Positions 1 to 64,000 of a DNA stretch of 64,000 nucleotides are shown here, one piece after another. The stretch lies in assembly GCA_964430885.1 (NCBI GenBank), contig CAYSHM010000006.1, positions 64,001 through 128,000 of the forward strand, in the 5' to 3' direction. The stretch is from an uncultured archaeon (GTDB lineage: Archaea; Thermoplasmatota; Penumbrarchaeia; JASLWR01). The translations under genes and the position numbers were made by a program. Positions within the stretch are counted from its first letter, which is position 1, and the number at the start of each line of letters is the position of its first letter. A model generated the notes under the pieces. The model had not been told where the DNA came from and did not search any database. It saw only the letters and a program-made list of their open reading frames with translations.

Positions 1-281
1 ATGATCTTTAAAAAAATATTTTTCCCAGTATCATGTTTATTTGTTTCATAAGAGTTCATAACGGCACCACCTCCTATCTCAGGAATAAGGGAATACATAA
101 AGAAAATTAATGAAAGGTCCCGGTTCCTGTTCTGTTGAATTGTACCGTTAATATTAACGTTATAGGAATATAAATAGTTTTAGTTACTATTTTGTAATAA
201 TTACAAATTAGGATGTAGAAGGGTAGAATATTGGTCCATAGAGTTGCGGGATGAGATAATAATACAATTGTTGATGATATT

Positions 282-1814
282 TTACATGTCCCATTCCAAT
301 TCATCAATGAATTCAGCTTCTCTGGCTTCTTTTCTTCGTTTGTATATTCGGAAGAATATGAAAATGTTAGCCAGACCAAGCAGCAGGGCCAAAATGAGAA
401 TTATAATGATCTTCATATTGTCCATGAGAAAACTCGATTCAGATCCGTCATTATTGTCCCTCTGGATGGGATTCTGCTTCCCGGTGTCATCATTATCTGA
501 ATCCTGTTGGTTACTGTCGTCATCTAAATTCTGATCGTTATCTGCATCAGTATCATCATTCTCTGTGCTGTCATCGTCATTCGAAGTGTCGTCATCGGGT
601 TTTGGGTCAGGTTTCACATCATCATTGTTATCATTGGTTCCGTTGTGAGGTTCAGTATTATTAGCGTCATCATCACCAGTTCCATTATCTTGTGAAGGAT
701 CATCCGGAATTTCAGGCTCTGCAATGGGTATGTCTATGCTAGCTCCGTAAATGTTCCCCATTCCCGACCCATAAACGGTCCAGGCGGAGAAGAGCCTGCT
801 TTCATACTCGCACAGGCAGGGTTCTGACAGAATCTCGGATGAATAAATTGATCTTATGCTGTTCCAGTTGATGCAATCAGTTGAATTTGCTACCTGTACG
901 GACATATTTCCTTGAGTTTCTTTTATCCAAGTCATCCAGAATAGATCATTTTGATCCTGAACAATGAACGGATGTTTACCCTGGTTCTTGGTTGGGATCT
1001 TTACAGGTGATGAAAATGAACTCAGATCATCAGATGATGAGCGGAAAATTGCTATATCATTCTGTGAATCTTCATTGTTCCAATAGAGAAGCCATTCGTC
1101 ACCTGCCCCTCTAACCAGCACTGGGTCGAGATCGTCCTCACCAGTGTCAGCAACCATCTGCGGATCGCTCCAGTCACCATTTTTTCCCATCCTTGACAAC
1201 CAAATATCGTAGTCGCCATTCCTGTCAGATGACCATGTGAGGATGATCTCTTCATCACCAACTGACAGATTCGGGCAGATGTCGCTTCCGGTATGATTTG
1301 TTATAGGTTCTTGACCAGTTAGTTCCGAAGGACTCTCTTCTAATAATGATCCCCATATCTCCATATTACCTGAACGGTAGGATGTCCAGGCAGCATATAT
1401 CTTCCCGTTTCCGGGATGATTGCCAATGGAGATATAAAGGTCATCGGATATATCTTCGGTCAATTGATTTTTATTACCTGGAACAAGTTCATTGGATATT
1501 TCGATCTGCCACAGATCTGAGGTGTCAAGCCAATCTATCTTCCCGTCAGAATTAGTGTCCTCAGTTCTAGTCCAGTATAGTTTTAATTCCTCATCATGAG
1601 GGCTTAATAAGGCATGATCGTTCTGCGTCTTATCCGATATTATGGCGACAGCATCGCTCCAGTTTGAAAAATCGACCCCGCGGTTTCCATTTGATCGTTC
1701 CAATTCTTTTAATGAATAACTTTCTAAGTGAATGGTATTATAGGGATTTATCAGAAAAATTAATAAAAGAACTATGGATATGATAGCCGGGCAGGTCCAG
1801 TCCTTTTTCTTCAT
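282..1814 (-). CDS. Membrane-anchored surface protein with TolB/PD40-like and BNR/sialidase-like propeller repeats
   Basis: Signal-like N-terminus MKKKDWTCPAIISIVLLLIFLI (ATG at 1814 preferred over track start 1850). Repeats WTSYRSGNMEIW and WSSDRNGDYDIW, a Asp/Asn-rich linker, and a C-terminal TM helix followed by RIYKRRK. Confidence 0.6.
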   Translation of the reverse strand: MKKKDWTCPAIISIVLLLIFLINPYNTIHLESYSLKELERSNGNRGVDFSNWSDAVAIISDKTQNDHALLSPHDEELKLYWTRTEDTNSDGKIDWLDTSDLWQIEISNELVPGNKNQLTEDISDDLYISIGNHPGNGKIYAAWTSYRSGNMEIWGSLLEESPSELTGQEPITNHTGSDICPNLSVGDEEIILTWSSDRNGDYDIWLSRMGKNGDWSDPQMVADTGEDDLDPVLVRGAGDEWLLYWNNEDSQNDIAIFRSSSDDLSSFSSPVKIPTKNQGKHPFIVQDQNDLFWMTWIKETQGNMSVQVANSTDCINWNSIRSIYSSEILSEPCLCEYESRLFSAWTVYGSGMGNIYGASIDIPIAEPEIPDDPSQDNGTGDDDANNTEPHNGTNDNNDDVKPDPKPDDDTSNDDDSTENDDTDADNDQNLDDDSNQQDSDNDDTGKQNPIQRDNNDGSESSFLMDNMKIIIILILALLLGLANIFIFFRIYKRRKEAREAEFIDELEWDM

Positions 1815-1869
1815 AATAACACCAGTTTGGATTAATCCCGATAAAAGCACGGCGAATTGGAATTACCTT

Positions 1870-4194
1870 TTACAGGTAGAACTTGTCGTTTGAGGGATCG
1901 AATATTTGAGGGGTCAGATTGTACTCCCTCATTACTCTGGCTTTAGCCTCCATAAAACTATCTTCCATGGAGGTATAACCCTGTCCCTCAATACCCCAAA
2001 TCAGGAACCAGTAGGTCCAAGCTCCGTTACCGTATTCAGGGGCGTCATAGCTCCATTCGTTCCAGTCACAGGCAGTGATAAGCAGTCTTCCGCTTCCGGA
2101 AAGCTCATTCATTCCCCCGCTCCTGCAGGAATCAAAATAGATGAATATGTGCTCGGAATCGAAATTATCGAAGATGTCCGATAGTTCACTGTCGGAGATA
2201 CATCCCCTGCCGTTATGGGTTGCATCCGAAGCAAATATCATGGAGCCGCTACCTGAATATCCTGCTTCATAGAAATGACCCCCGTGTCCAGCATACACAA
2301 ATGCTACATGATCTCCTTCTTCCTCCATGCTCTCCAGCCAATCCAACTCGTCAAGTATCTCCTGTCTTGTGGCTTGACGGTTGTATATTGTCTTTACTGA
2401 GTATCCCTGGGATTGAAGGTGATTGGTCCATGAAATGGCATCTGAATCTGCATACCGCAGATCACCGATGTAGTAATAATCCGATATTCCAATAACCAAA
2501 GCGTATTTATCGTTCTGGTCAGGAATTGAATTGTCCACAATGAGGTCTATCTCCGTCTCACCAGTGTTACCATATATGTCAGTTGCCCTAGCTATAATTG
2601 TATGAGTTGTACTGTCTGTATAAACCGAAGTATCCCAGGTGAACTCGTATGGTGCTTGTGTATCGGATATCCAGCTCCCCTCATCAATGGAGATCTCAGC
2701 CATGGAGATGTCAGATTGATCATTGATACTAAGCATTATTCTGACTGTACCTGACACTATCATTCCGTCAGAATGAGAGCTGATCCTGATATCCGGAGCA
2801 GAGTCATCTATCAGAATATCAGCGGTTATGGTGTATTCCCCTTCGCCTGAATACCTGTTTACAAGTATGAAATATTCACCGTCGGGTTCTTCTACCGAGC
2901 ATCGTTCATCAGCCGAGGCTGTATAGCCATTAACATCATATGAGTTGGTAGTGGGTTCTTCCCCTTCCTTGACATATAGGTCAAAATCAGCGTTGTCCGG
3001 CCCGTCCAGAACAACGTCCAGCTGATAACCGGTATCCACTTCGATGAAATAGATATCCTGTTTATTGAAAGCATCCAGATACGAGGTCTTTGATTGTCCG
3101 TCAAACAGTTCTCCAGCCTCTCCTTCGTTCTGCTGCTGGTTATTGATCATGATCTCTACCGGATCTGCTTCGCCGAGGTTGCCGTGGATGTCTTCCGCTC
3201 TGGCATTGATGAAATGGGAGCCATCTTCAATAGTTGTGGTATCGAACTGGAATTCAAACGCCCCCGGCTCGTTCCTTACCCATTCTCCTGAATCAATACT
3301 GAACTCCCCGAAGGCTATTTCAGACTCGTCTGTGATCTCTAAAATAACTGTAATTGTGCCGCTTACCATATCTCCGTCGGAGGGTGAATCTATCTCCACC
3401 GCAGGTCCTTCCTCATCTTTCAATATTCTAGCTTCAAGGGTGTAGTCACCGAACCCTTCGTACTGGTTTACCAGTATGTAATAGGTTCCAAATGGATTAT
3501 CAACATGGCAGGTCTCATGGGCTGAGTAGGTATATGCATTTGTATCGTAATCCTCGGTGGTAGGTCTGCTTCCTTCTTTGACATATAGGTCGTAATCAGC
3601 ACTATCGGGTCCATTGAGCTCAATTGTCAATTTGATACCGTCATTTATCTCGACTACGAAGTAGTCTAATGTGTCCAGTTCTGTGAGTGTATCGTAATGC
3701 GTAACCCCGATGTCCAGTTCTACTTCCTCTTCCGCAGCTTCTTCTTCTCCATCACCCTGGTCACCGTTCCCCGCTTGGTTCTCGGTGATGGTAGCCAAGA
3801 GAGAGAAATCTCCGCTCCCTTCATAGCTGTAAACTGTGATGTAGTAAAATCCCTGATTCGTACTTGGAATATTGCAGTATTCGCTGGATCCAGCTTCGTT
3901 GCCTACAGCATCATCATTCTCGCCGTCAGGAAGTGCATCGAATCTAACATACAGATCGAAATCCGCATCATCTGGCCCCCACATCTCCACATCGAGTTCA
4001 TCACTGTCTCCGGCCCAGATGGAATAATCCATATAATCTCCGGTGGCATATAAGCTGCCGTCCTCTTCTATATCAGTGTATATTTCCATGACATTCTGAG
4101 CACTAGCAGTAAATGTGAAGGGATGTAAGCATACAAATAAAAGAATGAATACAAATACTGATGTTTTTATTATTGAACTTGCTCTATCTAACAT
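1870..4194 (-). CDS. Secreted caspase-like (peptidase C14) protein with three PPC domains and two Ig-like domains
   Basis: Signal peptide ending ASA. Three GPDxADF/YDLYV PPC-type repeats and two Ig-like (Big) repeats. C-terminal KYALVIGISDY...YAGHGG...FDSCRSG contains the His/Cys dyad motifs of clan CD C14. Confidence 0.8.
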   Translation of the reverse strand: MLDRASSIIKTSVFVFILLFVCLHPFTFTASAQNVMEIYTDIEEDGSLYATGDYMDYSIWAGDSDELDVEMWGPDDADFDLYVRFDALPDGENDDAVGNEAGSSEYCNIPSTNQGFYYITVYSYEGSGDFSLLATITENQAGNGDQGDGEEEAAEEEVELDIGVTHYDTLTELDTLDYFVVEINDGIKLTIELNGPDSADYDLYVKEGSRPTTEDYDTNAYTYSAHETCHVDNPFGTYYILVNQYEGFGDYTLEARILKDEEGPAVEIDSPSDGDMVSGTITVILEITDESEIAFGEFSIDSGEWVRNEPGAFEFQFDTTTIEDGSHFINARAEDIHGNLGEADPVEIMINNQQQNEGEAGELFDGQSKTSYLDAFNKQDIYFIEVDTGYQLDVVLDGPDNADFDLYVKEGEEPTTNSYDVNGYTASADERCSVEEPDGEYFILVNRYSGEGEYTITADILIDDSAPDIRISSHSDGMIVSGTVRIMLSINDQSDISMAEISIDEGSWISDTQAPYEFTWDTSVYTDSTTHTIIARATDIYGNTGETEIDLIVDNSIPDQNDKYALVIGISDYYYIGDLRYADSDAISWTNHLQSQGYSVKTIYNRQATRQEILDELDWLESMEEEGDHVAFVYAGHGGHFYEAGYSGSGSMIFASDATHNGRGCISDSELSDIFDNFDSEHIFIYFDSCRSGGMNELSGSGRLLITACDWNEWSYDAPEYGNGAWTYWFLIWGIEGQGYTSMEDSFMEAKARVMREYNLTPQIFDPSNDKFYL

Positions 4195-4374
4195 AATTTA
4201 TACCCTAGAATTATACACTGTTGAAATTGAATGAGCCAGTATGGTGATAATGGTATTAAAAAGTTGGGTTGAATTCAATAAGATTGTGATAAGTATTGGT
4301 AGGAAAAACAGGCCCCCTTCATGAGAAATTTTTAGAAAATTTCATTTGTCTTCATTACTATAAGAAAAAGGTAA

Positions 4375-4448
4375 TGGACCCGTCGGAATTTGAATCCGAG
4401 GCCTTCTCCATGCCAAGGAGACGATCTTCCAGGCTGATCTACGGGCCC
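4375..4448 (-). tRNA. tRNA-Ala(GGC)
   Basis: Reverse complement GGGCCCGTAGATCAGCCTGGAAGATCGTCTCCTTGGCATGGAGAAGGCCTCGGATTCAAATTCCGACGGGTCCA folds as a cloverleaf. Anticodon arm TCTCC-TTGGCAT-GGAGA, G3:U70 alanine identity pair, no encoded CCA. Confidence 0.95.
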
Positions 4449-4614
4449 ACTTATGAGCGAACTTTTCTGAGCGATTAAGTGGGCATGTTAGCAACGATTT
4501 AACGTTGTGTTAAGGGCCCATTTATTCACTCTCTTCACCACCGCCACCACAATTTTCCCACAATGTAAAACCACTTATTTAAACACTTCTCTACTTATCA
4601 AAGGCGGTATCCAA

Positions 4615-6282
4615 TCAGAATATCAGAATGGTTTCCATTACAGTTTCCTCTTCTGGATTGGCGATTTCGCTGGTGAGCCATTCGATATCGACCTGACAGG
4701 AGTAATCGTTGCCTCCATCCACAAGCTGGAGCATTCCAAGGCCTGCCCTAGCCTCATAATTTCCTGCGGTCTCCATCAATATGTTGACATCCACACTGTA
4801 AGCGGGATTTGCCTCGCTGAGGTTAAGTATCTGTTCATCAGTGTACTCAATGCCTGCTAGTACAGTACACTGCTGGCCGTGCTGGTTCTCGCCCCAATGG
4901 GAATCCGTTTCATTATTTCCCGTGACCGTAACACTGAATATATCACCAGTGTTCTCGTAATACCTGACCTGCCGGGTATCGGGTTCGTCTTCCCATGTAA
5001 GGGTTACAGATACGCTTCTTATGTATCTTTCAAATGAAGAAGCGATGGTTATCGTCTTTATCTCCCCCTCGGCTAGATATCCCGAGTGAAGCTCACCTTC
5101 AGGGGTCAGTACCATATCGTCCAGATTACCGGTGCCCCCTCCGCCTGGAAAGTCGGGGAACACAACCATCTTTGAAAGATTGGTCTCACCCACTGCGAAA
5201 GTCGCACCGAGCACAAGGAAGCATACCACTACTGAAAAGGCCATGGACTGAAAGAGTGTGTTCCCAACAGTCTTTCCTTTCAATCCGTAATCATGCTCAT
5301 AAACGTATCTCTTCAATTTGGCAAGTTTACCCTTGAAGATAGGATCTCCCCTCCGTTGAGGTTCCCAGTAATACTTGTATATCATATAGAAATATATCAC
5401 CATCAGAGCATTGACAATTAGGGATGTCAGTGTACCCATTACCAAAGCTGACATTTCCGACATGCCTCCGGGTACTATCCTGCTGGTCAGCCAGAATACC
5501 GATAACTGCCAATTCCCCATACCATGCATTATTATGCATGCGTAAATGTTCCTCGACCACATATAGAGGGCCCCGAAGGTGAAGCCGGCAGACATCCAGC
5601 CGATCTCTGCCACAACAAGGTGCCAAAAAGGCATTTTGTATACGGTAATGGCTATAGGAATGTGTGCAGCTCCAAAGAATATGGATGAAAAGACCAAGGC
5701 CTGCCAGTTAGTCAGTACACGGCTTGATTGATCGTGAACGAAGCTCCTGAACTGCAGCTCCTCAACAGGACCGACAATACAGAAATGGGTGAAGGACATA
5801 AGAAGGAACAGACCGAGTGTTGTGCTGTCAAGCAAGCTGTAAATACCCAGGGTCCCGAACTGAACCCCGCCGGCCATGGCTGATAGGGTGTCACCTACTA
5901 TCATCTCCAGCACGCGCCATAGTATTGCGCTGAGAAGTCCTATGGCCAGACCGCTCATAAGCTTCTTTCGGGTAAATACAAAGGGATGTCCTTTTTCCTT
6001 TCTGAAGAACTTCCAGTATACTATAATTGGCAACAAATGAATAGTTGGTGCAGCTATGATATGGCCTATGAAAAAGGGGATGTTGAAACCAGATCCGTAG
6101 AGCGGTGCAGTTATTACCCTGTAAATGCCCCATAGTACGAATTCAACAAGTATTACCAAGGTTATCTCAAGTACATACCTGGTTTTGCCCGGGAGCGGTT
6201 TGGTGCCTTTGGGAGGTATACCAAACCATTTCTTCTCCACCTTATCCTCGTAGGTTTTTAGATTATTCTCATCGGGAAACAT
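4615..6282 (-). CDS. CPBP/Abi (CAAX protease-like) intramembrane metalloprotease with C-terminal extracellular domain
   Basis: Multiple TM helices with EELQFR, FGAAH and HGMGN motifs. ATG at 6282 is preceded by a GAAGGTGA SD. Confidence 0.8.
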   Translation of the reverse strand: MFPDENNLKTYEDKVEKKWFGIPPKGTKPLPGKTRYVLEITLVILVEFVLWGIYRVITAPLYGSGFNIPFFIGHIIAAPTIHLLPIIVYWKFFRKEKGHPFVFTRKKLMSGLAIGLLSAILWRVLEMIVGDTLSAMAGGVQFGTLGIYSLLDSTTLGLFLLMSFTHFCIVGPVEELQFRSFVHDQSSRVLTNWQALVFSSIFFGAAHIPIAITVYKMPFWHLVVAEIGWMSAGFTFGALYMWSRNIYACIIMHGMGNWQLSVFWLTSRIVPGGMSEMSALVMGTLTSLIVNALMVIYFYMIYKYYWEPQRRGDPIFKGKLAKLKRYVYEHDYGLKGKTVGNTLFQSMAFSVVVCFLVLGATFAVGETNLSKMVVFPDFPGGGGTGNLDDMVLTPEGELHSGYLAEGEIKTITIASSFERYIRSVSVTLTWEDEPDTRQVRYYENTGDIFSVTVTGNNETDSHWGENQHGQQCTVLAGIEYTDEQILNLSEANPAYSVDVNILMETAGNYEARAGLGMLQLVDGGNDYSCQVDIEWLTSEIANPEEETVMETILIF

Positions 6283-6485
6283 GATCTCACCTTCGGTTCT
6301 ATGGCTTTGGTATCTGCCTATTAGATTTATGCTATTTATTAATATAACACGCCAATATTGGCCCAATTCACTCTATAGTAATAAAACCCATTAGAATCCC
6401 TTAAAACAGCTTAACAGAGTTTGGTTCAGGATACTTGTAACAAAAATTATTATTATCATAATTCGAATAGTATGATTTGATTATT

Positions 6486-9400
6486 ATGAAATCTGATAGA
6501 AGCTTCTTAAAAATTGCATTTACATTATTCATACTGGTCTTTTTTGTTGCCCAAATGAATGTAGGAATTTTAAAAGGAGTTCCAGCAATAAAAAATGGCC
6601 TCCATACTGCAGAGATATCTCGGGATTTAATGAAAACCAGTAGGTCCAAAGGAGATCAATGGATGCTGGTAGATACCATCCAGGAAGAGATCACAGTACA
6701 GAGCGGATCTCAGACCTTCATTGAGATGAATGGAGAAACTGGAAAACTTGAGATAACTGATGCCCTGAACTTCAGCAGAGCTTTCAGTGATGATGCATTG
6801 GAGGATATATCTGCCGTTCCATCCTGGTTAAGACCAGCTTTAGAGGAGAAGCTTGTCTATGCAGGGGTAAAGGGGCATGAGATAGCTGACACATTCCACG
6901 CCTTCGGTGATCTGGACGGCGATAATGATCTTGATATGATCAGTTATGAATATCCGGAGTACCATTTCTATAAGAATGTAGGGACGCCTGCACTTTCACT
7001 GTTCAAAATGGATGATACAATTGGTTCATTGGAAGAACTGAACCGGATGGAACTGGATATGCCTATCACCCTGGGTGATGCAGACGGAGACGGTGATAAT
7101 GATCTGGTGGCAGGTTACTATTCAACATACTACTATTTTGAGAATACTGGTACAGCAAGAACTCCGATATTTTCCCTCATTTCTGAAACTGCCACTTCAT
7201 CAGGTTTGAACAGCCCTTGCTTATCAGACATGACGGATGATGGACTCTCTGATCTAATACTTGGCAAGGAGAACGGCAGATGCGAGCTATGGATAAATGC
7301 CGATTCAGAGAACGAGACTGAATTTTTCCAAAATTCTCTCGCCATGACCATTGTCGATGTGGGAAATGATGCCTCTCCTACGGCAGGAGATATGGATGGC
7401 GATGGTGACCTGGACCTCGTGATAGGGTCGGATTCAGCTATCCTTCACTATTACGAGAACATGGGTTCCGAGACTTCACCTTTGTTCACATCGGATAACC
7501 TGGCCATATTCGCGGATATCAGGGCAGGCACCAGGCTTCGCCCTCATCTTGTTCCACTGGATACCGATGGGCTGAATGACCTGGTTCTCTCTTCCTCCCA
7601 GGATCGAACCTATTTCTTTGATAATTTAGGGTCCTCCTACAATCCCCTTTTCAAGATATCCTCCAGCTACGAGCTATGGTCGGGTATGTACTATTATCCA
7701 CCAAACCGATTGCTGAGGATCATGGACGAATCTGTTGTCCAGCCCTATCTTGACCTGATATCATCTGCCCCAGCCCACCTTGTTGATGAGATAGCCTATT
7801 CCATATCCTACACTAGTGATGATGTGCTCCTCAATGGCCAGGTTCTACCAGAAATGTATCTTGATAATGCTGAATATGTTTATTATGCTGATGAAAGACT
7901 TGATTATGTGGACCTTGTCGAAATAGAGGATATGAATATGGGCGGTCCATACACTACAGCGGTCTACAGAGTAACTGAGAACGAGATGCTCAGAGAGATC
8001 ACCATGCCCAGGGATATCTATTATCGGTTCATTGTGCACCCAAAAGTGACCGAGGAAACCCCAACTTTCATAGATCCTGATACCGGCGGTTTTTCCCAGC
8101 CGGTGAGCAATGGCGGTAACGGCCGGTTCTGGCGGGAATATTTTCTCAACCATGCTGATGACTCCTACCCTTCTGATCCTGACCCGGATGACGGCCTTGA
8201 CCAGTATCCTGAAAATGCCACTCCTCCTCTACTTCTGGAGCTTCTGGAGGGCGTTGAGACCCTTTTCAACAGAACCACTTTTCACGCTCCTGCCGACAGG
8301 GACCCCTATTACGGAGACCATGCTGTAATACGGATCTCAAATTGGGTGGGCAAGACCCTGATACTCAATCAGCAGGAAGTGAGCGATGATGAGCGCCCCA
8401 TTCAGCCCGTGCGTATCGCACGGAGCCATAATGGGAACTGCGGTGAGCTTCAGGACCTTACGGTCGCAGCGGCTAGGGCCGCATTGGTCCCGGCAGCAGG
8501 TGCTATTATGATGGCTGAGGACCATGTATGGATAGAGTTCTGGGAGGATGAATGGCATCAATGGGATAACTACTGGAGCGACAGCGGAAGTATTATCGAT
8601 AACTGGGACAACTACTGGTACGGTTGGGGAGGAAGAGGGGGTTCAGGCATATACAAATGGTATTCCAATGATATGATAGGCGATGTTACACCTCAATATG
8701 TACCTTCAGAGGTGCTGTCGGATGTAAATGTGCTTGTCACTGATAGGAACGGTGAACCTGTAGATGGTGCAAGGGTAGTGATCGGGTCCCATTGGCTTAT
8801 GGAACACTCTACTGATTCTGACATCACAGCCCCCTTTCCAAGCATTTGGAATTACACTGATTCCGATGGTTTTGCCCGATTCAGGCTTACAAGCAATAAC
8901 ATATCCATCAAGGTAATTTCCCGTTTAGGCAACGGAGCAGTGACCAAAACATTTATCGATCCGGGTACGGTTTATCATTTTGAGGTATCTTTGGAAGGTG
9001 CAAAGAACCGTCCGCTAATGAGAGTAATGGAGATACCTGACCCGGAAGATGATGATTGGAAGATCGAATATGATCTTGAGGTTGTCGGTGCTTATCAGCG
9101 CCCGCCGAATGCAGATACAGGTTCTGTTCATAGCCATCCTATTTACAGTGCCAACCATATGGATTTTTCCATATTGCCACAGAATGAGTTTCATTCATTT
9201 CGAAGAACAGGTATTTGGGCATCAGGCTTCCGGCCAATATCTGATACGGTTGATTATACGGGAGATATCCAGGTGGGAACGGACCGCAATGTATATTTCC
9301 TCCTTCATAACTGCGACCAGATGGAGACATTCAAAAAGGTAAAGGTGAATCTCAGTGTTTACAAAAGAATGGACAATAAACCCTTTGTGACAATTGAAGA

Positions 9401-10994
9401 ACCTATTGGAGGTGCCATATATCTTACAGATGAGGATATCAGGGTGTCAGGGGCTGCACTAGATAGGGAAGGAATTGAGACCCTTGAACTTAGTGTGGAC
9501 AATGTGGGAAGGGATATCACCCTTTATCTTGATAACGGCAGCTATGTTTATACATTGGAAGCCGGAGAGATAGAGGTAGGGAATCATAGTTTGAAAGTGA
9601 AGGCCCGAAACACGAGAGGTTATATATCTTCCATGGAGACCTGGTTTCATGTGTCAGATCTGGTTCCCCCGGAAGTGACGTTCTCAGCTCCACTTGAAGG
9701 GGAAAGCTATCTTATTCCGGAAGAACTCCTCATCAAAGGAAGGGTTGAAGGCCATTCCATGGAATATCTGGAATTGTTTGTCCAAGGTCCTGAGGTGAAT
9801 GAGGAAAAGGATATCACTCCTTCCCTAAACGGGAATAACTTCGATTACGGGCTCAAGACGGACGCATATCCTGAAGGAGAATATGAGATCACAGTCAAGG
9901 CAGTGGATGAGCTGAACCAAGTAGGTGCAGCTTCAGTGATAATTAATTTCGTCAAGGAACATGATGTTTTAGCTCCGAACCTTGTGATCAATAATCCGGT
10001 TCCAGGTACCGATTATTATACCGATGAATATATAGTTCTGAACGGTACCGCGATCGATAATGTAGAGATAGTTACTCTGACCCTCATTGTAGACCAGGAT
10101 GAACCTATTGAGATCACCCATCGGATCATGGAGGAAGGTGAGTTCTCCCAATACCTAGATACATCTGATTTAGTTCTGGGAAGACATACAGTAAGCTTGA
10201 TCGCCGAGGATTCAGAGGGAAATCGAGCATTAGCAGACACTTATTTTTATCTGAAGGAAAGACCCGAACTTCCCCCATTGCCTCCTAATATACTTATTGA
10301 ACGCCCATCAGAGGGTGAGGTATTCGAACTAGGGGAGCAGGTGGTATTGGAAGCAGAGATATTCAGTGAACTGGAAATAATTGTTCTTCGGTATTCAATT
10401 GACGGCGGAGCTACCTGGACCGATGGGATGTCCCAATACAGTCAGCTATCTGGTTCTTTCGATGTCACTGTGGATTCGGAGAAATTGGAAGTGGGTTTGA
10501 ACCAGTTTTTAATTGAACTCGTGGATATTCAGGAACAAGAAGCTGATGGATGGGTATATGTCGAAATAATTGATACGACTGCACCTGATGTGAGATGGAA
10601 GACATCCGTAGGCGGTAGTGTCTACACGTTGGAGGACAGTCTATCACTATCTGTATCGGTAGAGGACCTAACCCGCATAAAGAGAGTTGAGTTGATCATG
10701 GAAGGTGAAGGGCTCCTCCGGAGTTTCGATATGGAAAGAGGAAATGACAACAGTACCTACATCATCGATCTGGAACTCATACAATTCTTCCAGGGTGAAT
10801 ACAGCATCAAGGCGGAAGCTGAGGATTGGGAAGGCAATGTTGGAACAGTTACTGAACAATTGCTTATCAAGGACATCAGCGGGGGGGATCGGGAGGAAAA
10901 GGGAGGGGTTCCCGGAATACTGATAGCCTTAGGGATAATACTGGGACTGTTTATTGTACTGGTTGTTGTTGTTCTGGTATCCAGGGAAAGGTGA
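6486..10994 (+). CDS. Large surface protein: FG-GAP/VCBS repeats, transglutaminase-like domain, Ig-like repeats, C-terminal TM anchor
   Basis: Repeats GDLDGDNDLD, GDADGDGDNDL and GDMDGDGDLDL. Cys-His-Asp-like motif GNCGEL...DHVWIEFW...WD. Several P-x-EG Ig-like repeats and a terminal hydrophobic helix. Confidence 0.75.
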   Translation: MKSDRSFLKIAFTLFILVFFVAQMNVGILKGVPAIKNGLHTAEISRDLMKTSRSKGDQWMLVDTIQEEITVQSGSQTFIEMNGETGKLEITDALNFSRAFSDDALEDISAVPSWLRPALEEKLVYAGVKGHEIADTFHAFGDLDGDNDLDMISYEYPEYHFYKNVGTPALSLFKMDDTIGSLEELNRMELDMPITLGDADGDGDNDLVAGYYSTYYYFENTGTARTPIFSLISETATSSGLNSPCLSDMTDDGLSDLILGKENGRCELWINADSENETEFFQNSLAMTIVDVGNDASPTAGDMDGDGDLDLVIGSDSAILHYYENMGSETSPLFTSDNLAIFADIRAGTRLRPHLVPLDTDGLNDLVLSSSQDRTYFFDNLGSSYNPLFKISSSYELWSGMYYYPPNRLLRIMDESVVQPYLDLISSAPAHLVDEIAYSISYTSDDVLLNGQVLPEMYLDNAEYVYYADERLDYVDLVEIEDMNMGGPYTTAVYRVTENEMLREITMPRDIYYRFIVHPKVTEETPTFIDPDTGGFSQPVSNGGNGRFWREYFLNHADDSYPSDPDPDDGLDQYPENATPPLLLELLEGVETLFNRTTFHAPADRDPYYGDHAVIRISNWVGKTLILNQQEVSDDERPIQPVRIARSHNGNCGELQDLTVAAARAALVPAAGAIMMAEDHVWIEFWEDEWHQWDNYWSDSGSIIDNWDNYWYGWGGRGGSGIYKWYSNDMIGDVTPQYVPSEVLSDVNVLVTDRNGEPVDGARVVIGSHWLMEHSTDSDITAPFPSIWNYTDSDGFARFRLTSNNISIKVISRLGNGAVTKTFIDPGTVYHFEVSLEGAKNRPLMRVMEIPDPEDDDWKIEYDLEVVGAYQRPPNADTGSVHSHPIYSANHMDFSILPQNEFHSFRRTGIWASGFRPISDTVDYTGDIQVGTDRNVYFLLHNCDQMETFKKVKVNLSVYKRMDNKPFVTIEEPIGGAIYLTDEDIRVSGAALDREGIETLELSVDNVGRDITLYLDNGSYVYTLEAGEIEVGNHSLKVKARNTRGYISSMETWFHVSDLVPPEVTFSAPLEGESYLIPEELLIKGRVEGHSMEYLELFVQGPEVNEEKDITPSLNGNNFDYGLKTDAYPEGEYEITVKAVDELNQVGAASVIINFVKEHDVLAPNLVINNPVPGTDYYTDEYIVLNGTAIDNVEIVTLTLIVDQDEPIEITHRIMEEGEFSQYLDTSDLVLGRHTVSLIAEDSEGNRALADTYFYLKERPELPPLPPNILIERPSEGEVFELGEQVVLEAEIFSELEIIVLRYSIDGGATWTDGMSQYSQLSGSFDVTVDSEKLEVGLNQFLIELVDIQEQEADGWVYVEIIDTTAPDVRWKTSVGGSVYTLEDSLSLSVSVEDLTRIKRVELIMEGEGLLRSFDMERGNDNSTYIIDLELIQFFQGEYSIKAEAEDWEGNVGTVTEQLLIKDISGGDREEKGGVPGILIALGIILGLFIVLVVVVLVSRER

Positions 10995-11104
10995 GTAAGG
11001 TTAATTGATTCTTATATATGTTGATCCAAAACAATCGGCATATATTGACGGCATAGAATATCGTCTGAACGGTGCGTTGGTTTGAGTCATTTGTTTTATA
11101 AGGG

Positions 11105-11117
11105 GAAAGTTTTATAT
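11105..11117 (+). promoter_or_regulatory. Candidate archaeal BRE/TATA promoter
   Basis: GAAAGTTTTATAT lies ~55 nt upstream of the ATG at 11170, which has a GGTGA SD. Confidence 0.45.
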
Positions 11118-11169
11118 TCTTGTCGCAATATCCATTTTTAATCCTTCAGTGTAGATTCGGGTGATGTAA

Positions 11170-14100
11170 ATGTCAGAAATAAATCTCAAAGGTATTATTC
11201 TGTCTGTTTTTGTGATGTTATTGTTCATATTTGGTTCATTTCAGATGATAGATCTGGAAAGTGATAAGTGTTCAAGCAGAGTTCAATTTAGGAGCGGAGC
11301 TTCTGAATCAGTTAATGAATATATGGTTATTGAACCGGAATATCTCAAAATGACAAGGGGCAATCTCGTGAACGGAGTTGGTTCCTGGAGCTATGAGGTT
11401 GTAAATGACGGTCCTGATGTGGGCTATGATATCTCACTGGCCAGAGGGAATGACGGAAGCATTCACATCTGCTACCACGACGATCCCATTGACCGTATGG
11501 CATATATGAAATGGGAGTCAGGCACCTGGGAAAGAACGCTCCTGGATTACAATATCGTTAAGAACTATGGATCCAGTATAGATCTGGATTCCCATGGCAA
11601 CCCAGGAATGACATATTCGGCAATAGGTGAATTGATATATGTCAGTCTTGTAGGCGGAGATTTTGTCAACCAGACAGTAGATTTTGAGACTGGAGGGTAT
11701 GTGGGAGTGTATTCTTCCCTGAAATACGATTCCAGTAATGACCCGCATATAAGCTATCAGGATGCTTCGCCCGGATTCTTTGATCTGATGTATGCCTATA
11801 ATACGGCGGATACCTGGTATGTTGAGATAGTTGATGACGAAGGAACCAACGGCAAGTTCACCTCATTGGATCTGGATAACAACGGGAAACCCCATATCGC
11901 CTACCAGAAGACGGAAGGATTCGAGCTGAGATATGCTGACAAAACAGGTGCGGCTTGGGATACGGAAACCATAGAGGCGGGTGAAGCGTCCTATGGGTGG
12001 CATAACTCGATAGCGGTAGATTCTAACGGGAGACCTCATATCGCCTATTACGAGAATACCAACGGAATTCTGAAATATGCCCGCTGGACCGGTTCTCAGT
12101 GGTCCATTGAACAGGTGGACCCTGCGGAATATGCAGGTAGTTACCCATCACTTGTTCTGGATGATTCCAACAATCCTCATATCTGCTATTACAGCTCCCG
12201 CTGGAACTCCGATAACGGCCGGTTGAAATATGCCCATAAGACTGGTCAGGGATGGACATTGGAATTTCTGCATAATTCCACTGCCATGGGAAAACATCCT
12301 TCTTTAGTGCTTGATGATGATGAGAGGCCTGTTGTGGCATATACCGATGCTGGTCAGGATGCACTCCGATTATTGAGATGGGATGATGAGGCCCCATCAG
12401 CAAATGCAGGTACGGATATTGTGACCCTCCAGGGAGTGAATACAGATTTTAATGGGTCCGGATCAAGGGACAATTACGGTATTTCCAGCTACGATTGGAC
12501 TTTTGAATACAACGGCTACATGAAATATCTCACCGGAAAGACGCCCTACTACAAGTTCAATGATGTGGGGGTTTACACCATAACCCTCAATGTTACGGAT
12601 AATGCAGGCAACTGGGATCAGGTTGTCTTCAATGTTACCGTTAATGATAATGAGCGACCTTACGCAGATGCCGGTGGCCCTTACAACGGCCCCCAGAACG
12701 AAGCAGTTTATTTCAACGGCAATGTATCATATGATAATGTGGGCATAGACAGCTATACCTGGACATTGGACTACCAGGGAGCTGAAGAGGAGCTGTTTGG
12801 GATAGATCCCTATTTTGTGTTCGGAGAAGCAGGTCAATACAACATTTCTCTCAATGTAACGGATTCAGCTGGGTTTTGGGATACTGACGCTGCTACAGTG
12901 ACCATATGGGATTCTGAGAATCCGGTGGCAGTTGCTGGGAATGACCGGACAATTGATCAAGGTGAAGGAATAACGTTTGATGGGCTTTCCAGCACTGATA
13001 ATACGGAGATAACCGGTTATGAGTGGACCATATTCCTTGAAGGCATGGTAGTAGAGGTTTTCGGAGGAGCTACCCCCAAGTATGTTTTCAATAATGCCGG
13101 GGAATATGTGGTTTCTTTGAATGTTTCTGATTCCACCGGCAACTGGGATATTGATTCCATTACCGTGACGGTTCTGGATACCACCGACCCCACGGTTCAG
13201 GGCGAGGTTCCGGATTCGGTTCCTCAGGGGACCAGGGTGCTATTGAACGCTACGGCTAGTTCAGACAACGTGGGTATTGTGAAGTATAAATGGACCTTCA
13301 ATTACAATGGTATCTCCATGTCACTGAACACTGCTTTAGCCGAATTCACCTTTGAGATAATAGGTCTGTATGATATTGTTTTGAAAGTTGAGGATGCCGA
13401 GGGTAATTATGATACCCTGCATTTTTCATTGAACGTAACAGATACGATGTCCCCTGCAGTAGAGATCACTAGTGCCAGTCCAAAGGAGGTTAATGGCTCT
13501 CTCTATGTTTTCGATGCATCGGGCAGTTCAGATAATATGGATATTGTTCAGTATATCTGGAAGTTCAAAGACAGGGGAAATGATGTCACACTAACTGGAG
13601 ATGTTGTGGAGTATAATTTTACCAAGGGCGGAAAATACAATATCAGTCTCAGAGTATTGGATGCAGCTGGAAATGAGAACGTTTCATTTGTTGTCATATC
13701 TTACGGGAAGGTTTCCCAGGGTGATGACGATTCTTCGTCGGATGACGATTCATCCGATGATGATGATTCAGTTTCGGGAGATAAGGGCAGTGGTGATGAT
13801 GGACCAAATTGGCTCTTGATAATAATATTATTAATGCTGGCAGCCATTATTATAGGTGTCGGAATAGTGGTAGCGGTTTATATGGTGAAGAAGAATAAAG
13901 AGGAGAAGGATGAACCGGATGATGATAGGGTAGAGGGTATTGAAGAAGCCTCTCAACCCCAATCACCCCAGGAGCTCTACGCCCAGCTTTATGGTTCTTC
14001 ACCTCCCAGGGGTCCGGGAGATTACGGAAATGAAGGAGTAGTACCTGGCCACTCAGGACCTCCTCCGGCAGAACGAAGGTCTCCTACTGCCGAACAAGCT

Positions 14101-14241
14101 AAGCAAAAAGCGGTTCAGCAAAAAGCAGCCGCGGAACCTGGAACTCCGCAGCAAAACCCGAATGCCGAAAAAATCGCTCCTGGTAAACCCCGATCACCTC
14201 AGGTTCCCGGCAGCAGTCCGCCTCGACCACCGAAACAATAG
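11170..14241 (+). CDS. Surface protein with beta-propeller repeats and about five PKD domains, TM anchor and Pro-rich cytoplasmic tail
   Basis: Repeats such as SIAVDSNGRPHIAYY and SLVLDDSNNPHICYY. PKD-type repeats A(N/D)AG...S.DN.GI.SY.W...G.Y.ITLNVTD..GN. Asp/Ser linker followed by a TM helix. Confidence 0.8.
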   Translation: MSEINLKGIILSVFVMLLFIFGSFQMIDLESDKCSSRVQFRSGASESVNEYMVIEPEYLKMTRGNLVNGVGSWSYEVVNDGPDVGYDISLARGNDGSIHICYHDDPIDRMAYMKWESGTWERTLLDYNIVKNYGSSIDLDSHGNPGMTYSAIGELIYVSLVGGDFVNQTVDFETGGYVGVYSSLKYDSSNDPHISYQDASPGFFDLMYAYNTADTWYVEIVDDEGTNGKFTSLDLDNNGKPHIAYQKTEGFELRYADKTGAAWDTETIEAGEASYGWHNSIAVDSNGRPHIAYYENTNGILKYARWTGSQWSIEQVDPAEYAGSYPSLVLDDSNNPHICYYSSRWNSDNGRLKYAHKTGQGWTLEFLHNSTAMGKHPSLVLDDDERPVVAYTDAGQDALRLLRWDDEAPSANAGTDIVTLQGVNTDFNGSGSRDNYGISSYDWTFEYNGYMKYLTGKTPYYKFNDVGVYTITLNVTDNAGNWDQVVFNVTVNDNERPYADAGGPYNGPQNEAVYFNGNVSYDNVGIDSYTWTLDYQGAEEELFGIDPYFVFGEAGQYNISLNVTDSAGFWDTDAATVTIWDSENPVAVAGNDRTIDQGEGITFDGLSSTDNTEITGYEWTIFLEGMVVEVFGGATPKYVFNNAGEYVVSLNVSDSTGNWDIDSITVTVLDTTDPTVQGEVPDSVPQGTRVLLNATASSDNVGIVKYKWTFNYNGISMSLNTALAEFTFEIIGLYDIVLKVEDAEGNYDTLHFSLNVTDTMSPAVEITSASPKEVNGSLYVFDASGSSDNMDIVQYIWKFKDRGNDVTLTGDVVEYNFTKGGKYNISLRVLDAAGNENVSFVVISYGKVSQGDDDSSSDDDSSDDDDSVSGDKGSGDDGPNWLLIIILLMLAAIIIGVGIVVAVYMVKKNKEEKDEPDDDRVEGIEEASQPQSPQELYAQLYGSSPPRGPGDYGNEGVVPGHSGPPPAERRSPTAEQAKQKAVQQKAAAEPGTPQQNPNAEKIAPGKPRSPQVPGSSPPRPPKQ

Positions 14242-14593
14242 CTGCTCCTTATCAATTTTAATGGTTTATTCTTCCCTAAATTCATAGTGCATAGAATGAA
14301 ATTTATTAGGAAGCGAATAAATTATATGTCCTTAAAAGGTAATGTCTTTCTATGAAATTTATCATTTGGTCTAGATGAAATGCATCCTTTATTCCATGCC
14401 CTCCAGGTTATTGAAATCAACATGATTTTATTTTCCCTGAAAATGGGTCCTATTTACTAATGGATCAGCAGTGTATGGAATGCTCATGCAGAATAGCATA
14501 AAAAGTAATAAATAAAAGAGCTGGCCATTGGGGCTTTATTACAATTTCAGGTTAAATGGATTGTAGCGTATTATTATAGGAGGTTGAAGGACT

Positions 14594-15223
14594 TTGTCAG
14601 AAGGATTACAGTTGAGGACATTTATATTCATCGATCAGATGCAGCCGCAATTTGCAGCATATCAGGCTACTGTCGGGAGAGGTTATCTGCCAGTATCAGG
14701 TATGGCTGCAATATATATTGAAACTGCACCCGGAATGCCCATCAATCGGGTTACGGATCTGGCATTGAAATATACAAGTGTGAGACCGGCAGAACTAATA
14801 GTGGAGCGAGCTTTTGGAATGTTGGAATTCCATCATGAATCCCAGTCCGAGGTCAGAACAGCGGGAAAAGCCGTTCTAGATGGCCTAGGTTTGGAGGAGA
14901 TGGACAGATATAAACCAAAGGTTGTGACCAATGAGATAATCAAGAAAATAGATGATTACCAGTCAATGATAATCAATCGTTCCTGGAGGGGTATGATGAT
15001 CCTTCATGATCATTCTCTCTTCATTATGGAGACTCAGCCTGCCGCTTATATAACCTATGCCGCAAACGAGGCCGAAAAGGCAGCAGATATCAATATTGTC
15101 GGCATCAGGGCAGCCGGTGCCTTTGGCAGGCTGTACATCAGCGGTTGGGAATCCGATGTCAGGGCCGCAGCGGATGCCGCTACGACGGCCATAGAGGGTA
15201 TTGACGGTAGGGATGATTGGTAG
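14594..15223 (+). CDS. BMC shell protein, permuted tandem-domain trimer (BMC-T, CcmP/CsoS1D/Haliangium T2-like)
   Basis: LRTFIFIDQMQPQFAAY...IETAPG...VERAFGMLEFH...ETQPAAY...AANEAEKAA...GAFGRLY. TTG start preceded by AGGAGG. Confidence 0.92.
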   Translation: MSEGLQLRTFIFIDQMQPQFAAYQATVGRGYLPVSGMAAIYIETAPGMPINRVTDLALKYTSVRPAELIVERAFGMLEFHHESQSEVRTAGKAVLDGLGLEEMDRYKPKVVTNEIIKKIDDYQSMIINRSWRGMMILHDHSLFIMETQPAAYITYAANEAEKAADINIVGIRAAGAFGRLYISGWESDVRAAADAATTAIEGIDGRDDW

Positions 15224-15245
15224 TTCCGCCGACCTAGGTGTCTTT

Positions 15246-15992
15246 ATGGATCCCGACCGTCTCAGGACCATCGTTCTGGAGCAGGTACGGAGATATTTTC
15301 AGAACGAGGGAATGGAGTTCATTCGATATGAAAAGGATTCCGAAGAAGGATCTAAAGGTATATTGATAGTGATAAACCGAACTGATCCATCAATGGACCT
15401 TTTATTCAGCCAGATAAACAATCTGGTATCTGCTGGTCATAACATCACATTGATGAGCACCTCCGAAGTGAGGGCAATATTGGGCCAGCAGGGCTATTGG
15501 TCACTTGACCGGATCACCTACTTGTCTATTGATGATACCCGAAAGGTCAACATGAAAATTGACGAATATTGGTCCCTGCTATTTCCGGTTATAGGTTACT
15601 CCCTGGCCGGAGAGATATCAGCCTTAAAAGATACAAATCCATTGGCGGATTTGGCTTTGACGGCCCTGCGCAGTGGATTGGATGTCGGAGTGGCAGTGGA
15701 TACCCTTGAGACTGTAGGGAAGAAGGCTCGTAGGCCAAAGCTGATCTCCGAGTCCACCAGGATACAGAAGGGCTTATCGGGAATAGGCGTGAGATTGGTA
15801 ACCCTGGAAAATATGGTCAACGAGATGTCCTTTGACAAACGGAGGTTCACAGGCCGAGTGCTGACAGAGGATATAATAAACAGCTATATGTCCCGTGGCG
15901 TGTTCGATATCAATGTGGATGAAGATACTGTGATCACGCCTTTGGCAAGGGAAAGGGCAAGGGAGTTGAACATTCGAATAAATATCATTTAG
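15246..15992 (+). CDS. BMC-associated flavoprotein-like (HFCD/PF02441-like) protein with N-terminal encapsulation-peptide-like helix
   Basis: ATG at 15246 follows an AGGTG SD. N-terminal amphipathic helix MDPDRLRTIVLEQVRRYF. C-terminal VLTEDII...TVITPLARERARELNIRI motif is typical of BMC-locus accessory proteins. Confidence 0.6.
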   Translation: MDPDRLRTIVLEQVRRYFQNEGMEFIRYEKDSEEGSKGILIVINRTDPSMDLLFSQINNLVSAGHNITLMSTSEVRAILGQQGYWSLDRITYLSIDDTRKVNMKIDEYWSLLFPVIGYSLAGEISALKDTNPLADLALTALRSGLDVGVAVDTLETVGKKARRPKLISESTRIQKGLSGIGVRLVTLENMVNEMSFDKRRFTGRVLTEDIINSYMSRGVFDINVDEDTVITPLARERARELNIRINII

Positions 15993-16040
15993 AAATTGAA
16001 TTAATAGGATCAGATATCATAGATCAAGGAGTGTAAGAAA

Positions 16041-16334
16041 ATGAAATTGTGCAGAGTGGTAGGAAATGTGGTAGCCACTGTCAAGGACCGAAACATCGAG
16101 TCCTTCAAGCTGATGATAGTACAACCGGTGGATTTCAAGGAACAGAAGCCCTATGGAGAGCCTCTAGTGGCAATAGATGCGGTTGGTGCCGGCCAAGATG
16201 AGCTGGTCCTGATAGTTCAGGGAAGTTCCGGCAGAATGACCGCTATAACTGACCAGAAACCGTCCGACTGTACGATAATGGCAATTGTGGATTTTGTGAC
16301 CTTAAACGGTGAACAGACCTTTGCAAAACGGTGA
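16041..16334 (+). CDS. BMC vertex pentamer (BMC-P, EutN/CcmL family)
   Basis: MKLCRVVGNVVATVK...VAIDAVGAGQDELVLIVQGSSGR...DCTIMAIVD. Confidence 0.95.
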   Translation: MKLCRVVGNVVATVKDRNIESFKLMIVQPVDFKEQKPYGEPLVAIDAVGAGQDELVLIVQGSSGRMTAITDQKPSDCTIMAIVDFVTLNGEQTFAKR

Positions 16335-16352
16335 TCGAGGGAGGTTTTAATA

Positions 16353-17783
16353 ATGGAGATCAGGCAGGATCAGATAAATAATATTGTGGATGAGATAGTT
16401 AGAAGAGTGGAGCTGGATATGAGCTATGGGAAACCGAACATGGGGCCAGCCAAGCAGGGAGGCACTACAGGTATCTACAGCACTATTGACGAGTGTATTG
16501 AGAAGGCGAAGAAGGCAAGAAAGTTTTTGATGTCAATGTCATTGGATCAAAGGCAGAAGCTGATAGATGCCATGAAAGGGGAGATATTGCAGAACGCAGA
16601 TCCTCTGGCCAAGCTTGCTGTTGAGGAGACTGGATTGGGTCGGTACAAGGACAAGGTGAATAAGAACATTCTGGCTGCGACAAAGACCCCTGGATGCGAG
16701 GACCTGCAGACTGAAGCCCAGACGGGCGACGACGGTCTCACACTGTACGAGATGGGGCCCTTTGGAATTATAGCTTCCATAACACCTACTACCAATCCCA
16801 CGTCAACGATCACATGCAACTCCATCGGCATGATCGCTGCTGGAAACGCTGTTGTGTTCAATCCCCATCCGAGGGCTACCAAGACCAGTCTGGAGACCAT
16901 AAGACTGCTGAACCGGGGTATTCAGTCGGCAGGAGGTCCTACTGATCTTATAACAACGGTTAAAAAACCAACAATTGACACAAGCCAGGCTCTTATGAAC
17001 CATAAGGAGGTCAATCTACTCTGCGTAACCGGCGGTGAAGGAGTGGTGCATTACGGTCTTACCAGAGGGAAAAAATGCATTGCAGCAGGTCCGGGAAATC
17101 CTCCTGTTTTCGTGGACGATACCGCTGATCTGATACGGGCGGGCAGGGATATTGTGGACGGAGCCAGTTTTGACAACAATATCCTCTGTATAGCTGAAAA
17201 AGAGGTTCTGGTATTCGAAAATGTGGCAGATAGGCTAATCTCTGAGATGAGGAAACACGGTGCACATCTGGTCAGCGGAAAGGAGATAGACCGGCTGATA
17301 GATTTGGTATTCAATGATCCCTCGGGAGAGATCCCCCTGGTGAACACCAAATGGGTGGGTCAGGATGCAGGTAAGATACTGCGGAACATAGGAATAACCG
17401 ATAAGTTCAATGCGCGATTGATCCTTGCCGAGGTTCCTCACGATCATCCATTCGTGCTGGCTGAAATGCTAATGCCAATACTGCCCATAGTTAGGGTGAA
17501 ATCCATAGATGAGGCCCTTAAAATTGGTCTGAGAGCCGAACATAGATTCAGACATACCGCAGCTATGCATTCCACAAATGTGGACAATATGACCAAGGTG
17601 GGACGGGCAATGGAAACCACAATATTCGTTAAGAACGCTCCATCCTATGCAGGTCTGGGTTTTGGAGGTGAGGGATACTGCTCCCTTACAATAGCCGGAC
17701 CAACCGGTGAAGGAGTTACAAGGGCGAGGAATTTTGCCAGATTGAGAAGATGTACGCTCAAGGATTCATTCAGAATTGTGTGA
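16353..17783 (+). CDS. CoA-acylating aldehyde dehydrogenase (EutE/PduP family) with N-terminal encapsulation peptide
   Basis: Motifs PTTNPT, TGGEGVV, AGPGNPP, catalytic FDNNILCIAEKE, HTAAMHS and TIAGPTGEG. N-terminal helix QDQINNIVDEIVRRVEL. Confidence 0.93.
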   Translation: MEIRQDQINNIVDEIVRRVELDMSYGKPNMGPAKQGGTTGIYSTIDECIEKAKKARKFLMSMSLDQRQKLIDAMKGEILQNADPLAKLAVEETGLGRYKDKVNKNILAATKTPGCEDLQTEAQTGDDGLTLYEMGPFGIIASITPTTNPTSTITCNSIGMIAAGNAVVFNPHPRATKTSLETIRLLNRGIQSAGGPTDLITTVKKPTIDTSQALMNHKEVNLLCVTGGEGVVHYGLTRGKKCIAAGPGNPPVFVDDTADLIRAGRDIVDGASFDNNILCIAEKEVLVFENVADRLISEMRKHGAHLVSGKEIDRLIDLVFNDPSGEIPLVNTKWVGQDAGKILRNIGITDKFNARLILAEVPHDHPFVLAEMLMPILPIVRVKSIDEALKIGLRAEHRFRHTAAMHSTNVDNMTKVGRAMETTIFVKNAPSYAGLGFGGEGYCSLTIAGPTGEGVTRARNFARLRRCTLKDSFRIV

Positions 17784-17830
17784 ATAATAATCGATAATAA
17801 ATATTTCAGTCCAGCAGATCAGGTGAAAAA

Positions 17831-19192
17831 ATGGCTTCATTGGGAACGGATATGGTAAGGAACTCGGGGATAATAGGTGCGGGTGGTGCAGGTTTTCCTA
17901 CCCATGTCAAGCTGGCAGCTAAGGTTGATTGTGTAATAGCCAATGGTGCCGAATGTGAACCCCTTCTCAAGGCGGATAAGCAGCTCATGGAGCATTTCCC
18001 TGAAAAAATACTGGATGGTATGAAAGCAGCCATGGATATGACGGGAGCCCAGAAAGGTATAATAGCTCTAAAGAGAAAGTATGCGGATGCGGTGTCCTCC
18101 TTCAGAACTCGATTGGCGGATGCTGTGAACGGTAGATATGAAGGAATATCCATATTTGAACTTGAGAACTTCTATCCTGCAGGCGACGAACAGGTCATGG
18201 TCTATGAAGTGTTAGGACGGGTAATTCCCGAAGGCGCCATACCATTGTCAGCAGGTGTTGTTGTGGACAATGTGGGGACCCTGGCCCAAATATCGGAAGC
18301 CATTGAAGGAAAAAATGTTACCCATCGGTGGGTAACGGTCACTGGTGAAGTGGCCTACCCAAAGACCCTTTACATCCCTATAGGTACTTCTATAGAAAAG
18401 ATGCTTGGATTGTGCGGGGGTCCGACAATAACCAATTACAGGATATTATCCGGAGGTCCCATGATGGGACGTCTAGTAAACCTTACCGATAGTGTTCTGA
18501 AAACCACCTCGGGTATCATAGTTTTCCCGGCAGATCATTATGTTGTGAAGGCTAAAACCCGCCCGGTGGAAGTGAATGTTAGGTATACTTTAGCGGCATG
18601 CATTCAGTGCAAAATGTGCACTGATGTATGTCCCAGATTCAATCTGGGTAAGTATGTATGTCCGGACAGTGTGATGAAAGGCATCGCTTACGGAATACTT
18701 TCAAAACCGGAGGATATGACCACCGCATTCCTCTGCGTTGAGTGCGGATTATGCACCCATTACGGATGCCCTATGGGTTTGGACCCCTGCGGTATGATGG
18801 GGAAGGTCAAATCCGAACTTATTTCCGAAGGTATGACGAACCCACATTCAAGGACGGATCTGTCTGCCAGGGAATACAGGCCTTTCAGAAAGGTTCCCCT
18901 AAAAAGATTGATGGCCAGGATGGATCTTTTGAGATATGATGTACCGGCACCCATGGAGCTGAAGGACCTATCGAAGGTTATTACAGAAGTGAATATCCCT
19001 CTTAAACAGCACATAGGCGCGCCTTCGAAACCTGTTGTGAAAGTGGGAGATCAAGTGAAGAAGGGTGAACTGATAGCAGATATTCCAAAAGGTTCTCTGG
19101 GGGCACGGTATCATTCCAGCATTAACGGTGAAGTAACAGGTGTGGATTCCTGCATCAGTATTAGAGCAAAGAAAATCGGAGGAATTGAATGA
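17831..19192 (+). CDS. PduS/RnfC-like NADH-dependent Fe-S flavoprotein
   Basis: GAGGAGFPT, NGAECEP, YPAGDE and GGPMMG motifs. Two 4Fe-4S motifs, CIQCKMCTDVCP and CVECGLCTHYGCP. C-terminal QHIGAP barrel-sandwich domain as in PduS. Confidence 0.9.
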   Translation: MASLGTDMVRNSGIIGAGGAGFPTHVKLAAKVDCVIANGAECEPLLKADKQLMEHFPEKILDGMKAAMDMTGAQKGIIALKRKYADAVSSFRTRLADAVNGRYEGISIFELENFYPAGDEQVMVYEVLGRVIPEGAIPLSAGVVVDNVGTLAQISEAIEGKNVTHRWVTVTGEVAYPKTLYIPIGTSIEKMLGLCGGPTITNYRILSGGPMMGRLVNLTDSVLKTTSGIIVFPADHYVVKAKTRPVEVNVRYTLAACIQCKMCTDVCPRFNLGKYVCPDSVMKGIAYGILSKPEDMTTAFLCVECGLCTHYGCPMGLDPCGMMGKVKSELISEGMTNPHSRTDLSAREYRPFRKVPLKRLMARMDLLRYDVPAPMELKDLSKVITEVNIPLKQHIGAPSKPVVKVGDQVKKGELIADIPKGSLGARYHSSINGEVTGVDSCISIRAKKIGGIE

Positions 19193-19746
19193 GAGAGTCT
19201 ATAGGTCTCATGGAGTTCAACAGCATTGCAAAGGGTATTGAGGTGACGGATGTTCTTCTGAAGGCTTCCGAGGTGGAACTCATATTCTCATCGCCGGTGT
19301 GTCCTGGAAAGTATCTGATAATGATCTCTGGTGAGGTGGAGGCTGTTAAGAATTCACTGGGAAAAGGAGCCGACATATCGGATGGTTTCCTCATCGATCA
19401 AAGTGTAATACCTCAGGTTCATGAAAAGGTGTTCCCAGCCATAGCTGGGACCACACTGCCCGAGGTGATGGGGGCCATTGGTGTCATAGACTGCTATTCT
19501 TCGGTTTCGGCAGTAGTGGCAGCCGATAAAGCGGTGAAATCCGCCGATGTAGATCTGCTGGAGATTCGATTGGCCAGGGCGTTGGGAGGAAAGGCCTTTG
19601 TCATAATAACAGGTGAGGTTGCCGATGTGAGGGCAGGTGTCGATAACGGAGTTGAGTCCATAAAGGAACACGGACTGCTGCTGGGCACAGTGGTAATTCC
19701 GTCCCCCCACCAGGACCTACTGGAAACGTTGATAGGATCGAGATGA
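19189..19746 (+). CDS. PduT-like tandem-domain BMC shell protein (BMC-T) with Fe-S-ligating Cys
   Basis: SIGLMEFNSIAKG...VCPGKY with Cys at residue 38, as in PduT, and a second domain RLARALGGKAFV. ATGA overlap with the pduS-like gene. Confidence 0.92.
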   Translation: MRESIGLMEFNSIAKGIEVTDVLLKASEVELIFSSPVCPGKYLIMISGEVEAVKNSLGKGADISDGFLIDQSVIPQVHEKVFPAIAGTTLPEVMGAIGVIDCYSSVSAVVAADKAVKSADVDLLEIRLARALGGKAFVIITGEVADVRAGVDNGVESIKEHGLLLGTVVIPSPHQDLLETLIGSR

Positions 19747-19843
19747 TCAGATCATAAATTCATATCACGATTAATTAAATTAATTAATTGATGAATAATT
19801 TGAAGAATATAATCAAGAAGATGAAAAATAGAAGTTGATTGAA

Positions 19844-20350
19844 ATGAGAATTTGCAGGGTAATAGGCAATCTGGTATCCACATGCAAGATACCTGATCAC
19901 GAAGGTTTCAAGATACTGGCGGTTCGTGCTGTCGATCTTCACGGCAGAATGCATGGTGAGACCTTTCAGGCTATAGATTGCGCCCAGGCAGGTGTGGGTG
20001 ATTTTGTGCTCGTGATAGAGGAAGGAGGCTCCTGCAGTCAGGTGATGAGCGGAGTTAAGTCGCTAACCCCCAAGGGTGACCGGGTGGCAGTCAACAAGTC
20101 CATTCTTGCTGTTGTGGATTATATTGAGGCTGATGGAGAGCTCAGAAGGCTGGAGCAGACAGCAGAGATGGAAGAGGATGGAGGAAAGAAAAAATTAAGA
20201 AGTACCAAGGTTAAAAGAAAGACCTCCAAGGCTACTGGAAAAAAGGGTAAAGAAAAAAAAAGTGAAAAAACGTCAGGAAAAAATTCCCGCAAACCTGCTA
20301 AAACCTTGGCAACAAAGAAAGGCAAGGGCGGTAAGAAGAAGAAGGGTTGA
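19844..20350 (+). CDS. BMC-P (EutN/CcmL) vertex protein with Lys-rich C-terminal extension
   Basis: MRICRVIGNLVSTCK...AIDCAQAGVGDFVLVIEEGGS...ILAVVD, followed by a ~56-aa tail containing 23 Lys and 3 Arg. Confidence 0.88.
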   Translation: MRICRVIGNLVSTCKIPDHEGFKILAVRAVDLHGRMHGETFQAIDCAQAGVGDFVLVIEEGGSCSQVMSGVKSLTPKGDRVAVNKSILAVVDYIEADGELRRLEQTAEMEEDGGKKKLRSTKVKRKTSKATGKKGKEKKSEKTSGKNSRKPAKTLATKKGKGGKKKKG

Positions 20351-20356
20351 TAGATT

Positions 20357-29095: not shown

Positions 29096-29311
29096 ATGCA
29101 TATACAAAAACAGACCAAGTATTTGGATACACCTAACAGCAAATACTTAAAGGTGAAATGTCACGACTGCATGAACGAGCAGGTAATATTCAACAAGGCC
29201 AGTAATGTTGTGAAATGTTTGGTTTGCGGGGCTACTTTAGCAGAACCCACCGGCGGAATGGCCAAGGTAAAGAGTAAGATATTGGCCGTTGTTGACAGAA
29301 AGTACAGATGA
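29096..29311 (+). CDS. rps27e: 30S ribosomal protein S27e
   Basis: [20 protein letters not shown]...[16 protein letters not shown], in the conserved archaeal gene order. Confidence 0.96.
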
Positions 29312-29325
29312 AGGTAGAGATTTAT

Positions 29326-30099
29326 ATGGCAAACCGATTCGAATGGCCTTTGGAAGATGAACTGGTTGTATGTACCGTAAAAAGGGTTCTTGATTATGGT
29401 GCTTTTGTTACCCTGGATGAATATCAGGATAAAGAAGGCTTCATCCATATTGCTGAGATCGCTTCCGGTTGGGTCAAATATATCGGCAACCATATTAGAG
29501 AAAAGGCCAAGGTTGTTACCAAGGTCCTTCGTGTGGATCCTCGAAGGGAGCATATAGATCTCTCCTTGAAGAGGGTCAATGACCACCAGAAGAGGGCAAA
29601 GATACAGGAGTGGAGAAGAAATACCAAGATGCTGAAGCTCTTCGAACTTCTCTCAAAAAGAATAGAGAAAGAGCTGAAATTGTGTTATAGAGAGTTTGGT
29701 TTCTCACTGATGGAGAAATACGGCTCCCTTTATAACTCCTTTGAAGCGGTATCTATCAATAACAATGTCCTTGAAGAGGACGGTTTCCAGGGAGACTGGG
29801 TGGAGCATTTTGTTGATATTGCACGGACCAATATAACTCCCCCCTATGTATCCATTTCAGAGAAAATATACCTATTCTCTCCTGCTCCCAATGGAGTGGA
29901 ACATGTTAAGGAAGCTATAGGTTCGGTGATCAAAAATTCCGAGGAAAACGTCAAGATCACCTATGTAGGGGCGCCGGAATACCGGATCTCCGTCATCGCC
30001 CGCGATTATAAAAATGCGGAATCAGTAATGGCTAATACTGCAGGAGATGTTATTGATAAGATAACATCAACGGGCGGTTATGGTTCATTCGATAGATAA
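29326..30099 (+). CDS. eif2a: Translation initiation factor 2 alpha subunit (aIF2alpha)
   Basis: S1 domain ELVVCTVKRVLDYGAFVTLDEY...EGFIHIAEIASGWVK...IDLSLKRV and YVGAPEYRI. The start could alternatively be 29308. Confidence 0.95.
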   Translation: MANRFEWPLEDELVVCTVKRVLDYGAFVTLDEYQDKEGFIHIAEIASGWVKYIGNHIREKAKVVTKVLRVDPRREHIDLSLKRVNDHQKRAKIQEWRRNTKMLKLFELLSKRIEKELKLCYREFGFSLMEKYGSLYNSFEAVSINNNVLEEDGFQGDWVEHFVDIARTNITPPYVSISEKIYLFSPAPNGVEHVKEAIGSVIKNSEENVKITYVGAPEYRISVIARDYKNAESVMANTAGDVIDKITSTGGYGSFDR

Positions 30100-30125
30100 A
30101 TAATTTTTTCAAGAGGGCATGGATC

Positions 30126-30305
30126 ATGAAGCATTTTTTATTCAAGTGTTCAGAATGTTCAGTCTATACTATGGACCAACAATGCCCAGAATGCGGTAAT
30201 ACAGCTTGGGCTGTGGAACCCCCTCGTTTTTCACCACAGGACCGTTGGGGGAAATACCGCAGAAAGTTATTACTTAACTTGGAGAATGATGAGAATGATG
30301 GATAG
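30126..30305 (+). CDS. nop10: H/ACA RNP protein Nop10 (not in ORF track, 59 aa)
   Basis: Manual translation MKHFLFKCSECSVYTMDQQCPECGNTAWAVEPPRFSPQDRWGKYRRKLL..., at the canonical position after aIF2alpha. Confidence 0.93.
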   Translation: MKHFLFKCSECSVYTMDQQCPECGNTAWAVEPPRFSPQDRWGKYRRKLLLNLENDENDG

Positions 30306-31062
30306 TGTGATCTTCCAAAAGGAAAATGTTCCCGATTGCCAGAATGCGGTATTGATAGAGGGATTACCGGGAATAGGACGGGTAGGTCAGATAGCAGCAG
30401 ATTATTTGGTGGAAAAATTGAATTCGGAAAAATTTATCACAATTTATTCACCCTTCTTTCCTCCTCAGGTTATGGTTGATGATGAGGGTCTGGTTCATCC
30501 CATGATTCAGGAAATGCATCACTGCATCACTAAATCAGGACGTCATTTACTGTTCTTAACCGGAGACTATCAGGGTTTGACTGGCGAAGCCCAGTATGCT
30601 CTCAGTCATGAAGTATTGAAACTCGCAAGCTCCATGGATGTGAAAGAGATCATAACTCTAGGTGGTTACGGTGTTAGAAAGATACTTGAAGAACCCAGGG
30701 TACTCGGTGCTGCCACTTCAAATGAAATTGTCTCCAAAATGGAGGAATTTCAGGTTGTGTTCAAAAGCGAACACCCCACGGGCGGTATTGTAGGAGCATC
30801 CGGTATATTGCTTGGATTGGCTCCGCTGTTTGATCTTGAAGGGGTTTGCCTAATGGGTGAGACCCATGGTGCCTATCCAGATCATATTGCTGCAAAGATG
30901 ATATTGAAGGTGCTGGATGCATATCTGGATCTGGATCTTGTTTATGATGATCTGGATGAACCCTCTCCCGCCCTGGAGGCCCTGAAGGCCCAGATAAAGG
31001 AAATGGATCAGGAAGCAGAAAAAGGTTACAAGGAAGAACAAGAACTGAACTATTTTGTATGA
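30286..31062 (+). CDS. PAC2-family proteasome assembly chaperone-like protein
   Basis: IEGLPGIGRVG, FPPQV, IITLGGY, GIVGASG and CLMGET motifs, in conserved synteny after nop10. Confidence 0.9.
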   Translation: MMRMMDSVIFQKENVPDCQNAVLIEGLPGIGRVGQIAADYLVEKLNSEKFITIYSPFFPPQVMVDDEGLVHPMIQEMHHCITKSGRHLLFLTGDYQGLTGEAQYALSHEVLKLASSMDVKEIITLGGYGVRKILEEPRVLGAATSNEIVSKMEEFQVVFKSEHPTGGIVGASGILLGLAPLFDLEGVCLMGETHGAYPDHIAAKMILKVLDAYLDLDLVYDDLDEPSPALEALKAQIKEMDQEAEKGYKEEQELNYFV

Positions 31063-31228
31063 TTTACCTTGATCTTTTATGAATTACCGATGATCTCTCA
31101 CCGGACTCTATTTCTTTCTTTCCAGCAGCTCTCTTTCTGAAAAGGATTCCAAAAATATTATTAGATGTAAGTTCGATGTAGTGTAGCATAGTAATTTTTT
31201 CAAGCTGCATAAGTATGTACATAGGGTT

Positions 31229-34200
31229 ATGGGAGTTCATCATATGGCCGCAACTTTTTCAGGTAAGAAAGGTATCTATTCAGTTATTTTAATAATTATT
31301 ATTATTTTATGTGGTTACTCAGGTTTTATCCCATTGGTGTTGAGGAATGAAGACCAATTTATATGTTCCTTATTGCCGTCCGATCCAAATTCTGAGGACA
31401 ATGATGAGATTATAGATGGCAATATTGATAATGATATAATTACAAGAGGGAAAGGTTGGTTCTACCAAATGATCGACTTTCGGGACGAATCGGGTTTGGG
31501 GCAATCACCTTCTGCCAGATTTGACTCCATAGGGAATCTTCATGTAGGGTACGAGGATAGAGAAGCGGACCGCTTGAAATATACTTACTGGAACGGAAAC
31601 CAATGGGATATCCAAGTAATTGCCGGTTCAGATCCGGGGGATCCCATTGATACGGAAGGGCGTCCTTATATGGTGCTTGATGATATTGATAGTCCCCATT
31701 TTGCCTATATTGATGATGATGAACACCTCAAGCACACTTACTGGGACAACGACCATTGGGCCCATGAAATTGTGGATGGCATTTCCCAGTGCAAGGGTTA
31801 TACTCCTCTGGTAATAGATGGGAACGGCAGTATTCATGTGACGTATTATGATTCTATTATTACTGCCTTGAAGTATGCCTATTTCGATGGTAATTTCTGG
31901 AATGCCACCGTTGTGGATTCATTCGGAGACGTGGGTGAGTATTGTTCAATAGCCGTGGATTCGGAGAACAATCCCCATATTAGCTATTTTAATGATTCGG
32001 CGGACGATCTTAAATATGCAACCTTTAACGGAATGTCCTGGAGCAACCAAACAGTTGATTCCACGGGTTTTGTAGGCCAATACACATCTATAGCAATCGG
32101 GACTGATCAGCACCCTAGGATCAGTTACAGAGACGTGACCAACCGATTTCTGAAATTTGCGTTCTTCTTCAACGGGAACTGGACCATCGAATCCGCAGAT
32201 TCAACACCCCAGGATGTTGGAAAGGACTGCAGTCTTTTTCTGGATTCATCGGATAATCCTCATATTTCATATTTTGATGATTCCTGGAATGACCTGAGGT
32301 ATGTTCATCATGACGGTGAGCAGTGGAACATGGGGATAATAGATTCCGATTCAACAGCTGGAGACTACACCTGTATTGCTCTAAATGGGACTGACAGTCC
32401 TCACATTTTTTATCATAGGGAAAATGACGGCGAGCATACCTTGGAATATGCAAATCTGATAGAGGAGTACAGCAACCCTTTCCTAATTTCAGATGAGACT
32501 GCCGAGTATGGTACTACAGGTGAAAAGCTCCAGTTCAATATAAGCGCGGGCGATAATTTTGCAGTTAAGAATGTTAAGGTGAATTGGGAACACAACGGAA
32601 CCAGCGAGAACCTTTCCCTTGTTGAGGGTAATTCATTTTGGATTGGAGAGGCCGAAATAGAGCACGATTTGGCTACTCTAAACTATACTATCTACATAGA
32701 GGATTACTGTCAGAACCATTACAATAGCCATCAGTTCAGAGTAAATATCAGTGATGATGACCTTCCGGTGATTATTGGTGATTCAAGTCCGAATTTCGGA
32801 ACTACTGGTGATATTTTTAGATTTAATATAACTGCCTATGATAATATTGGACTGGATACTATAAAAGTCAACTGGACCCATGGGAATCTGGCTGGAAATA
32901 CTACATTGACCGAATCCATAGATGGCTATTGGAATTCCAGTATAATACTTGATCATAACCTTAGCGATATGAACTATACTATCTTCATAAATGATACATC
33001 AAACAACAGCATAACAGTGCCGGGGGTACCAGTGAATATTTCAGATGATGATCTTCCGGTTCTCATAGAAGACATGTCCCCTCTATCAGGAACAACAGGT
33101 GATGATTTCCTTATACAATTGTCACTGGATGATAATATAGGTGTTGAAGGTGCATTCGTGAACTGGAGTCACGGCGGTTTAGATGATAATATCTCCTTGG
33201 TGCTGCAAAGGGGTCGATGGACCAGGACAATACAGCTGGACCATAACCTTTCTGATTTGCAGTACTATGTATTCTTCAATGATACCTCTGGTAACAGCAA
33301 TGCAACCCCGGTTCTCAATATAGAAGTTCACGACAATGACCTTCCCTATCTGGATGACATAAGCCCTGACAATGGCACCACAGGGGATCCGTTCGAGTTC
33401 AGAATCACTACTGGAGACAATATAGATGTCGGAAGTGTTAATATATCCTGGGAACATGGGAATCTGAGCGGTAATGCTCCTCTTGCTGAGGAAGGCCCCA
33501 ACCTTTGGATGGGCACCATCTTTCTCGACCATTCCATTGAACATCTATCCTATTATGTGCAGGTAAATGATACCGCAGGCAACAGTGTCAATCATCAGGG
33601 GCCAATGGTCCATGTAATGGATAACGATGATCCTTTTATTCAGAATGATAATTCCAGCGGCACAGGATCCACCGGTGATAATTACACGTTTTTGATACAG
33701 CCTTTGGATGATGTTTGGGTCAGCAGTGTGCTTGTCGACTGGAATCACGGTGAGGCCGATGGCAGGCTAGAACTGATCAAGAACAATACTGGATTCTGGG
33801 AGGGCATTGTTTCTCTAGTTGATGATATTGGTGATCTGGAATATACAGTACAGATAAACGATAGTTCGGGAAATTATCACATTAGTTCCAAGCGTTTCAT
33901 TATGATATTGGATAATGATATTCCTATGATTAGGGAGAACAACTGTCCGAATTTCGGGACCACTGGCGATGAATATATTTTCAGTATGGAACCATGGGAT
34001 AATATCGAGGTTGATAGTGTCAATGTGAGTTTTAATCATGGTCCGATGGATGAAAACATTGAGCTAGAAAAAGGACTTGGTGATTCCTGGTCTGCTAAGA
34101 TTTACATGGCTCATTCTCTATCGAATCTCGAATATTCCTTTCAGGTAAATGATACTTCAGGTAATTTTTATCGAAATGAATTGACAAATGTCCAAGTATT

Positions 34201-35836
34201 CGATAACGATGACCCCCAATTCATATCCAATCTTACCCTTGGGACCTCAACAACCGGGGGAAATATCATATTCAAAATCAATGCCAAGGACAATATTGGG
34301 ATACAGAGCGTGAAAGTGCAGTACAGTTATGGTGAGCCCTGGGCCGAATTCACCTACTTGATTCCATATGTAGGCAATTTCACCTATGAAAAGACCATTG
34401 TGACATATGATACCATTGATCCCCTGTTTTACCGATTCATTATTGAAGATAGCAATGGTAACTCTTTCACCACTGATTATTCACCCATACTGATATCGGA
34501 TAATGACGATCCGGTTATTATACATGATGATACCCCCCGGCGGGTATCTCTGCTGGAATTCCTGAATTTCCAAGTCAATACGGTAGATAATGTGGGGCTG
34601 GACAATGTCAAGGTGTATTTTGGATACGGAGTAAATGTAAACCTTACAATTCTGGAACTGACTTCAAACGAGCAGATGGAAGAAAATTATACCGGTATTC
34701 TAGTCCTGGACATCAATGCAACAGCTGATCTTCTATATTTTATCCGGGCAGTTGATACAAGCGGCAACCAAGCAACTACAAAAATGAAAATGATCAATAT
34801 ATCTGAACTCCATGAGGATTTTGACGGCGATGGAATAATAGATTTTAGGGATGAAGATGATGACAACGATACCATCCCGGATGACTGGGAGATCAATTTC
34901 GGTCTTAACCCTTACAACCGATCTGACAGTTCAAATGACATGGAAGGAGACGGACTTATGAACCTCTATGAATACCAGAATGGTTTGAATCCGACCTCCA
35001 ACGATACAGATAATGACGGAATGCCTGACGGTTGGGAGGTCATAAACAATTTGGATCCCTTGAAGAACGATGCGAATCTCGATCCAGATCGGGATAATCT
35101 GCCGAATACTGACGAATACCGAATTGGAAGTGATCCCCGAAATCATGATTCAGACGGTGATTACTGGACAGATGGTGATGAGGTTACAAGAGGCTCTGAT
35201 CCCCTTGATATCAATTCTTTCCCTTCGGATCCGGGAGATGATGGAATACTCTTTAATCTGTTTGGAATTGGTATAGATATAAAGGATATATTGGGTATTA
35301 CCGCGTCCCTGCTTTCCTTCCTTCTAGCATATCTACTGTTAACCAGAAGAAGACGAAAGTATCAGCATTATGTTTTGAAAATTGCCGAGATCAATGATCT
35401 TGATAAGCTGGTTGAATATTATCGGGTGGAAATATTAACTGCCATCAAGAATGAGCAGATCACACCTCATCATGCAGTAATAATCAAAGAGGATTATACC
35501 AAACGCAGGGAAGAATTACAGGATATGGATAATTCCGGGGACGGATCGAGAGAGGAAATCGCACATTCTTCAATTTCAAAAGAAGATGATGAACAGGATT
35601 CCGAAAGTGATGAAGCAGGTTTTTCAGCCCCAGTCCTTGACGAAGATCAACACCCGGAACAGAATGACCATGATGTCGATGAAATTCTAACCGATTCAGA
35701 AAAATCAGCCGATGATTTTGAGACCAGTCCTGATGATGATGAAGATGATGTTGATTTTGAGATCGATACTTCCTTTGATGAAGACGACAATGTAATAACT
35801 CCGGCTGATCTTTTTGAGGATAACTTCGATATGTAG
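31229..35836 (+). CDS. Large surface protein: beta-propeller, about seven Ig-like repeats, Ca-binding TSP3-like repeats, TM, acidic cytoplasmic tail
   Basis: SIAVDSENNPHISY-type repeats, repeated GTTGD.F.F...DN...VNW.HG...NDTSGN units, and DFDGDG/DTDNDGMPDGWE repeats. Confidence 0.75.
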   Translation: MGVHHMAATFSGKKGIYSVILIIIIILCGYSGFIPLVLRNEDQFICSLLPSDPNSEDNDEIIDGNIDNDIITRGKGWFYQMIDFRDESGLGQSPSARFDSIGNLHVGYEDREADRLKYTYWNGNQWDIQVIAGSDPGDPIDTEGRPYMVLDDIDSPHFAYIDDDEHLKHTYWDNDHWAHEIVDGISQCKGYTPLVIDGNGSIHVTYYDSIITALKYAYFDGNFWNATVVDSFGDVGEYCSIAVDSENNPHISYFNDSADDLKYATFNGMSWSNQTVDSTGFVGQYTSIAIGTDQHPRISYRDVTNRFLKFAFFFNGNWTIESADSTPQDVGKDCSLFLDSSDNPHISYFDDSWNDLRYVHHDGEQWNMGIIDSDSTAGDYTCIALNGTDSPHIFYHRENDGEHTLEYANLIEEYSNPFLISDETAEYGTTGEKLQFNISAGDNFAVKNVKVNWEHNGTSENLSLVEGNSFWIGEAEIEHDLATLNYTIYIEDYCQNHYNSHQFRVNISDDDLPVIIGDSSPNFGTTGDIFRFNITAYDNIGLDTIKVNWTHGNLAGNTTLTESIDGYWNSSIILDHNLSDMNYTIFINDTSNNSITVPGVPVNISDDDLPVLIEDMSPLSGTTGDDFLIQLSLDDNIGVEGAFVNWSHGGLDDNISLVLQRGRWTRTIQLDHNLSDLQYYVFFNDTSGNSNATPVLNIEVHDNDLPYLDDISPDNGTTGDPFEFRITTGDNIDVGSVNISWEHGNLSGNAPLAEEGPNLWMGTIFLDHSIEHLSYYVQVNDTAGNSVNHQGPMVHVMDNDDPFIQNDNSSGTGSTGDNYTFLIQPLDDVWVSSVLVDWNHGEADGRLELIKNNTGFWEGIVSLVDDIGDLEYTVQINDSSGNYHISSKRFIMILDNDIPMIRENNCPNFGTTGDEYIFSMEPWDNIEVDSVNVSFNHGPMDENIELEKGLGDSWSAKIYMAHSLSNLEYSFQVNDTSGNFYRNELTNVQVFDNDDPQFISNLTLGTSTTGGNIIFKINAKDNIGIQSVKVQYSYGEPWAEFTYLIPYVGNFTYEKTIVTYDTIDPLFYRFIIEDSNGNSFTTDYSPILISDNDDPVIIHDDTPRRVSLLEFLNFQVNTVDNVGLDNVKVYFGYGVNVNLTILELTSNEQMEENYTGILVLDINATADLLYFIRAVDTSGNQATTKMKMINISELHEDFDGDGIIDFRDEDDDNDTIPDDWEINFGLNPYNRSDSSNDMEGDGLMNLYEYQNGLNPTSNDTDNDGMPDGWEVINNLDPLKNDANLDPDRDNLPNTDEYRIGSDPRNHDSDGDYWTDGDEVTRGSDPLDINSFPSDPGDDGILFNLFGIGIDIKDILGITASLLSFLLAYLLLTRRRRKYQHYVLKIAEINDLDKLVEYYRVEILTAIKNEQITPHHAVIIKEDYTKRREELQDMDNSGDGSREEIAHSSISKEDDEQDSESDEAGFSAPVLDEDQHPEQNDHDVDEILTDSEKSADDFETSPDDDEDDVDFEIDTSFDEDDNVITPADLFEDNFDM

Positions 35837-35912
35837 AAAATGGGGGAAAATGAAAACTTGATGAGAATATGATGGTAAATTCAATATTTATTACCATTTT
35901 TATGTTCAATGG

Positions 35913-36833
35913 GTGTTAAATTTGGATGGGACAGTCTCTAAAGAGTTCAGGAAGGATATCGTGAACAGTTATTCAGGTCTAGAGGAATTGCCGCGCTTTC
36001 CGATTCTAGATAATCATTTGCATCTGGACCCCTCAGGTTGCGCCCCCCGAGTATTGAAGGATTTTGTTGATTTTGGAGGTACCCATATTGTAGTGGTTCA
36101 CAAACCCTATCGGCAGAGACCCATTTTAAAAAAGGATGATTTCAATAAGAGCTTTGATATTACTGTAGGTCTTGCAGATAACATAGAGAACGATACTCCC
36201 CTCTCAGTAATCAAAATGATAGGTCCTTATCCGGTGAACCTTATTCATCTGGAAAAAAAACACGGACTTGAAAAAGCTGAGGATATAATGATCCAAGGTA
36301 TGGAATTGGCTGGCAAGTATGTCGAAGAAGGGAAGGCTCAGGGCATAGGGGAGATAGGTCGGCCTCATTTTGATGTGCATCCCGAAATAATCGATGCATC
36401 CAACCGAATACTAGAGCATGGCCTTTCAATTGCCAGTGATCTGGAGTGTCCGGTTCATCTTCATACAGAGTCGGGGAATTCCGAACTTTTTCTGGAGATA
36501 TCATATATGGCAAAAAGAGCCGGTTGTGATCTGGACAAGGTTGTGAAGCATTTCTCGGGACCAATGGTGGATCTTATTGAAAACCATGGTCTTTTTCCAT
36601 CCGTTCTAGCAAGCAGCAGAAATGTGAAAACCGCAGTTGTCAAGAATACTAGATTTGTAATGGAAACAGATTATATGGATGATCCCAAAAGACCTGGGGC
36701 CGTGATGGTTCCCAAGACCATACCTAAAAGGACATTTGAATTGATATCCAAAGGTCTTTTGGATGAAAAGGGAGTATATGATATTCATTCATATTGGCCA
36801 GGCCGGATCTACAACATGGATTTTGATCTGTAG
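35913..36833 (+). CDS. TatD-family metal-dependent hydrolase (archaeal type)
   Basis: DNHLH, GIGEIGRPH, HLHTE, KHFS and ETDYMDDPKRPGAV motifs. Confidence 0.88.
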   Translation: MLNLDGTVSKEFRKDIVNSYSGLEELPRFPILDNHLHLDPSGCAPRVLKDFVDFGGTHIVVVHKPYRQRPILKKDDFNKSFDITVGLADNIENDTPLSVIKMIGPYPVNLIHLEKKHGLEKAEDIMIQGMELAGKYVEEGKAQGIGEIGRPHFDVHPEIIDASNRILEHGLSIASDLECPVHLHTESGNSELFLEISYMAKRAGCDLDKVVKHFSGPMVDLIENHGLFPSVLASSRNVKTAVVKNTRFVMETDYMDDPKRPGAVMVPKTIPKRTFELISKGLLDEKGVYDIHSYWPGRIYNMDFDL

Positions 36834-36885
36834 TAATAATGGGCTGATATTGATCAATAGGATGTATGCTAGGCCCCTCTAAATC

Positions 36886-37836
36886 TCATTTTTTCTTCTT
36901 GCCCTTCTTATTTTCCTCGCCTAAATTGAGTTTGCCAGTATTTAGAAGTATTTTGAGGTCTTCAAGTCCCATCTTTTCGCTGTTATCAAGCTTCTTCTTG
37001 GCCACTGCTATCTTTTCTCTCTTGGAAAGCCTGATCCTGTCCCCCTTGAACCTGCTTTTCTTTCTCTTCAGATAAGAATGATCCTTTCGAATACGGTCCT
37101 TGGCCATTTTCACTGCCTGGGTAGTGAGGTTCAGATCATTCACCTCTCTTTTGAGATCCTCAATCTTTTTCTTGATGTCGTCAATGTTCTTGCTGACATT
37201 GTTCTTCTCCTTGAACTTGGCAATGGATTCAAAATGTGCATCCTGTGAGGTTTTTTTAATCTCATTTATTTCTTGAAGAATCGTATTCTTTTTCTTCTCG
37301 TTTTCCTTGAGCTGGTGATAGTTTTCTGTGATTTTCTGATGTTTCTCATCCGCTATTGCGGATATTTGTGTTCTCTTTCTTAGATCTATGAACATCGAAT
37401 AAATGCGTATCTCTTCCTTGAGGCTAATCTCTCTGGTCAATAAGGTCTTGAACTGCTCAATTAGTGAATTCTCAAGATAACCCAGGGTTCCTCTGGCTTC
37501 TTTGTTGAATTCGTTTCTTTCGCCCTTGAGTTCCTTTATATTTTCCGCATGTTTATCCATGTTCTTCTGGTATTTCTTGAAATCGTTCCACATTGGTTTG
37601 AGTTTTGTCTGAAGTGCATCCCTCTTTTTCTGGAGCTCCTTCCCTTCCTTTATCAGTTTTTTAACCAGTGCGATCTGTTCCCCTTTCTTCTTGTAGAGTT
37701 CATCTATCTCATTTCTTTTCCGGTCTATTAACGTTATTGTATCACTAAGCTTTTTTTCCTTGGATTGGGAGAGCTTCTCCTTGCTTTGTATAGCTTTATC
37801 AAGTTCTTCCTTTGTCTCGAATATTTCCTGCGGCAT
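36886..37836 (-). CDS. Archaeal coiled-coil protein (COG1340-like)
   Basis: All-helical Lys/Glu heptads with a C-terminal EKMGLEDLKIL motif. ATG at 37836 follows a GGGGGGAG SD. Confidence 0.65.
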   Translation of the reverse strand: MPQEIFETKEELDKAIQSKEKLSQSKEKKLSDTITLIDRKRNEIDELYKKKGEQIALVKKLIKEGKELQKKRDALQTKLKPMWNDFKKYQKNMDKHAENIKELKGERNEFNKEARGTLGYLENSLIEQFKTLLTREISLKEEIRIYSMFIDLRKRTQISAIADEKHQKITENYHQLKENEKKKNTILQEINEIKKTSQDAHFESIAKFKEKNNVSKNIDDIKKKIEDLKREVNDLNLTTQAVKMAKDRIRKDHSYLKRKKSRFKGDRIRLSKREKIAVAKKKLDNSEKMGLEDLKILLNTGKLNLGEENKKGKKKK

Positions 37837-37837
37837 A

Positions 37838-38944
37838 TTACTCCCCCCTATCTTCTGCTTTTTCGGGTGTTCCGTTTCCCTTTTTATCTTCCCCAGTTTC
37901 CTTCGGATCATTTTTTTCTTCAGGTTCTTCGATTAATTCGAACTCAATAATACTGCTCTGTTCTTCAAGTTTTTTGTCATCTGTTTCCTTTTGATCCTTA
38001 TCCGTTTTCTTTTCATCTTCCTTGGTCTTGATCACCTTTTCCGGACGATCGGCGGACACTTCATTTATTTTTTCTTTGTTCTCAATAGAGGCACCCTGTG
38101 GTTCGGAAGTTTCTTGTTTTTCCTTAATTTCCTTTTCCACACCCGCTACATTTTCCGCCATTTTTCTCTTGGTCTCACCTTTAACCACAATAGGTTTGTC
38201 ATTTTTTGTTTTTATTTCCTTCTCTTTATAAACCGGTATTTCCCTGTTTGTCCAATATTCCAACGCTTCATCGTGCTTTATTATCCATCTCTTCATCCTT
38301 TCCAGTTCCCAGTTGTTTGTATTGAATTCCTTTTTAATTTTAACAAGTTCTTCATGATGGACGTTTCCTTCCTTGACAAGTTCAAGCATGGTACCATGAA
38401 CCTTTTCCTTATCCACCATTGTTTGGAGGATCTCCTTTTCAAGCCGGGATATTTCATCCTCCCTTTCCTTATCCTTTTCAATACGTCTGTTGATCTTGTT
38501 GATCTGGGCATAACACAGTTTTGCCTCTTCCATTAACCGCCTTTCGGTTTCAAGGTCGATACCTTCAGTCTCCAGTTTCCAATCTACATCTCTCAGTTGG
38601 GATTGGTACATTCTCATTCGTTTGCTGTCATCGGATGATAATTTGGATTCATTTATCAGGGTCAGATAACGGTCTTTGTTTTCCTTGATTTTCCTGAAAA
38701 GAGAGGTACGTATTTCCTTCTTCTCCTGAACCATTTTATTATAATTATCCCTCTCTTTTTGGATAGTCTTGATCTTATCCTCAAGTCCGGGCAGGGTCTT
38801 TTCCAGTTCCAGGATTTTATCCTTGTAAGTACTAGCAAAAGTATCATGTTTCTGAATAACTAAGGATATCAACCGCTCCTCAGTTATGGTCTTCAAGTCT
38901 TCATTCTGGATGATTCCCTCTGCATTCTGTATTATTTCCTTCAA
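37838..38944 (-). CDS. Archaeal coiled-coil protein, paralogue of the downstream gene, with low-complexity tail
   Basis: Heptad repeats including DWKLETEGIDLETERRLME. A TTG start near 38944 after AGAGGGA is preferred over track start 38995. Confidence 0.6.
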   Translation of the reverse strand: MKEIIQNAEGIIQNEDLKTITEERLISLVIQKHDTFASTYKDKILELEKTLPGLEDKIKTIQKERDNYNKMVQEKKEIRTSLFRKIKENKDRYLTLINESKLSSDDSKRMRMYQSQLRDVDWKLETEGIDLETERRLMEEAKLCYAQINKINRRIEKDKEREDEISRLEKEILQTMVDKEKVHGTMLELVKEGNVHHEELVKIKKEFNTNNWELERMKRWIIKHDEALEYWTNREIPVYKEKEIKTKNDKPIVVKGETKRKMAENVAGVEKEIKEKQETSEPQGASIENKEKINEVSADRPEKVIKTKEDEKKTDKDQKETDDKKLEEQSSIIEFELIEEPEEKNDPKETGEDKKGNGTPEKAEDRGE

Positions 38945-39135
38945 AATAATCCCTCTAAAATTAAAAATATATTGGTTGTAAAAAGATTTCAACAAAAACC
39001 ATTATTGCAACATTTTATGGATAATAAAAGAAAGAAGGGGAGCCACGTTCCCCTTCCATGCATTTTTATTTTTCAATTACCGGATTGTTAGTTTGTTGTT
39101 TTTCAAAAAATGTTTGTTTCAAGTTTCATCCTTGA

Positions 39136-39699
39136 TTATCTAAGACGTCCTCTGGCACCGCAGTTAGAGCAGGTGATTTCAATGGGTCTCTCATCAGAGG
39201 TAACTGTGATATTACTTCCGCACTTGGGACACTTGATCTTTGTTGCCTCCTTCTTCTCCTCTTCCTCTTCCTCTTCCTCTTCTTCTTCGCCCCATTGTTC
39301 TTCAGTTTCCTCTTCTTCCTCTTCCTCTTCCTCTTCTTCTACCTCTTCTTCCTCCTCCACTTCCTCTTCCTCTTCCACTTCCTCTTCCACTTTTTCTTCT
39401 ACTGGTTTGGATCCCCTGGAACTAAGATAATCGGAAAGTGCTGCACGAACTACATCACCAACGGAAACTTTTTCCTCACTCATTACTTTATTAACGCCCA
39501 TAACTATCTTCTCAGGTATAACAACATGGATCTCCTCTGCGCCGTCCAATTCCTCTTCCAGATTTTCCAGAGCTCCAGCCATTGTGCTGATCCTCATGTC
39601 GCCATTTGCCATTTTGTCCTGAATTCGGGCTACTATTTCTTCCTTGGTGAGCCATTCTCCTGATACCTGTATTGTACCTTCATCAAGATTGATTTTCAT
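39136..39699 (-). CDS. Hypothetical protein with RHH/CopG-like segment, poly-Glu linker and C-terminal Zn ribbon
   Basis: IHVVIPEK...VGDVVRAALSDYL, a ~45-aa Glu-rich tract, and CPKCG...CSNCG. Confidence 0.6.
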   Translation of the reverse strand: MKINLDEGTIQVSGEWLTKEEIVARIQDKMANGDMRISTMAGALENLEEELDGAEEIHVVIPEKIVMGVNKVMSEEKVSVGDVVRAALSDYLSSRGSKPVEEKVEEEVEEEEEVEEEEEVEEEEEEEEEEETEEQWGEEEEEEEEEEEKKEATKIKCPKCGSNITVTSDERPIEITCSNCGARGRLR

Positions 39700-39968
39700 T
39701 GTATAATTCCCCCTTTGTAAGGTTGCTTATAATATCATATCGACACATTATCATATTATTCAGTGCGTTCTATTTAGATATGAATTGTGCTATATATTAT
39801 TTCTCTTGTATTTATTTATTCCGCTGTTACTCTATTACTGTACACCACCATGGTTTATGAATAATAATCAGTTTTTTTTTATTCCTTCAATGGTCTATTG
39901 TTGAATGCAATTATTCAGATGTGATTGGTAAACCACATAGGAGCTAACGATTTCAGTTTCAATTGGTT

Positions 39969-42900
39969 CTATTGGCGAGGCGGACGGGGAGGTAAATTAT
40001 CACTGCTGTTTTCAGTAGGCTCTTCTTCATTGGCCAGATCGCCCGTGAGCTCCTCCTCTTCGGATGACGGCCCATTCTCTTCTCCGTCGGTCCCTTCAGC
40101 AGTCCCTTCCTGGTTATCCATACTGCTCCTGTTATCATCAAATTCATCCTCTGCTTCGAATTCATCCTCTGCTTCGAATTCATCCTCTTGAAGCACTTCT
40201 TCCTCCAACATCCTATCCTCGGTTTTCCCCTTGTCCTCCTTTTTGGTTTTCATTATGTAAATGGCCATGGCGGTCCCTACTCCTAGAATGAGAATCACTA
40301 AAGCTATCAATATAATCCAGAGAGTAGTATTTCCCGAACCGGGATCCTTGTCCGAATCGTCATCGTCATCATCTGATGCAGAACCGAAATATGATGTTGG
40401 AAAGGAATCAATATTGTGCTTCCATGTCTTTGTTTTTCCGTCATACTCGGCAGTTATCTCGGTTCCATCTGGTATGCCGGTATATCCAATTAGGCTGAAT
40501 GTAACCTTTCCATCCTTACCAGTGGTACCAGCATAGTCCCGATTTCCCAAACTGAACGTAACGATGACACCCTCAAGCGGTTTGCTTCCATCCATGAAAG
40601 GTCCCATTTTAACATCGGCGCCTGATATATCAAGATACATGTCTCCCAGATCCACATCTGCACCTTCTATCTTGAAGGATATTGTTTTGTCATCATAACC
40701 ATCAGCAGATAGGACAAGATCATATGAACCGTTGGGTAGTGATGCAGTGAACACACCATTGGTATCAAGGGTGATATTGATTCTATCCTGACCTTTTGTT
40801 ATATAACCCTGGGCATTGACTGGGGCAACCTTTCCGCCAACGGAATACTTGGTCAAGGCGGTTGTAGTGAATTGGAATGTGAGGTCACTGTCCAATTCTT
40901 GACCGTCAATGTCTTTTACACCTTGGAGGTCTATCTGATAGATAGTATCCTCTTCGAAACCATCTTTTGGTGTGAAGGTGAAATTGTATTTATCGATCCA
41001 TGTGCTTCCTTGGATGAAGGGAGTGATAATGACGGTGTCACCCAGAGTGAAAGAAGTGTAATCCATCATTTTAGTGAATTCGACTATTATGGTAGAATTG
41101 AGCGGTATGTCGACACTTCCGTCCAATGGGTAAGTTGTAACAACCATTGGCAGCTCTAATTCCACAACAGATAGAGCGTATTCAGAATCAATGGTATAGG
41201 TTGAGGAACCGTCATCCACAAGTACCTGAAGGTAGTATCTCCCGATCTCCAGATCCGATGTGTTCCACGAATAACTTTCCTCGAATGGATCAAGATATGA
41301 CAGTAAGAACAAAGTTGTGTTATCTCTCTCTTCATAATAATAAAGGGTAAGGTTTGTATCAGAAATTGGACCCGGATCTCCGCCTATATTCAAATGGACA
41401 ATGAATTTCTCCTTTCCTTCATATATGGTAAAATTTTCATCTTTTAATGAATCGAATTGGAAGGTGAATGGCACCGGCGGAGCAGTTACCTCTCCGGGAC
41501 TCACAGCTCCTATCTTCCAGTCATCCTTTGAATTGGTGTCGAGATAATTCACTCCCGCTCCTCCGGTCAATCTGCTGAGGCTCTGTCCCTGGGAAATGTT
41601 GGTCACATTGATACATGACGAAGTTAGATTGTTATCCCAGTCGGCCCCGTCTCTCAGTGAACTGATATCCAATATTTCATGGGCGGTCAAGGTTCCCTCC
41701 GACTGCCAGGCTACAGCATCATGAACCAAATCTTCGGTATCTGCCAATATCACTTGGTCTCCGCCGGTACTTAGCACTCCATTGCTTGCGCTTGTATATA
41801 TGTCGATTATGCCGTCGCCATTCCCTTCCATGCTGCCGTTTTCGCTCGCCATGGTATCATTGTTAAAGTGTATGAGCAGATATTCATCACTAGCAATGAC
41901 AGTTCCATCGAAGAAATGGTCGGTATTCCCATCAATGTCATCTATCCACCATCCTGTTATATCCGCACCATCCCCCAGATTTCCATCATCCACGCAGAAA
42001 ATCTCAACCCAATTATCACCTGTTTCCGGTTTGAACATGACCTCCGTTATAAGCAGGATAGGTTCAGGTGCTGGCTCGGCAATCGTTATTGTAAACAAAC
42101 TGCTGAATCTTGGCTGATTTGTTCCATCCTCGGCAGCAATCCTGAACTTAATAACACTTCCCAATGCCTGCCCGGGGATACTTGCACACCAGTTATTATC
42201 TCCTGCTATTTCATCTATCCCCGTTCCATCATCCTTCATAATTATTTCATTTTGGTCAGCATCATTGAGGGTCCAGTTGATCACAGCCCTTGTCACACTC
42301 ACATCGTCAGTGATCCTTGCTGAGATGTTCAGATCTGTCATTGGGGCAAGTGTATGATTGTCGGGTAAAGGATCAAGAATAATATCAGTTATCAATGGCA
42401 GCTCATCGGCCAGGTCTCTGAAGATTCCGGGTTCGGGAATTTCAAGTATATGCCAGTCGTTTCTGGAGTTTGAGTCTGTTTCTCCTCTGCTCCTGGTTAT
42501 ACTGAAACCCGCGGATATATTATCCGAATCCACGCAGGCACCTGTGTTGTTGGCATCCCACTGGCCCTTAGCAACAGTATAATTCAGGTCGTCCTTTTCA
42601 CCTGCTGAGAGAGTATCATTATAAGCCCAGCACACAGCGTCCATTAGGAATCCGTCCTGATCAAAAAGTATTACTTGATCCCCCTGATAGCTAAGGCGGG
42701 TATTGCTCCCTTCAGTATATGTGTCCAGGATATTATCGCTGTTTCCGTCATCTACAGAAATCTCGTCTTCCATATCCGGGGAGTTGTAATGCATTAAGAG
42801 GATATCGCCTGTGTGAACCAAGGCATTGCCGAATGTTTTATCCCTGCTTCCGTCTTCATCATCAAGACCCCATCCAAGAATGGAATTCCCATTTCCGCTA

Positions 42901-44180
42901 TTACCGTCATCTACAACGTAGAGTTCTACCCAGTCATTTTCTCCCGAGTCTGCGTTGAAATAAACTTCTGTTATATTGATGGATGGCTTGGTGCCAGGTA
43001 GATAGTAGTAGGTGAAATTCTCCGTTGTTACTGAGTTGCCCTGATCGTCCACTGCAGTCATGTTGTATTGGATAGGTACACCTATACCCATCTGTCCTGC
43101 ATCATAATCAATGGTATATGAATAATTGTCACCGGCAGAAAAGCTCATCAGGTTTACAGAAGGGTTTCCATTATTGATCACTACTGTTATGTTCACATGG
43201 TCTATGCTTCCGTCATCGGTGACATTTACCTCTACATCCACATCTGTACCTGGCTCAGGATTGCCAACGGGGTCCTGGCTTATAGAGTTGAATGTTGGAA
43301 TGGATTGTGTAGGCTGGCTGATAACGGGATCTGCAGGGTTGTTCGATTCCCAGCTTGTGGTGAGGTTCTCGGTTGTTTCATCATGTCCGGTGATTCCGTT
43401 TCCATTGTTGCCTACCTCCTCAGGTTCCGCTGGAATATTTACCCTTTTATATGATTTTCCAAGATCATGTACAGATGTGTTTATCCGGATAGATGTGTTC
43501 CCATCAGCATTATAGGCCGAGGGATTACCATCGCCATCGGTATCGCTGTCTATACTCACTCCGGTCTTGTCAATTTTATAACCTTCATCATCACCCCACC
43601 ATACAATGTCTACATCGCTTACAAGATCGCTAATCCCGTCCCAGTAGAACATAACCACGGTCTCGTGATCATTTGTCAGACCGGCCGTTCCTCCTATGTC
43701 AACATCAATCATATTAGGTACCCCGCTAGAATCAATCATCTCATAATTGGGATTCTTTCCGAATTCTGCTAGGAAATCACTGCCGTCGAAAGCTACCACC
43801 ATATAATCCCCGACTCCAATGCTGGTTCCTTGGGGGAACCGGCATATGAAATCGTAACCGCCCGCGTTTGCTGAATTATCTACAATTCCATAGTAATCCA
43901 CGATGTCAGCCAGATAGTAATTGGATAGGTCAATTGGGCCGCCTGTGGGATTATGGATCTCAATGAACTCCTTGACAGTTGGAGTGACGCATACCTCGGA
44001 AAGTACCAGATGGTCTGCATTTATTCTCGATCCTCCGCCTTCAGCCTGGACTCCGTATGGCCCCAATAGGGACAAGAACGGAGCACTCAGAAGGGTACAG
44101 AATAATAATAATACAGGGAGTTTCCGAAATCTATTCTTCCTGTTATTTTTTGAATTATTTCTTTTTAACATATTGAACAC
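39969..44180 (-). CDS. Surface protein with three lamin-tail-like domains, Ig-like domains and C-terminal TM anchor
   Basis: Repeats HLVLSEV...EFIEIHNP, INITEVYF...DWVELY and LLITEVMF...NWVEIF. Big_5-like VVTTYPLDG...IIVEF. TM helix followed by an acidic tail. Confidence 0.75.
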   Translation of the reverse strand: MFNMLKRNNSKNNRKNRFRKLPVLLLFCTLLSAPFLSLLGPYGVQAEGGGSRINADHLVLSEVCVTPTVKEFIEIHNPTGGPIDLSNYYLADIVDYYGIVDNSANAGGYDFICRFPQGTSIGVGDYMVVAFDGSDFLAEFGKNPNYEMIDSSGVPNMIDVDIGGTAGLTNDHETVVMFYWDGISDLVSDVDIVWWGDDEGYKIDKTGVSIDSDTDGDGNPSAYNADGNTSIRINTSVHDLGKSYKRVNIPAEPEEVGNNGNGITGHDETTENLTTSWESNNPADPVISQPTQSIPTFNSISQDPVGNPEPGTDVDVEVNVTDDGSIDHVNITVVINNGNPSVNLMSFSAGDNYSYTIDYDAGQMGIGVPIQYNMTAVDDQGNSVTTENFTYYYLPGTKPSINITEVYFNADSGENDWVELYVVDDGNSGNGNSILGWGLDDEDGSRDKTFGNALVHTGDILLMHYNSPDMEDEISVDDGNSDNILDTYTEGSNTRLSYQGDQVILFDQDGFLMDAVCWAYNDTLSAGEKDDLNYTVAKGQWDANNTGACVDSDNISAGFSITRSRGETDSNSRNDWHILEIPEPGIFRDLADELPLITDIILDPLPDNHTLAPMTDLNISARITDDVSVTRAVINWTLNDADQNEIIMKDDGTGIDEIAGDNNWCASIPGQALGSVIKFRIAAEDGTNQPRFSSLFTITIAEPAPEPILLITEVMFKPETGDNWVEIFCVDDGNLGDGADITGWWIDDIDGNTDHFFDGTVIASDEYLLIHFNNDTMASENGSMEGNGDGIIDIYTSASNGVLSTGGDQVILADTEDLVHDAVAWQSEGTLTAHEILDISSLRDGADWDNNLTSSCINVTNISQGQSLSRLTGGAGVNYLDTNSKDDWKIGAVSPGEVTAPPVPFTFQFDSLKDENFTIYEGKEKFIVHLNIGGDPGPISDTNLTLYYYEERDNTTLFLLSYLDPFEESYSWNTSDLEIGRYYLQVLVDDGSSTYTIDSEYALSVVELELPMVVTTYPLDGSVDIPLNSTIIVEFTKMMDYTSFTLGDTVIITPFIQGSTWIDKYNFTFTPKDGFEEDTIYQIDLQGVKDIDGQELDSDLTFQFTTTALTKYSVGGKVAPVNAQGYITKGQDRINITLDTNGVFTASLPNGSYDLVLSADGYDDKTISFKIEGADVDLGDMYLDISGADVKMGPFMDGSKPLEGVIVTFSLGNRDYAGTTGKDGKVTFSLIGYTGIPDGTEITAEYDGKTKTWKHNIDSFPTSYFGSASDDDDDDSDKDPGSGNTTLWIILIALVILILGVGTAMAIYIMKTKKEDKGKTEDRMLEEEVLQEDEFEAEDEFEAEDEFDDNRSSMDNQEGTAEGTDGEENGPSSEEEELTGDLANEEEPTENSSDNLPPRPPRQ
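40141..40188. repeat. 18-bp tandem repeat, about 2.7 copies
   Basis: AATTCATCCTCTGCTTCG twice plus AATTCATCCTCT. It encodes EDEFEA repeats in the acidic tail of the minus-strand CDS. Confidence 0.9.
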
Positions 44181-44347
44181 CTGATAGAAATTACTAGAAT
44201 CACATTTAAATTGTTTTGGTGGGTAAATAACAGCTTTATGAAAAAACCTTTCCTAAAAAATGGGTATATATAGATAAAAAGTTTGAAAAGATCCGAGCAG
44301 CGCAATCAGTGTATAGTGATAAATAGATAAATATGGCAATTCAGCGA

Positions 44348-47300
44348 TTAAGCCGGAATCAGAGTAGGCATGGAGGGTATTGCTTCTTCGTCATTTACAT
44401 CATCGATTTTCTCACCTTCCGTTTTACCGCCCTTTTTTCCCTCATCCTCTTCATCTGCCGGCTTCACATCCTCTCCTGATTCCTCACCGTCCATACCTTC
44501 TTCACCATCCTTTTCTGACCCGCTATCTCCTGCCCTTTCTTCGGTGACTGCTTCCCTGTTTTCATCCCCTCCTTTCTTATCTTCAGCCTCTTCTTCTCCT
44601 TGATCACCTATCTCTACTTTTTCAGGTTCTGCTTCATCCTCCTTTTTGGACTTGACAGCATAGATTACCATTGCCAAAGCAACAATAATGATCAGCGCCA
44701 TCAGAATGATCAAAATGGTCCAGAGGGTCTTGTTACCCTCTTTGTTTCCCGATGCTTCCCGATTTTCAAATGCATCATAGGGATTTTCATTCCCCCAGGT
44801 CCATTCCACCTTATCCTCTTCATATCTGCCGTATATTTTCACACCGTCGGGCAAGCTTTCCATTTCAAGCCAGAAGACAGCTTTCCCATCATTACCGGAG
44901 GTATTTTCATAATAGGTGTCATTCAGTGTGAACCATACCCTTACGCCCTTTAGGGATTCACCATCCATTAGGAAAGGACCGATCTCTACTTTGAATTTCT
45001 TGGGCGGCTTAACAGTTTTCTGAAGAACGATATCGTCTAATATCATATCCAGTCCGTTTACAAAAAAGGTATCCACATGTGTTGTGTATCCCGGAGAACT
45101 GATCACTATATCGTGGGACCCGTTCACGAGACGTATCTCGAAAGTATCCTTGTCAACATCTATTTCCTCTCCGTCTATCTCAACTGTGGAAGTTTCGGGA
45201 GAAATGCTGCCTTTCACATTGAATGTCGGCTGCACCTCGGTTTTGAACGTGAAGTGGTATTCATCTAAAAGCAACCGTCCCTTATTGCTCTCGACATCCT
45301 TGATAGTAATACTGTAAAGGGTATCATAATCCAGGTTATTACTTGGGTCGAATATCACCTTAACATCATCTTCCAGAGAGAAGCTCCCTTGGACAGTGGG
45401 GGTTATGATGAAAGTAGTCCCGAGGATAAATGAATCCCGATCTATAGCCCTGTCAAACTCAACGGCAATATCCACGTTCACCGGTAATCTGTTTCCTCCA
45501 TCAGCAGGCCAGCTGCTGACAATCTCAGGGGGATAGACTGGAACATGAACAATGACCAGGGGATGATCTGTAATCTTCTCTATCTGGCAATAGCTGGAAT
45601 AGTTCACTTTTCCAATTAGGAAATAACTGCCGTTCACCACCTCGGCGGTATTCCAAAGGTAATTCTGCTCCTCGGGGATCGCGTCAGCGATCTTAACAGG
45701 GGTTGAATTACCCTTTCGGTAGAACAGTTCAAATGATAGTTGATCATTTACCCTTGGGGCTTTCCATTCCCAATTAATACGGTAGGACTTATCCGCGTTA
45801 TCGCTTGAATTGGTAAGTACTGTGAAGTTGAAATCAGGGGGCGGGGAATGTCCGCCCATTCCCGGGGAAGGTATGTTGTCCAGATACCAGTCGTCCTTTG
45901 TGTCGGTATCTATGAATAAATTCTGCGAATGATGATATCTTCTAGCGACCGATATACCGTCATCAATACCGGTAAGATTGAAACATCCTGTGATTACTGA
46001 GGAGTTCCAGGCATTTTCATGTTTAAGCTCTTCCATATCCGTTATTTCACCAGATTTTAATGTCCCATCCCTCTGCCAAGCTATGGCATCCATTATGATA
46101 TCATCCTCATTGTATAAGACAAGCTGGTCCCCGGTAGTCGCCATTATTCCGCTGGATGCGTCAGTATAAAGATCGATTATTCCATCATCGTTCCCACCAG
46201 TAGCGTTTCCTTCATCCACACTCACATCATCATCGAAATGGATCAGTAAATAATCGCCGGTTCTCACCAGAGTTGCGCCAAATTCATACCTCGTACTTTC
46301 CATATCCGTCAATTCCCAATCCAAAAGGATATTGCCGTCTCCGCTGTTTGCATCATTGGCACAGTAGAGCTCCACCCAATCCTCTCCTGCTTCGGGTTCA
46401 AGCATGATTTCAGTAATAATTATCTCCGGGTATTGGAAGAATAGGTAGTTGTAATCATTGGAAAAGGTGATCTGACCGCCGATATCCCTGGCCATCAATT
46501 TGAAGATGATAGATGTTCCCAATTCCTTTCCAGGAATGACGCATGTCCAGATATTATCATCCGCGGATATGTCCGCACCAGCGCCATTGTTCTCAAGGAG
46601 AATGTTAGGTTGATTAATACCTTCAAGAGACCAAATCAGTTCAGCGCTATCCAGTTCCAGTTCATCGGTAATATTTACCTCTAGAGTGATATTTGTATTG
46701 GGTTTCAATATTCCCATCTCCGCTTCAGGAGTCAATATCACCTCACCGATAAAAGGCGCCAGGTCGGATTTATTGAAAGGCGTACCGGGATTGGGTCTAT
46801 CCATTATGTACCAATCATTTTTGGTATTCGAATCCTGCTCATCCACGCTCCTGGAAATACTTTTACCGTCTTCCACCGATTCCGAATCAACACAATCCTG
46901 ATAATTTTTTGAATCCCAATGTCCCAGATCGAAAGTTACATTCAGGTCTTCCTCTTCGCTTCCTTCCAGCTCACCGGGCCCCGCCCAGCAAACCGCATCT
47001 AAGACCATTCCATCTGGATCGTACAACAGAAGCTGATCCTCAGAGTCGTCCAGCCTGGTGTTGGTAGCTTCAGAGTAAGTATCAAGTATCATATCATTGT
47101 TTCCGTCAGTGGCGTTCCACTCGTCCATTGAATCACTGTTAAAATGAACCAGAACACTTTCACCTGTTCTAACCAGTATATTCCCGAAAACCTTATCCAT
47201 TTCACCCTCGAGGTCATTGGTTCCCCAATTCATTAAGGTATTGCCAAGTCCCAAGTTGTTATCATCCAAACATAGAAGCTCTACCCAGCAGTCTGTAAGT

Positions 47301-48559
47301 TTCCATCCGCTGGCCTCATTATCAGGTTTGAACATTACTTCATGTATAAGCATATCGGGGTAAACAGCAGGTAGATAATAGTAAACCATATCTCCGCTCC
47401 GGGTCACATTGCCATGGTCATCTTCTGCTGATATATTATATTTCACTGAAGTTGCCCGTTCCATGATCGCTTCATTCCATACCAGGACATATCCGTAGGT
47501 GGCATTCTCTATGAATATCATTGGATATGATTGATAAGGTTTTCCGTCAATGGATATGTTGATCTCCACGCCGGTGACACTTCCTTCATCAATAACGGTG
47601 GCCAGAAATGTCACATTTTCGCCCAGACCCGGATTATCTCCAACAGGTGTTTTTTTCAGGGATGTCATGATAGGGGGCCCCCCCACGGGACTGGTTACAG
47701 TCGGATTTGCCGTGATGTTTCTCCAGAAAGAAATGGTGAGGTTCTCAGTTGTCTCATCATGTCCAGTCTTTCCATTGCCGCCGGCAGGTATCTCTTCAGC
47801 CTCCTCCATGGGGGCTATTCTAGTGAAGGAATTATCCTCTGGATGGGCCGATGTGTGAATGGGAGGAAAGGTTGAAGCATCGTTGGCATAGGTACTTTCG
47901 TCAAGATCCCCGTCAAGGTCAGAATCGATGCTTACTCCGCTCTTGTCAACCTTGTAATCCTCATCATTCCCCCACCAAACTATATCTACATCCCTTACAA
48001 GGTCCATGACACCGTCCCAATAAAATAGTACAAGGGTTTCACCCGAATCGGTTAGGGATGCACTTCCGCCTATAAATCCCCGTGTTTCATTCATTCTAGG
48101 GCTGAAACCTTCCTGAAGTATATAATTCGGCCTTATGCTGTAGGCATCTATGAAGCCCACCTCGTCGAAGGCGATTATCTGATGCTCCCAAGGGGATATG
48201 GTACTATCCGTGGGAAATGACGCTATGAAATCCGTGGCCAATTGCTGGTTGAATCCCAGGAGCAAGTTGGTGATGTTGTAATAATCGGTAATGTCCGCGA
48301 TATAATAATTGTCTAAGGAAATTGTATTATCAGTGGGATTCATTATCTCTATGAATTCCAAATTCCCGGGTTTCACCTTTACTTCGTTGATCACCAGGTG
48401 GTCCATCAAGGCCCTTGCATCGTTCTTTGCTTCTCCGTTCCTCTCTGAAAAAGCGACATTGGACGCGGAAAAACAATTCACCAGCAGAAATAATGTCATC
48501 AGCATTATTGCACTTCTTGTTGGGCGAATACCTATATTTTTTACAGATGGACTTTTCAT
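44348..48559 (-). CDS. Surface protein with three lamin-tail-like domains, paralogue of 39969-44180
   Basis: Same domain order and shared motifs, e.g. DVDIVWWG.DE.YK.DK.GVSIDSD.DGD and GNG.TGHDETTENLT. Confidence 0.75.
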   Translation of the reverse strand: MKSPSVKNIGIRPTRSAIMLMTLFLLVNCFSASNVAFSERNGEAKNDARALMDHLVINEVKVKPGNLEFIEIMNPTDNTISLDNYYIADITDYYNITNLLLGFNQQLATDFIASFPTDSTISPWEHQIIAFDEVGFIDAYSIRPNYILQEGFSPRMNETRGFIGGSASLTDSGETLVLFYWDGVMDLVRDVDIVWWGNDEDYKVDKSGVSIDSDLDGDLDESTYANDASTFPPIHTSAHPEDNSFTRIAPMEEAEEIPAGGNGKTGHDETTENLTISFWRNITANPTVTSPVGGPPIMTSLKKTPVGDNPGLGENVTFLATVIDEGSVTGVEINISIDGKPYQSYPMIFIENATYGYVLVWNEAIMERATSVKYNISAEDDHGNVTRSGDMVYYYLPAVYPDMLIHEVMFKPDNEASGWKLTDCWVELLCLDDNNLGLGNTLMNWGTNDLEGEMDKVFGNILVRTGESVLVHFNSDSMDEWNATDGNNDMILDTYSEATNTRLDDSEDQLLLYDPDGMVLDAVCWAGPGELEGSEEEDLNVTFDLGHWDSKNYQDCVDSESVEDGKSISRSVDEQDSNTKNDWYIMDRPNPGTPFNKSDLAPFIGEVILTPEAEMGILKPNTNITLEVNITDELELDSAELIWSLEGINQPNILLENNGAGADISADDNIWTCVIPGKELGTSIIFKLMARDIGGQITFSNDYNYLFFQYPEIIITEIMLEPEAGEDWVELYCANDANSGDGNILLDWELTDMESTRYEFGATLVRTGDYLLIHFDDDVSVDEGNATGGNDDGIIDLYTDASSGIMATTGDQLVLYNEDDIIMDAIAWQRDGTLKSGEITDMEELKHENAWNSSVITGCFNLTGIDDGISVARRYHHSQNLFIDTDTKDDWYLDNIPSPGMGGHSPPPDFNFTVLTNSSDNADKSYRINWEWKAPRVNDQLSFELFYRKGNSTPVKIADAIPEEQNYLWNTAEVVNGSYFLIGKVNYSSYCQIEKITDHPLVIVHVPVYPPEIVSSWPADGGNRLPVNVDIAVEFDRAIDRDSFILGTTFIITPTVQGSFSLEDDVKVIFDPSNNLDYDTLYSITIKDVESNKGRLLLDEYHFTFKTEVQPTFNVKGSISPETSTVEIDGEEIDVDKDTFEIRLVNGSHDIVISSPGYTTHVDTFFVNGLDMILDDIVLQKTVKPPKKFKVEIGPFLMDGESLKGVRVWFTLNDTYYENTSGNDGKAVFWLEMESLPDGVKIYGRYEEDKVEWTWGNENPYDAFENREASGNKEGNKTLWTILIILMALIIIVALAMVIYAVKSKKEDEAEPEKVEIGDQGEEEAEDKKGGDENREAVTEERAGDSGSEKDGEEGMDGEESGEDVKPADEEDEGKKGGKTEGEKIDDVNDEEAIPSMPTLIPA

Positions 48560-48795
48560 GCTAACAGACTCCTATTTCATATAGTGAATTAATAATTACA
48601 TAATTCTATGATTACAATAAGTATCGAATTATTCGCAATTATCTATTCCATATTCATTATATTTCAACATAATTCAAAGTATGAAATAGATATAAAACAC
48701 TTTTTGGATTAAAATCAATAAATTATTTGATAGATCATCAACAGGAAATACTGATAATGGTCCGGAGGCAATCCCGTCTGGATGGTTATTATACA

Positions 48796-50121
48796 TCAGC
48801 AATTATTCTGGACAAAATCACCAATAATGGTTTCCAGAGGCACACCGCTGACCTGGACAAGCTCATAGTTGATCTTGACGACCTTTTTCTTTATATCCAA
48901 TATTTTTCCAAGGTCCAGTGGGGTTCCCTGAATAACAACATCAGCATCAGAGAAATTGATAGTATCCTCAAGTTCCTTCCTCTGGACATCGCTGTATCCC
49001 ATAGCAGGCAGTATCTGTTCCAGGTGCGGAAACTTCTCAAATGTAGCCTTAATCGAACCGACAGCGAATTTTCGGGGATCTATCAATTCACCCACACCCA
49101 TCCTCTTTGCATAGATGAACCCGGCACCGAAGGGCATGTTACCGTGTGTAACGCTTGGTCCGTCCTCTACAACAAGAACCCTCTTGTTCAGCAGGCTTTC
49201 CATCTTTTCGGACCCTACTGATGAGGCAGCCTCTATCACCAGGGCTTTGGGATTGATCTTTCTGATATTGTCCCTGACCCTTTCGATATCCTCAAGATCA
49301 GCAGAAACCACCTTGTTGATAATCACAATGTCAGCAAGCCTTAGGGATATCTCTCCTGGATAGTGACCCACTTCATCTCCGGCTCTCAGCGGATCAAGCA
49401 CTGTCATATACAGGTCAGCATGGTAGAACGAAAAATCATTGTTCCCTCCGTCCCAGATGACAATATCCGCTTCTTTTTCCGCCTGCCTGAGAATGGCCTC
49501 ATAGTCAACCCCTGCATACACTATGGTATTGTTCTCAATATGGGGTTCATATTCCTCCCTTTCCTCAAAGGTGCAATCGTGATCCTCAAGATCCTGATAT
49601 GTTTCGAATCTTTGAACCCGCATTGCTTCAAGATCACCATATGGCATGGGATGGCGGATGACCGCTACCTTCTTGCCCAATCCTCTCAGTATATTCACGA
49701 TTGTTCTGGAAGTCTGGCTCTTGCCGCATCCCGTCCTAGTGGCACAGATGGCGATTAAGGGTTTCAGGGATTTCACCATTGTGTTCTTGGTTCCCATGAG
49801 TTTGAAATCCGCTCCGGCGGTATTGACGATGGAGGCAATTCTGATGACTTCTGCTGCCGGCAGGTCGCTGTAGGCAAGTATACATTCATCGATATCATTT
49901 TCCCCGATTAACTCCGGCAGGTTTTCCTCGGGCACGATAGGTACCCCGTTTGGATATAGCTCACCTGACATTGATGCCGGAAACATCTTATCGTCGATGA
50001 AGGGTATCTGTGTGGCTGTGAATGCAACCACCTCGTAATCTCTATTATCCTTGAAATGCGTCAGGAAATTATGAAAATCCCTTCCAGCGGCTCCCAGTAT
50101 GATTACCTTTTTTCGTACCAT
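48796..50121 (-). CDS. COG2403 P-loop NTPase (cyclic 2,3-diphosphoglycerate synthetase-like / arginine synthetase ArcE-like)
   Basis: ILGAAGRDFHNF, FTATQIP, ATRTGCGKSQT, RHPMPYG, EEREEYEPH and WDGGNND motifs. Confidence 0.8.
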   Translation of the reverse strand: MVRKKVIILGAAGRDFHNFLTHFKDNRDYEVVAFTATQIPFIDDKMFPASMSGELYPNGVPIVPEENLPELIGENDIDECILAYSDLPAAEVIRIASIVNTAGADFKLMGTKNTMVKSLKPLIAICATRTGCGKSQTSRTIVNILRGLGKKVAVIRHPMPYGDLEAMRVQRFETYQDLEDHDCTFEEREEYEPHIENNTIVYAGVDYEAILRQAEKEADIVIWDGGNNDFSFYHADLYMTVLDPLRAGDEVGHYPGEISLRLADIVIINKVVSADLEDIERVRDNIRKINPKALVIEAASSVGSEKMESLLNKRVLVVEDGPSVTHGNMPFGAGFIYAKRMGVGELIDPRKFAVGSIKATFEKFPHLEQILPAMGYSDVQRKELEDTINFSDADVVIQGTPLDLGKILDIKKKVVKINYELVQVSGVPLETIIGDFVQNNC

Positions 50122-50347
50122 AATATCAGTCTCTCTATTTTTTAAAATTATTTGCTTCAGGGTGACTCGGTTAGATCAGGCATTAATACAAAAATAAAAA
50201 AATTTTATTGTATTCCCCTTCGGTTTGTCTTTTGGGAAATGGTTAATCATATAACAAATTAATCCCGAATTTGATTCATTAAAAAAAGGGGATATTACTA
50301 AGAGAACTTATTGAGCGATTCGAAGACGAAGGTATAGAAGTGAAATA

Positions 50348-52411
50348 TTATCCATCCTCTGCCAATTTTGATTCCAATATGAATTCGATCTTCATCTCCA
50401 AATGAATTGAAGAGAACATCTCTGGATAGGTTAATGAGCGGGCGTTTATGATCACAAGTACCGTGGTGCTGTTAATCGTATCTGCAGGTGATTGGATTCT
50501 CATAACCATTACAGTTTGATTTCTACTTTCAAGATATGCTGATGAGCTTTCCCTGAACCATATGTCCAAACCGCGGTAAGGTCCCATTGTTCTCATATCT
50601 ATCACAGAGGTATTAAATACATAGGTGTCATTGGTAATACCCTTGTTGGTAACGGTGATTTCAACACTGTCAATACTTGGTTCATTTCCTACTACTCTCA
50701 TAAGTCTTTCGTCGGTTTCAGTGCTCATTTCTATATAGGAAACCTGGGCTCCTACAAGCACATGGTCCACAATTCTGTTTTTACCGCTCTCAATAGCGCT
50801 GAAGTTGATCTTTAACTGCGAACCTAATGGTGTATCGCCCGCACATTTAAACGTGATATTTACTCTGCCTACAGTATCTCCCGGCATTGAAACTTGGATT
50901 CTCTCAAGTTCGTTCCCAACCAATCCATTCATTGGTATCAGATAGGATTTCCCCTTCTGATCCTCACGGATCTTATAGTCCACAGTAATGTTCCATTTAT
51001 CAAGCAGATCCGGTCTCAGTTCTCTGAAATCATGATAGGATAATGAGAAGGTCAGAGAATAATCACCCTCGCCTTCGCCGGTATTGTTCAGATATAGCTG
51101 AATTGAGACACTGCCATTGGGAGACAGGGACCTGATCGGGTCGTTGTAGTGGATATGGATGTCAGGCAGTGTTTGTTTCTCATCCATTATCTCCAGAGGT
51201 GCAGGTATGAAGCATAGGACTAGAATTGCCACGGAAACAACTCCAATAATCTTTTCTTTTGACCTCAGGGGTGTGATGTCGTTTAAAGGCGGAGGATGTT
51301 TGATACCTAGAAGTATAATAAGCAGTGAAAAGAGGAGCCATCCAGAGAAGAAGAAGTAGCCCATTACCAGAAGGGCCCCCACAGTGATAAAGGACAAGTA
51401 TTTCGCTTTCTCACCCAGAAGTCCTCTCCATATATGTCCCCCATCCAGCTGTCCTGCGGGAAGCAGGTTGAATGCGGTAATAAGGAGCCCCACCCAACCG
51501 GCAAAAGCAGTGGGATGGAGCAGATCAAAACTTCCCGTATTAATAAAATTTGAAATGAACATGAACAGAAGAGGCTCTCCTAGGACCATAGTACTTTCTG
51601 CAGAAGCGTCCATTACACCGGGGAATTCCTGGGTAAGAAAGAATCCTATGATGGTAACGGGTATTGCAACAATAAAACCGGCGATCGGTCCAGCTGCACC
51701 TATTTGGATCAGGGTTTTCTTCGAGGGAATGGGTTCTTTGATCTTAATGAACGCTCCGAATGTTCCCAAGAAACCTATGAATGGAGGGATGGGGATGAAG
51801 TATGGGAAAGTAGCACTGACCTTATTTCGTACGCTAGCAAGATAATGTGCAGATTCATGGGTTCCCAGAATCAAGAGGAGAGGAAGGGCGAATGATAGGC
51901 TTCCGTAAAGGAGGAGCTTCGGAACAGTAAGCACCTCAAAAATGGATAAGAAGGCACCCCAATCACCGCCGAAATTGGATTCCCAACCTGTGTAGGAAGC
52001 CCAAAGCATGGAACCTGCCCAAATAGTTGTAATCAAGGTTAGTATGAAGAGAATGACGTTCCATTTGGTTATTCTCTTTTCTTCCGGGGGCGCTCTAAAT
52101 ATATATATCTCCGCCCGTCCCATCTTTATTTGGATCTTTGCAAGAAATCCCATATCCTTTAATTGGGTTCGGAAGTTCTCGTATTCCCTGTTCAAAATCT
52201 GCTTGAATTCCTCTCCTGCTGAATTGGGATATTTGGATATATTATAGATTATATAGCCCTTGGTCCTATGAGAACCATCTATCTTGAAATATCGGTTCAG
52301 AAGTGAAGTGATGGATTCATATTCCAAATCGGTGAAGAAATCATTGGGGATTCCTTTGTTTTCAAGATCCCTTCTACCGGTCACCCTGTCAAAGAATCCC
52401 TTTCTTACCAC
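50348..52411 (-). CDS. Site-2 protease (M50) with C-terminal Ig-like extension
   Basis: HESAH zinc motif, GTFGAFI, AGPIAG and NLLPAGQLDGGH. About 280 extra C-terminal residues rich in beta strands. Confidence 0.88.
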   Translation of the reverse strand: MVRKGFFDRVTGRRDLENKGIPNDFFTDLEYESITSLLNRYFKIDGSHRTKGYIIYNISKYPNSAGEEFKQILNREYENFRTQLKDMGFLAKIQIKMGRAEIYIFRAPPEEKRITKWNVILFILTLITTIWAGSMLWASYTGWESNFGGDWGAFLSIFEVLTVPKLLLYGSLSFALPLLLILGTHESAHYLASVRNKVSATFPYFIPIPPFIGFLGTFGAFIKIKEPIPSKKTLIQIGAAGPIAGFIVAIPVTIIGFFLTQEFPGVMDASAESTMVLGEPLLFMFISNFINTGSFDLLHPTAFAGWVGLLITAFNLLPAGQLDGGHIWRGLLGEKAKYLSFITVGALLVMGYFFFSGWLLFSLLIILLGIKHPPPLNDITPLRSKEKIIGVVSVAILVLCFIPAPLEIMDEKQTLPDIHIHYNDPIRSLSPNGSVSIQLYLNNTGEGEGDYSLTFSLSYHDFRELRPDLLDKWNITVDYKIREDQKGKSYLIPMNGLVGNELERIQVSMPGDTVGRVNITFKCAGDTPLGSQLKINFSAIESGKNRIVDHVLVGAQVSYIEMSTETDERLMRVVGNEPSIDSVEITVTNKGITNDTYVFNTSVIDMRTMGPYRGLDIWFRESSSAYLESRNQTVMVMRIQSPADTINSTTVLVIINARSLTYPEMFSSIHLEMKIEFILESKLAEDG

Positions 52412-52545
52412 TTATAATCCCTTCAACGCTGTTGAACTAGGTAATCTGGCCCAGATAAAATATAGAAATGAATAGGTATGGAATAACATTTACCAGTTCT
52501 ACCTATCGGCATATAAATATATTTATTATTGTTTTTACTGGAACC

Positions 52546-52872
52546 CTACATCTCCCAGGCTTGTCTACTGATCCCATCCTCGGACCATTTTTTCTTTGTT
52601 CTTTTGATCCGTTTCTTGGGTTTATCGTCCTTCAATCTGATCCTTCCCGGGAAATATTTTAATATCACTACCTCACCGATTGAGTTCACCCATCTGAAGG
52701 GAACCGATACATCCAATCCTGCATCTATGAGCATGGGATTAGTATTTGTCAAAAGAAGTTGATCGATGTTCTCGTTCACCATATCGATTATCAGGTTGCT
52801 CACAACTCCAAGGTACTTTCCTTTGGGGGTGTACACATCCAATGAGATTATTTCAGTGTATTCAACTAGCAT
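52546..52872 (-). CDS. PRC-barrel domain protein (CdpB-like)
   Basis: VYTPKGKYLGVVSNLIID...VPFRWVNSIGEVVIL. Confidence 0.8.
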   Translation of the reverse strand: MLVEYTEIISLDVYTPKGKYLGVVSNLIIDMVNENIDQLLLTNTNPMLIDAGLDVSVPFRWVNSIGEVVILKYFPGRIRLKDDKPKKRIKRTKKKWSEDGISRQAWEM

Positions 52873-53152
52873 TTATAATACTCCCTCTATAATGTTTAAT
52901 AGATGATGGTCCTGCATGGGAAATCAGACTGATTTCCCTTTATTACATGAACAGTTCCAAGCATATCAGTCAATTGATAAGCACATAATAGCGCTCACCT
53001 TAATAAAAGTTATCGGAGTATTGCTTTTCAATTATAGCCCAAAATGGTCAATATGATGATATTGAAGGTTAGGTCGATCCATAAGCGTTTATATCCCTAA
53101 TTTTAGTGGATTATTAGAGAGCAGGTGGGGAAATTGAAAAGGATGAATGGGG

Positions 53153-54601
53153 TCATTTACTGTTGATTACAATAGTCCTTCCCATAATGTCGCCTATCCT
53201 TTGAGAAAGGGAATTCCTTCTGATGAACAGGATGTTCACCAGGAATAGTCCGCAACATAGTTCGATAAATCGTCCCACGGTTCTGGCGAATATTTTGTCC
53301 AGGGAAGGTGGATCACCATTAACATCCACGATCCTAATGCTAGTTATGATCTTACCGGGGGTCCTTTTGGTTGCATATTCCAAAATAACGAAATAGAAGA
53401 AAAGAACAATCCCCCATGAGGAAACCAATATGTATAAATCTATGACAAAGCCCAGATTGGGGTCGAAGTTCAGCCATAAACTGAAAAGTATTATGGTCAG
53501 TATCAGAATTATTACCTGATCAATCATGAACGCACCAATCCTCCTTCTCAAGCTTGCCAATCTGTTTGCTTTCGTATCTTCCAATAGATTGAGTAAAAAA
53601 CCGCATGTTATCAAACATCTTCTGGATATCTCACTATCTACCTGAGAATTCCTTGAATATTCCCTAAGTAGCCGGTAGTCCCTTTTAGCTTCGGAGTGTA
53701 TAAGACTTTCATAATTACCTATATTTTTCACTTTGCCCTTATGGTCTGTTCTAAGGATTGCGTTTATCTGGCCAATTTTTTCCCGAACACTTTTTTCTGC
53801 ATATCTTACCGCTGATAGGTCTTCACCTTTTTCAAATAGCTCGTGGGCCCTTGCGTGATACAGATCGATTCGATCGGGTTCTGCAAATTCAGGGCTTTTG
53901 TCATTTTGTATTTGAACAGTAGTCCCAGGCTCAAATGGTTCATTTGATTCCTTGGGGAACATTTTTATTAGCAGCTGATAATAAGGAAATGTTAGTATCA
54001 GAGTGAGCAAAGGAATTATTACCAGAAGGTCCAGGGTATGCGCGCCTCCAATTATACCGACACCCCCTACATCATAACCTAGATAGTCCACCCTAACAAG
54101 GTCCGCACCTATCAACACTCCTAAAGCGCTGATGCAGAAAGCCGATGGTATCATTTTTTCCCATGTACTGAAAGTGGAATACAGCGCGGCAAATACAGTA
54201 CTGGCTACAACAGGCAGCAGGTAATCAGGAAACCTTGAAATGATGCCTAATCCCGGTTCAATACTGCTCGATATGAAGGTAAGTCCCGCAACCACAGAGG
54301 TACCCAATATTATCCATATAGGATTCAGCTTATTGGTATACCAAAAATAGAAGGAAAGGAACATTGGGAACAGCCCTCCTGATAGTTCTATGCCTATCCA
54401 GGATTTCTGTGTAATAAGAATTGGGAATGAGCCTATACAAAAAAGTATGCCCAAGGCGAATCCCAGAACGACCTCCCTTCTCAGATGGATGTTGCGGGCC
54501 AATCTTGGAAATTCGCAGTTGATTATATAGAGCAAATTCAAACCAATGAAAGGTGCTAGGATCAATGTCAGACTTCCGATTATATTGATGATCAGACTCA
54601 T
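53153..54601 (-). CDS. Membrane protein: DUF1614-like N-terminal domain fused to RDD domain
   Basis: GVLIGADL and IGGAHTLD motifs, plus C-terminal ASLRRRIGAFMID...TPGK...QRIGD...TIVI (RDD). Confidence 0.7.
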   Translation of the reverse strand: MSLIINIIGSLTLILAPFIGLNLLYIINCEFPRLARNIHLRREVVLGFALGILFCIGSFPILITQKSWIGIELSGGLFPMFLSFYFWYTNKLNPIWIILGTSVVAGLTFISSSIEPGLGIISRFPDYLLPVVASTVFAALYSTFSTWEKMIPSAFCISALGVLIGADLVRVDYLGYDVGGVGIIGGAHTLDLLVIIPLLTLILTFPYYQLLIKMFPKESNEPFEPGTTVQIQNDKSPEFAEPDRIDLYHARAHELFEKGEDLSAVRYAEKSVREKIGQINAILRTDHKGKVKNIGNYESLIHSEAKRDYRLLREYSRNSQVDSEISRRCLITCGFLLNLLEDTKANRLASLRRRIGAFMIDQVIILILTIILFSLWLNFDPNLGFVIDLYILVSSWGIVLFFYFVILEYATKRTPGKIITSIRIVDVNGDPPSLDKIFARTVGRFIELCCGLFLVNILFIRRNSLSQRIGDIMGRTIVINSK

Positions 54602-54967
54602 GCTGTATCAGCTCAAAAACGGGTAATAATAATAATATTGGTTTAATATTACTTGAAATCGATTGTTTGTATTATTTTGTAGGGATTGGCCCCTGCGATG
54701 CTCCATTTCAATATTCTCAAGGATGATTTCTGATAAAAAATGGAACCTAGCTCGACACTTTCAAATATATTTCATCTCAACATGACTTTTACAGAAATTT
54801 TAATTAACCCTATACTATCTTATTCTCAATAATCAAAAAGAACGGCCCTGAAAATGGCTTTGAGGTCAATCCTCTTCAGTTCGTGAATGTTCCATCCGGG
54901 GTAGTTGATGAATAATGTTGTCGGACAATACTATTCTTGAAAGGTTTCCTTCTAAAACCAGAAGTGT

Positions 54968-57337
54968 GTGAACATGGACAATAGGAATTTGCCCATTAAA
55001 TTGGAAGACCAACTTGTTCTTCACCTCTTGAATTTCGGAGGTTTTGAAGAGGAGTACAAGGTTCCTTTCCCCATATCCCAGTTAGGTATCGCACGCATTC
55101 TGAATGCAACCAGGTCTCATATCTCCTACTATATTAAGAAAATGAAGAGAAAAGGGATCATTGTTGAGAGATTAGGCCGGATCATTGATCTCCCCAGAAA
55201 AAGAAAGGTATATTTTCTCACCGATGAAGGACGAGAATATGGCCGGGAACTTGCAGAAAAGATCATGAGAGAAGGTCTGGAAATAGATTTTCGTGGTACA
55301 GTTATAACCATCACTCTGGATAGAGGAATATTTGAGAAAAAAATGACATCGGCGCTTGCTTTGATTCTGGAAAAGGTTGTAAGGGAATTCCCTCAAATTC
55401 CGACTGCAGTTCAGGATGAAGAGGAAGATTATCTGATCAATCTACCAGGTCAATTGGTCCATCCTGCTTATGGTGAATTGATCACTCCAGAGATGCTGGA
55501 ACTGGTAGAAGAGGCCATTGATAAAGGCCGGAATATTGTCTTGGATTCACCTGCAGAACCTGAACTATCCTTTACATGTCTGGAAGCGTTGGCTCTTAAG
55601 ATTCAGGAATTCTGCAATGTGTTCATTTGGGATTTCAACCGACTCACAACGAGAAACGAGATACACACTCAGCTTCTGAACTTCATAGGAAGGATGGGTG
55701 ATCATTCCCTTCAGTCATGGGGATATGACGAAATAGAGACTGAGGAATTTACAGAGAAGTACAGGGACATAATCACCGGCCTCCCCCTAGTTATTTTGGT
55801 AAGGATCAACTTTTCTTCTGGAAATCTTCTTACCATGGAATCGAAGGAGCACCTTTTGGAAATTGCCTCCAAGGGTAAAATACCTATTATCATGGGGAAC
55901 AGTTGCGGTCTAGCGGAAGATGATCCGATATTATCCCGGATCTATGGTGATGAAGCATCCCTATTGAAGTTGGCATTGTCACCGCCCGGGAAGGATGATT
56001 TGCTACTCATCGCGAAAAAAATAAGAGGTGCTCGGGAGGATGAATTGAACCAATTGGAGCAGGGCTTCAAAGAAATGTGCACCCTATGTTCCCAAGCTCC
56101 CTTGATATTGGCGAATATTCTGGTCAGTCCCGGGGAATTTAAAAGGGATCACCTTATTCAGACCTTGGGTTTTTCATCTGAATTACTAGATGCTTTGGAA
56201 TTGGATGAACTTTCCATTCTCCATGCAATGTGTGGACTTTCCCACCCTATTGGAAAGGAGCAGCTAAATGAGAAGACCCTTGCAAAATTGGATGAACTCA
56301 ATTCAAAGCTGTTGGTCTATAAGACCGAGGTAGGGTATTGGCTTGGTCCAAAAATAAGGCGTTTGGTTTGCGGAAATTCCACAGATAAAGAAATTGCAAC
56401 GAACTTGCTGGAATTTTACAGGGGGACCCATTATCTGAATGAACATCAGGTTCTGGATACCATAACCCTGTTATTTGAAGCCGCAAATTATCTGAAAAGC
56501 CTCGTTTGGGCAGTTGATTGGAGCAGACTTTATCTCGAAAATCCTTCATTCATTGTAGATATGGATAAACTGCATTTACTGTACGAAGAAATTGATGAAA
56601 TCAATCTATCCAGAGAAGTAAATGGTTTACTCATATTACTGCGTGTTTGTCTTCAGATATTCAAGGGCAATCTGGATGAGGCTGAAACCCTGGCAAATGA
56701 AGTTCTGCTCACTGGGGAACAGATGAAAAATGTCACAATTCTGACCAGGGCCAACTATCTTCTGGGAAAGATATATCTCAAGAGGGGGGATCTCCAGGGT
56801 TCTTTAGAAAGGTTTGTGGTTTCCTATAACCTTTCAATAACTAAGGATGAACAGCTGAGTTCCTCTCTTGCTGCACTCTCGATATCTGCGATCTACGGAG
56901 GGATGGGGGAGTTGAACCGGGCCTTGGCCTATATAGATATGGCTGCAGGAGCTGATAAAGGCATGTTTTTCTCACCTCTGGTTACAACCGTTTATGCAGC
57001 CCAGGCCAGGTTATATAAGGAAAAGGATATTTTGACAAGGGTGGTCTCGGGTTTGACCAAGGCTGGGGACATGGCCATGAGGACTGGTCGGCCAGACGAG
57101 GGTTTCAAGTATATGATGGCCAAGGCCGAGGCGCTTTCCGAAGCGGGTCATGACAAAGAGGCGGCCTATATTCTGGAAAGTGTGGCAAGAAGGGCGGAGG
57201 AGAAGGGTGATGGTCATATAATGCTTCTTGCCTTCAACAGCCTATGGGAAAGATGTTATGCCGATGGAACCCTGTTTCATCAGATATACAAGCAGAAATC
57301 CCAGCATCTTTCAGCCATGCTCAAAAGAAATCATTAG
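54968..57337 (+). CDS. Winged-helix regulator with degenerate NTPase-like middle region and TPR-like C-terminus
   Basis: SQLGIARILNATRSHISYYIKKM...RKVYFLTDEG wHTH followed by helical TPR-like repeats. No intact Walker A motif is visible. Confidence 0.65.
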   Translation: MNMDNRNLPIKLEDQLVLHLLNFGGFEEEYKVPFPISQLGIARILNATRSHISYYIKKMKRKGIIVERLGRIIDLPRKRKVYFLTDEGREYGRELAEKIMREGLEIDFRGTVITITLDRGIFEKKMTSALALILEKVVREFPQIPTAVQDEEEDYLINLPGQLVHPAYGELITPEMLELVEEAIDKGRNIVLDSPAEPELSFTCLEALALKIQEFCNVFIWDFNRLTTRNEIHTQLLNFIGRMGDHSLQSWGYDEIETEEFTEKYRDIITGLPLVILVRINFSSGNLLTMESKEHLLEIASKGKIPIIMGNSCGLAEDDPILSRIYGDEASLLKLALSPPGKDDLLLIAKKIRGAREDELNQLEQGFKEMCTLCSQAPLILANILVSPGEFKRDHLIQTLGFSSELLDALELDELSILHAMCGLSHPIGKEQLNEKTLAKLDELNSKLLVYKTEVGYWLGPKIRRLVCGNSTDKEIATNLLEFYRGTHYLNEHQVLDTITLLFEAANYLKSLVWAVDWSRLYLENPSFIVDMDKLHLLYEEIDEINLSREVNGLLILLRVCLQIFKGNLDEAETLANEVLLTGEQMKNVTILTRANYLLGKIYLKRGDLQGSLERFVVSYNLSITKDEQLSSSLAALSISAIYGGMGELNRALAYIDMAAGADKGMFFSPLVTTVYAAQARLYKEKDILTRVVSGLTKAGDMAMRTGRPDEGFKYMMAKAEALSEAGHDKEAAYILESVARRAEEKGDGHIMLLAFNSLWERCYADGTLFHQIYKQKSQHLSAMLKRNH

Positions 57338-57433
57338 GCTATACCCATACCTTATCTTCGGGATCAGAAAGCAGTTGTTTGTTTTATAATATCTATATTC
57401 TGAAAACTGAACTAGCGCTAGTATAGTAATTCA

Positions 57434-57727
57434 TCATTGCCAATGATTGATATAAAGGAAGATCAGGCCTGCGATATATCCGAGGTTGATCAGGAATATA
57501 AGGATTGTTATAAGATAAAAGCTCTTCTTATTGGTCTTATGGCGAAACAACAACATTGCTGATACCGCACCATATACGCCAGCGAGAAGTGCGAGAATAT
57601 GAAGTGTTTTTTCGGGAATTCTATATGCTTTCTTCTTTGCTTTCCGCTTATCGATCCAGTATATAAAAAAAGTGATAAAATTGAACAATAGGACGCCTGC
57701 AAGGATCCACAATATAAAATTTTCCAT
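57434..57727 (-). CDS. DUF1294 family small membrane protein
   Basis: YWIDKRKAKKKAYRIPEKTL...G..GA..AMLLFRHKT.K. Confidence 0.85.
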   Translation of the reverse strand: MENFILWILAGVLLFNFITFFIYWIDKRKAKKKAYRIPEKTLHILALLAGVYGAVSAMLLFRHKTNKKSFYLITILIFLINLGYIAGLIFLYINHWQ

Positions 57728-57777
57728 GTGGCTTTCACCGTGAAAGGTATATACCAATTCTATTATGTAAAAATGGA

Positions 57778-58968
57778 TTATTCATGATAGGACAGACTGA
57801 TTGCCCAGTCGCCCTTTGACAATTTCGTTGAATTCTTGAAGTTCAATATGGGTTTGCCCTTCTTGTATATTGTGATCACCTTGTCACCGGGTCCGATGGG
57901 GATTTCCTTAACAAGCATAGGTTTATCGACAACATGCTGGTTTATATCTAATCCTTCAGTTTCCTGACATACGTCAACTATGAAATCCACCACATGTTTC
58001 TCGTCAACGGAGTTGGCCAGAAGTAATCCGTTGACCTTTGAGCTCGGGACCATAGACTTCACACCCGCATGTTCAATAACGTCCATATTCTCTTCATCCT
58101 TGACAGCAAGGATTACCTTGATATTTTTGTTCAATCTCTTGGCCTTGAGGCTCATCATTACATTGTTCTCATCATTGAGTATGGGAAGAATAATGGTCTT
58201 GGCAGTATCTATATCTGCCTTCCCCAAAACTTCAGTATCGAGAGCGCTTCCGGGGATGAGCTGGATTCCCTTATCTTTCATCTCTATGAAATCCTGGTTT
58301 TCATCAATAACAACACATTTAAGACCCCTGGAGGTCAATTCCTCGTAAGTTACCTTGCTGGTGGAGTTCCACCCCACAAGTATTACATGATCCTTTAACT
58401 TTTTCTTTTTCAGTCCGCGCATCTTCATAAAGCTGACCTCCACTAATCGAGAGCCCAGTTCCCCGATAACAAGACCAATAGTACTTATACCGAGCATACC
58501 TACGGCATAGTATAGTATCCTGCCCCAGGTGGTAACAGGGGAAAAATCTCCGAAACCAACCGTTGTAACTGTGGTAAATGTCCAGTAGAAGGATGTATGG
58601 TAATCATACAGTTCACCTAGTTCAACATTTACCTCGGCTATAGCCCGATTGGTTTTATTGTCCTTTAAATTGTTATCATCCAAGTATTGCTGTATTGCGG
58701 TTTTGTTATCATTTTCGATACCCTGGTTCTCAAAATATCTGAAACCAAATGTTCCCAGGCCGAATGTTATGAGTACCAAAAAGAATATGATCTGAAGATT
58801 CCGGTTCTTCAGTACCGCAAAAATCGTCCGAAAGAATTTGGATAGAACAACGAACATCAAAGAGCCTATGAACAAATGAATAAATATCTTTTCCCTTATT
58901 TTATCGGGTTTTGGCGAATAATATGTGATCCAAGTACCAGACCTGATGATGTGGCTCAAGTTGTCCAT
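57778..58968 (-). CDS. MthK-like potassium channel with RCK/TrkA-N domain
   Basis: Selectivity filter TTVGFGD and the Rossmann motif DHVILVGW. The start may be 58857. Confidence 0.9.
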   Translation of the reverse strand: MDNLSHIIRSGTWITYYSPKPDKIREKIFIHLFIGSLMFVVLSKFFRTIFAVLKNRNLQIIFFLVLITFGLGTFGFRYFENQGIENDNKTAIQQYLDDNNLKDNKTNRAIAEVNVELGELYDYHTSFYWTFTTVTTVGFGDFSPVTTWGRILYYAVGMLGISTIGLVIGELGSRLVEVSFMKMRGLKKKKLKDHVILVGWNSTSKVTYEELTSRGLKCVVIDENQDFIEMKDKGIQLIPGSALDTEVLGKADIDTAKTIILPILNDENNVMMSLKAKRLNKNIKVILAVKDEENMDVIEHAGVKSMVPSSKVNGLLLANSVDEKHVVDFIVDVCQETEGLDINQHVVDKPMLVKEIPIGPGDKVITIYKKGKPILNFKNSTKLSKGDWAISLSYHE

Positions 58969-59976
58969 CTATTTATGTTTCCACATACTAGGATAGGTAT
59001 ATTTCTTCATAATGACCTTTTTAGTAACAACTGCTATACCGTTTCCTGCTTCCAGAACCGCATTTGCGGAAAGTGTGCTTTTACCCAATCCAATGATCTC
59101 CCCTTTTCGGCTCATAATGGCGACACGCTCACCGGAATTGAGGTCCTTCTGTACCTGAAGTATTCCCGTAACCGCCAGATCGGCCCCGTGGCAAACGGCA
59201 TCAACAGCGGTATCCTTGGCGATAACCCGGGGTAAACCCCCCACCATTTTCTCCAATGGGTTCAGGATTTCCCTTAATAGTGTTCCATTACCAGATCCTT
59301 CATATATTTCCCAGCCGTCCTTCAGGGAATGAAGAGTATGGATATTCTCCTCGTCGAAGGGACCCACCTTGGTTCTCCTAAGGGCCTTCAACTGTCCGCC
59401 CACTCCCAAAGCATCTCCGATATCCACAGCAAGGGTCCGAATATAGGTGCCCCCTTGACAACCGACCCTTATTAGGATGTCCCGTCCTTTGATCTCCAGA
59501 AGATTCAGGTAATATATTGTTCTTATGCGGAGCCTTCTTTTTACAGCGCTTTTCCTGGGCGGAAACTGGTAGATGTCTCCTGTGAAATCCTCAAAGACCT
59601 TCCTGATCCGTTTCTCGCTGCAATCCCTGTGAAGATGTATTATTCCCACGTACTCTTTTCCGGCATCCTTTAATGCATCCACGATGCGTGTGGCTCTCCC
59701 CACGGCCACAGGAAGAACTCCAGTTACCTGCGGGTCCAATGTGCCGCAATGTCCTGTCTTCTTGACCTTCAGGATGTCCCTTACCCATGATGAAACCTGA
59801 TGACTGGTAGGGCCGGCCGGTTTATCCAGGAGAATTAGTCCTCCTTCAATAATTTCAGGTATTGTCCTTTCATCCGGTTTCTTACCTGAATCGAACATAA
59901 TTATGTCTTTTTCCTTTATGAGGAATTGACGTTTTTTTTTCCTGATTTCCACGGGTAATTGACCTTTTTCGTCCAT
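58969..59976 (-). CDS. cbf5: H/ACA pseudouridine synthase Cbf5 (TruB family, PUA domain)
   Basis: LDKPAGPTSHQV, GHCGTLDPQVTG, GTYIRTL and C-terminal YPSMWK. Confidence 0.95.
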   Translation of the reverse strand: MDEKGQLPVEIRKKKRQFLIKEKDIIMFDSGKKPDERTIPEIIEGGLILLDKPAGPTSHQVSSWVRDILKVKKTGHCGTLDPQVTGVLPVAVGRATRIVDALKDAGKEYVGIIHLHRDCSEKRIRKVFEDFTGDIYQFPPRKSAVKRRLRIRTIYYLNLLEIKGRDILIRVGCQGGTYIRTLAVDIGDALGVGGQLKALRRTKVGPFDEENIHTLHSLKDGWEIYEGSGNGTLLREILNPLEKMVGGLPRVIAKDTAVDAVCHGADLAVTGILQVQKDLNSGERVAIMSRKGEIIGLGKSTLSANAVLEAGNGIAVVTKKVIMKKYTYPSMWKHK

Positions 59977-59998
59977 AGCTTATTCACCGTTGCAGTCA

Positions 59999-61831
59999 TC
60001 AATCCACAGTAAGCGTCTTGCTGAGGTTTTTAGGGTAATCTGGATCGATTCCCTTGAATTTGGACCAGTAATATGCCAGCAGCTGGAGGGGTATTACATT
60101 GATTAGGGGTGCCAGGTTCGGCCCGGCCCTCTGGGTTGCCAGGAAATGAGTGGCATTTTCCCGTAGGGGTCTGGAATCCTCGCTTATGACAATGACCTTT
60201 CCCTTTCTGCATGACACCTCGTTCATATGGGATATTATCATATAGGTGTCCTCCGGGGTTGTTACATATATCACGGGATAGCCCTTCTCCACAATGGATA
60301 AGGGCCCATGCTTGAACTCGCTGGAGTACATCCCTTCGCAATGAGCGTATGTGATCTCTTTGATCTTCAGCGCGCCTTCCATTGCAATGCCGTGACATGT
60401 ACTGTATCCCAGGCAATAACAATCCTCGACGTTGATCATCTTCTTTGCCATTCCCCTGCATTTGGTATCTACCTTTGTTATTGTGCGTGAAAGCAGGTTC
60501 GGGAGTGTGAACAGTTCTTTCAGCAGTTTGCGGTATTTCTTTTCAGAGAGAGTTCGGTTCCTCCATCCCAGTCTTAAGGCAAGGTAATAGAACATGACCA
60601 GCTGGTTAACAAAAGTTTTTGTTGCAGGTACACTTATTTCCAGATCACACACAAGGGGTAGGTATATGTCCGTGTTCAGCATCAATGTTGATCCCAGAAC
60701 ATTCAGTATTCCGAGGACTTTGCCCTTCTCCGTCTTTCTAAGGAAGTTCAATCCGTTGATAATGTCCTTTGTTTCCCCGGATTGCGAAACGAAAATGACA
60801 CAATCATCATCCTGAATTGAGTAGCCGTATGCGTCAATGAACTGACCTGCGATTACAGGGATCACCGGTTTTGCGGCAAATTTGTTGAAGAAGTATGAAC
60901 CGGTTACCGTGGCATTATATGATGAACCGCATGCTACGATATACAATCGGTTTGATTCCTTGATTGCGGTTATGAAATCTTCAGTAAAGGCGGAGGCCTC
61001 AAGATTGTCAAGAAGCATGGCCGCCCGTTTTGGCTGATCGTGGATCTCCTTCAGCATGAAGTGTTCGAAACCTCCCTTGGTTGCATTCTCAGGATCGAGA
61101 TCGCTTTCCTTTGCCTCTCTTTCAATGCGTTCCCCGGTTTCCAGGGAGAAAATCTCATAGTCCTGATGATCATATCTTATCACTTCTCCGTCGTACAGGC
61201 TGAGTATCCTGTTTGTCAGAGGCAATATCGATGGCAGATCGCTTGAACAGCAGATAAAACCATCTCCAATACCCATATACAGGCTGCTTCCCTTTTTGAC
61301 AGCATATATCTCGTTCTTTTTTTCAGAGGTGATCAAATATGCATAGTCGCCCACGAGGTCCTCATTACTCCGCATAATAGCTTCCTTCATGTTCTTATAA
61401 TTGTTATCCAGATATTTCTCTACTGTGTGGACCACCATTTCCCCATCGTTCCAGCCTCTAACATTGTGGCCTTCTTTGATATAGAGTTCCTTCAATTGGG
61501 TGCAGTTAACGATATTTCCATTATGGGCGCCAACCATTTTACCGGAACAGTCAAGATGCGGCTGTGCGTTCCTTTTGGATGGTCTGCCGAATGTTGCCCA
61601 TCTAAGCTGTATGATCCCTCTTGATCCCTTCATGTTCTCAAGTTCATAGTTCTCGGCGACCTGCTCAATGGTCCCGGCGTCCTTTCTGAGATCGATTTGT
61701 CCCTTTTCATCAACAGTGGCGATTCCAACAGAGTCATATCCCCTGTAAACCAGCTTTTTTCCAGCCTCGAGAATTATCTTACCGAGTTCAGGATTGTTCC
61801 TGTCAAATACAATACCGAATATTCCACACAT
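59999..61831 (-). CDS. glmS: Glutamine-fructose-6-phosphate transaminase (isomerizing)
   Basis: MCGIFG, YRGYDS, HNGNI, SQSGET, EGALKIKE, KHGP and PKNLSKTLTVD motifs. Confidence 0.95.
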   Translation of the reverse strand: MCGIFGIVFDRNNPELGKIILEAGKKLVYRGYDSVGIATVDEKGQIDLRKDAGTIEQVAENYELENMKGSRGIIQLRWATFGRPSKRNAQPHLDCSGKMVGAHNGNIVNCTQLKELYIKEGHNVRGWNDGEMVVHTVEKYLDNNYKNMKEAIMRSNEDLVGDYAYLITSEKKNEIYAVKKGSSLYMGIGDGFICCSSDLPSILPLTNRILSLYDGEVIRYDHQDYEIFSLETGERIEREAKESDLDPENATKGGFEHFMLKEIHDQPKRAAMLLDNLEASAFTEDFITAIKESNRLYIVACGSSYNATVTGSYFFNKFAAKPVIPVIAGQFIDAYGYSIQDDDCVIFVSQSGETKDIINGLNFLRKTEKGKVLGILNVLGSTLMLNTDIYLPLVCDLEISVPATKTFVNQLVMFYYLALRLGWRNRTLSEKKYRKLLKELFTLPNLLSRTITKVDTKCRGMAKKMINVEDCYCLGYSTCHGIAMEGALKIKEITYAHCEGMYSSEFKHGPLSIVEKGYPVIYVTTPEDTYMIISHMNEVSCRKGKVIVISEDSRPLRENATHFLATQRAGPNLAPLINVIPLQLLAYYWSKFKGIDPDYPKNLSKTLTVD

Positions 61832-61941
61832 ATCTTCAGGCTATGGAATGGATTTTATTTAAGCTCACGGCCTAGAGTTTAATTTTTAAGAACCATTTTA
61901 GAGAAATACTCGAAACCCGTCTACTGGGCATTTTAGTTTCT

Positions 61942-63450
61942 CTATTTGTTGATCTTCAGTAAAGGCGGAATATATTTCTTCTTGAGGGAGGACCCGCTGA
62001 ATAGAGCTAGAACTGTGAATATCTCCAGTCTGCCGATCCACATCAATAGGGCAAGAATGATCTTGCTGGCATCAGGAAGGAATGCGAAATCCTTGGTAGG
62101 TCCTACCTGGTACAAACCCGGACCGACATTTCCAATACATGCCGCAGTGGCCGATGCGCCGGATATTATATCCAATCCCAATCCTATTACAGCGCCCGTT
62201 CCCAGCAGGAATAGCAGCAGATAGATCAGGAAAAAGGATGTGATATTGTCTATAAGGGATTCAGAGATGGCTTTTCCGCCTAAGGTGACGGGTATGACCC
62301 TTCTGCTTCTCCCCAGTTTACGGAACTTGCGTAGAATGACCTTCAGAAGGATAACTATCCGGATATTCTTGATGCCTCCCCCAGTAGATCCGGCCGAACC
62401 GCCCACGAACATTAGCATCAATAGAATGAAACGGGCCATCTCTGGCCACGCATTAAAATCGGCAGTAGCATAACCTGTTGTACTGATTATGGAAGCGGTT
62501 TGGAAGAATGACAATCTCAGACTGTCACCAGCATTTGAATTGGCATCATGTATGAAGAAGGCGATTATCACCGATGACATTAGAAATATGGTGATATAGC
62601 ATCTGAATTCCGCATCCCTCAGCATCTCCTTGACATTCCCTCTGAAGGCATAATATATTAGAGCGAAGTTCACGCCGCAGATGACCATGAAAACGGTTAT
62701 TGTCCATTGAATGGCAGGTGAAAATGCGGCGATGGAATCCACAGTGGATGAGAAACCTCCTGTTGCCATTGTTGTGAATGTGTGGTAAAGAGCATTATAG
62801 GGGTTCATTCCCAGTAAAAATAAAGCGGTGAACTCTACTATGGAAAAACCAAGATATAATAGCCACATGACCTTTGCCGTGTGGGTGACCCGGGGTTTAA
62901 GCCTGGTGATGGTAGGACCCGGGGATTCAGCCTTGATCAGTTTTATACCTCCCCTGGTGAACTTGGATAAAATAGCGACCGACAGGACTATAACTCCCAT
63001 TCCGCCCAACCACTGTATCAATGCCCTCCAGAGCATTATGCTGTGGGCATAATTATCAAGATAATCACCTGTTTCCACATGGAGAACCGTGGCCCCCGTG
63101 GTTGTGAGTCCGGACATGGATTCGAAGAAAGCGTCCACGAAGCTTGGAAGGGTATTGCTCAGCATGAAAGGAGTAGTGCTGATAAGGGCAATGATAAGCC
63201 AGCTTAGAGCGACAATGGCAAAGGCTTCCACATCCAGAAAATCATAGGGTCTCCCCAGTCTTTCCAATAACAGTCCGAGGGTAATTGTGAACAGTATGAG
63301 AAAAAGGAAATAGAATGCATTGGCAGGATATATGCCGCCTATCAGGGGTTTTTCCCAGTAAATCAATGATACCACAAGGGGGATGAGCATGAAGAAGGAG
63401 AAGAACTTCAATAATGTTCCAATGTTACCCAGAATGACTCGCCATCTCAT
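61942..63450 (-). CDS. trkH: Trk potassium uptake membrane protein
   Basis: FESMSGLTTTGAT, QWLGGMG, TGGFS, GGSAGSTGGGIK, GNVGPG and GRLEI motifs. Confidence 0.93.
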   Translation of the reverse strand: MRWRVILGNIGTLLKFFSFFMLIPLVVSLIYWEKPLIGGIYPANAFYFLFLILFTITLGLLLERLGRPYDFLDVEAFAIVALSWLIIALISTTPFMLSNTLPSFVDAFFESMSGLTTTGATVLHVETGDYLDNYAHSIMLWRALIQWLGGMGVIVLSVAILSKFTRGGIKLIKAESPGPTITRLKPRVTHTAKVMWLLYLGFSIVEFTALFLLGMNPYNALYHTFTTMATGGFSSTVDSIAAFSPAIQWTITVFMVICGVNFALIYYAFRGNVKEMLRDAEFRCYITIFLMSSVIIAFFIHDANSNAGDSLRLSFFQTASIISTTGYATADFNAWPEMARFILLMLMFVGGSAGSTGGGIKNIRIVILLKVILRKFRKLGRSRRVIPVTLGGKAISESLIDNITSFFLIYLLLFLLGTGAVIGLGLDIISGASATAACIGNVGPGLYQVGPTKDFAFLPDASKIILALLMWIGRLEIFTVLALFSGSSLKKKYIPPLLKINK

Positions 63451-63460
63451 TCGTGGCACC

Positions 63461-64000
63461 TCAAATGATCAATCCTTTTCCCTTGAAGTAGCGGTCCATC
63501 TGTTCCATCATTTCCTGGTAGCAGAATAGGAGGACTCTATCTCTCTTCTCCAGTTTGAAATCTCCTCCAGGTATAACTGTATTTCCGCCTCTCAATACCC
63601 CAATAATCAAAACACCCCTGGGCAGTTTAATTTTGTTAATCTTCTTGCCCTTTACCGAGGACCTCTTTCCCACCTTTGTCTCGAATACTATCACATCGCC
63701 TCCGTACAGGGGAATGGTCTTGAGAATTCCGAGATATCCTATCTCCCTTAGCAAAGCTTCCACGGTGAGGTTGTCTATGGAAAGAGCCAGGTCAATACCT
63801 ATGGTCTCAAGAGTTCCTTTCATGGAGGTCTTGTTTATGAGGGATATGACCTTTGGTATTTTATAAACCTTTGCAAGGAGGGATACCAGGACATTGATAC
63901 CTTCCTTCCGGGTCATAGCAACAACGGCATCCATCTCTTTCAATCCTTCCTCGAGAATCAATTTTTTATCCGTGGGATCTCCGTTGATGACCACACTGTC
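63461..64000 (-). CDS. trkA: Trk potassium uptake NAD-binding subunit (5' part outside the window)
   Basis: VINGDPTD...EEG...D.VVAMT and a TrkA-C domain LPRGVLIIGVLRGG..VIPGGD, directly upstream of trkH. Confidence 0.85.
   Translation of the reverse strand, partial: DSVVINGDPTDKKLILEEGLKEMDAVVAMTRKEGINVLVSLLAKVYKIPKVISLINKTSMKGTLETIGIDLALSIDNLTVEALLREIGYLGILKTIPLYGGDVIVFETKVGKRSSVKGKKINKIKLPRGVLIIGVLRGGNTVIPGGDFKLEKRDRVLLFCYQEMMEQMDRYFKGKGLII

What the first reader, a model, noticed from the sequence alone, without database searches (positions are those of the whole stretch)
20180..20350. Vertex protein (BMC-P) with a histone-H1-like polybasic tail
Seen: after a normal EutN/CcmL domain, the ORF continues for ~56 residues containing 23 Lys, 3 Arg and only 2 Glu (GGKKKLRSTKVKRKTSKATGKKGKEKK...KKGKGGKKKKG). 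It stops 6 nt before the tpiA ATG. Established: typical BMC-P proteins are ~90-100 aa without such tails. Inference: pentamers displaying polycationic arms could tether the organelle to the nucleoid, polyphosphate or membrane (no McdAB- or PduV-like positioning gene is present), or could capture nucleic acid or phosphorylated substrate.
Basis: partly seen in the sequence, partly recalled or inferred. Interest (0 to 1): 0.8.

Follow-up and report, generated by a model that had tools for sequence, protein, structure and literature searches.

The report
Lysine-rich tail on archaeal microcompartment vertex
A vertex protein of a protein-shelled, sugar-phosphate-burning organelle in a marine archaeon carries a real 56-residue lysine-rich floppy tail, a feature recently described in Asgard archaea, where it binds DNA and RNA, but here it sits on a different copy of the vertex protein and seems to have arisen separately.

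Summary
ORF 19844-20350 (+) encodes a 168-aa EutN/CcmL (BMC-P) protein. Residues 113-168 hold 23 K, 3 R and 2 E, are predicted disordered, and end 6 nt before tpiA. Contigs from two DNA runs and one RNA-library contig reproduce the sequence, including the A9 run, with no differences.

The host is an archaeon. Its closest named relative is a JASLWR01 Thermoplasmatota MAG. The locus is a sugar-phosphate-utilisation (SPU) microcompartment.

A Nov 2025 preprint (PMC12747264) already reports K/R-rich disordered tails on the AMC-P2 pentamer of Hodarchaeales and shows that they bind DNA/RNA. So the kind is known.

What is new is the placement. The tail here sits on the orthologue of the untailed AMC-P3, while this genome's AMC-P2 orthologue (21835-22137) has no tail (tree; AU test p 8e-10). 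The two sets of tails share no detectable sequence similarity. No other homologue found has a long tail: 0 of 10, though one has a 13-residue basic end.

The gain is therefore recent, lineage-specific and probably convergent. An outward-facing polycation that binds nucleic acid is the most likely function, by analogy only. K-rich tails are also common elsewhere in this genome, so a neutral origin remains a serious rival.

The parts
19844..20350 (+). Gene for the tailed vertex protein (168 aa plus stop). It is the orthologue of the untailed Hodarchaeales AMC-P3, the 'post-Ts' paralogue.
   Evidence: ORF list; Pfam EutN_CcmL, E 8.8e-14; fold matches CcmL 4n8x and the Haliangium ochraceum shell BMC-P 5v74 at E about 1e-7; tree placement with support 99/90*.
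19844..20179 (+). BMC-P domain plus a conserved C-terminal hairpin and short helix (residues 1-112). It ends in the acidic patch AEMEED.
   Evidence: AF2 block pLDDT is 85-93 over most of the core, with dips to 55-61 in two loop blocks. Strands reach residue 102 and a helix covers 103-106. The region is conserved in 10 homologues up to about residue 105.
20180..20347 (+). Polybasic disordered tail, residues 113-168: 23 K, 3 R, 2 E, net charge +24.
   Evidence: Composition. No secondary structure and block pLDDT of 53-63. No tandem repeat in the DNA. No counterpart in the relatives' DNA.
20253..20261 (+). A9 homopolymer inside the tail (codons 137-140).
   Evidence: Position. Reproduced without indels in contigs of X1, X2 and the RNA library X4. 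The 27 tail residues up to and including this run (12 K and 2 R, counted by hand from the tail sequence printed) do not depend on its length.
14594..15223 (+). CcmP-like tandem BMC-domain shell protein (BMC-Tdp).
   Evidence: NCBIfam CcmP, E 1.8e-76, 256 bits, below the equivalog cut-off of 340; Pfam BMC.
16041..16334 (+). BMC-P paralogue 1 (97 aa, no tail).
   Evidence: Pfam EutN_CcmL, E 1.8e-27; lies in the P1 clade.
16353..17783 (+). Aldehyde dehydrogenase.
   Evidence: Pfam Aldedh, E 2.6e-37.
17831..19192 (+). RnfC/PduS-like Fe-S flavoprotein. It corresponds to the 'metabolosome NADH dehydrogenase' of the preprint.
   Evidence: Pfam Complex1_51K, RnfC_N, Fer4_17 and SLBB.
19189..19746 (+). 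Tandem BMC-domain shell protein (BMC-Ts).
   Evidence: Pfam BMC, two stretches, E 2.1e-43.
20357..21271 (+). Triosephosphate isomerase with an N-terminal extension of about 55 residues that is conserved in relatives.
   Evidence: Pfam TIM covers residues 56-302. Orthologues in L002 and L003 start with a similar peptide.
21262..21747 (+). Ribose-5-phosphate isomerase B.
   Evidence: Pfam LacAB_rpiB, E 6.9e-54.
21835..22137 (+). BMC-P paralogue (100 aa, no tail). It is the orthologue of the tailed Hodarchaeales AMC-P2.
   Evidence: Pfam EutN_CcmL; clade with the three tailed Hodarchaeota/Heimdallarchaeota proteins, support 100/99*.
22443..22736 (+). BMC-H hexamer protein.
   Evidence: Pfam BMC, E 9.4e-27.
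23068..24507 (+). Deoxyribose-phosphate aldolase with an N-terminal extension of about 265 residues.
   Evidence: NCBIfam deoC TIGR00126, 287 bits against a cut-off of 117, residues 267-476.

Best explanation
The gene encodes a genuine vertex (BMC-P) protein of an archaeal sugar-phosphate-utilisation microcompartment. This lineage has recently added a 56-residue lysine-rich, intrinsically disordered tail to its C-terminus.

Each pentamer would carry five tails, about +120 net charge. I infer that the tails project from the shell vertices into the cytoplasm and act as non-specific polyanion binders, most likely of DNA or RNA. Nucleic acid is the polymer whose breakdown yields the deoxyribose-5-phosphate that the enclosed aldolase consumes. 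This is what was shown for the K/R-rich tails of Hodarchaeales AMC-P2.

The tail here was gained independently of the Hodarchaeales ones, because it sits on a different paralogue.

Shown: the tail exists, lies in frame, is predicted disordered, is lineage-specific, and sits on a different paralogue.
Inferred: that it is translated, that it faces outward, that it binds nucleic acid, and that this benefits catabolism.

My odds: real coding extension 0.9; independent gain 0.8; nucleic-acid or polyanion binding as a selected function about 0.55.
For: Sequence and fold.

Assembly: four runs of one study give identical contigs across the tail, one of them from an RNA library.

Context: the locus is an SPU microcompartment. 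It holds deoC (287 bits), an aldehyde dehydrogenase, RpiB, TPI, an RnfC-like flavoprotein, and BMC-H, Ts, Tdp and three BMC-P genes. No PTAC was found in the genome, which matches the preprint's description of JASLWR01 operons.

Archaeal host:
- The SSU rRNA scores 1504 bits on the archaeal model and 1098 on the bacterial one.
- aIF2-alpha and a PAC2-family gene lie just downstream on the same contig.

Precedent: in 58 of 66 Hodarchaeales operons, AMC-P2 carries a K/R-rich disordered region of 36-137 aa. Full-length P2 and the isolated region bound DNA/RNA, and P2 without it did not (PMC12747264, results section read).

Different paralogue:
- A tree of 43 EutN domains gives three paralogue clades.
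- The window's tailed protein groups with the untailed Hodarchaeota/Heimdallarchaeota AMC-P3 (99/90*).
- The tailed Hodarchaeota/Heimdallarchaeota proteins group with the window's untailed 21835-22137 (100/99*).
- Forcing the four tailed rows into one clade costs 69.9 lnL units (p-AU 8e-10).
- The tails show no similarity (best E 1.7). Their make-up also differs: K/G/S/T here, K/P/R/T there.

Recurrence in the same organelle type:
- The closest homologue, P0002, has a 13-residue basic end.
- A Lindowbacteria SPU locus (L059: PTAC, P, RpiB, P, DeoC) has a BMC-P with a 21-residue basic tail (8 K/R) containing RRGRPKGS.

Outward display: a Strep-II tag on the pentamer pulls down whole shells (PMC6056538, passages). 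The preprint's AMC-P constructs carried C-terminal Strep-tags.
Against: - No binding, localisation or expression experiment exists for this protein.
- The tail is absent from the three related genomes that have the locus (G001, G002, G005) and from 9 of 10 database homologues. The organelle therefore works without it.
- K-rich disordered stretches are a habit of this genome. They occur on L21e, an AP_endonuc_2-family protein, a PilB-like ATPase, GrpE, an MscS-like channel and an RDD protein. Such tails may arise easily and neutrally here.
- The Hodarchaeales assay used isolated protein made in E. coli, not shells. Any polycation would co-purify with nucleic acid there.
- Sidedness of the C-terminus was not computed. 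The passages I saw in PMC6056538 do not say which end carried the tag.
- The RNA-library contig is a single 151-nt piece at depth 2.5 and could be carried-over DNA.
Confidence: 0.55

Rival explanations
1. The tail is a neutral by-product. A low-complexity AAG/AAA-rich extension arose by loss of the old stop and expansion of sequence. It is tolerated because a BMC-P C-terminus is free, and it has no selected function.
For: K-rich disordered stretches occur on many unrelated proteins of this genome. The tail is absent in the relatives G001, G002 and G005 and in 9 of 10 homologues. The tail DNA has no counterpart in the relatives.
Against: The closest homologue also ends in a basic stretch. Basic tails recur on vertex proteins of SPU-type compartments in three other lineages, against 4 of 365 EutN-like ORFs overall with >=30 extra residues. 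The frame stays open for 56 codons and ends exactly at the start region of the next gene.
Confidence: 0.25
2. The tails serve organelle positioning or spacing. They tether the compartment to the nucleoid, membrane or polyphosphate, or keep compartments apart by charge repulsion, and play no role in feeding substrate.
For: No PduV/EutP-family protein was found in the genome, which is 91.6% complete. Display at the vertices suits tethering. The physics is the same as for the best explanation.
Against: No evidence bears on it directly. Relatives without tails have no obvious replacement either. McdAB-like genes were not searched.
Confidence: 0.1
3. The tail faces the lumen and concentrates phosphorylated substrates, or binds acidic cargo or encapsulation peptides.
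For: The substrates are sugar phosphates. The tail follows an acidic patch (AEMEED), which hints at an electrostatic switch.
Against: Tags on BMC-P allow whole shells to be pulled down, so the tag is accessible from outside (PMC6056538). The Hodarchaeales tails bind nucleic acid. Sixty tails of 56 residues would crowd the vertices inside the shell.
Confidence: 0.05
4. The tail is an artefact. An assembly or homopolymer error, or read-through of a real stop, creates it.
For: Orthologues stop about 5-15 residues after the conserved region. The region holds five A runs of 6-9 bases. X1 and X2 may be the very data the genome was assembled from.
Against: An independent assembler reproduces the region with 0 differences at depth 14.6 and 18.4, and contigs of two further runs agree. 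The 27 tail residues up to the A9 (12 K and 2 R by my hand count of the sequence) do not depend on its length. There is no stop anywhere between the domain and 20348.
Confidence: 0.03

Closest known systems
Hodarchaeales AMC-P2 with a K/R-rich disordered region (Du et al., bioRxiv Nov 2025, PMC12747264)
   Same: A vertex pentamer of an archaeal SPU-type microcompartment with a C-terminal, positively charged disordered tail of similar length (36-137 aa there, 56 here). The operon core is the same: DERA with an N-terminal extra domain, AldDH, an RnfC-like flavoprotein, RpiB, H, Ts and three P genes.
   Different: A different paralogue carries the tail: the AMC-P3 orthologue here and AMC-P2 there. 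The phylum differs (the closest named relative is a JASLWR01 Thermoplasmatota MAG). The tails share no sequence similarity. The make-up here is K/G/S/T with 1 proline, against K/P/R/T with 9-11 prolines there. The tail occurs in this genome alone among the four locus-bearing genomes searched, against 58 of 66 operons there. [quoted passage not shown] Its supplementary tables were not available to me.
Canonical BMC-P / CcmL / EutN vertex proteins (PF03319; for example PDB 4n8x, 5v74, 2hd3)
   Same: The domain and fold match, and the gene lies in a shell-gene locus.
   Different: Those proteins are 83-99 residues long, with no tail. In my sample the ORFs at the best match in 80 loci were 87-129 aa.
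Short basic tails with an RGRP core on bacterial BMC-P (loci L045, L059, L075, found here)
   Same: A basic C-terminal extension on a vertex protein. L059 is also an SPU-type locus, with DeoC, RpiB and PTAC.
   Different: Those tails have only 21-22 residues beyond the profile envelope and are arginine- and glycine-rich, with an R-G-R-P core. I recall that core as the AT-hook motif and did not test it. The hosts are bacterial. The window's tail has no RGRP.
Histone H1 C-terminal domain and similar polylysine disordered regions (recalled)
   Same: Lysine-rich, disordered and strongly cationic, so non-specific polyanion binding is expected.
   Different: There is no homology. Pfam finds no linker-histone or other family in the protein apart from EutN_CcmL.
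Microcompartment positioning systems: McdAB of carboxysomes, PduV of Pdu compartments (recalled)
   Same: They would serve the same need if the tail tethers the organelle.
   Different: Those are separate ATPase/GTPase-based systems. No PduV/EutP family member was found in the genome. McdAB was not searched.

Membership tests
BMC-P (EutN/CcmL, PF03319) vertex protein | Match to the family profile above the curated cut-off | tested here: met
   52.2 bits against a cut-off of 25, residues 1-92.
BMC-P (EutN/CcmL, PF03319) vertex protein | OB-like beta-barrel fold of solved BMC-P proteins | tested here: met
   The AF2 model's domain matches CcmL 4n8x (E 7e-8, TM over target 0.73) and the Haliangium shell BMC-P 5v74 (TM 0.79).
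BMC-P (EutN/CcmL, PF03319) vertex protein | Encoded beside BMC-H/BMC-T shell genes and cargo enzymes | tested here: met
   BMC-Ts lies directly upstream. BMC-H, Tdp and two further BMC-P genes lie within 6 kb.
BMC-P (EutN/CcmL, PF03319) vertex protein | Forms pentamers that cap shell vertices | not tested
   The complex predictor takes at most 4 copies, so no job was sent.
SPU-type (sugar-phosphate utilisation) metabolosome | Deoxyribose-phosphate aldolase as the signature enzyme, with an aldehyde dehydrogenase | tested here: met
   deoC TIGR00126 at 287 bits against a cut-off of 117; Aldedh at E 2.6e-37.
SPU-type (sugar-phosphate utilisation) metabolosome | Phosphotransacylase (PTAC) for CoA recycling | tested here: not met
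   No PF06130 match in the genome, which is 91.6% complete. The preprint reports the same lack for JASLWR01 operons.
Hodarchaeales AMC-P2-IDR proteins | K/R-rich disordered region fused C-terminally to the pentamer domain | tested here: met
   26 K+R in 56 residues; no secondary structure; block pLDDT 53-63.
Hodarchaeales AMC-P2-IDR proteins | Orthology to AMC-P2 (the paralogue that follows RpiB) | tested here: not met
   It groups with AMC-P3 (99/90*). One clade for all tailed rows is rejected at p-AU 8e-10.
Hodarchaeales AMC-P2-IDR proteins | Tail-dependent binding of DNA/RNA | not testable with these tools
   Needs purified protein.
Histone H1 / linker histone | Winged-helix globular domain or a family profile match | tested here: not met
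   Pfam at E<=0.01 returns only EutN_CcmL.
AT-hook DNA-binding motif | R-G-R-P core (recalled) | tested here: not met
   The core is absent from the tail sequence printed.

The most novel reading that the evidence does not exclude
Microcompartments that burn deoxyribose phosphate have repeatedly and independently put nucleic-acid-binding polycations on their vertex proteins. The cases are AMC-P2 in Hodarchaeales, the AMC-P3 orthologue in this Thermoplasmatota lineage, and short RGRP-containing tails in Lindowbacteria-type bacteria. On this reading, docking the organelle onto its polymeric substrate source (DNA/RNA), or onto the nucleases that act on it, is a general, selected design principle of SPU organelles. 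It would not be a Hodarchaeales peculiarity, and it would also occur in bacteria, contrary to the preprint's statement that the feature is not seen in BMCs.
Probability: 0.3. Interest if true: 0.7.

Novelty: new variant of a known kind. Interest (0 to 1): 0.5.

Why it matters
The DNA-capture model for archaeal microcompartments rests on one lineage, Hodarchaeales, and one paralogue. An independent gain of a polycationic tail would be comparative evidence that the charge at the vertices is selected. Here the gain is on another paralogue, in another archaeal phylum, in the same type of organelle, and hints of it appear in bacterial SPU loci.

It also offers a natural pair for experiments. The tailed protein of this genome and its untailed orthologues are 63-66% identical. 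They could be swapped to test what the tail does to DNA binding, shell assembly and organelle placement.

The case also shows that vertex C-termini tolerate long appended sequences, which is useful for shell engineering.

Tried and rejected
- Metagenome contig scans, run to fetch the DNA of the closest homologues (P0002, P0003) and see how the tail grew.
- DNA alignment of the 3' end with L011 and L002. It is uninformative beyond the domain.
- Tandem repeats in the tail DNA. None were found, so there is no evidence for expansion of a repeat unit.
- Search with P0090 (a 146-aa BMC-P with a K/R tail from unnamed contigs) in genome contigs. The best match was 51% identical and untailed, so its origin stays unknown.
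- Cluster look-up of 7 proteins. It gave no names.
- Literature on which side of the shell the BMC-P C-terminus faces. The passages found in PMC6056538, PMC10902431 and PMC6787980 describe BMC-H termini as external and Strep-tagged pentamers pulling down shells. They do not state the orientation of the BMC-P C-terminus, so sidedness stays an inference.
- PDB sequence search of the DHH-like neighbour. It gave only a chance-level hit.
- The RNA library X4 covers 4 of the 30 bins laid. Apart from the tail piece it holds only a 34-base piece with 3 differences (record 16, 20795-20828), which I did not take as evidence. One 151-nt piece does not show transcription.
- Complex prediction. It was not used, because a pentamer exceeds its 4 copies and BMC-P self-assembly is textbook.
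- Supplementary tables of PMC12747264 (its lists of disordered regions). They may show whether JASLWR01 proteins were examined there.
- 'Not in print' claim. I found no report of a tailed BMC-P in JASLWR01/Thermoplasmatota. This rests on the searches and on the main text and figure legends of the preprint.

Full report
**1. What is in the sequence**

The ORF at 19835/19844-20350 (+) encodes 168 aa from the ATG that orthologues use.
- Pfam places an EutN/CcmL domain on residues 1-92 (E 8.8e-14).
- Residues 113-168 (20180-20347) read GGKKKLRSTKVKRKTSKATGKKGKEKKSEKTSGKNSRKPAKTLATKKGKGGKKKKG. They hold 23 K, 3 R, 2 E, 9 G and 11 S+T, for a net charge of +24.
- The stop TGA (20348-20350) is followed by an in-frame TAG. 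Six bases separate it from the tpiA ATG at 20357.
- The A9 run is at 20253-20261.

**2. Is the tail real?**

- The tail DNA is half adenine and is also open in a second frame, so openness alone says little.
- Logan contigs from two DNA runs (X1 at depth 14.6, X2 at depth 18.4; both may be the assembly's own source) span 19100-21400 with no difference and no gap.
- A third DNA run has an identical 151-nt contig over 20304-20454.
- An RNA-library run has an identical 151-nt contig over 20159-20309, which spans the A9.
- All four runs belong to one study. They are contigs, not reads, and the RNA piece could be carried-over DNA.
- The first 27 tail residues (12 K and 2 R by my hand count of the tail printed) lie before the end of the A9. 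The polybasic character therefore does not hinge on that homopolymer.
- AlphaFold2 with a 16-row alignment gives block pLDDT of 85-93 over most of the domain core. For residues 113-168 it gives no secondary structure and block pLDDT of 53-63.
- The domain's fold matches CcmL and the BMC-P of the solved Haliangium shell.

I put the odds that this is a true coding extension at 0.9.

**3. Context**

The locus is a sugar-phosphate-utilisation microcompartment. In order it holds:
- a CcmP-like Tdp (14594-15223)
- an unassigned 263-aa ORF
- BMC-P (16041-16334)
- aldehyde dehydrogenase
- an RnfC/PduS-like Fe-S flavoprotein
- BMC-Ts
- the tailed BMC-P
- TPI with an N-terminal extension
- RpiB
- a third BMC-P (21835-22137)
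- BMC-H
- deoxyribose-phosphate aldolase with a roughly 265-residue N-terminal extension

No PTAC and no PduV/EutP family member were found in the genome, which is 91.6% complete.

The host is an archaeon.
- The genome's SSU rRNA scores 1504 bits on the archaeal model and 1098 on the bacterial one.
- aIF2-alpha (29308-30099) and a PAC2-family gene (30286-31062) follow on the same contig.
- The closest named locus, L011, is from a Thermoplasmatota MAG whose accession prefix is JASLWR01. It is 64% identical in this protein and has the same gene order.

**4. What is known**

A bioRxiv preprint of Nov 2025 (PMC12747264; I read the abstract, results, figure legends and searched passages, not the supplements) reports archaeal microcompartments of the SPU type in Hodarchaeales.
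- In 58 of 66 operons, AMC-P2 is fused to a K/R-rich disordered region of 36-137 aa.
- Full-length P2 and the isolated region bound DNA/RNA, and P2 without it did not.
- The authors propose DNA capture for nutrient scavenging and say the feature is not seen in bacterial microcompartments.
- They mention operons in JASLWR01 (Thermoplasmatota) and SpSt-1190 with an extra Tdp, one H fewer and no PTAC. This fits the window.

So the kind of feature is known. Its occurrence in this lineage is not reported in the text I could see, or in any other paper found.

**5. The tail sits on a different paralogue**

In three Hodarchaeota/Heimdallarchaeota loci (L012, L013, L017) the gene order is AldDH, flavoprotein, H, Ts, RpiB, tailed P (138-158 aa), untailed P (99-102 aa), DERA.

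I built a tree of 43 EutN domains.
- They came from the window and 22 loci that I chose: all the archaeal loci, plus those named Myxococcota, Myxococcales or Deltaproteobacteria.
- One duplicate row, L021, was dropped.
- The other bacterial loci were not included.

The tree resolves three paralogue clades.
- The window's tailed protein groups with its JASLWR01-type orthologues and then with the untailed Hodarchaeota/Heimdallarchaeota P (support 99/90*).
- The tailed Hodarchaeota/Heimdallarchaeota proteins group with the window's untailed 21835-22137 and its L011 orthologue (100/99*). The tool warns of long branches at that join.
- Holding the four tailed rows together costs 69.9 log-likelihood units (p-AU 8e-10).

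The tails themselves show no similarity (best E 1.7). Their make-up differs: 1 proline and 9 glycines here, against 9-11 prolines and 0-1 glycine there. At least two independent gains are needed.

**6. How widespread is the tail?**

- *Word-indexed search of 5.8 billion proteins.* It returned 11 proteins, among them the window's own. The 10 others are 93-126 aa, and none has a long tail. The closest (P0002, 79% identity) ends in 13 residues with 6 K and 2 R. The next (P0003, 75%) ends acidic.
- *Related genomes.* 4 of 41 relatives, and 4 of the 37 genomes of the class, have the gene (G000 included). The syntenic orthologues in G001, G002 and G005 end 3-10 residues after the profile.
- *Exhaustive HMMER search.* It gave 342 hits at E<=1e-3. 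Of the 150 listed, 14 are >=127 aa, and I read 12 of these plus 8 shorter ones. One (P0090, 146 aa, from unnamed contigs) has a K/R-rich tail of about 40 residues, and three have short basic stretches.
- *Fetched loci.* Among 365 distinct EutN-like ORFs in 168 loci, 4 have >=30 residues past the profile envelope. All four are archaeal and basic: the window's and the three above. Three bacterial proteins (L045, L059, L075) have 21-22-residue tails containing RRGRPKGS.
- *L059.* This Lindowbacteria locus is itself an SPU locus, with PTAC, P, RpiB, P with tail, and DeoC.

**7. A caution**

This genome is fond of lysine-rich disordered stretches. Ranking all 3600 ORFs of >=100 aa by net charge in a 56-residue window puts the BMC-P tail among the top 6. 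Real proteins close behind include ribosomal L21e (twice the usual length), an AP_endonuc_2-family protein, a PilB-like ATPase, GrpE, an MscS-like channel and an RDD-family protein. Such tails may arise easily here, so a neutral origin cannot be dismissed.

**8. Mechanism**

The best-supported reading is that five tails per pentamer project from the vertices and bind polyanions, most plausibly DNA or RNA. This follows from the experiments on the Hodarchaeales tails and from the organelle's substrate, which is deoxyribose-5-phosphate derived from nucleic acid.

Outward display is inferred. Strep-tagged pentamers pull down intact shells (PMC6056538), and the preprint's AMC-P constructs carried C-terminal tags.

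Nothing was measured on this protein. The organelle evidently works without the tail in sister genomes.

**9. Verdict**

The feature is a new variant of a recently described kind. Its main interest is as likely convergent evidence that polycationic vertices are selected in SPU-type organelles.

Noticed in passing
window 14594-24507 with 29308-31062; G000:C2:232771-234239: The whole shell-gene locus lies in an archaeal genome. The SSU rRNA scores higher on the archaeal model, and aIF2-alpha and a PAC2-family gene lie directly downstream on the same contig.
   Followed up: yes
tree (window, L011, L002, L004, L012, L013, L017 against Myxococcota loci): In both the post-Ts and the post-RpiB paralogue clades, the Thermoplasmatota-type, G005 and Hodarchaeota/Heimdallarchaeota proteins group together apart from Myxococcota (99/90* and 100/99*). 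This hints at one shared archaeal origin, or transfer between archaea, rather than the separate transfers from bacteria that the preprint proposes. The tool warns of long branches here.
   Followed up: partly
window 24621-26480 (+); L011 8058-8333: A 619-aa ORF right after the aldolase gene has weak similarity to the DHH domain of archaeal RecJ-family nucleases (NCBIfam E 4e-7, far below the cut-off; Pfam DHH E 6e-4). The same gene starts at the same place in L011 (50% identity over the 38 residues held, E 6e-12). A nuclease or phosphoesterase beside a deoxyribose-phosphate organelle would fit nucleic-acid catabolism.
   Followed up: partly
window 35913-36833 (+): A TatD-family DNase gene (Pfam E 1e-24) lies about 11 kb downstream of the locus.
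   Followed up: no
G000:C26:44222-45999 (- strand): A second, small shell-gene cluster sits on another contig. It has a fourth EutN-family ORF (91 aa) next to ORFs of 178 and 259 aa whose N-termini look like BMC domains. I judged that by eye and did not scan them.
   Followed up: partly
G000: C3:18006-18593, C4:164353-165495, C2:72631-74829, C7:43775-44929, C1:16594-18978, C5:4697-5923: Lysine-rich low-complexity stretches are appended to many unrelated proteins of this genome: L21e, an AP_endonuc_2-family protein, a PilB-like ATPase, GrpE, an MscS-like channel and an RDD-family protein. It looks like a genome-wide habit.
   Followed up: partly
L059 5084-5452; L045 358-747; L075 4459-4848 (-): Bacterial BMC-P proteins (two from Lindowbacteria MAGs, one from an uncultured bacterium) end in basic tails of 21-22 residues beyond the profile envelope that contain RRGRPKGS. 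I recall that core as the AT-hook. L059 is an SPU-type locus. This runs against the preprint's remark that tailed pentamers are not seen in bacterial microcompartments.
   Followed up: partly
protein P0090 (146 aa, unnamed metagenome contigs up to 237 kb): A BMC-P with a cysteine-rich linker followed by a K/R-rich tail of about 40 residues. Its origin and locus type are unknown. The best named relative is 51% identical and untailed.
   Followed up: partly
window 20253-20261 and the frames downstream: If the A9 were one base shorter, the alternative frame would stay open and basic into the tpiA start region. If it were one base longer, the frame would stop within a few codons. Slippage at this run could therefore give tail variants. 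No variation was seen in the contigs.
   Followed up: no
window 15201-15992 (+): A 263-aa ORF between the Tdp gene and the first BMC-P has no Pfam family. It has only a weak, sub-threshold hit to an ethanolamine-utilisation hypothetical family (TIGR02536, E 0.002).
   Followed up: no
window 20357-20520; L003 1908-; L002 1841-: The triosephosphate isomerase has an N-terminal extension of about 55 residues. Its first 20 or so residues are conserved among relatives (pattern M-x-E-D-x-L-[RK]-K-[ML]-[IV]-E-[NR]-M-V-R). It looks like an encapsulation peptide.
   Followed up: no
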